Position numbers and translations under genes: made by a program | Notes under the pieces: generated by a model | What the model was told of the DNA's origin: nothing | Database searches by the model: none | What the model saw: the letters and a program-made list of their open reading frames with translations, nothing else | DNA from: Desulfobacterales bacterium | Lineage (GTDB): Bacteria; Desulfobacterota; DSM-4660; Desulfatiglandales; Desulfatiglandaceae | Assembly (NCBI GenBank): GCA_027061865.1 | Contig: JAMOVZ010000399.1 | Span: forward strand, 1 to 27,936 | Reading direction: 5' to 3' | Length of the DNA: 27,936 bases | Part shown: positions 1-27,936 of the stretch, in pieces | Position numbering within the stretch: position 1 is the stretch's first letter | Layout: the number at the start of each line of letters is the position of its first letter

Positions 1-1
1 C

Positions 2-268
2 TGTGCAGTTTTGGGTGGAGCAAATATATATGGAGGAGAAGGCCGAATCATTGGCACCTTATTGGCCAGCTTACTCATAGGTTACCTCAAATATGGCCTT
101 CAAATGGTTAACATAACTTCACATCAGACTAATGTGTTTCTTGGTTTATTACTGGTCACCTCCATTTCGGCAGTTCATTTTTGGGGGAAATTTACTGACG
201 CATATAAAAACAAACGGGCCTTCAACTTGAATCGCTCACAAGTGTTGTCAGAGGAACACTCTACATAG
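2..268 (+). CDS. lsrD: AI-2/sugar ABC transporter permease, LsrD-like (C-terminal part; runs off the left edge)
   Basis: Frame is open from the window start. It reads CAVLGGANIYGGEGRIIGTLLASLLIGYL..GLQM, matching the LsrD/RbsC C-terminal motif LGGxxIxGGxG, and lies directly upstream of lsrB. Confidence 0.8.
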   Translation, partial: CAVLGGANIYGGEGRIIGTLLASLLIGYLKYGLQMVNITSHQTNVFLGLLLVTSISAVHFWGKFTDAYKNKRAFNLNRSQVLSEEHST

Positions 269-477
269 ATTTGTTTGTTGAGAATGGGGAGTTACATTCA
301 TGAAATTAATCAAGACACAAGCTGCCAACTCAAAGATGGAGGCCCGAAGAGCCTCTCCATTGCTGGGAATCAAAGGAAACTGCGAAATGAAAGGGGGTGA
401 TGCTCTTTAAAAGATTACATGGAGGCGCGGAGGATGGTTTTTTTATAAGACCCACATCAACTAAGGGAGGAAGAAAG

Positions 478-1530
478 ATGAAACGATTTACTATTTTCTT
501 TATCCTCGGGCTGTTGACCTTGGCACTGGGAACAACAGCTTATGCAGAGAAAAAATTCAAGATCGCTTTTATACCCAAGATTATTGGTAATACATTCTTT
601 GAAGTGGCTGGCGCCCACGCTGTGGAGATGGGCAAAAAATTGGGTGTTGAAGTAAAGTATGATGGCCCGGCAGAGGCCTCTGTGGCAGCTCAGGTTAAGT
701 TTATTAATACTTTTGTTAATATGGGATATGATGCCATCGTTATTTCAGCACTAGATCCCAAAGGGTTGAACCAAGCTCTCAAAAGGGCAATGGCCAGGGG
801 AGTAGTAATTGTTACATGGGACTCAGACGTAGATCCTGACTATCGTACCTTTTACGTGAATCAGGGCACTCCTGACATATTGGGACGGCTTTTGGTAAAC
901 ATGGTGTTGAACCAGCTCGGCACCTGGCATGGCAAGTTTAAGGTGGCCTTCCATTATTCCTCACCTACTGTTACGGACCAAAACTCCTGGGTAAAATATG
1001 CGAAGAAGATCATAACCGAGGAGCATCCTGAGTGGGAAATTGTTACCACACAGTACTCTGATATGAATTTCCCTAAGGCCGTCTCGGTTGGCGAACAAAT
1101 ACTAAAAACCTATCCTGATATTAATGCCATCATATGCCCTGACTCCACTGCGTTCCCCGGACAAGCCAAGGCCGTAGAGAATCTAAACATGTCAGGTAAA
1201 GTTATCGTGGTGGGTTTCACCACACCGAGCACTATCAAACAATACATAAAGAGAGGAACCGTGCTTCAAGGAGGTCTCTGGGACTGTGGAGTGCAGGGCG
1301 CAGCGGGAGTATATGTTGCCTACAAGCTCTTGAAAGGTGAGAAAATAGAGGTAGGCACCTCATTCGAGATTCCTGGTATCCCCGGAAAATTCAAGGTGGT
1401 CCCAAATAAGCTCCAGGGTGGAGAAATGTACGAAAGGCCAAAATATGAGAACCGAAATGATAATGGAATTGTTCTCTTACCCGAGAGGCTTATCTTTACC
1501 AGATACAACATAGATAAATACAACTTTTAA
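478..1530 (+). CDS. lsrB: AI-2 ABC transporter periplasmic binding protein LsrB
   Basis: Signal peptide followed by LsrB motifs IAFIPK, YDGP, TWDSD, YVNQGT, YSSPTVTDQN, HPEWEIVTTQ and NGIVLLPERLIF..NIDKYNF. GGGAGG at 465-470 favours ATG 478 over the ORF-track start at 397. Confidence 0.93.
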   Translation: MKRFTIFFILGLLTLALGTTAYAEKKFKIAFIPKIIGNTFFEVAGAHAVEMGKKLGVEVKYDGPAEASVAAQVKFINTFVNMGYDAIVISALDPKGLNQALKRAMARGVVIVTWDSDVDPDYRTFYVNQGTPDILGRLLVNMVLNQLGTWHGKFKVAFHYSSPTVTDQNSWVKYAKKIITEEHPEWEIVTTQYSDMNFPKAVSVGEQILKTYPDINAIICPDSTAFPGQAKAVENLNMSGKVIVVGFTTPSTIKQYIKRGTVLQGGLWDCGVQGAAGVYVAYKLLKGEKIEVGTSFEIPGIPGKFKVVPNKLQGGEMYERPKYENRNDNGIVLLPERLIFTRYNIDKYNF

Positions 1531-1542
1531 TACACTATTCAA

Positions 1543-1576
1543 AGGGCAAGGGGGCATTGACCGGCCTTCTTGCCCT
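1543..1576 (+). other. GC-rich stem-loop between lsrB and lsrK (probable mRNA-stabilising or attenuating hairpin)
   Basis: AGGGCAAGGGGGC-ATTGACCG-GCCTTCTTGCCCT forms a 13-bp stem with 2 G-U pairs and has no clear U-tract. Confidence 0.6.
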
Positions 1577-1612
1577 ATTGGAACAAGGAATAACAACACT
1601 CAGGGGGATACT

Positions 1613-3169
1613 ATGGGATATTTTTTGGTGATAGACGCAGGCACTGGAAGTGGCAGGGTCGTGGTATTCAACGAAAAAGGCCACCAAATTGGCTTTGCTC
1701 AAAAGGAATGGCGTCATTTGAATCTCACCGGTGTCCCGGGTGCCATTGATTTTGATGTAAAAGAAAACTGGAAAATCATTAAAAGCTTAATTCGAGAGGC
1801 CATATCCACCTCAAGGATCAATAGTAGGGAAATCAAGGCTATTACCTCTACATCAATGAGAGAGGGATTGGTGCTTTATGATGAGGCTGGCAATGAAATA
1901 TGGGCCTGCTCCAATATTGATGCCCGCGCGGAGGCGGAAGTGGCTTTCTTAAAAGAACAAGGACTTGAAAAGGAAATTTACGAACGAACCGGCCAGACCT
2001 TTTCCATCTCTGATGTACCGAGGCTATTATGGATAAAGCGCAACTTGCCAAATATCTATAGCAAGATCCATAGTCTCGGAATGATAAGCGATTGGGTCAT
2101 TTATAAATTGTCTGGAGAATTCCGAGCAGAACCTTCCAATGTGTCCACATCCGGATTCTTTGATACTATGGGTCGACAATGGTCTGAGGATCTAATAAGA
2201 AAGCTTGGCCTCCCCGCCGATATCTTGCCTCCTGTGATAGAGCCGGGCACTGTAGTGGGAACGCTACTAAGTGAACTGGCCCAGGAGCTAGGACTTCCCA
2301 ATGACGTTCTGGTGGTAATGGGTGGAGGCGATGCCCAGCTTGCTACAATAGGGGTTGGAGCTGTAAACAATCGAGACACAGTTATTATTGGAGGGACATT
2401 CTGGCAACAAGAGGTAAACGTCACTCGCCCTATTCCCCACCCGGAATGCAAAATTAGGATAAATTCTCATGCAGTTCCTGGATTATGGCAGTTTGAGGGT
2501 ATTTCCTTCCTGATTGGTCTAACCATGAGATGGTTTAGGGATGCCTTTTGTGGGCAGGAAAAGAAGATAGCTGAAGAGTTAGGAATCTCGGCCTATACCC
2601 TATTAAGTGCACAAAGCAGGAATATACCCCCGGGATCTTATGGGATCCTGCCCATATTTTCCAACATCATGGATTATATAGAGTGGAAGCATGCAGCTCC
2701 TTCATTGATGAATTTTGACATAAACGAACCTGAAAAATATGGAAAGCCTGCCGTATTTAAGGCATTGATGGAGAATGCTTGTTTCAACAGTCTAGGCAAC
2801 CTTAGGGAAATCAGCAACGTAGTGGGCTATTTCCCTGAAGAGGTCACCTTTGCCGGAGGAGCTTCTTACAGCCCGGAGTGGTCTATGGTTTTGGCCAGTG
2901 TTCTCGGCACCAGGGTAAAGGTACCCAAAGTGAAGGAGGCCACTGCTTTAGGAGGAATGATATGTGCATCAATCGGAGCCGGAATCTATGGTAGTTTTCA
3001 AGAGGCAGTAGATAAAGTAGTGCGGTTCGAGGCGACTTTCGAACCTGATCCAGAAGATAATCAAACCTATCTGGAAGTCTATGAGAGATGGAAAGAGGTT
3101 TACAACAATATCCTGGCACTTTCCGATAAAGGCCTTTTGAGGCATATGTGGAAGGCGCCGGGTCTTTAA
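1613..3169 (+). CDS. lsrK: AI-2 kinase LsrK (FGGY family)
   Basis: DAGTGS N-terminal motif, EWRH...VPGAIDFD..NW, TSMREG.VLYD, WACSNIDARA and GGTFWQQ are all LsrK-like. It lies within the lsr operon. Confidence 0.92.
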   Translation: MGYFLVIDAGTGSGRVVVFNEKGHQIGFAQKEWRHLNLTGVPGAIDFDVKENWKIIKSLIREAISTSRINSREIKAITSTSMREGLVLYDEAGNEIWACSNIDARAEAEVAFLKEQGLEKEIYERTGQTFSISDVPRLLWIKRNLPNIYSKIHSLGMISDWVIYKLSGEFRAEPSNVSTSGFFDTMGRQWSEDLIRKLGLPADILPPVIEPGTVVGTLLSELAQELGLPNDVLVVMGGGDAQLATIGVGAVNNRDTVIIGGTFWQQEVNVTRPIPHPECKIRINSHAVPGLWQFEGISFLIGLTMRWFRDAFCGQEKKIAEELGISAYTLLSAQSRNIPPGSYGILPIFSNIMDYIEWKHAAPSLMNFDINEPEKYGKPAVFKALMENACFNSLGNLREISNVVGYFPEEVTFAGGASYSPEWSMVLASVLGTRVKVPKVKEATALGGMICASIGAGIYGSFQEAVDKVVRFEATFEPDPEDNQTYLEVYERWKEVYNNILALSDKGLLRHMWKAPGL

Positions 3170-3201
3170 CGCATACTTGCAATTAAAGAAAGGAGAAATA
3201 A

Positions 3202-3555
3202 ATGTTTTTAACCAATGAATCAGAACACGAATACCGCTTTGGAGATAACGGCCCCAAATATTTGTCTAGGGGGCCTCGTACCGATTTTGGAATCGTCACT
3301 CTTTTACCAGGGCAGGATTTTCCAGCTCATAAACATACTCGTATTGAAGAGGCCTTTTTCACCATCGAAGGGGAAGTTCATCTTTACTTGGATGGACAAT
3401 GTCATGTGCTTAAAAAGGGAGATTATCTACGTTGTGATCCAGGTGAAGTTCACTATGTGATCAATAAGGGTAAAGTTCCATGGAAAGCCGTATTTGTAAA
3501 GGCCCCATATGACCCTGATGATGGAGTCACAGTAGACTGGAAGCCCGAAGAGTAA
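3202..3555 (+). CDS. Small metal-binding cupin (Cupin_2) protein
   Basis: Cupin motif 1 PGQDFPAHKHTRIEEAFFTIEG and motif 2 GDYLRCDPGEVHYVIN supply His/His/Glu/His ligands. RBS AAGGAG upstream. Confidence 0.85.
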   Translation: MFLTNESEHEYRFGDNGPKYLSRGPRTDFGIVTLLPGQDFPAHKHTRIEEAFFTIEGEVHLYLDGQCHVLKKGDYLRCDPGEVHYVINKGKVPWKAVFVKAPYDPDDGVTVDWKPEE

Positions 3556-3593
3556 ATAAAAAATTCTAAACAAGAAAAAGGAGGATAATTCAC

Positions 3594-4499
3594 ATGCCAG
3601 ACATGGAAGATTTAAGAGAGGCAGAAAAGTTTCACCTTGATACTCCTCAGCAAACTCCAGGGTTTTTCTTAAAGGGCTCAAATGGATTGGATTGGGGAAT
3701 GAAAAATAGGCTCTCCAGGATCTTCAATCCAAATACAGGACGTACCGTTATGCTTGCCATAGACCATGGATACTTTCAAGGCCCTACCACAGGTCTTGAG
3801 AGGATCGATTTGGACATCTTGCCCCTCCTCCAGCACGCTGATACACTCATGCTTACGCGTGGGATCTTGAGATCCCTCATCCCCCCATCTAACACCATCC
3901 CCATAGTGCTAAGGGTATCGGGAGGAACCAGTATCTTAAAAGAATTGTCCAACGAAGAGATAGCGGTTGACATTGAAGATTCTATTCGTCTCAACGTATG
4001 TGCTATGGCAGTGCAAGTCTTTATAGGAGGGGAATATGAGCGCCAGTCTATTATAAACATGACGCGCATGGTGGACCTGGGCACACGCTATGGTATACCC
4101 ACATTAGCCGTAACTGCAGTGGGAAAAGACATGGCGAGAGATGCCAGATACTTCAGGCTTGCTACCCGGATTTGTGCTGAACTGGGAGCCCATTACATAA
4201 AAACATATTATGTGGAAAAGGGATTTGAGACGGTTACTGCCTCGTGCCCCGTACCCATAGTAATGGCAGGAGGTAAAAAGATTCCTGAATTGAATGCATT
4301 GACTATGGCCTATAATGCAGTACAACAGGGTGCTGCAGGGGTAGATATGGGGCGCAATATCTTTCAGTCAGAGGCACCAACTGCAATGCTTCAAGCTATA
4401 AAGGCGGTGGTCCATGAAAATGAAACACCTCAAAAGGCCTTTGATTTATACATGACACTGAAGAAGGAATCCTCGTCACAAAATACTCCCGAGGGATAA
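3594..4499 (+). CDS. lsrF: 3-hydroxy-5-phosphonooxypentane-2,4-dione thiolase LsrF
   Basis: [31 protein letters not shown], catalytic Lys in IKTYY, and [22 protein letters not shown]. Confidence 0.95.
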
Positions 4500-4564
4500 T
4501 CAGTTAGGAAAACTTTCTCGTTGCCTTAATTTTGAAATCCTTTGGGATAAGACGTCAGATCGAA

Positions 4565-4616
4565 TTATGTCAAATTTGATATAACGCATTGAAAATCTTA
4601 GTGGATTTCAATTGCG
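4565..4616. promoter_or_regulatory. Two adjacent inverted repeats upstream of aor (candidate operators)
   Basis: TTATGTCAAATTTGATATAA (4565-4584) has 9 of 10 positions paired. CGCATTGAAAATC-N6-GATTTCAATTGCG (4585-4616) is an imperfect inverted repeat. Confidence 0.45.
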
Positions 4617-4730
4617 ATTTGGCGGTCTTTAATTTATATTCAATTATGATGTCTTAAAGTCCTCACCAGGAGAGGGCTGCCCACCATTTTTAGTAATCAT
4701 TTAACCCACCTAAGAAGAAAGGAGGCCGCC

Positions 4731-6461
4731 ATGTTCAAGATCTTGAGAGTCAACATGTCAGATCTTTCAGTGAACGTTGAGGACATTCCTGAGCATTACC
4801 AAGGACTGGGCGGACGGGGGCTCACATCGGCCATCGTTGCCCGGGAGGTCCCACCTACCTGCTCTGCCATTGGCCCTAACAATAAACTAGTCTTTGCCCC
4901 AGGGCTATTGGGGGCAACAGCATGCGCCAATTCAGGCCGCATATCAGTTGGCGGAAAAAGCCCCCTTACTGGCACCATCAAGGAATCCAATTCCGGGGGC
5001 CAAGCAGGTCAATACCTGGCAAGGCTTGGCATTGCCGCCATAGTGGTGGAAGGGCTCCCTGAAGAGGGCAAGCTTTACAAGCTGTTTGTGGGCAAAGACA
5101 AATACGAACTCTCCCCTGCTGATGACCTGAAAGGCCTCGGCAACTATGACACTGTTGACAGGCTTAAGGGCCAGTTTGGCGAAAAGGTGGGTTATGTGAG
5201 CATTGGGCAGGCAGGAGAGTGGAAGATGGCAGGGGCCAGCGTTGCCTTCACGGACAGAGAAATTCGGCCCACACGCCATGCAGGCCGCGGGGGCATGGGT
5301 GCTGTAATGGGCTCAAAGGGGCTCAAGGCCATTATAATTGATCCAGAGGGTGGCGAGCTGGCGCCAATAAAGGACAAGGAGGCATTTAAAGAGGCTTCCA
5401 AACGTTTTACAAATGCCCTGAAGGAGCATCCAGTAACCAGCCAGGGACTTACCAACTATGGAACAGACATCCTGATCAATATCATAAATGAGGCGGGCGG
5501 GCTTCCCACCCGTAACTTCAGCTCTGGAAGATTTGAAGGCGCGGAAAAGGTGGCTGGAGAAACCCTCAACCAGATCACCCAGGAGCGGAAGGGTGTAGTC
5601 AGCCACGGATGCATGTCAGGGTGCATCATCCGCTGCTCTGGCATCTACCTTGACCAGCAGGGCAATTATCTCACCAAGTGGCCTGAGTACGAAACGGTCT
5701 GGGCGTGGGGGCCAAACTGCGGAATTGACGACCTGGATGCAATCGCCCGAATTGACAGGGCCTGTGATGACTATGGCCTGGACACCATTGAGATAGGAAA
5801 CTCCATAGCTGTGGCCATGGAAGCAGGGATAAAAGAATTTGGCGATGCAGCAGGAGCCGAGGAGCTGCTTGCAGAAATCGGCAAAGGCACTCCTTTAGGA
5901 AGAATCCTGGGCTCAGGGGCTGCCATTGTTGGCAAGACCTTTGGGGTCCGAAGGGTGCCAGTGGTTAAGAGTCAGGCTCTTCCTGCCTATGACCCCCGGG
6001 CAATAAAGGGGATTGGGGTCACCTATGCCACCTCCACCATGGGAGCTGATCACACTGCTGGATATGCTGTTGCAACCAATATCATGAAGGTGGGTGGCGA
6101 TGTGGATCCGTTGAAGACCGAGGGGCAGGTGGAGCTGTCCCGCAGCCTTCAGATTGCAACGGCAGTGATTGACACCCTTGGCCTTTGCCTCTTCGTGGCC
6201 TTTCCCGTAATGGACATGCCTGATGCCTTTAACGCCATTGTGGACATGGTGAATGCAAAGTATGGGCTTTCCATGACTGCTGACGATGTTACCGCCCTTG
6301 GGCAGAAGATCCTCAAGATGGAGCGGGACTTCAACACCAGGGCCGGATTTAACCAGGCAGACGACAGGCTTCCCGAATTCTTTATGACCGAAAAACTCCC
6401 ACCCCACAATGAAGTCTTTGACATCAAAGAAGAAGAACTGGACTCCCTTTTTAACTTCTAG
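4731..6461 (+). CDS. aor: Tungsten-dependent aldehyde:ferredoxin oxidoreductase (AOR/WOR family)
   Basis: GLGGRG, KSPLTGTIKESNSGG, AGRGGMGAVMGSKGLKAI, Cys cluster CMSGCIIRC, EYET, CDDYGLDTI, GLCLF and DDRLPEFF. 576 aa. RBS AAAGGAGG. Confidence 0.92.
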   Translation: MFKILRVNMSDLSVNVEDIPEHYQGLGGRGLTSAIVAREVPPTCSAIGPNNKLVFAPGLLGATACANSGRISVGGKSPLTGTIKESNSGGQAGQYLARLGIAAIVVEGLPEEGKLYKLFVGKDKYELSPADDLKGLGNYDTVDRLKGQFGEKVGYVSIGQAGEWKMAGASVAFTDREIRPTRHAGRGGMGAVMGSKGLKAIIIDPEGGELAPIKDKEAFKEASKRFTNALKEHPVTSQGLTNYGTDILINIINEAGGLPTRNFSSGRFEGAEKVAGETLNQITQERKGVVSHGCMSGCIIRCSGIYLDQQGNYLTKWPEYETVWAWGPNCGIDDLDAIARIDRACDDYGLDTIEIGNSIAVAMEAGIKEFGDAAGAEELLAEIGKGTPLGRILGSGAAIVGKTFGVRRVPVVKSQALPAYDPRAIKGIGVTYATSTMGADHTAGYAVATNIMKVGGDVDPLKTEGQVELSRSLQIATAVIDTLGLCLFVAFPVMDMPDAFNAIVDMVNAKYGLSMTADDVTALGQKILKMERDFNTRAGFNQADDRLPEFFMTEKLPPHNEVFDIKEEELDSLFNF

Positions 6462-6471
6462 CCATGCTTTA

Positions 6472-6501
6472 CTCCCTGCCCTCTTGCTGGGGGGCAGGGA
6501 G
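6472..6501. terminator. Strong hairpin between the convergent aor and glcD-like genes
   Basis: CTCCCTGCCCTC-TTGCTG-GGGGGCAGGGAG forms a 12-bp stem. There is no U-tract on either strand, so terminator function is uncertain. Confidence 0.5.
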
Positions 6502-6511
6502 CCCTAAAGGC

Positions 6512-7900
6512 TCACAAGATCTTCCCAGGATTCAGTATGTGATTTGGATCAAAGAGCTCTTTCAGCCTTCTCATCCATTGGAGCGCCTCTCCGTGCTCTT
6601 GGGCCATATAGCGCCGCTTTCCAAGGCCGATGCCGTGCTCTCCGCTGGCCGTGCCTCCCAGTTCAATGGCCTTCCGCACGATCCTGTCACTGATCTCCCA
6701 GATCCTTGCCCACTCCTCCCTGTCTCCCTCTTTGCCCATGAAGATTGCATGAATGTTCCCATCTCCTGCATGGCAAAACACGTATCCAGGAATACCTGCC
6801 TTTTTCACTTCCTCACTTGCAAAGGCAACCATCCGGGGAAACTGGCTTATGGGCACTGCCACATCAGTGGTTAACTGCTTTCTGCCCACATTTATCCTTG
6901 GGATTATCTCCCCAAGGGCATGCCTTGTCTTCCAAAGGTTGTCCCGCTCCTTCCTCCCAATGCCTGACCTGAAAGAAATGGACCCGCAGCCTTTGGCAAT
7001 CTCCTCTGCTATGGCCATCACTTCTGCCAAATAATCCTTGCTTGGGCCATGAAACTCCACCAAAAGCACTGGGGCGCGGGGGAGTTCTATCCCGCTGTGG
7101 CTCCCAAAAAGTTGTGAGACCTCTGAGTCCAATAACTCAAGGGCAGCGGGCTCAAGCCCAGCCCTTAGCATCTCGAAGACCGCGGTTGCGGCCTGGGCCT
7201 CTTCCTTGAAGGAGATTAGAGCTGAAGAGAACTCTTGCGGCAGCCCTCTGAGCCTTACTGTTGCCTCAACCACCACCCCGAGGGTACCCTCTGAGCCCAC
7301 AAAAAGATCCAGGAGTTTATAGCCTGAAGAACTCTTAGAGGCCCGGGTGCCCACTTCAATGATCTGGCCATCAGCAAGGACCACCTTGAGCCTCAGCAAA
7401 TTATCCTTGGTGGAGCCGTATCTAAGGGCCCGCGTGCCGCTTGCATTATTGGCCACCATCCCCCCTATCGTGGCGCCGGCGCCTGGGTCTGGAGGAAAAA
7501 AGAGGCCTTTGTGGCGCAACTTATCGTTTAGATCCTTATAAACAAGGCCAGACTCCACATCGGCCTGAAAGTCCTGCTCCCGGATTTCCAGTATACGGTT
7601 CATCTGGGTGAAATCCAGCACTATCCCCCTTTTTACGGGAATCGGATTGCCCTCCAGGCTGCTTCCCGCCCCCCATGGGGTTACAGGGATCTTGGCCTCA
7701 TTGGCAAACCTCAAGATTTCACTAACCTCTTGAGGGGATATGGGCCAAATCACCACCTCTGGCTTTACAGGCCCGTGATGTGATTGATCCCTGGCGTGAA
7801 GCTCAAGGTTTGATCGGCCTGTGGAAATCCTATCTTCCTGTACGATGCGGGAAAGCTTTTGTATCTCTTCCTGGCCCAACCAACGATATTCCATTGTCAT
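6512..7900 (-). CDS. FAD-linked 2-hydroxyacid oxidoreductase (GlcD / D-lactate dehydrogenase family)
   Basis: PWGAGSSLEG, FFPPDPGAGATIGGMVANNASG, FVGSEGTLG, HAGDGNIH and GEHGIG. GGGGAG lies 7 nt upstream of ATG 7900. Confidence 0.9.
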   Translation of the reverse strand: MTMEYRWLGQEEIQKLSRIVQEDRISTGRSNLELHARDQSHHGPVKPEVVIWPISPQEVSEILRFANEAKIPVTPWGAGSSLEGNPIPVKRGIVLDFTQMNRILEIREQDFQADVESGLVYKDLNDKLRHKGLFFPPDPGAGATIGGMVANNASGTRALRYGSTKDNLLRLKVVLADGQIIEVGTRASKSSSGYKLLDLFVGSEGTLGVVVEATVRLRGLPQEFSSALISFKEEAQAATAVFEMLRAGLEPAALELLDSEVSQLFGSHSGIELPRAPVLLVEFHGPSKDYLAEVMAIAEEIAKGCGSISFRSGIGRKERDNLWKTRHALGEIIPRINVGRKQLTTDVAVPISQFPRMVAFASEEVKKAGIPGYVFCHAGDGNIHAIFMGKEGDREEWARIWEISDRIVRKAIELGGTASGEHGIGLGKRRYMAQEHGEALQWMRRLKELFDPNHILNPGKIL

Positions 7901-8111
7901 CTTTACACTCCCCTGATTTATGCTATCTAATCTCAACCATTGAGACAATGAAGGCTAACACAGGCATAGGCCGTATGGCAACTTGACAGTTTTACTGCTT
8001 TTTCCTTTGAATTTCAGATAATTCCCTGGTATGCATATGACCATCCAAAAGACCCGTGCGCCCAGTGCATACTCGCCCGCCTGAGGCCGAGAGGAGTTGT
8101 AGTCAAAGACT

Positions 8112-8708
8112 TTGCATAACATTGAATCCAATAACACGTTAGAAAATAAACCTTGTTCAGATAAAGGTGAGGGTCCGGCGGCCTCTGAAGAAGAGGTAAT
8201 TGCCGCAAGGACAAAAGAGATCCTTGCCCGTTTTCCTCATAAACGCTCCTCCCTCATCCCGATATTACAGGCCATCCAGGAAAGGCTTGGATACATTGAT
8301 GGCATCTCTATGGAGGCAGTGGCCTCCCACCTTGGCCTTGCCTTGGTGGAAGTTTATGGGGTTGCTACCTTTTACAATCAGTTCAGGTTCCATCCCCCCG
8401 GAAGACACCAGATAAAGGTATGCCTTGGCACTGCATGCCATGTACGGGGAGGTGGAATCATCCTGGAGAATTTTGAAAGAAAGCTGGACATAAAGAGTGG
8501 TGAGACCACCAGTGACCGCGAATTCAGCCTTGACAGTGTGGCCTGTGTCGGGTGCTGTGCCTTGGCCCCTGTAGCGGTCATAGATGAAGAAATAAAGGGC
8601 CACATGATGCCGAGCAAGGTGGAGGGAATAATCCTGGGCTTTGAATTGGAAAAAGAAAAGCAAGCAAGGGAAAAACACGATCCTGGGGAAAATGGCGACC
8701 AAGGCTGA
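8112..8708 (+). CDS. NuoE/HydC/HoxE-like [2Fe-2S] subunit
   Basis: LIPILQAIQERLGY, YGVATFYNQF, VCLGTACHVRG and ACVGCCALAP. The TTG start is uncertain. Confidence 0.9.
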   Translation: MHNIESNNTLENKPCSDKGEGPAASEEEVIAARTKEILARFPHKRSSLIPILQAIQERLGYIDGISMEAVASHLGLALVEVYGVATFYNQFRFHPPGRHQIKVCLGTACHVRGGGIILENFERKLDIKSGETTSDREFSLDSVACVGCCALAPVAVIDEEIKGHMMPSKVEGIILGFELEKEKQAREKHDPGENGDQG

Positions 8709-10638
8709 AACTCCACTTAACACCTATGAGAAGATTAAGGAACAGGCCGTCCAGCATTGGCAGAGATTTGAGTCTGCCTCAGTGCCGAAAATAGCCATTG
8801 GGACGGCCACATGCGGGATCGCGGCAGGCGCCCTTGAGACAAAAAAGGCCTTTGAGGAATTTTTGACAGAAGAAGGAATTGAGGCAATTGTGCGCACCGT
8901 GGGCTGCTCAGGACACTGCTATGCAGAGCCCACTGTGGTGATCCACTGCCCTTACACCGACTTTCCCCCTATCCTTTATTACAACGTAACCCCAGGGAAG
9001 GCCCGCATGCTGATCCGCTCGTTTATCAAAGACGGCGACCCTCTTTTTGAATACATGCTGGGAGCAATGGCTCCTGACGAATTGCTCCCCTCAGTAAGTG
9101 ACTTCCCCAGGTTCAGCAAGGAGACCAGGGTGGTCATGGAAAAGTGCGGCCTCATTAATCCTGAAAGCATCTATGAGTATGTGGCCCTCGGGGGATACGA
9201 GGCCCTGGCTAAGGCCCTGGAATTAGAGCCGGAGGGAATCATTCACCAGGTAAAGAGATCTGGTTTGCGGGGCAGAGGGGGAGCAGGGTTTCCCACTGGA
9301 GTGAAATGGGAGATTGCAAGGGAGGCTGAAGGGCCTAATTCGACCAAGTATGTGATTTGTAATGCAGACGAAGGCGACCCAGGCGCCTACATGGACAGAA
9401 CTATCCTTGAGAGCAACCCTCACCAGGTGTTAGAGGGCATGATCATATGTGCGTACGCAATAGGGGCTTCCAAGTGCTTTATCTATGTGAGGGCCGAGTA
9501 CCCGCTTGCGGTAAAGACCATCACCAAGGCCATCGAAGAGGCAGCGCAACTGGGATTCCTAGGAGAATCGGTCCTTGGGAGTTCATTTGATATACAGGTT
9601 GAGGTGTTTCAGGGCTCAGGTGCCTTTGTGTGCGGGGAGGAGACGGCCCTGGTCAGTTCTATTGAGGGAAAGAGGGGAATGCCTAGGCACCGCCCGCCCT
9701 TTCCTGCAGAAAAGGGGCTTTGGGATAAGCCAACGGTCATAAACAACGTAAAGACCTTTGCATCTGTCCCTCCTATTTTAAATCATGGGGCCAGGTGGTT
9801 CCGTAACATCGGCACAGAGAGCAGCCCGGGCACGGCCATATTCTCAGTGGTGGGGGATGTAAAACATGCAGGGCTCGTAGAGATCCCAACCGGGGTCACC
9901 TTGAGGACTCTGGTCTTTGAGATCTGCGGGGGGCCTCCCAACAAGAAGGGGTTTAAGGCTGTACAAATAGGGGGCCCTTCTGGAGGGTGCCTGCCAGAGG
10001 CCTTCCTGGATATTCCAATTGATTTTGACACCCTCACCCAGGCAGGAGCCATGATGGGCTCAGGCGGCATGGTGGTCATGGATGAGGAAACATGCATGGT
10101 GGATGTGGCCCGCTATTTCCTCGAATTCACCCAAAAGGAATCATGTGGAAAATGCACCTTTTGCAGAATTGGGACCCGCCATCTGCTTGAGGTCCTTATG
10201 AGGATAACCAGGGGAGAAGGCGAGAAAGGTGACATTGAACTGCTCGAGGAGCTGGCCCGCCATGTGAAGCTTGGCTCCCTGTGCGGCCTGGGTAGGACAG
10301 CCCCAAACCCAGTGCTCACCTCACTTAAATATTTCAGGGATGAATATGAAGCCCATATAAAGGAAAAAAGGTGTCCTGCCATGGTATGCAGGAGCCTTAC
10401 CGCCTTTTATATTGATCTCGGTAAGTGTGCCAGGGGGTGCGATGCATGTGTGGGCTCCTGCCCCACAAAGGCCATTTTCACCACCCGGGACCGCAAAAAG
10501 GCCATAGATCAAGAACTGTGTGTCAAGTGCGGGGAGTGTGTGGTGGCATGCCCCCCTGAATACAATGCGGTGAGAAAGATCTCTCCTGCACACAAGGTCC
10601 CCATTGTGGAAAGGCCAGAAGAGGATATGCAAGATTGA
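8692..10638 (+). CDS. NuoF/HydB-like FMN/NAD(H)-binding subunit with N-terminal thioredoxin-like Fe-S domain and C-terminal 2x[4Fe-4S] domain
   Basis: GLRGRGGAGFPTG, NADEGDPGAYMDR, GAFVCGEETAL, ESCGKCTFCRIG...SLCGLG, then H-x5-C-x4-C, CARGCDACVGSCP and CVKCGECVVACP. ATG 8692 is preferred as start. Confidence 0.92.
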   Translation: MATKAETPLNTYEKIKEQAVQHWQRFESASVPKIAIGTATCGIAAGALETKKAFEEFLTEEGIEAIVRTVGCSGHCYAEPTVVIHCPYTDFPPILYYNVTPGKARMLIRSFIKDGDPLFEYMLGAMAPDELLPSVSDFPRFSKETRVVMEKCGLINPESIYEYVALGGYEALAKALELEPEGIIHQVKRSGLRGRGGAGFPTGVKWEIAREAEGPNSTKYVICNADEGDPGAYMDRTILESNPHQVLEGMIICAYAIGASKCFIYVRAEYPLAVKTITKAIEEAAQLGFLGESVLGSSFDIQVEVFQGSGAFVCGEETALVSSIEGKRGMPRHRPPFPAEKGLWDKPTVINNVKTFASVPPILNHGARWFRNIGTESSPGTAIFSVVGDVKHAGLVEIPTGVTLRTLVFEICGGPPNKKGFKAVQIGGPSGGCLPEAFLDIPIDFDTLTQAGAMMGSGGMVVMDEETCMVDVARYFLEFTQKESCGKCTFCRIGTRHLLEVLMRITRGEGEKGDIELLEELARHVKLGSLCGLGRTAPNPVLTSLKYFRDEYEAHIKEKRCPAMVCRSLTAFYIDLGKCARGCDACVGSCPTKAIFTTRDRKKAIDQELCVKCGECVVACPPEYNAVRKISPAHKVPIVERPEEDMQD

Positions 10639-10645
10639 AGGTTTT

Positions 10646-11287
10646 ATGGCTCTAGTTAAGATCACAGTGGACGAAACCCTTATCCAGGCTGAAGAAGGGA
10701 AAAACCTGCTGCAAGTGTGTCTGGAAAACCAGATCTACATCCCTAACCTCTGCTATTTGGAGGGGATGGGGGAGCCGCCAGCATCCTGCAGGCTATGCCT
10801 AGTTGAGATTGATGGGGTGGATGGGCCTGTCACTGCTTGTACAACCAAGGTGGGACAAGGAATGGTGGTGAGGACCGACTCAGACCTGGTAAGAGAGCTT
10901 CAGCGCTCTGCTTTGAGGTTGCTCCTCTCCTCCCACCGTGTGGACTGCGCCCACTGCGAGGCTAACAAGAAGTGCGCTCTGCAGGATATAGCAAGGTTCT
11001 TGGGGGTGGGTCTAAAACCTAAAGGGCTGGATCAGATCTTAAAGGAACCGGATTGTGATGACTCGCATCCCCATTTATCGTATTATCCCAACAGGTGTGT
11101 GCTTTGTGGAAGATGTATATATGTGTGCAAGAGGGAACACCCGCTCGCGATGCTCTCCTTTGCCAAGCGCGGTTTTGATACGGTGGTAAGCCTGTATGGT
11201 GCATCCCTAACAAAAGATCTCCCTTGTGTAACCTGCTCCCTCTGTGTGGATATCTGCCCGGTGGGGGCTTTGTTGAGAAAATCTTGA
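10646..11287 (+). CDS. NuoG-N-terminal/HoxU-like Fe-S subunit ([2Fe-2S], His-ligated [4Fe-4S], 2x[4Fe-4S]); no catalytic domain
   Basis: IPNLC...SCRLCLVE...C, HRVDCAHC...C, CVLCGRCIYVC and CVTCSLCVDICPVGAL. The ORF ends immediately after the last cluster motif. Confidence 0.88.
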   Translation: MALVKITVDETLIQAEEGKNLLQVCLENQIYIPNLCYLEGMGEPPASCRLCLVEIDGVDGPVTACTTKVGQGMVVRTDSDLVRELQRSALRLLLSSHRVDCAHCEANKKCALQDIARFLGVGLKPKGLDQILKEPDCDDSHPHLSYYPNRCVLCGRCIYVCKREHPLAMLSFAKRGFDTVVSLYGASLTKDLPCVTCSLCVDICPVGALLRKS

Positions 11288-11299
11288 GGTCGTCTGAAA

Positions 11300-12451
11300 A
11301 TGGGTCAGCAAGAAAATAGCTCCGGATTTGAGCTTGACCGCTATAGGGCACTGTTTCCCATCACCAAGAGATACTGTTTCCTAAACCATGCGGCCATCTC
11401 TCCCTGGTCTACAAGGATAGCACAGGCCGTTGAAGGATTATTGCAGGAATTCTGTGAGCAGGGAATCACTGCATACCCTCAATGGATGAAACGAGTGGAA
11501 CGGGTTAGGGGCCTTTTTGCAACCCTTGTGGGTGCAGATCCAAAAGAGATCGCCTTTGTGGGCAATACCTCTGAGGGCTTAAGTATCGTCGCATCCGGCA
11601 TAAAGTGGAGGGCTGGAGACAAGGTTCTTGTCTCCATGCCCGATTTTCCGGCCAATGTCTATCCCTGGATGAATTTGGAGGCGAAGGGGGTGGAACTGAT
11701 TCCTGTAAATAGAAGGAATGGCAGGCTGGAAGTGGAGGATTTTCGGAAATTGCTCCAGCCAGGGGCTAGGATGATTGCGCTCAGCTCGGTTGACTTTGCC
11801 ACGGGCTTTTATTGCGATCTTCAAGGAATAGGGGAGCTGTGCAAGGAAAAGGGCCTGTTTTTTTGCGTTGATGCTATACAAAGCCTGGGGGCCATCCCTA
11901 TGGATGTGAAGAAGTTTGGCATCCACTTCTTGGCGGCAGGGGGGCAAAAGTGGCTTCTTGGACCCATGGGGTGCGGAGGGCTGTATGTGGATGCAAGCGT
12001 CCTCGGCCTCATTGATCCCATAGTGGTTGGATGGAGGAGTGTAACAAGGGAAGAGGATTTTTTTGACATCCACTTTGAGCTGAAGCCCGATGCCACCAAA
12101 TTCGAGCCTGGCACCCGCAATCTTATGGGAATTTATGCCTTGGGCGCGGCCATTGAACTCTTGCTGGAGGTGGGTATCGAGGGAATTAAGGACAGGATTT
12201 TCGCCTTGAACGATCGGTTTATTGATGGATTGGGGGCCAGGGGCCTTAAGATAATAACGCCCACGGGCGTGCAGGAGAGGTCGGGAATCTTGTGTTTTAA
12301 ACCTAAGAGGGACCCAAAGGCCCTCTTTAGGCACCTGGCCCAAAAAGGCATCATAGTATCAGAAAGGAATAACCTCATAAGGATTTCACCCCACTTCTAC
12401 AATAACGAGGAAGAGGTTCAAAAATTTTTTGCCGCCTTGGATTCGTTTTGA
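11300..12451 (+). CDS. Class V PLP-dependent aminotransferase-fold enzyme
   Basis: FLNHAAISP, VGNTSEGL, DFPANVYPW, VDAIQSLG, AGGQKWLLGP (PLP Lys) and RISPHFYN. Confidence 0.88.
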   Translation: MGQQENSSGFELDRYRALFPITKRYCFLNHAAISPWSTRIAQAVEGLLQEFCEQGITAYPQWMKRVERVRGLFATLVGADPKEIAFVGNTSEGLSIVASGIKWRAGDKVLVSMPDFPANVYPWMNLEAKGVELIPVNRRNGRLEVEDFRKLLQPGARMIALSSVDFATGFYCDLQGIGELCKEKGLFFCVDAIQSLGAIPMDVKKFGIHFLAAGGQKWLLGPMGCGGLYVDASVLGLIDPIVVGWRSVTREEDFFDIHFELKPDATKFEPGTRNLMGIYALGAAIELLLEVGIEGIKDRIFALNDRFIDGLGARGLKIITPTGVQERSGILCFKPKRDPKALFRHLAQKGIIVSERNNLIRISPHFYNNEEEVQKFFAALDSF

Positions 12452-12499
12452 AAATTTCCCGCCTTATGATTGGCAAGCCAGCGGACCTCAGATTTTTGC

Positions 12500-12549
12500 T
12501 TGACTTAGAATTTTTTACCATTTATTCTCTATAGAGAATGATTATCATT
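12500..12549 (+). promoter_or_regulatory. Sigma70-type promoter of perR with overlapping palindromes
   Basis: TTGACT (12500-12505)-N17-TATTCT (12523-12528). A perfect palindrome ATTCTCTATAGAGAAT spans 12524-12539 and a Fur-type 6-1-6 box AATGAT-T-ATCATT spans 12537-12549. Confidence 0.65.
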
Positions 12550-12571
12550 TATAGTTCATCCTATCCTTTCT

Positions 12572-13021
12572 ATGGAACAACATATGGATCCACAGGCTAG
12601 AATGCAACAGATGCTTGAAAAGTTGAGGGAGCAGAAGTTCAGAATCACCCCCCAGAGGCTTGCTGTGGTCAAGATCCTGGCCCATAGCAAGAATCACCCC
12701 AGTGTGGAAATGATCTTTGAGCAGGTGAGGCGGGATTTTCCCACAACTAGCCTTGCCACCATATATAAGACCGTTTCACTTCTCAAAGAACTTGGTGAGG
12801 TGCTGGAATTGGGATTTCCCGAAGGAGGGAACCGTTTCGATGGCAACAATCCTGCACCCCATCCTCACATGATTTGCGTAAGGTGCAAAAAGATAGTGGA
12901 CCCTCCCCTTGAGGCGCTATCCGGTTTGACCAGAGAGGCTTCACAAAAGACTGGCTACACCATATTGAGCCACAGGCTGGACTTCTTCGGCATCTGCCCA
13001 GAGTGCAAACAGAATAACTAG
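12572..13021 (+). CDS. perR: Peroxide-responsive Fur-family repressor PerR
   Basis: RITPQR, HPS, SLATIYKT, RFD, HPHMICVRC, IVD and C-terminal CPEC give PerR-type metal ligands. It lies directly upstream of katG. Confidence 0.85.
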   Translation: MEQHMDPQARMQQMLEKLREQKFRITPQRLAVVKILAHSKNHPSVEMIFEQVRRDFPTTSLATIYKTVSLLKELGEVLELGFPEGGNRFDGNNPAPHPHMICVRCKKIVDPPLEALSGLTREASQKTGYTILSHRLDFFGICPECKQNN

Positions 13022-13065
13022 GACTGAAAATGTATGCTCGCAAAAGCATAGTTAAATTTCCCTTT

Positions 13066-13130
13066 TTATCAATAATTATTATCTCAAAAGATAATTTGTA
13101 TTTTAATAACAATTATCGCTAAATATAATT
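13066..13130. promoter_or_regulatory. AT-rich katG upstream region with a Per-box-like core
   Basis: ATAAT-T-ATTAT at 13072-13082 matches the 11-nt core of the Bacillus Per box TTATAATNATTATAA. Further GATAAT/ATTATC half-sites lie nearby. Confidence 0.5.
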
Positions 13131-13160
13131 TGCTCAAACTAACCAACAAAAAGGAGGTAA

Positions 13161-15332
<2,172 letters not shown>

Positions 15333-15362
15333 ACAAGGCCATGGGGGCACCCCACCGCTGCA

Positions 15363-16499
15363 TTACTTCTTTCTTGTCTCTTCAGGGGTGGGATTGTCCC
15401 CCTCCAGGCCCGGCAGCGGAATGGAACGTGCCCTTCTGATCTCCTCGATCCTGTTGAGGGGCCTTTCAAGCTGCCTTCGCCTGGTGGTGGAAAGCGTTTC
15501 ATACTCTTTCTGCAAGTCACCTATCCGCTTGCCCATGACCTCCAGCTTCTTCAAAAACAAGCTCCACTGCTTCTTAAAGGCGCCCAGAAGGGAGAGGATC
15601 TCTGTGGAGGTCTGCTCAAGGGCGAAATTGTCCACCGCCTGCCGAATCACTGCCAGCACTGCAAAAAGAGTAAGGGGTGAGCAAGGAACCACTTTGCTTT
15701 TCAGGCTGTCATCCAAGATGCTGCTGTCTTGCTCGTGAATAAATGCATATATTTGCTCGTTGGGGATAAAGAGGAGCACATAGTCCAAGGTGTTCTGCTC
15801 AGGATCAATATAGTCCCTCGTGGCTATCTCCCTTATCCTGTTTTTCACATCCCGCAGGAACTCCTTTTTATACCTTGCCCTCTCCAGCTCAGAGTCTGCA
15901 TCAAGGTAGCGCAGGTAATTGTCCAGGGGGAACTTGACATCCATGTTCAGCCTAAAACCTTTGGGCAGAAGAAATGTGTAGTCCGGCCGTGCCCCAGTTC
16001 CATCAATGGCCTTTTGTTTGAGGTAGTTCACATTTTCCTCAAGTCCTGCAAGACGGAGCACATCTTCAGCCATCCGCTCTCCCCACTGGCCCCTCGCCTT
16101 TGTGCTGGAGAGTGCCTCCCTAAGAGAATTTGTTGTCTGAAAAAGGGCCTCGGTCTGCTCTTGAGCAAACTTGAGTTGCCTGGCCAGTTCCCCAAATTTC
16201 ACTGCCCTATCCTTTTCCAGCTCTTTGACCAGTGAAGAGAGGTTTTCCAAGTCATGGTTCATCCGGTTAAGCTGCTGATCTATCAGCTCCTTCTTTGTTT
16301 CAAGCTCTTTTGCGGTAAGCTGGCGTTCTGCATGAAGTCTCGTGCCAAGTTCCTTCAGCATGGTGTCCAGCGCTTCCTTGGTCTCTCTGGCCAGGGCCTC
16401 TGCCCCCTTTGCCTGGACCATCCTCAAGAGAAAGGCAAGGCCCAGCCCCACCAAGACACCTCCCACAAACACCCCGATCAGCAACCACAGATCTTCCAT
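15363..16499 (-). CDS. rmuC: DNA recombination protein RmuC
   Basis: N-terminal TM helix, coiled coil, RGQWGE, RPD, MDVKFPLDNY and VLLFIPNEQIY. GGAGAAGG RBS upstream of ATG 16499. Confidence 0.9.
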   Translation of the reverse strand: MEDLWLLIGVFVGGVLVGLGLAFLLRMVQAKGAEALARETKEALDTMLKELGTRLHAERQLTAKELETKKELIDQQLNRMNHDLENLSSLVKELEKDRAVKFGELARQLKFAQEQTEALFQTTNSLREALSSTKARGQWGERMAEDVLRLAGLEENVNYLKQKAIDGTGARPDYTFLLPKGFRLNMDVKFPLDNYLRYLDADSELERARYKKEFLRDVKNRIREIATRDYIDPEQNTLDYVLLFIPNEQIYAFIHEQDSSILDDSLKSKVVPCSPLTLFAVLAVIRQAVDNFALEQTSTEILSLLGAFKKQWSLFLKKLEVMGKRIGDLQKEYETLSTTRRRQLERPLNRIEEIRRARSIPLPGLEGDNPTPEETRKK

Positions 16500-16542
16500 A
16501 AATATTGCCCTTCTCCAGCCCAATAGCGCCCTTCTCCTGTGC

Positions 16543-16572
16543 ACTCTAAGGGCTTGGCTTCTTTTTTGTCAA
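16543..16572 (-). promoter_or_regulatory. Candidate sigma70 promoter for rmuC
   Basis: Minus-strand TTGACA (16572-16567)-N18-TAGAGT (16548-16543). Confidence 0.4.
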
Positions 16573-16633
16573 CCCTCCCCTTAGGGCCGTCGTCTAAAGG
16601 AGAAACGAAAATCCTTGAATATTGGAATGAATT

Positions 16634-17197
16634 GTGGATATAGTTCGATCCATGGACCGGGATGCCAAACCTCATATCATGATATTGGGCGTGGGGAATA
16701 TCCTGTTCCGTGACGAGGGGCTGGGGGTTCGGGTCATAGAGCGCCTCCAACAACTATATGAATTTCCAGGACATGTCTCTGTGGTTGACGGCGGTGTGCT
16801 TGGCCTGAATCTTCTAGGAACAATAGCGGAACCAGATAAGCTGATCGTAGTGGATGCAATAAGAAACGGTGGCAGCCCAGGAACCCTTTACAGGCTCTCT
16901 GGTGAGGAAATCCCCAAGAGGATCTTTGCCAAAAACTCGCTTCACCAAGTAGACCTCCTGGAGGCCCTTACCTTGTGCCAGGCCCTTGATAAAGTGCCAG
17001 AGACCGTAATCATAGGCGTGGAACCAGAAGACATTGAAACCCTGAGCATAGAGTTAACTGAAACTGTAAGGGCCAGGATTGATGATCTGATAGCAAAGGT
17101 TTTGGAGGAATTGGCCCGCCTTGGGGTCAGTCCCACAAGGAAACAGGACATGGGGATGGAAGACGATGTGCCTTGCAATACCTGCCAAGATCGTTGA
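16634..17197 (+). CDS. [NiFe]-hydrogenase maturation protease (HyaD/HybD family)
   Basis: LGVGNILFRDEGLGV, VDGG, IVVDA and SLHQ. The start may be GTG 16634 or ATG 16652. Confidence 0.9.
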   Translation: MDIVRSMDRDAKPHIMILGVGNILFRDEGLGVRVIERLQQLYEFPGHVSVVDGGVLGLNLLGTIAEPDKLIVVDAIRNGGSPGTLYRLSGEEIPKRIFAKNSLHQVDLLEALTLCQALDKVPETVIIGVEPEDIETLSIELTETVRARIDDLIAKVLEELARLGVSPTRKQDMGMEDDVPCNTCQDR

Positions 17198-17399
17198 GAT
17201 AAGGGACGGAATGGGAATAATAGATATGGATGGGACCCGCAGGGAAGTCAGCCTCCTCTTACTGGAAGAACCCAAGGTGGGGGAGTATGTAATAGTTCAT
17301 GCAGGTTTTGCCATCCACAAGGTTGATGAACAAGAGGCCCAGGAGTCTTTAAAAGTGCTAAGGGAACTGGCTGCCATGGGTTCAAAGGATAGCACATAA
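17166..17399 (+). CDS. hypC: Hydrogenase maturation chaperone HypC/HupF
   Basis: Diagnostic N-terminus MCLAIP and GEYVIVHAGFAI. It overlaps the protease 3' end by 32 nt. Confidence 0.93.
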   Translation: MCLAIPAKIVEIRDGMGIIDMDGTRREVSLLLLEEPKVGEYVIVHAGFAIHKVDEQEAQESLKVLRELAAMGSKDST

Positions 17400-17419
17400 A
17401 ATGGAAGAGGGGGTTTCCC

Positions 17420-17448
17420 TTGACAAGGTAATTAATTTTTATTAAGGT
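17420..17448 (+). promoter_or_regulatory. Candidate sigma70 promoter for cytochrome c3
   Basis: TTGACA (17420-17425)-N17-TAAGGT (17443-17448). Confidence 0.5.
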
Positions 17449-17533
17449 TGTGCAGGTTTTCACATGAGTGGATTTATATGTTTCCAGGAGTTTGAGGGGG
17501 GTTAACGGCTAACAAAAGGAGGTGAACGCGGTA

Positions 17534-17956
17534 ATGAAGGGGAAATTTTTAGGCGCATTTATAGGTGTTCTTGTTTGTTTCATGTTCGTGGCAGGAGGGG
17601 CCTTGACAGCAGCCGATGTGCCCGAAAAGGTCACAATAGAAAATTCGGGCTATAAAAAAGACAAGAAAGGGCCCGTAATACTTTCACACAAAAAACATTC
17701 AGCCGAGTACAAGGTGGCCTGCACAGAGTGCCATCACGTTTATAAGGACGGCAAGAATGTGTGGAAGGAGGGGGACCCGGTAAAGAAATGCTCAGAGTGC
17801 CACAACCCTAAGAAAAAACAAGGTAAAATTTTAAAACTGCAAAACGCCTATCACAAAAACTGCAAAAGCTGTCACAAAAAAATCATAAAGGCGGGAAAAG
17901 GCAAGCCGCCATTCAAAAAGTGCACCCAGTGCCACCAGAAAAAGAAGAAAAAGTAG
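17534..17956 (+). CDS. Periplasmic tetrahaem class III cytochrome c3
   Basis: Sec signal peptide, four CxxCH motifs (CTECH, CSECH, CKSCH, CTQCH) and four distal His (SHKKH, CHH, AYH). AGGAGG upstream. Confidence 0.93.
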   Translation: MKGKFLGAFIGVLVCFMFVAGGALTAADVPEKVTIENSGYKKDKKGPVILSHKKHSAEYKVACTECHHVYKDGKNVWKEGDPVKKCSECHNPKKKQGKILKLQNAYHKNCKSCHKKIIKAGKGKPPFKKCTQCHQKKKKK

Positions 17957-17975
17957 AACCCTTCAAGCATTACAT

Positions 17976-18007
17976 CAAAAAGGGGAGCTGGTCGGCTCCC
18001 CTTTTTG
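17976..18007. terminator. Bidirectional intrinsic terminator between cytochrome c3 and the BASS gene
   Basis: CAAAAAGGGGAGC-TGGTCG-GCTCCCCTTTTTG is a perfect 13-bp inverted repeat with A/T tracts on both sides. Confidence 0.85.
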
Positions 18008-18016
18008 CTATGAGCC

Positions 18017-18949
18017 TCATTTCGCCAAAGTTTCTATCCCTATCTTTCGGCCTTTTGTCAGGCTAAGCCACATAAAATAAACAATCATGAACGTGGTCAG
18101 AATTGCCGCTGGAAGGGCAGCGGTCTTTCCAAAAAGGACCAGTGCTATGCCTGCTGCAGTGCCGGCGTTTTTAAGGGTTCCCAAGAGCTTGATGCTTATC
18201 CCTCTGGATCTCTCAATTCCCAAGAACCGGCTCACCAAGTCTATGGCACCCCCGAGGAGAAAAGTGGCTGAAAATGAAATTGCAAAGAGGGGCAAAATGT
18301 CCTTTGGGCTGCTAAAGAAAATCCCCCGGTTTAGGCCTATGATGCTATAAATTACCACGAAAAAACCCCAGTTGGTGATGGGCCCTTTGTAGGGAAGAAT
18401 GGGGCTGTCCATTTTGAGCCGCACCAGGATCTGAGAGGCTATTATGGGGCCCACGACCAGCAGAAGAAGAATGAGGAGGACCTTTCCGGGATTGATAACG
18501 GCGGTGCCCAAGAAAAGAAGGCACAATATGGGTGTGAGGAGCAGACCGCAAAGATAGCCTCCGATGGTAGCCATAAGGGAAAAGGAGGTGTCTCCGCCCA
18601 AAAGGCCCGTAAAGGGTATGATGGCAACAGCGGGTGGCACCGCCGCCACTAGCACGATCCCGCTCCAAAGGATCTTGTCTGAGACCAACAAAGTGCCTAA
18701 TCCGATCAGGACTCCTGAGTGTATTACAAAATTCATCAGGAGTCCCACTATAATAGGAAGAGCCATGGAACGATTAATTCTGAAAAACCCTTTAGGAACC
18801 CCAAGGGTGGAAACCGTCATCACCACGGCCAAGGCAGGGAGAACCCCCCATTTGGTAAACTTGGCCCACTCACCGAAAAAGAGTCCGAGAAAGAGGGCAA
18901 GAGAGAAAATAAAATTCCTGTGAACAAGAAAGGACTTGATTTTTTTCAT
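18017..18949 (-). CDS. Bile acid:sodium symporter (BASS/SBF) family transporter
   Basis: About 9-10 hydrophobic helices, with AAVPPAVA..PFT...GGD and LGTLKNAGTA motifs typical of the BASS crossover helices. Confidence 0.75.
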   Translation of the reverse strand: MKKIKSFLVHRNFIFSLALFLGLFFGEWAKFTKWGVLPALAVVMTVSTLGVPKGFFRINRSMALPIIVGLLMNFVIHSGVLIGLGTLLVSDKILWSGIVLVAAVPPAVAIIPFTGLLGGDTSFSLMATIGGYLCGLLLTPILCLLFLGTAVINPGKVLLILLLLVVGPIIASQILVRLKMDSPILPYKGPITNWGFFVVIYSIIGLNRGIFFSSPKDILPLFAISFSATFLLGGAIDLVSRFLGIERSRGISIKLLGTLKNAGTAAGIALVLFGKTAALPAAILTTFMIVYFMWLSLTKGRKIGIETLAK

Positions 18950-19083
18950 CCTCTTTTTCCTTTTCGTGCCCCCTGTGCGACCTTCCAGGGCTGGGCAAGG
19001 CTAAAGTATCCTTTTAGTCAGCCGATGCAACATATGGCAACACATTTAACTAGTCAAGATCTTACTGGCTCATTCTGCAAAAT

Positions 19084-20991
19084 ATGGAACAAGTAATGAT
19101 GACCCCTATACCGGCACAAAGTTTTCCCCTGCCCTCTTTCCAGGATGATCAAAAGAAGGGCTTCTGCCATTGGCATGAACCTGATTACAGCAGGCCCCTT
19201 CTTCGCATTCCAAAGAAGGCAAGAAAGAGGATGTTTGACAGACTTGCTTTCCTGTACGGCCATAGCACAGCCAAGCGATACATGCCTGAACTTGAGCGGT
19301 TGCTCAAGGTGTACTGGGCCCACAAGACCCCCGGAATGATAGAGGACGAAAAGCGCTTCAACCCCACTGAGAGATTCACTGAAAAGGATATTATACTCAT
19401 TACTTACGGTGATCTTTTAAGGGGAAATGATCCCTCTCCTCTCACCACTTTGGCGAGATTTTGTGATACCTACCTTGAAGGCACTATTAATACTCTTCAC
19501 ATTCTTCCCTTCTTTCCCTCATCATCTGACAGGGGCTTTGCGGTCATAGACTTTGAAACCGTAGATCCCCACCTTGGGACGTGGGATGATATAGAAAGGC
19601 TGAAGAGTTCTTACAAGCTTATGTTTGACGGGGTGATAAATCACGTATCATCCAAGAGCAGATGGTTTCAAGAATTTCTCAATGGAAATCCATTTTACAA
19701 GAATTTCTTTATCTCTTATGACTCCCCTGACGCCCTTACCCCAGAACAAAAGAAAATAATATTTAGGCCTCGAACATCTGATATTTTGACCCCATTTCTC
19801 ACCATTTCAGGGAAAAAATACGTCTGGACCACCTTTTCTCCTGACCAGATAGATTTGAACTACAAGAATCCCCAGGTTCTAATGCGGGTTATAGAGATCC
19901 TGCTCACATATGTTAGGCGAGGTGCGGATATTATCCGTTTGGATGCGGTAACTTACCTCTGGGCAGAGCCAGGCACCAGATGTGTCCATCTTGAGCAAAC
20001 TCACCAAATAATAAAGCTCTTCAGAGACATACTGGATGTGGTGGCCCCCAAGGTAGCAATTATTACAGAGACCAATGTGCCCCATCATGAAAACATATCT
20101 TATTTCGGAGATGGTTATGACGAGGCCCAGATGGTCTATAACTTTGCCCTCCCTCCCCTGGTTCTCTACACATTTTACAGGGAAGATGCCACGGCCATTT
20201 CACGATGGGCCTCACAGTTGGAAAATCCCTCGCCGTGCGCCACCTTTTTCAACTTCCTCGACTCCCATGATGGCATTGGGCTAATGGGGGTTAGAGATCT
20301 GCTGCCAACTGAGGAGATTAACTTCATCATAGACAGGGCTGTGGACCATGGCGGCCTAATTTCGTACAAAGGCGGGCCCGAGGGTGAGAAGGAGCCTTAT
20401 GAGATCAACATCACCTGGTTTAGCGCCTTGAACAAGGAAGACTCCGGGGAAGACATCGCCTTCCAAGTAAAGAGGTTTGTGGCTTCCAGGGCAATTGCCC
20501 TGGTTTTACAGGGTGTGCCAGGTATATACCTCCACAGCCTCATTGGGACACAGAACGATATTAATGCAGTGTTGGCAACTAACTCCAACAGGGAAATCAA
20601 CCGAACAGTCATAAAAGAGGACCTCATAAATCAGGCCTTGGCTGATCCTCTGTCCAAGATCTCGCGTATCAATCGGGAGTTGGGAAGACTAATAACCCTC
20701 AGAACCCAGGAAAAAGCCTTCCATCCCAATGCATCACAAAGAGTTTTGAATATATCCCCGAAGGTATTCAGTGTTGTAAGAGTGGCGCCTGACCAAAGTG
20801 AAACCCTGCTCTGCCTGATAAATGTATCAAGGAAGCCTCTGCACATCGATATTAAGCTTTCCGGATTCTCGCTTGAAGCCTCACACTGGATTGATCTGGT
20901 CGGTGGCATGGAATGGTGGGCAGACGACGGGCTCATATCCATCAGCCTCATGCCCTATGATATAGCCTGGCTCAAATCACAGGATTCTTAA
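19084..20991 (+). CDS. GH13_18 sugar phosphorylase, probably glucosylglycerate phosphorylase
   Basis: ITYGD, HILPFFP.SSDRGF, FDGVINHVS, IRLDAV (nucleophile), ITETNVPH (acid/base), FLDSHDGIG and YEINITW. The start codon is uncertain. Confidence 0.85.
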   Translation: MEQVMMTPIPAQSFPLPSFQDDQKKGFCHWHEPDYSRPLLRIPKKARKRMFDRLAFLYGHSTAKRYMPELERLLKVYWAHKTPGMIEDEKRFNPTERFTEKDIILITYGDLLRGNDPSPLTTLARFCDTYLEGTINTLHILPFFPSSSDRGFAVIDFETVDPHLGTWDDIERLKSSYKLMFDGVINHVSSKSRWFQEFLNGNPFYKNFFISYDSPDALTPEQKKIIFRPRTSDILTPFLTISGKKYVWTTFSPDQIDLNYKNPQVLMRVIEILLTYVRRGADIIRLDAVTYLWAEPGTRCVHLEQTHQIIKLFRDILDVVAPKVAIITETNVPHHENISYFGDGYDEAQMVYNFALPPLVLYTFYREDATAISRWASQLENPSPCATFFNFLDSHDGIGLMGVRDLLPTEEINFIIDRAVDHGGLISYKGGPEGEKEPYEINITWFSALNKEDSGEDIAFQVKRFVASRAIALVLQGVPGIYLHSLIGTQNDINAVLATNSNREINRTVIKEDLINQALADPLSKISRINRELGRLITLRTQEKAFHPNASQRVLNISPKVFSVVRVAPDQSETLLCLINVSRKPLHIDIKLSGFSLEASHWIDLVGGMEWWADDGLISISLMPYDIAWLKSQDS

Positions 20992-21001
20992 AAAGGCAAA
21001 C

Positions 21002-21871
21002 TCAAGACATAACATGGAAAAGGTTTTGCAGCTCCTCTGCAGAGGCCTCAAGGCTCTGCTTGACTTTTTCAAGCTCTCCCCCTTTTATTCTCAATTGGTC
21101 CAATTCGGCCTCAAGCACTGATGGAGGCGCCATGTTTCCGGCCTCCCCGACCCCCACCTCTCTTGCAATTTCATCAGCAATATGGAGTAACCTGACTGCT
21201 TTTTTATACTCATTGGGAACTTGTCCCTCACGGTGGTGAAGTTGTATTGGGATTCGAATCTCTGCCGGAAATTTCCAGCGCTCAAGCAGCATCCCTCCAA
21301 CTTCACCATGGTCCATGCCTATGGTCTCTTTCTCAGCTTGAGCAAGCGGGATATTGCATTTCACTGTCTGGCCCAAGCTTTCCGCAAATTCCTCTGGGAA
21401 AAACTCGGCCAAAACCAACTTTCCAATGTCGTGCAGAAGTCCCATTATGAAATAGACTTCTTCCCTCCCCTTGGCCTCGGCAAGGGCAGATAACTTTCTT
21501 GCCGCATTGGCCACCGCCAGACTGTGTACCCATAAGCCATTTAAGGAAAAGGCTCCACACCCCTTCCCTTTCGGCAACGAATGGACCACACCTACCGAAA
21601 CAGCTAAAGATTTCACCATATTCGAGCCCAAAAGTGCAACGGCTCGCTCCAATGTGGTTATCTCCTGCGGGAAGCCATAATAGGCGGAATTTGCTACCTT
21701 CAAAATCTTAGAAGTTAGTGCTGGATCTTGCGAGATCACCTCAATGGCTTCTTTTATCTCATGGCCTTCATCTGCGAGCACCCTTGCAAGCCTAGGGATA
21801 ACAGCAGGTATGGTGGGAAGCTCGTCAATTCGCGCATATATCCTTCTTTTAAGGGCTTCCGCTTCCATCAT
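21002..21871 (-). CDS. Stand-alone HDOD domain protein
   Basis: LPTIP, DPALTSKILKVANSAYYG, ITTLERAVALLG, W.HS, GLLHDIGK and HGEVGGMLLERWKFP. Confidence 0.92.
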   Translation of the reverse strand: MMEAEALKRRIYARIDELPTIPAVIPRLARVLADEGHEIKEAIEVISQDPALTSKILKVANSAYYGFPQEITTLERAVALLGSNMVKSLAVSVGVVHSLPKGKGCGAFSLNGLWVHSLAVANAARKLSALAEAKGREEVYFIMGLLHDIGKLVLAEFFPEEFAESLGQTVKCNIPLAQAEKETIGMDHGEVGGMLLERWKFPAEIRIPIQLHHREGQVPNEYKKAVRLLHIADEIAREVGVGEAGNMAPPSVLEAELDQLRIKGGELEKVKQSLEASAEELQNLFHVMS

Positions 21872-22158
21872 GCCTATCCTCGCCTATCCTTTTGATGATC
21901 TCCCTTTCTTGATCGGAAACAGGCACCGGCATGTTTAATATTTTGGCCTTGTCTCCTTCCGGGCCCAGGAGTTGGCTTCCTAAAAGAGTGCTCATTGTGA
22001 GGCTCATTATCTTAAGGGCGGAAAAGCCCCAAAATCTTTCAAGTATTATTCCTGATCTATGGCATGATGTTAGAGCCGGGAAAAAGTAAAAGCCGGTATT
22101 TAGAGTAAAGTGTTTCAATAACGCCAACAGAATAGTATTATTCTTCATAGGAAAATAT

Positions 22159-24177
22159 GTGCAAACAGGAGCGTGTCAATTGAAGAATCAAGATATAGTG
22201 CCAAATCTTAACGGGCTTCACATCAAGAGAGGAGAGCTTAAGACCGTGCAAGTAAACCTGGGCAACAGGTGTAACCAAGCATGCAGGCATTGCCATATAG
22301 AGGCATCCCCAAAGGGGACCAGGATAATGGATCAGGAAACAGCGGTCAAGATAATCAAAAAGCTTGCTGAACTTCCCATCCGGAAAGTCGAGTTTACTGG
22401 TGGAACCCCTGAAATGATCCCTGCCTTCAAGCTGTTTGTGGAAAAACTCTCAGGTGCCGGAAAAGCCCTTACTGTGAGAACTAGCCTTACGGTACTGCAG
22501 AATCCAAAATACAGTTTCTATATTGACCTCTACAAGGAACATAAGGTGAGGATCATCGCCTCTCTTCCAGGCACTTTTGACGATGTGACTGACCAGCAGC
22601 GGGGAAAGGGTGTCTTTAAAAGATCCATAGGGCTTTTGAAAAGGCTTAATGAACTCGGATTTGGGACAAACGGTTTGGACCTTGACTTGGTCTTTAATCC
22701 ATTAGAAACTGAACTTCCCCCGCCCCAAGCAGAAATCGAGAGGATCTTCAGGCAGATATTAAAAGAGCGCTATTCTATTCAATTTAATAATCTTTACACC
22801 ATCGTAAATTCTCCAATTGGTCGTTTCAAAAAGGCACTCGAGGCCAAAGGGCTTCTTGAAGACTATCTGAACACTCTCAAGGCCAATTTCAATCCTGCCA
22901 CCATCGGCTCTATCATGTGCAAGGAATTGATTTCTGTGGACTATCAAGGCTGCGTATATGACTGTGACTTCAATCTTGCCCTTGGCCTTCCCGTAAAGGG
23001 TTATGAGCGAAAAAAATTTTGGGAGATAGACTTTTCTGACTTCTCCCCAAAGATAACCACCGGGGAGCACTGTTATGCCTGTACTGCGGGAAGAGGAAGC
23101 TCTTGCATGGGAGAGATAGCAATGGAATCAAAAATCAGGGATGATGTGAAAAATTATTATGGAAGGGAACTTCAGACATCCAAAGATCTTAAGACCACTG
23201 CATGCTGTCCGGCTGACGCCTTACCCGAATATGTAAGGGATGTCCTTCCCTATATTGTGGATGAGGTGAAAGAGAAGTTTTATGGATGCGGCTCCCCCAT
23301 TCCCCCTGCCATCGAGGGATGCACTGTGCTAGACCTTGGTTGTGGTACGGGAAGGGATAGCTTTATTGCAGCCAAATTAGTAGGCCAACGGGGCAGAGTG
23401 ATAGGCCTGGACATGACCGATGAGCAACTTGCAGTGGCCAACCGCAATGTTGAGGCCCAGATGGAAAGGTTTGGCTATGACAGGCCCAATGTTGAGTTTA
23501 AAAAGGGATACATTGAGGATTTGAAGGGAGCAGGGATTGAAGATGGTTCAATAGATGTAGTTATCTCCAATTGTGTAATCAACCTCTCGCCTGACAAAGA
23601 GGCGGTTTTCAGCGAAATATTTAGGGTCCTCAAACCAGGTGGTGAGCTTTACTTTTCCGATGTCTTCAGCGGCAGGCGGGTCCCTGGCCATCTCAAACAC
23701 GATCCCGTCCTTTTGGGCGAGTGCCTGGCAGGGGCTATGTATATAGAAGACTTCAGGAGGATGCTTCTAAGGCTCGGCTGCCTTGACTACAGGGTCATCT
23801 CGAAACGAAAAATTGATCTGAAAAATCCCGAGATTGAAGAAAAGATCGGCATGGTGGATTTCTATTCCATGACGGTCAGGGCCTTCAAGCTGGATGACCT
23901 GGAAGACATCTGCGAAGACTACGGTCAGGTGGCAGTCTACTTGGGAACCGTACCGAGATTTCCGCATCACCTTGAGCTGGATGACCACCATCGCTTCATC
24001 ACGGGAAAGCCCATGCTGGTCTGTGGAAACACCGCATCCATGCTTTCAAACACCCGATTTGCCCCTCACTTTAAAGTAATGGGGGACAGATCAGTCCATT
24101 ACGGCCCTTTTGATTGTGCCTCCCCAGCAAGTATAGAGGGCGAAGAGCCTTCAGCTGACACTTGCTCCTGCTCGTGA
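22159..24177 (+). CDS. Fusion of an ArsS-type radical SAM domain (N-terminal, about 320 aa) and an arsenite S-adenosylmethyltransferase ArsM/AS3MT domain (C-terminal, about 350 aa)
   Basis: N-half: QVNLGNRCNQACRHCHIEASP, FTGGTPE, YDCDFN and HCYACTAGRGSSC. C-half: YYG..L..S.DLKTTACC, FYGCG, VLDLGCGTGRD, ISNCVINL and GECLAGA. There is no stop between the halves. The true start may be TTG 22180 (AGGAG 8 nt upstream). Confidence 0.85.
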   Translation: MQTGACQLKNQDIVPNLNGLHIKRGELKTVQVNLGNRCNQACRHCHIEASPKGTRIMDQETAVKIIKKLAELPIRKVEFTGGTPEMIPAFKLFVEKLSGAGKALTVRTSLTVLQNPKYSFYIDLYKEHKVRIIASLPGTFDDVTDQQRGKGVFKRSIGLLKRLNELGFGTNGLDLDLVFNPLETELPPPQAEIERIFRQILKERYSIQFNNLYTIVNSPIGRFKKALEAKGLLEDYLNTLKANFNPATIGSIMCKELISVDYQGCVYDCDFNLALGLPVKGYERKKFWEIDFSDFSPKITTGEHCYACTAGRGSSCMGEIAMESKIRDDVKNYYGRELQTSKDLKTTACCPADALPEYVRDVLPYIVDEVKEKFYGCGSPIPPAIEGCTVLDLGCGTGRDSFIAAKLVGQRGRVIGLDMTDEQLAVANRNVEAQMERFGYDRPNVEFKKGYIEDLKGAGIEDGSIDVVISNCVINLSPDKEAVFSEIFRVLKPGGELYFSDVFSGRRVPGHLKHDPVLLGECLAGAMYIEDFRRMLLRLGCLDYRVISKRKIDLKNPEIEEKIGMVDFYSMTVRAFKLDDLEDICEDYGQVAVYLGTVPRFPHHLELDDHHRFITGKPMLVCGNTASMLSNTRFAPHFKVMGDRSVHYGPFDCASPASIEGEEPSADTCSCS

Positions 24178-24243
24178 TCATCATATTGAAAACACTGGCA
24201 TTGGTTAGAATGAGTAAAAGACAAGGCAGGAAAGGGGCGTAAT

Positions 24244-24702
24244 TTACTTCAATACCGAATAATCAACAAACCATGCCTCGATTCCAGGCTCTGGAGTTGG
24301 CTGGCCTTCTAGGTAAACATAACCAGTAAGCCTAGGGTAGTTGTCCAGATCCGATGAAATTATATAAGTGGCTTCATAGCTTTTGTTTTTCTCAGAAAAT
24401 CTAATTCGGAGCACCTTTCTCTTGTCCGCAGTTGCTGATTCTATCCTGCCTATGGCCCTTGTCTTTGTATCGCCTATGATGCGAATAATTTCCAGCCTGC
24501 CTCCCGTGCGTGTCACCAAGATCCTTCCAGTATAACTCTTGTTGCATCCAGGCCTTTTTCCTATGACAAGATATTGACCCTTTAGAAAATCATAGAGAAA
24601 GCCGGCTTCACCGTCAGCATGAGATTTATCCGAGCTAGCAGCCCAAATGAGGCAAGTAATCCCAATAGATATGACTATTAAACACAAAACCTTCGACTTC
24701 AC
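24244..24702 (-). CDS. Hypothetical exported protein
   Basis: 152-aa ORF with a GTG start behind GGGGGA, an N-terminal signal-like segment (MKSKVLCLIVISIGITCLIWA) and a beta-rich body. No family recognised. Confidence 0.6.
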   Translation of the reverse strand: MKSKVLCLIVISIGITCLIWAASSDKSHADGEAGFLYDFLKGQYLVIGKRPGCNKSYTGRILVTRTGGRLEIIRIIGDTKTRAIGRIESATADKRKVLRIRFSEKNKSYEATYIISSDLDNYPRLTGYVYLEGQPTPEPGIEAWFVDYSVLK

Positions 24703-24861
24703 TTATTCCCCCCTAGAAAAATTCCAGTTTTGGTGGTTACTGCAGGGGCGCCTCAATTTTTATGCACTATACTGATTCAGTTTATCTGCTTGCAAGAATT
24801 TTACACAAGGACATTGGGAAATGGAATGCTGTATTTAGGGCAAAGCGGTAAGAAGGGAATA

Positions 24862-24893
24862 AAAAGGGGTTACTTTTTGCTGTAACCCCTTTT
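24862..24893 (-). terminator. Intrinsic terminator downstream of tRNA-fMet
   Basis: AAAAGGGGTTAC-N8-GTAACCCCTTTT inverted repeat; the minus strand continues into a T-tract. Confidence 0.8.
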
Positions 24894-24903
24894 GCTTTTT
24901 CAC

Positions 24904-24980
<77 letters not shown>

Positions 24981-24991
24981 AAACTAGATTC

Positions 24992-25020
24992 ATTATATGT
25001 CCTCTTGGCCTGATAGTCAA
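24992..25020 (-). promoter_or_regulatory. Sigma70 promoter of tRNA-fMet
   Basis: Minus-strand TTGACT (25020-25015)-N17-TATAAT (24997-24992), 11 nt upstream of the tRNA 5' end. Confidence 0.85.
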
Positions 25021-25160
25021 CTGGTTGTTTTATTCGGCCGTCCTCATAATTTTCTCCAAGATTTCTGGGAAATTGGTTGTGGGGTATCAATATTTTTGAT
25101 ATGTGCAGGTATGCAGAGTGTGTGACACTGCACAATTCGGCCGGAATTAGAGAGAGTGAT

Positions 25161-26795
25161 ATGATAAGAATTACATGCTGTGGTGGAGTTGGGATGGTTA
25201 CGGGCTCCAACTTTTTGGTGGAGACCCCAAAAGGGAAAAAACTCTTGGTGGACTGCGGGCTTTTTCAGGGGGGCAGGGCCACGGAGGAGCTAAACAGGGC
25301 ACCCTGGGGCTATGCGCCCTCGGCGGTGGAGACTCTCTTTCTCACCCATGCGCATATCGATCACAGTGGACGAATACCTAAACTGGTAAAAGATGGCTTC
25401 AAAGGCCCAATCATTACATCCCCGCCCACGGCCGAATTGTGCCAGATCATGCTCCTTGACTCTGCCCATATCCAAGAGATGGATGCCCAATGGCAGACCA
25501 GGAAAAACAAGAGGCAAAATAAGCCTCCTGTGCTTCCCCTTTATACCACAGAGGATGCAGAGGCCTCCCTACACCTCTTCGAGCCTACGGAAAGGGATCA
25601 AATCGTTGAGGTCGAACAAGGAGTGAAGGCCAGACTGAGGAATGCAGGCCACATACTGGGCTCTTCCATTCTAGAACTTTGGGTGGAGGACCGGGGGGGT
25701 ACTGTAAAGGTGGTCTTTTCAGGGGATCTTGGGAAAAAGGATCAGCTCATCGTGCGGGATCCCCATGAGATCTTTGACGCAGACTATGTGTTTATTGAAT
25801 CCACATACGGCAACAGGCGGCACAAAGGCTTTGAAGAAAGCAGGGCCGAGCTGCTGGAGGCCATTCAATACAGCTATTCCAACGGAGAAAAGACAATCAT
25901 TCCTGCCTTTGCTGTCGAACGCACCCAGGAGATCCTTTATATCCTTGGGCAGTTTCACCGAGAAGGCCTCCTGCCTGACATTCCCGTATACCTTGACAGC
26001 CCCCTTGCCATAAAGGCCACAGAAATATTCAGGAAAAACAAGAAATATTATGACGAAGAAGCCTCTGCTATAGTGGAGGAAGGATACGATCCCTTTGATA
26101 TGCCAAACCTGAACTTCACCTTGAGCACCCAGGAATCTATAGCCATAAATGAAACACCTGGTCCAGCGATAGTGATTGCTGGGAATGGAATGTGTACGGC
26201 AGGGAGGATAAAACACCACCTCAAGCACAATCTATGGAGGCGGGGATCCAGTCTGGTGATCGTAGGTTTCCAGGCAAAGGGCACTACCGGCCGCAGGATA
26301 GTGGACGGCGCGAAAGAGGTGAAAATCTTTCGGGAGCCAGTGGCTGTGAAGGCAAAGGTGTTTACCATTGGAGGTTTCTCGGCCCATGCCGACCAGGCAG
26401 ACCTATTGGAGTGGATGTCTCACTTTGAGTCTAATCCTAAAGTTTTTGTAACCCATGGTGAGCCCGAGGCAAGCCAGGCCTTTGCAAGGGAGATAGAAAG
26501 GCGTTTCGGCCTTGAGGTGCACATCCCTCAATTGAGGGAAAGATTGATTTTAAAGCCAAGAGAGGTTGTTGTTGAGGCCCCTGAAATAAAACCTGCAAAA
26601 GAAGCGTCCATATCCCAGCTCATTTCAACAATTGAGGCCATAGAAACGGACCTAAGCGGGCTAAAGGACTTCTTGCTTCGCTCTGATATTGACCCAGACC
26701 TCCTGAGCCAAGACTATTTGGAAAAACTGGAGTATTTACGAGAAGAGGTCAAGGAGATCATTCAACCTGCCCTTGGGCGGAGACAGAAGAGATAG
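25161..26795 (+). CDS. Metallo-beta-lactamase/beta-CASP family ribonuclease (YSH1-like)
   Basis: VTGS, LVDCGLFQG, THAHIDHSG, NAGHILGS, FSGDLG, ESTYG, SAHADQ and THGE. ATG 25161 is preferred over 25077. Confidence 0.92.
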   Translation: MIRITCCGGVGMVTGSNFLVETPKGKKLLVDCGLFQGGRATEELNRAPWGYAPSAVETLFLTHAHIDHSGRIPKLVKDGFKGPIITSPPTAELCQIMLLDSAHIQEMDAQWQTRKNKRQNKPPVLPLYTTEDAEASLHLFEPTERDQIVEVEQGVKARLRNAGHILGSSILELWVEDRGGTVKVVFSGDLGKKDQLIVRDPHEIFDADYVFIESTYGNRRHKGFEESRAELLEAIQYSYSNGEKTIIPAFAVERTQEILYILGQFHREGLLPDIPVYLDSPLAIKATEIFRKNKKYYDEEASAIVEEGYDPFDMPNLNFTLSTQESIAINETPGPAIVIAGNGMCTAGRIKHHLKHNLWRRGSSLVIVGFQAKGTTGRRIVDGAKEVKIFREPVAVKAKVFTIGGFSAHADQADLLEWMSHFESNPKVFVTHGEPEASQAFAREIERRFGLEVHIPQLRERLILKPREVVVEAPEIKPAKEASISQLISTIEAIETDLSGLKDFLLRSDIDPDLLSQDYLEKLEYLREEVKEIIQPALGRRQKR

Positions 26796-27231
26796 CCTCA
26801 ATAATCTTTTGATACCCCGTACACCTGCATAAATTCCCTGAAATGGCTTCTCTTATTTCCAGTTCACTGGGCTGCGGGTTCTTGTCGAGAAGATGCTTGG
26901 CAGACAAGATCATTCCAGGTGTACAAAAACCACACTGAATAGCCCCCTCTCTTATAAATGCCTCTTGCAGCGGATGCAGCCCTTCCCCTGTGGCAAGGCC
27001 TTCGATTGTCACCACTTCCTTGCCATGGGCCTGAACCGCCAGCACCAGGCAGGAATTGACTGGCCTTCCATTCAGGAGCACAATGCAGGAGCCGCAGTCG
27101 CCCACTTCACATCCCTTTTTGGTGCCAGTAAGCCCCAAGTCATGGCGCAGGAAATCCAACAAGGTCTGATTAGAGCTTATCGGCTTTTCATAAGACCTGC
27201 CATTCACCGTGATGTTGATGACCTTCCTCAT
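26758..27231 (-). CDS. Xanthine/CO dehydrogenase family small 2x[2Fe-2S] subunit (CoxS-like)
   Basis: GTKKGCEVGDCGSC, NSCL, TIEGL, IQCGFCTPG and GNLCRCTGY. Confidence 0.93.
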   Translation of the reverse strand: MRKVINITVNGRSYEKPISSNQTLLDFLRHDLGLTGTKKGCEVGDCGSCIVLLNGRPVNSCLVLAVQAHGKEVVTIEGLATGEGLHPLQEAFIREGAIQCGFCTPGMILSAKHLLDKNPQPSELEIREAISGNLCRCTGYQKIIEAISSVSAQGQVE

Positions 27232-27245
27232 GGTGTGCACTTCTC

Positions 27246-27936
27246 CTAAAACTTCTCCCTTATCTGTTCATAGGCCATTGAAAGCGCCCTTTTTGTCAGC
27301 ACTCTTACCATATCCTTTCTATAAGCAGCAGAGGCCCTGAAATCATCAATGGGATGGCTGTCAAGAGAGGCTGCTTGGCCGGCTTGTTCGAAGAGTTTCG
27401 TGCCAGGTTTCTCCCCTTTTAAAACCGATTCCGCCCTAGGCGATCTCATGGGAGTAGGGGCCACCGAGCCAAGCACAATCCGGGCTTCAGTTATGACTCC
27501 ATCGCCATCCATTGAGATGAATGCTGCCGCATTCACTATAGATATTTCCAAGGCCTTTCTTCTGCCCAGTTTAATATAGCCGCATCCATTAGGGCCTGGT
27601 TGAAGAGGGATATTAATCTCTGAGAGTATTTCGTGCGGCTTTATCTCCGTCTCACCCGGCCCAAGAAAGAACTTATCGAGCTCCAACATTCTCTCACCCC
27701 CCAAAGAGCGCAGAATCACGCTTGCTCCATAGGCCATAAGTGGAGGGGAAAGGTCTGCCGCAGGCCTTGCAGTCACCAGGTTTCCACCTACGGTGGCAAG
27801 ATTCCTTATGGGGGGTGACCCAAGTGATTCCGCCCCAAGGGCTATGCCGGGAAAGGCAGCCCTGATCAGCTGAGAGGATGAGATGTCTGCCACCCGGTGA
27901 CACGGCAGGATCTTCACAGCATCCCCATCTTGGTAT
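27246..27936 (-). CDS. Xanthine/CO dehydrogenase family FAD-binding subunit (CoxM-like; N-terminus off the right edge)
   Basis: IRNLATVGGNL, PAADL, ARIVLGSVAPTP and PIDDFRASAAYRK. The frame stays open to the window end. Confidence 0.9.
   Translation of the reverse strand, partial: YQDGDAVKILPCHRVADISSSQLIRAAFPGIALGAESLGSPPIRNLATVGGNLVTARPAADLSPPLMAYGASVILRSLGGERMLELDKFFLGPGETEIKPHEILSEINIPLQPGPNGCGYIKLGRRKALEISIVNAAAFISMDGDGVITEARIVLGSVAPTPMRSPRAESVLKGEKPGTKLFEQAGQAASLDSHPIDDFRASAAYRKDMVRVLTKRALSMAYEQIREKF

Follow-up and report, generated by a model that had tools for sequence, protein, structure and literature searches.

Anaerobes rely on bifurcating (Bfu) enzymes as one of the main means of balancing NADH against low-potential ferredoxin, and to our knowledge the third-substrate site of every characterised member belongs to the same complex or is encoded in the same gene cluster. 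Schut et al. divided the family into Type 1 enzymes, whose catalytic domain is fused, Types 2 and 3 with extra subunits encoded in the cluster, and Type 4 enzymes without BfuA (2022, PMC9304861). The BfuB subunit combines a NuoF FMN domain, an SLBB domain, a NuoF 4Fe-4S domain and a ferredoxin-type 4Fe-4S domain, and it is diagnosed by B2 ligands that are absent from non-bifurcating homologues (C438, H525, C531 and C536 in A. mobile numbering) and by the motifs DEGDPGAFMDR and GAGAFVCGEE, which are set against those of complex I, Hox or FdsB type (PMC9304861). The same study reported 17 BfuB clades (clades 1-17) without an obvious third function, and it does not describe a stand-alone BfuABC operon as a separate architecture. 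In WorABCSL of Acetomicrobium mobile (PDB 9mqx, PMC12318220) and in BamGHI of class II benzoyl-CoA reductase, a short BfuA of ~200-250 aa links the BfuBC core to separate catalytic subunits; in WorA the A3 cluster is missing, and the C-terminus consists of a zinc finger and an adaptor helix that recruits WorS (PMC12318220). BfuA of the Wor system thus binds WorS and not the AOR-like subunit.

The stretch of DNA analysed here (the window, a contig of 27,936 nucleotides) encodes three co-directional ORFs (8112-8708, 8641-10638 and 10604-11287) that constitute a Bfu-type trio, with the following features in and around it.

4731-6461, + strand (that of the trio), 1.6 kb upstream: AOR-family gene (PF01314, PF02730)
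8112..8708, + strand: BfuC, NuoE-like [2Fe-2S] subunit (PF01257, 3.9e-48, residues 35-174)
8641..10638, + strand, probable ATG at 8692: BfuB, FMN/NAD(H) subunit (PF01512, PF10589, Fer4)
10604..11287, + strand, probable ATG at 10646 (213 aa): BfuA, minimal, HoxU-like (PF13510, PF10588, PF22117)
11300..12451, + strand, 13 nt past the trio: class-V PLP enzyme (PF00266, 2.4e-51)

The domain assignments of the trio are strong family matches and not chance, establishing its subunit architecture. BfuC comprises 198 aa from TTG 8112, the sole start codon 5' of its domain; it matched the NCBIfam NuoE/HoxE/FdsG models at ~1e-40, and its translation contains the CLGTAC...CVGCC cluster motif. Since a domain search of the 27.9-kb contig recovered no hydrogenase and no Mo/W-bisPGD gene, and the PLP enzyme gene directly follows the three subunits in 8112-11287, the earlier note's description of a HydABC-type trio without a catalytic subunit is confirmed.

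BfuB begins with a 2Fe-2S domain and closes with a 2x[4Fe-4S] ferredoxin domain, and it also holds the B1 4Fe-4S cluster and a Cys3His B2 site. It matched PF01512 (2.6e-49), PF10589 (2e-34) and a C-terminal Fer4 pair (Fer4_10, 5.2e-07), and its SLBB match was weak (21.2 bits versus a cut-off of 27). SCGKCTFC and two C-terminal 4Fe-4S motifs were present, as were both B2-site motifs (ETC485MVD and H572-x5-C578-x4-C583) and the Bfu-type NADH/FMN motifs DEGDPGAYMDR and GSGAFVCGE (GSGAFVCGEETAL). A reference alignment established the full ligand set, with equivalents of all the diagnostic ligands of PMC9304861, including DEGDPGA(F/Y)MDR and GAGAFVCGEE. H-x5-C-x4-C was kept in 71/71 BfuB proteins of the clade, and the context of the first B2 Cys was matched in 41 of 71 using a stricter regex. 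The earlier note had drawn attention to GAYMDR in place of GAFMDR; the tyrosine form occurs in 65/72 clade BfuB proteins and is thus a clade trait, and it is also given for one known FeFe-Bfu, that of C. bescii (supplement, PMC9304861).

The alignment of BfuB residues 48-645 to NfnB 9n5u_B, a solved bifurcating chain, ran from end to end (1.6e-217) and took in the N-terminal Cys domain, and full-length alignments were obtained to bifurcating chains of 9n5u, 9bov, 7t2r, 8oh5, 7q4v, 8a6t and 7p5h. All solved bifurcating BfuB chains were matched over their full length (1.6e-217 to 3.6e-179), with NfnB (9n5u/9bov), NiFe HydB (7t2r) and StnB (8oh5) at the top and WorB (9mqx_B) the remotest. In contrast, non-bifurcating NuoF and FdsB were matched at ~1e-113 over the core only (residues 155-576), and the TIGR01959 NuoF model scored 491.7, under its cut-off of 558.65. 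This difference (~1e-200 over the full length versus ~1e-113 over the core) bears out the proposal that the B subunit is of the bifurcating type and not a plain NuoF diaphorase. The BfuB tree placed the window protein in a 16-row clade (SH-aLRT 98) of Thermodesulfobacteriota and Bacillota that stands apart from Nfn-, FeFe- and Fdh-type rows.

BfuA, at 213-227 aa, contains the [2Fe-2S] cluster A1, a His-ligated [4Fe-4S] cluster and two further [4Fe-4S] clusters, with no C-terminal domain. Its motifs follow the order Fer2_4, His-ligated 4Fe-4S motif (HRVDCAHCEANKKC) and two CxxCxxCxxxC, and the stop codon lies 11 residues past the fourth Fe-S motif. The protein (PF13510, 1.2e-18; PF10588; PF22117) matched HydA, FdhA and NuoG chains over their first ~210 residues only. 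The short BfuA is not a truncated gene; its length was 211-254 aa in every complete locus of the BfuB-tree clade and 211-250 aa among orthologues in 67 loci, where the four cluster motifs were conserved in 60-67 of 67 and were followed by 5-32 residues after the last motif. That all four motifs are kept argues that the whole wire is in use. A search for fused forms of BfuA returned as its top hit a 481-aa fusion to biotin-protein ligase from one short contig, which is probably incidental. The closest fused relatives were FdhA proteins of 890-950 aa (41-45% identity), and the remaining hits were ordinary FdhA, HydA and Nfn-type proteins.

The window trio thus shares most of its parts with the BfuABC family (NfnABC/StnABC, NiFe-HydABCSL and FeFe-HydABC): the FMN/NADH motifs, B1, Cys3His B2, N-terminal 2Fe-2S and C-terminal 2x[4Fe-4S] domains of BfuB, the NuoE-like C1 cluster of BfuC, and the A1-A4 cluster domain with which BfuA begins. 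However, its BfuA has neither a catalytic domain (H-cluster, GltD-like or pterin) nor an A5/C-terminal domain, and there are no extra subunit genes. BfuB has the NuoE-like neighbour and the BfuA with 2Fe-2S ferredoxin and 4Fe-4S domains that mark Bfu enzymes, but no third-substrate site was found: BfuA carries no catalytic domain, and the 80 loci share no gene beyond the trio. The trio therefore fits none of the four published types and is the same kind of case as clades 1-17 of Schut et al.; it is an uncharacterised stand-alone variant of a known family, and our literature search found no specific description of its clade in sulfate reducers.

Cyanobacterial HoxEFU likewise consists of NuoE, NuoF and short NuoG-N-terminal-type subunits, HoxU has the same four-cluster layout as the window BfuA, and the HoxEFU subcomplex reacts with ferredoxin and NAD(P)H (PMC7363133, PMC11647496). 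The trio nevertheless missed the equivalog cut-offs (HoxE, 139.7 versus 224; HoxU, 160.3 versus 333), its BfuB has additional N- and C-terminal Fe-S domains and the Bfu His/Cys site, and hoxYH was not found in the window genome. Wor and Bam resemble the trio in the length of BfuA, but they lack the His-ligated A3 cluster whose motif the window BfuA retains, and their partner genes lie within the same cluster, whereas the window trio has no WorS gene and its AOR gene sits behind a divergent gene. Unlike the N-module of respiratory complex I or Nuo-Bfu, the trio has no BfuA of NuoG length and is not part of a nuo operon.

When we compared 80 loci with up to 10 kb of flank on each side, only the trio itself was conserved, and no cis partner was conserved in any lineage. 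The self-contained trio was found in ~70 related genomes, establishing the autonomy of the operon, so the earlier view of a free-standing module holds for a conserved three-gene unit. The AOR, GlcD-like and PLP genes were rejected as partners because they are not conserved beside the trio in related loci. The PLP gene follows BfuA in 3/80 loci (the window, L100 and L130); with no terminator-like site found between the two genes on the + strand, it is probably co-transcribed with the trio in the window lineage. The best solved relative of its product is the cysteine desulfurase 5b7s, with the Cys-loop region (GHHCA) deleted in the window protein. In L036, a basal clade member, the trio lies between a CFeSP gene (PF03599) and HdrA-like/MvhD/MTHFR genes, a context seen once. 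The trio is convergent with an RseC-Flx/Hdr cluster in 9-11 loci; these Hdr/Flx neighbours are encoded on the other strand and occur in one lineage only.

A gene for a cNMP-binding protein precedes the trio in 16-18 loci. A sigma-54/PAS activator gene lies directly upstream of the trio in L100; inspection by eye of the region upstream of the window BfuC gave no convincing GG-N10-GC (sigma-54) element. A perfect 6-1-6 palindrome at 12537-12549, AATGATTATCATT, precedes perR and a weaker copy precedes katG, but no PerR-type palindrome was found ahead of the trio and the total number of matches was not above chance. A link to the PerR regulon was therefore rejected, and the PerR/KatG adjacency was left out as evidence. 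Rfam gave no match near the operon. Of sequencing runs, a single one contained the stretch, a hydrothermal vent metagenome that is its probable source, and no RNA run was listed for it.

In a phylum sample of 300 genomes, 67 carry the trio, about one in five. A member of the clade also occurs in Desulfallas sp. Bu1-1 (locus L024), and the complete genome CP070694.1 (locus L130) is another carrier. Acetyl-CoA synthase was present in 60/67 carriers (90%) compared to 138/233 non-carriers (59%), in a count made by hand and confounded by kinship. The trio is thus enriched in acetyl-CoA synthase genomes, but the association is modest, and with 138 such genomes lacking the trio it is not obligatory there.

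The source MAG is 90.7% complete and fragmented into 498 contigs, so the gene contexts of candidate partners are mostly cut. Searches of it for an H-cluster, HoxH, NuoH and NuoD found none of the four, and the lack of NuoH and NuoD led us to reject the trio as the missing N-module of an 11-subunit Nuo. The sole match to PF00374 (NiFe large subunit) is a Sec-containing protein of ~560 aa with RxCGxU and DPCxxC motifs, which we take to be longer than HoxH. The MAG also encodes two Sec-FdhA proteins (~680 aa; contigs C110 and C249) without a BfuA-like N-domain, the former within its own HdrA/MvhD cluster, as well as many HdrA/MvhD genes and a separate Bam-like Bfu set (contigs C177 and C182). The earlier note had counted on there being no hoxYH, fdh or hydA partner elsewhere in the genome. 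This stood for HoxH and HydA, neither of which was found, but less well for the rest, since formate dehydrogenases, many Hdr modules and the Bam-like Bfu set could still allow a complex of known type to assemble in trans. For the third-substrate enzyme that the note further proposed to dock in trans, no partner was identified in cis or in trans.

We favour, with a probability of about 0.5, a soluble BfuABC-type complex that acts as a three-way redox module and whose third partner docks on exposed BfuA clusters. In BfuB, which would bind FMN and NAD(H), the ferredoxin site would lie in the C-terminal 2x[4Fe-4S] domain, and BfuC would contribute a mobile [2Fe-2S] cluster. The short BfuA would serve as an electron wire only, comprising one [2Fe-2S] and three [4Fe-4S] clusters. 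Since no catalytic domain caps BfuA, its outer clusters (the His-ligated and the last 4Fe-4S) should be solvent-exposed, and we infer that they offer a docking site for a redox partner from outside the operon, either a diffusible protein that carries electrons or an Fe-S enzyme whose gene lies elsewhere. Like other Bfu enzymes, the module would couple NAD(H), low-potential ferredoxin and this third partner, for which HdrA/MvhD-type complexes and the domain-less FdhA are the most plausible candidates.

A more specific form of this proposal, which we put forward as speculative and rather unlikely as it stands, makes BfuABC a soluble hub whose third substrate is a diffusible carrier on the uncapped BfuA clusters, e.g. 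a second, mid-potential ferredoxin, a flavodoxin or the MvhD-type domain of Hdr complexes. The hub would either confurcate electrons from NADH and low-potential ferredoxin into a cellular pool at ~-400 mV or bifurcate them out of it, and this pool might supply several Hdr- or Fdh-type enzymes in acetyl-CoA-pathway anaerobes.

A trio without any third substrate is biochemically conceivable: it could be a soluble, non-bifurcating ferredoxin:NAD(H) oxidoreductase (diaphorase) in which BfuA only buffers electrons or has a structural role. That the operon stands alone in ~70 genomes, with no conserved partner, and that BfuA is HoxU-like are consistent with this reading, which we consider improbable but worth taking seriously. 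However, BfuB has the full bifurcation-type cofactor set and not that of HoxF/NuoF, and the four-cluster wire is conserved even though a diaphorase would not need it, Type 4 Bfu enzymes lacking BfuA altogether. Moreover, Wor-Bfu reduces neither NAD nor ferredoxin without the other (PMC9304861), and this interdependence suggests that the core avoids simple two-substrate chemistry. Distinctly less probable is a formate dehydrogenase divided in trans (Type-3-like Fdh-Bfu), to which the trio would contribute the NADH/ferredoxin half; one of the stand-alone Sec-FdhA proteins would then dock on BfuA in the way that the catalytic domain of a fused FdhA does. FdhA proteins are the nearest fused BfuA homologues, BfuA (213-227 aa) and Sec-FdhA (~680 aa) together have the length of the fused ~900-aa FdhA, and the pterin subunit is separate in G. 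acidurici Fdh-Bfu (PMC9304861). Nevertheless, no catalytic-only FdhA lies near the trio in 80 loci, the sole formate dehydrogenase nearby, in L110, is encoded on the other strand as a fused FdhA of full length, the C110 FdhA belongs to its own HdrA/MvhD cluster, and the BfuB clade is not nested among Fdh-type rows.

Although the upstream AOR-family gene is on the same strand and Wor-Bfu enzymes exist (PMC12318220), a split Wor-like bifurcating aldehyde oxidoreductase formed by the trio and this tungsten AOR is very unlikely. A divergent GlcD-like gene separates the two, no AOR homologue occurs near the trio in 80 related loci, and no WorS-type polyferredoxin gene is present. In the syntenic L100, other genes spanning 6 kb separate the trio from the GlcD-like gene, and the stretch examined, which ends at the GlcD-like gene, yielded no homologue of the window AOR. 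The window BfuA also has the His-cluster motif and ends 11 residues past its last cluster, in contrast with WorA, and its lack of the WorA adaptor features argues against this reading, as does the remoteness of WorB. Even less credible is that the trio provides NADH input to a complex-I-like or Hox-type enzyme (Nuo-Bfu or HoxEFU-YH) from which it has become detached. The subunits are homologous to NuoE/F/G and HoxE/F/U, and Nuo-Bfu is predicted in related phyla (PMC9304861), but the MAG yielded no NuoH, NuoD or H-cluster, its only NiFe large subunit is the ~560-aa protein described above, the HoxE and HoxU scores fall far below their equivalog cut-offs, and BfuA lacks the NuoG C-terminal domain.

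The stand-alone trio is less a surprise than a clearly delimited known unknown. A widespread, full bifurcating core with a four-cluster exit wire and no cis partner points to one of two possibilities: its third substrate may be of a new kind, for instance a diffusible carrier, or several enzymes of sulfate reducers and syntrophs may share the module. In complete-oxidising sulfate reducers, the links among NADH, ferredoxin and Hdr-type complexes are largely conjectural, and knowing the partner would close a gap in the mapping of their electron flow.

Three genes in the same direction occupy positions 8112-11287 of the window.

Genes of the trio
8112-8708, plus strand: BfuC, first gene; 198 aa, NuoE-type thioredoxin-like [2Fe-2S] protein (PF01257, 3.9e-48)
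8641-10638, plus strand: BfuB, second gene; ORF from 8641, probable ATG at 8692; NuoF FMN and NuoF 4Fe-4S domains, with two 4Fe-4S motifs at the C-terminus
10604-11287, plus strand: BfuA, third gene; probable ATG at 10646, 213 aa; 2Fe-2S domain, His-ligated 4Fe-4S motif and two CxxCxxCxxxC motifs

BfuB residues 48-645 align with every solved bifurcating BfuB compared (NfnB 9n5u and 9bov, NiFe-HydB 7t2r, StnB 8oh5, HydB 7q4v/8a6t/7p5h and 9mqx_B; E 1.6e-217 to 3.6e-179), while non-bifurcating NuoF and FdsB chains match residues ~155-576 only (~1e-113). The BfuA stop codon falls 11 residues past the last Fe-S motif, and the matches of BfuA to HydA, FdhA and NuoG chains are confined to their first ~210 residues. 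The earlier note's description of these subunits holds throughout, down to the Cys...His-x5-Cys-x4-Cys site (C485, H572, C578, C583) and GAYMDR.

The Bfu family is defined by BfuB and BfuC domains, with the ligands of B2 (the Cys3His site in BfuB) and the DEGDPGAFMDR and GAGAFVCGEE motifs, which non-bifurcating homologues lack, as further criteria (Schut et al. 2022, PMC9304861); the window proteins have these domains, the B2 ligands and the two motifs. In Type 1 Bfu a catalytic domain is fused to BfuA, Types 2 and 3 have extra subunits in the cluster with the A3 cluster absent (2) or present (3), and Type 4 is without BfuA (PMC9304861). The window BfuA has all four N-terminal clusters with neither a C-terminal domain nor an extra subunit. 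The trio is Bfu by its core, yet outside all four published types. The family as such is not new, and clades lacking an assignment are on record: 17 BfuB clades are without assignable function (PMC9304861).

The short-BfuA trio is a conserved form and not a broken gene. Among the best 80 genomic BfuB relatives, those at least 56% identical, plus L036 (a locus at 51%), have a BfuA of 211-254 aa wherever the contig extends that far, while the A subunits of the remaining relatives, at ~50%, are of FeFe (~575 aa), Nfn (~1,170-1,290 aa) or Fdh type (~700-960 aa). A maximum-likelihood BfuB tree places the window inside a 16-row clade (SH-aLRT 98) made up of a Thermodesulfobacteriota branch and a Bacillota branch (Desulfallas, Desulfocucumis, Syntrophomonadaceae), with L036 basal and the Nfn, FeFe and Fdh rows outside. 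A second genome scan, with BfuA as query, added ~60 orthologous loci. Across the clade BfuA is 211-250 aa long, ends 5-32 residues past the last motif and keeps the 2Fe-2S (67/67), His-cluster (63/67) and ferredoxin motifs (60-67/67); GAYMDR is found in 65 of 72 clade BfuB. On the complete MAG chromosome CP070657.1 (locus L014), a clade BfuB (66% identity) is followed by radical-SAM and AMP-ligase gene fragments, and no BfuC or BfuA match adjoins it; the locus looks rearranged or decayed. In protein P0005 (481 aa; a cluster of 20 member sequences, one contig recorded), a BfuA of the window type (47% identity) is fused with a biotin-protein ligase domain.

By hand count, 67 of 300 sampled genomes of the phylum carry a short-BfuA orthologue; in this sample none was found in the family of the window outside its own genus. 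Acetyl-CoA synthase (PF03598) occurs in 60/67 carriers (90%) versus 138/233 non-carriers (59%), again counted by hand and uncorrected for kinship, and the tie between the trio and the acetyl-CoA pathway is an enrichment only.

Clustering of all ORFs in 80 loci, flanks of at most 10 kb per side included, left the trio alone as conserved.

Recurrent neighbours of the trio among 80 loci
Stand-alone cNMP-binding protein, directly upstream: 16-18 loci
RseC and Flx/Hdr-like cluster, convergent, opposite strand: 9-11 loci, single lineage
Sigma-54/PAS activator, near the trio: 8 loci
HDOD protein, downstream within about two genes: 5 loci
Class-V PLP enzyme, downstream: 3 loci

At L036 the trio lies between a corrinoid Fe-S protein gene and genes for DUF3786, HdrA-like, MvhD and two MTHFR proteins. 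The window's AOR (4731-6461), GlcD-like (6512-7948, minus strand), PerR and KatG genes are common only to the syntenic locus L100, in which ~6 kb absent from the window (L100 1362-7204, including a TusA-like gene) separates the GlcD-like gene from the trio and a sigma-54/PAS activator stands directly upstream of BfuC; the part of L100 covered ends at its GlcD-like gene, and no AOR homologue was found in it.

The window is the entire 27,936-bp contig C399 of a 2.58-Mb MAG (498 contigs, 90.7% complete); its nearest relatives are Desulfobacterales MAGs, and one public run only, a hydrothermal vent metagenome, contains the stretch. Positions 397-7948 encode a sugar-binding protein, FGGY kinase, cupin and DeoC/LacD-family aldolase, then the tungsten AOR and divergent GlcD-like FAD oxidase, a set that could form an Lsr-like or deoxysugar-like route from sugar through aldehyde to acid. 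Downstream of the trio, the class-V PLP enzyme (11300-12451) has its nearest relatives among cysteine desulfurases (5b7s, 1.3e-35) and retains the PLP lysine context; a deletion falls exactly at the catalytic GHHCA Cys loop, so instead of a desulfurase it may be an enzyme of the C-S lyase type. A perfect 6-1-6 inverted repeat, AATGATTATCATT (12537-12549), lies ~23 nt before the perR start, just 3' of a sigma-70-like promoter, and has a degenerate copy before katG (13071-13083); the two look like a Fur/PerR-box pair, and no PerR-type palindrome was found before the trio. At 22159-24177, a radical-SAM/DUF3641 domain and a SAM methyltransferase domain share one 672-aa ORF, a combination that resembles the ArsS-ArsM type of pairing.

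The earlier note had proposed an orphan trio docking a third-substrate enzyme encoded in trans, against which a hoxYH, fdh or hydA partner elsewhere in the genome, forming a known complex, would count. This check came out only half decided: Hox and HydA were not found, but FDH and Hdr candidates are present, with nothing tying them to the trio. Neither an H-cluster domain nor NuoH or NuoD was found in the 90.7% complete MAG. Its one NiFe large subunit (~560 aa; C72, locus L004) has Sec in an N-terminal CxxC motif, the in-frame TGA lying in RxCGxC (RSCGVU) and the C-terminal DPCIACGVH being without it; we take this protein not to be HoxH-like. The MAG also has other NuoE/F/G-type sets. On C65, a small NuoE-like gene precedes a fusion of NuoF with a GltD-like domain (>830 aa); C384 and C205 carry GltD-like genes with FdhA-type Fe-S N-termini behind them; and on C66 a molybdopterin ORF continues in frame into a NuoE-like domain. 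Taken together, these four contigs point to additional Fdh/Nfn-type modules truncated at contig ends. C177 (2493-10711) encodes a 676-aa AOR-family protein, a 183-aa protein, an HdrD-like CCG protein, a 962-aa HdrA-like protein, MvhD and, at the contig end, a NuoE-like protein; C182 (1-1204) opens with the C-terminus of a BfuB, and a 205-aa BfuA that lacks the His-cluster domain comes next. The two (loci L096 and L093) carry a Bam-like (class II benzoyl-CoA reductase-type) cluster and are probably contiguous.

Two Sec-FdhA without the Fe-S N-domain are also present, on C110 (inside an HdrA/MvhD cluster) and C249. That the trio is part of a trans-split Fdh-Bfu is improbable. In favour of it, a Rosetta-stone search found ~900-aa FdhA as the nearest fused BfuA relatives (41-45% identity), but catalytic-only FdhA is never adjacent to the trio in the 80 loci. 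A Wor-like enzyme made of the trio and the upstream AOR is very improbable, as WorS (of the Acetomicrobium mobile WorABCSL) is absent, the AOR is no conserved neighbour of the trio, the window BfuA, which has A3, carries neither the zinc finger nor the helix of WorA, and of the solved BfuB matches none is more distant than WorB. A stand-alone ferredoxin:NAD oxidoreductase is unlikely, though less so than either of these.

Our favoured reading, at about an even chance (~0.5), is that the trio is a module exchanging electrons with a dissociable partner. In standard Bfu chemistry, BfuB holds the FMN/NAD(H) site, ferredoxin is served at C-terminal clusters and the BfuC cluster is mobile (PMC9304861, PMC12318220). 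The conserved BfuB/BfuC core argues for the same chemistry here, in which FMN and NAD(H) would bind in BfuB, ferredoxin would react at the BfuB C-terminal clusters and the BfuC cluster would move. The four-cluster BfuA is under selection yet uncapped, which speaks for electron flow through BfuA to something beyond the operon. Electron entry in NiFe- and Nfn-Bfu is by way of the A3-A2-A1 branch (PMC12318220); in the uncapped BfuA, A3 and the terminal cluster would both be accessible. What is new for the family is the delimitation of a stand-alone BfuABC clade with a minimal four-cluster BfuA, autonomous across two phyla, together with the exclusion of its obvious partners.

Follow-up and report, generated by a model that had tools for sequence, protein, structure and literature searches.

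We found that arsSM, a gene on the forward strand of the 27,936-nucleotide stretch of DNA analyzed here (the window), is a genuine single-chain fusion in which ArsS precedes ArsM, with no added linker between them. An earlier note on this DNA had claimed such a fusion, and the ArsS profile TIGR04167, homology to solved ArsM structures and support for the junction bear that claim out. [quoted passage not shown] Its features are as follows.

22159-24177, + strand: arsSM open reading frame, 672 codons from GTG 22159, stop codon 24175-24177
22167-22182, + strand: probable true start, with AGGAG at 22167-22171 and TTG at 22180, where homologues begin
22222-23118, + strand: ArsS radical SAM domain, residues 22-320, a Radical_SAM core with a DUF3641 Cys-rich tail (TIGR04167, PF04055, PF12345)
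22270-22293, + strand: CX3CX2C motif CNQACRHC (C38/C42/C45), site of the SAM-cleaving [4Fe-4S] cluster, invariant in 60 fused homologues
23071-23106, + strand: ArsS tail HCYACTAGRGSSC (C305-x2-C308-x7-C316), its Cys invariant in 60 fused homologues
23104-23196, + strand: junction and flexible tether, residues 316-346, from alignment to stand-alone ArsS and pLDDT < 50
23122-24174, + strand: ArsM (AS3MT-type arsenite methyltransferase) domain, residues 322-672, from homology to 5evj and 4fr0 and from fold Z scores
23203-23208, + strand: TACC (C349/C350), C349 aligning with Cys44 of CmArsM
23287-23289, + strand: C377 of YGCG, aligning with CmArsM Cys72
23332-23352, + strand: SAM-binding motif DLGCGTG, residues 392-398, from the sequence motif and alignment to solved ArsMs
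23572-23574, + strand: C472 of SNCV, aligning with the As-binding Cys174 of CmArsM
23722-23724, + strand: C522 of GECL, aligning with the As-binding Cys224 of CmArsM
24163-24171, + strand: C669-S-C671, a Cys pair at the C terminus; a CC or CxC ending is shared by nearly all fused homologues

The open reading frame translates without an internal stop, in agreement with the uninterrupted 672-codon frame described earlier, and all motifs listed with that description (CNQACRHC, DCDFN, HCYACTAGRGSSC, TACC, YGCG, DLGCGTG, SNCV and GECL) are found in the translation, DCDFN at residues 268-272. The start needs a slight correction. Because homologues begin at about residue 8 of the annotated frame and the AGGAG stretch sits 8 nt 5′ of TTG 22180, this TTG is the probable start, and the protein is probably 665 rather than 672 amino acids long. 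An operator and terminator search around the gene returned only trivial inverted repeats and no terminator-like site. A profile search of the genome bin returned no ArsS or ArsM other than arsSM.

The N-terminal half belongs to the ArsS family, as judged by the equivalog cutoff: TIGR04167, the NCBIfam equivalog for ArsS (arsenosugar biosynthesis radical SAM [seleno]protein), matches residues 22 to 320 over model positions 2 to 303 of 303 with 366.7 bits (curated cutoff, 300 bits; 369.5 bits in the genome-wide search). The Cys-rich C-terminal domain typical of ArsS is recognized by PF12345 (DUF3641; 160.4 bits), and the Pfam matches across the whole protein are Radical_SAM, DUF3641 and Methyltransf_31. 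By fold, the nearest solved structures are SPASM/twitch radical SAM enzymes (SkfB, Z 19.8). In the alignment, the C316 column corresponds to an in-frame TGA of a selenoprotein ArsS (locus L190), which marks it as a Cys/Sec site. This is the only TGA at the GSSC Cys column among the stand-alone ArsS matches of the phylum that contain one TGA; in most of the others, the TGA is a plain stop after ...GGAIA, and we rejected its reading as selenocysteine there.

The C-terminal half is, by PDB homology and by its residues, a full three-domain AS3MT/ArsM that falls outside the narrow NCBIfam models. Residues 324 to 665 match the solved Chlamydomonas ArsM 5evj (E = 7e−119), residues 321 to 652 match CmArsM 4fr0/4fs8 (E = 3e−95), and identity to a solved ArsM is about 60%. 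Fold comparisons agree (CmArsM, Z 36.4, rmsd 2.0 Å over 300 residues; human AS3MT 8xt7, Z 34.6). Relative to these solved enzymes, the half is full-length over residues 321 to 665 and keeps the SAM motif with its glycines and the four conserved Cys (44, 72, 174 and 224 of CmArsM), in line with the four As-binding Cys reported earlier; Methyltransf_31 is matched as well. The solved enzymes, however, stand alone, while ArsSM adds a 320-residue N-terminal radical SAM domain and Cys 585, 622 and 671. Among 60 fused homologues, Cys 38, 42, 45, 254, 269, 305, 308, 316, 349, 350, 377, 472 and 522 are invariant, as are 585 and 622 within the ArsM half, and 671 is nearly so. None of the ArsM-specific NCBIfam cutoffs is reached (NF008823, 196.4 versus 263 bits; NF040538, 157.5 versus 500 bits; NF038099 [AsSugarArsM], 108.5 versus 400 bits). 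This shortfall would fit an enzyme that acts on Sb, Se or Te species, or one that makes a different adenosylated organoarsenical leading to arsenolipids rather than sugars, as would a PEMT/ICMT-like membrane methyltransferase gene that overlaps the 3′ end of arsSM in one relative (L009). Yet the As-binding Cys are in place, the identity to a solved ArsM is about 60% and the ArsS equivalog cutoff is passed, and we regard such a substrate or product as improbable.

At the junction, the ArsS part terminates in ...GSSCMGEIA, at the same point as the C termini of stand-alone ArsS proteins, and the ArsM part opens with MESKIRD. The join thus lies exactly between an ArsS end and an ArsM start, with an ATG at 23122 and a GGAG-like stretch 5′ of it, and in four relatives (L015, L019, L025 and L028) arsS and arsM lie in one frame with a single intervening stop. 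Both observations are what would be expected if an assembly or sequencing error had merged two genes through a lost stop or an indel. Against such an artefact, a 5,361-nt Logan contig from a hydrothermal-vent metagenome run spans positions 21900 to 24144 with 0 differences and 0 gaps (k-mer depth, ~7.8), although this run may be the source sample, so that the assembly counts as independent and the DNA does not. The interval 23095-23130, at which the earlier note would have the reads examined, is intact in a second assembly. Independent evidence for the join is its uninterrupted presence at 21 other genome loci, and at least 120 protein clusters share the architecture. We consider an artefact highly improbable. 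Translation may also begin internally at the ATG at 23122, in which case both ArsSM and free ArsM would come from a single gene.

The ArsSM architecture is widespread among anaerobes and occurs in at least 120 protein clusters (90% identity) from many phyla, and arsS and arsM recur both as adjacent genes and as fusions, in either order (M-S fusions include P0122, P0135 and P0136). The M-S fusions and adjacent pairs couple the same two domains as the window's gene but in reversed order or as separate genes, some of which share a frame and are parted by one stop. Fusions occur repeatedly and in either order, and the recurrent pairing of ArsS and ArsM, as neighbors and as fusions, argues for a functional couple. 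The nearest relatives of ArsSM (69 to 72% identity) are from Thermodesulfovibrio/Nitrospirota metagenome-assembled genomes (MAGs), as are the other members of its small 7-row subclade. In both the quick and the careful ArsM trees, this clade nests among unfused ArsMs, and in the ArsS tree 17 fused rows form one clade. We considered a mosaic origin, in which the main ArsSM lineage would have contributed the ArsS half and a stand-alone Nitrospirota ArsM the other half, and rejected it as unsupported: the AU test does not reject the grouping of all 18 fused ArsM halves in a single clade (P = 0.478), and the quick ArsM tree fits worse than the constrained tree by 54 log-likelihood units.

The novelty that the earlier note saw in the fusion does not hold. 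By its title and citation, a 2024 paper, itself cited by three others, already presents an ArsSM fusion protein of a sulfate reducer from paddy soil (Yang et al., Environ Sci Technol 58:19266-19276, doi 10.1021/acs.est.4c04730, PMID 39404172). It likewise has ArsS and ArsM in one polypeptide, but the present copy is from a hydrothermal-vent MAG. The note had allowed that the fusion might prove widespread and characterized; this is largely so, the architecture being widespread and an ArsSM having been published, as far as that paper's title tells. Our literature search returned no usable text describing ArsSM results or arsenosugars at vents.

The chemistry that we propose for ArsSM follows that of the separate enzymes. 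In Synechocystis, arsS adjoins arsM and the two are co-transcribed (bioRxiv 10.1101/2022.09.23.509062, which cites Xue et al. 2017/2019 for ArsM and ArsS of Synechocystis sp. PCC 6803), and ArsS adenosylates DMAs(III) to DDMAA (PMC13598754) through a 5′-deoxyadenosyl radical (summarized in PMC13598754 and bioRxiv 10.64898/2026.04.29.721666); the background given earlier on this system was correct. Both enzyme families and the predicted route from As(III) via DMAs(III) to DDMAA are shared with Synechocystis sp. PCC 6803, which, however, is an oxygenic phototroph with two co-transcribed genes, whereas here one chain is encoded in a genome of strict-anaerobe type. In ArsSM, C377, C472 and C522 of the ArsM half would bind As(III), with C349 as the fourth conserved Cys, and SAM would be used for two methylations to DMAs(III). 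C38, C42 and C45 of the ArsS half would carry the [4Fe-4S] cluster, at which another SAM would be cleaved reductively and the 5′-deoxyadenosyl radical joined to the arsenic of DMAs(III). The ArsS C terminus would abut the ArsM N terminus through a tether of about 30 residues of low predicted order, running from C316 on the ArsS side to C349/C350 on the ArsM side. In the AlphaFold model (pTM 0.74), two confident domains flank this low-confidence tether (residues 316 to 346, pLDDT < 50); the predicted disorder lends no support to a fixed interdomain channel, and the idea that DMAs(III) is passed from one domain to the other is speculative.

As described earlier, no arsR, arsB/acr3 or arsC flanks the gene within the window, which does not resemble a classical ars operon. 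An SBF-like transporter gene at 18017-18949 was considered as Acr3 and rejected, as it has no TIGR00832 match and scores about 24 bits against BASS/PanS models; TIGR00832 has no match anywhere in the genome (MAG 90.7% complete, 3.2% contamination), and the one ArsC/LMW-phosphatase-like match is weak (70.6 versus 174 bits). No flanking gene of the window recurs beside arsSM in 82 related loci. The host, a Desulfobacterota-like MAG from a hydrothermal-vent metagenome, is an anaerobe of sulfate-reducer type, as had been claimed, with dsrA (556 bits) and aprA (782 bits) both above cutoff.

Arsenosugar partner genes are absent beside arsSM, both in the window and at its six nearest relatives, and in one relative (L010) an aquaglyceroporin gene, a neighbor of detoxification type, lies 25 nt upstream. 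The title of the sole published ArsSM study stresses arsenic methylation, not DDMAA (PMID 39404172). These observations would suit a protein whose main work in vivo is to methylate arsenic, in detoxification or antagonism, with release of DMA or volatile arsines and with the ArsS half in a minor role or in another one such as redox or Fe-S sensing. On the other side, every Cys that belongs to the cluster site or the tail of the ArsS half is conserved in all 60 fused homologues, which argues that this domain is under selection, and arsenosugar glycosyltransferase-like families are present in the genome bin. We therefore consider a mainly methylating role unlikely and prefer synthesis of DDMAA, against which stand the ArsM half's scores under the NCBIfam cutoffs and the position of the glycosyltransferase-like genes, unlinked to arsSM on a contig binned by composition.

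This contig (C34) encodes, at positions 2-1240, a single 413-aa open frame that matches both TIGR04283 (230.9 bits; cutoff, 182) and TIGR04282 (177.9 bits; cutoff, 134), the two NCBIfam "arsenosugar glycosyltransferase" families, so that the bin holds both alongside ArsS and ArsM. The contig is 4 kb long, and its membership in the bin rests on composition only (TNF correlation, 0.93). Homologues of the frame lie within 6 kb of arsS or arsM in about 26 related loci. The presence of both families in the same bin weakens the earlier suggestion that the nucleoside may be the final product, and the fused TIGR04282-TIGR04283 protein would probably supply the later steps. Whether ArsSM and this protein together form a minimal oxygen-independent arsenosugar pathway in a vent sulfate reducer is a tentative idea, to which we give about the same low probability as to the mainly methylating role.

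For the field, the finding adds little that is new, the ArsSM architecture being published and abundant in databases. Anaerobic arsenic methylation is linked to rice straighthead disease, and for research on that process this copy of arsSM has some value as a clean example. Its points of value are the end-to-start join without a linker, the Sec-equivalent Cys at the junction and the repeated fusions in both orders; the glycosyltransferase-like partners, moreover, need not be linked to arsSM. Its origin in a vent is a hint that organoarsenicals are made anaerobically beyond soils and phototrophs as well. Arsenosugars have been reported from vent fauna without an algal source, and, if the tentative pathway is real, such bacteria would supply the food webs of hydrothermal vents with arsenosugars of non-photosynthetic origin.

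The frame at 22159-24177 on the forward strand (arsSM) comprises 672 codons and a stop, has no internal stops, and carries every motif listed in the earlier note, each in the context described there. With residues counted from the GTG at 22159, these motifs are as follows:

C38/C42/C45, N half: radical SAM motif
DCDFN 268-272 with C305/C308/C316, N half: ArsS-type tail
C349/C350, C377, C472 and C522, C half: ArsM cysteines
Residues 392-398, C half: SAM motif DLGCGTG

To judge by the sequence, translation probably does not start at the annotated GTG; homologues begin about 7 residues downstream of it, and a TTG at 22180, with AGGAG 8 nt upstream, is a candidate start. At its other end, the protein terminates in C-S-C-S (window 24163-24171); a vicinal CC or CxC pair forms the C terminus of nearly all fused homologues and of many free ArsMs.

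That ArsS and ArsM form a single chain is borne out by the uninterrupted frame, by an identical Logan contig, and by the same frame in related loci. The arsSM sequence was found in one public run, labelled hydrothermal vent metagenome, whose independent Logan assembly includes a 5361-nt contig spanning 21900-24144 with 0 differences and 0 gaps. This contig covers the junction that had been singled out for checking (23095-23130); because the run could be that of the source sample, the match tests the assembly, not the DNA, and the support is at the assembly level. The uninterrupted frame recurs in 21 of 82 related genome loci (with the window, the 22 fused rows of our trees). Moreover, nearly all of the best 120 clusters (90% identity) of a large protein collection measure 559-707 aa and have DUF3641 together with methyltransferase domains, and Radical_SAM is also listed for all but two of the 120. 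We conclude that arsSM is an intact, real gene.

The identity of the N half as ArsS was confirmed by profile: residues 22-320 match the entire NCBIfam model TIGR04167 (NCBI name, "arsenosugar biosynthesis radical SAM (seleno)protein ArsS") with 366.7 bits (curated cut-off 300), and Pfam assigns Radical_SAM and DUF3641. The entire C half can be aligned with the solved arsenite methyltransferases of Chlamydomonas (5evj, E = 7e-119) and Cyanidioschyzon (CmArsM, 4fr0/4fs8, E = 3e-95). Its C349, C377, C472 and C522 align with CmArsM Cys44, Cys72, Cys174 and Cys224, respectively, so the half is complete and keeps the four As-binding positions, as had been claimed. The narrow NCBIfam ArsM models score it below their cut-offs (NF008823, 196 versus 263; NF038099, 108 versus 400). 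We class the C half as ArsM by its homology to solved enzymes and its residues, outside these sub-models.

An AlphaFold2 model computed from 60 fused homologues (mean pLDDT 84.7, pTM 0.74) has two confident domains separated by low-confidence residues 316-346. Superposed on solved structures, the modelled C domain gives Z 36.4 with CmArsM and Z 34.6 with human AS3MT. Among solved folds, those closest to the N domain belong to SPASM/twitch-type radical SAM enzymes (SkfB, Z 19.8; SuiB, EpeE, CteB, BlsE, anSME and MoaA), and, because of this predicted fold, the invariant ArsS tail cysteines are probably ligands of an auxiliary Fe-S cluster.

In the same phylum, stand-alone ArsS proteins terminate in ...GSSCGGAIA and a stop. 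In the window protein, ...GSSCMGEIA is followed by MESKIRDDVKNYYG, the point where free ArsMs begin. Because the ArsS end abuts the ArsM start, the two parts are joined end to start, without any extra linker. Across the 60 fused homologues, the span from the C316-equivalent Cys to the ArsM YY motif is mostly 12-25 residues and unconserved in sequence; one selenoprotein ArsS (locus L190) has selenocysteine, encoded by an in-frame TGA, at the C316 column. Right at the junction (window 23104-23124), a GGAG-like GGGAGAG lies about 6-8 nt 5′ of an in-frame ATG at 23122 (codon 322), which could be either left over from an ancestral arsM start codon or an internal start particular to this lineage. 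Met322 occurs only in the window protein and is not a conserved residue of the other 59 fused homologues; the ATG is thus no family feature. Same-frame adjacent arsS and arsM genes were observed at five loci, separated by a single stop at L015, L019, L025 (TAA) and L028 (TGA), and by two TAA stops at L026. Fusing or splitting a single-stop pair would take one point mutation.

The closest relatives of ArsSM (69-72% identity) come from Thermodesulfovibrio/Nitrospirota MAGs, and more fused forms occur in MAGs titled Omnitrophota, Planctomycetia, Nitrospinia, Spirochaetia/Leptospiraceae, Desulfurivibrionaceae and 'Proteobacteria'. ArsS or ArsM is matched in 248 of 401 sampled species genomes of the host phylum, and just two others hold a full-length fusion (G162, 55% identity; G168, 52%). 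This rarity, together with the Nitrospirota affinity, suggests lateral acquisition of arsSM. In the tree of ArsS halves, the window belongs to a clade (SH-aLRT 100) that holds 17 of the 21 fused rows; the Omnitrophota/Planctomycetota fusions and one other fall outside it, and this scatter requires at least three changes of state. The ArsM-half tree conflicts with the ArsS-half tree only apparently (AU test, P = 0.478), and therefore we claim no mosaic origin. Both domain orders are seen at 50% clustering; the reverse-order fusions, with ArsM N-terminal, are 616-692 aa long (P0122, P0123, P0130, P0132, P0135, P0136, P0200 and P0259).

The window is a complete contig of a 2.58-Mb MAG (498 contigs, completeness 90.7%, contamination 3.2%), whose RpoB best matches that of a Desulfobacterales MAG (76% identity), followed by other Desulfobacterota/Syntrophales (~63%). 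Both dsrA and aprA score above cut-off, which supports a sulfate-reducer-type anaerobe as host. A KatG-type catalase-peroxidase (13164-15332, forward strand, 722 aa) contrasts with the strict-anaerobe look of the genome (dsrA, aprA, cytochrome c3 and aldehyde:ferredoxin oxidoreductase).

The only ArsS and the only ArsM of the genome lie within arsSM. As the earlier note had held, no standard arsenic-resistance operon surrounds it: the flanking genes are unrelated to it (HDOD protein, alpha-amylase family protein, beta-CASP RNase, cytochrome c3, SBF-like transporter), Acr3 was not found in the genome, and ArsC has just a weak ArsC/LMW-phosphatase-like match there. The SBF/BASS-like transporter (18017-18949, reverse strand, 310 aa), 3 kb upstream, belongs to the Acr3 superfamily; it was ruled out as Acr3, whose model it does not match. 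None of the flank genes recurs beside arsSM of relatives. Two close relatives have neighbors absent from the window: an MIP aquaglyceroporin 25 nt upstream of arsSM (L010:2239-3120) and a PEMT/ICMT-like membrane methyltransferase overlapping its 3′ end (L009:7880-8500).

ArsS adds a 5′-deoxyadenosyl radical to DMAs(III), giving DDMAA (PMC13598754; bioRxiv 10.64898/2026.04.29.721666), and in Synechocystis arsM is co-transcribed with the neighboring arsS (bioRxiv 10.1101/2022.09.23.509062). An ArsSM fusion of a sulfate-reducing bacterium has already been published (Yang et al. 2024, as cited in three papers). With the architecture also widespread (at least 120 clusters), the proposed novelty is largely lost, and the window ArsSM is a further member of a known enzyme type. 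Most likely, its ArsM half would convert As(III) to DMAs(III) and its ArsS half would convert DMAs(III) to DDMAA by radical adenosylation. Channelling of DMAs(III) between the halves is hypothetical, but plausible because the flexible tether bears cysteines.

The suggestion that the pathway stops at the nucleoside for want of a glycosyltransferase fails at the genome level. On another contig of the same bin (C34:2-1240, locus L097), whose composition is typical for it, one open frame of 413 aa, truncated where the contig begins, joins the arsenosugar glycosyltransferase families TIGR04282 (177.9 versus cut-off 134) and TIGR04283 (230.9 versus 182). About 26 related loci have a homologue of this frame no more than 6 kb from arsS/arsM. 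In three Kiritimatiellae MAGs (L054, L055 and L056), the place of ArsS directly upstream of arsM is taken by another radical SAM enzyme, whose motif is CNLRCPFC and whose C-terminal tail reads CFSCFAYGASC; an MTA-phosphorylase-like gene after arsM in L054 and L056 is a candidate for adenine removal. In the host, DDMAA probably feeds an arsenosugar-type pathway that is finished by the unlinked glycosyltransferase-like fusion, and the arsenosugar gene set would consist of two fusion proteins encoded on separate contigs.
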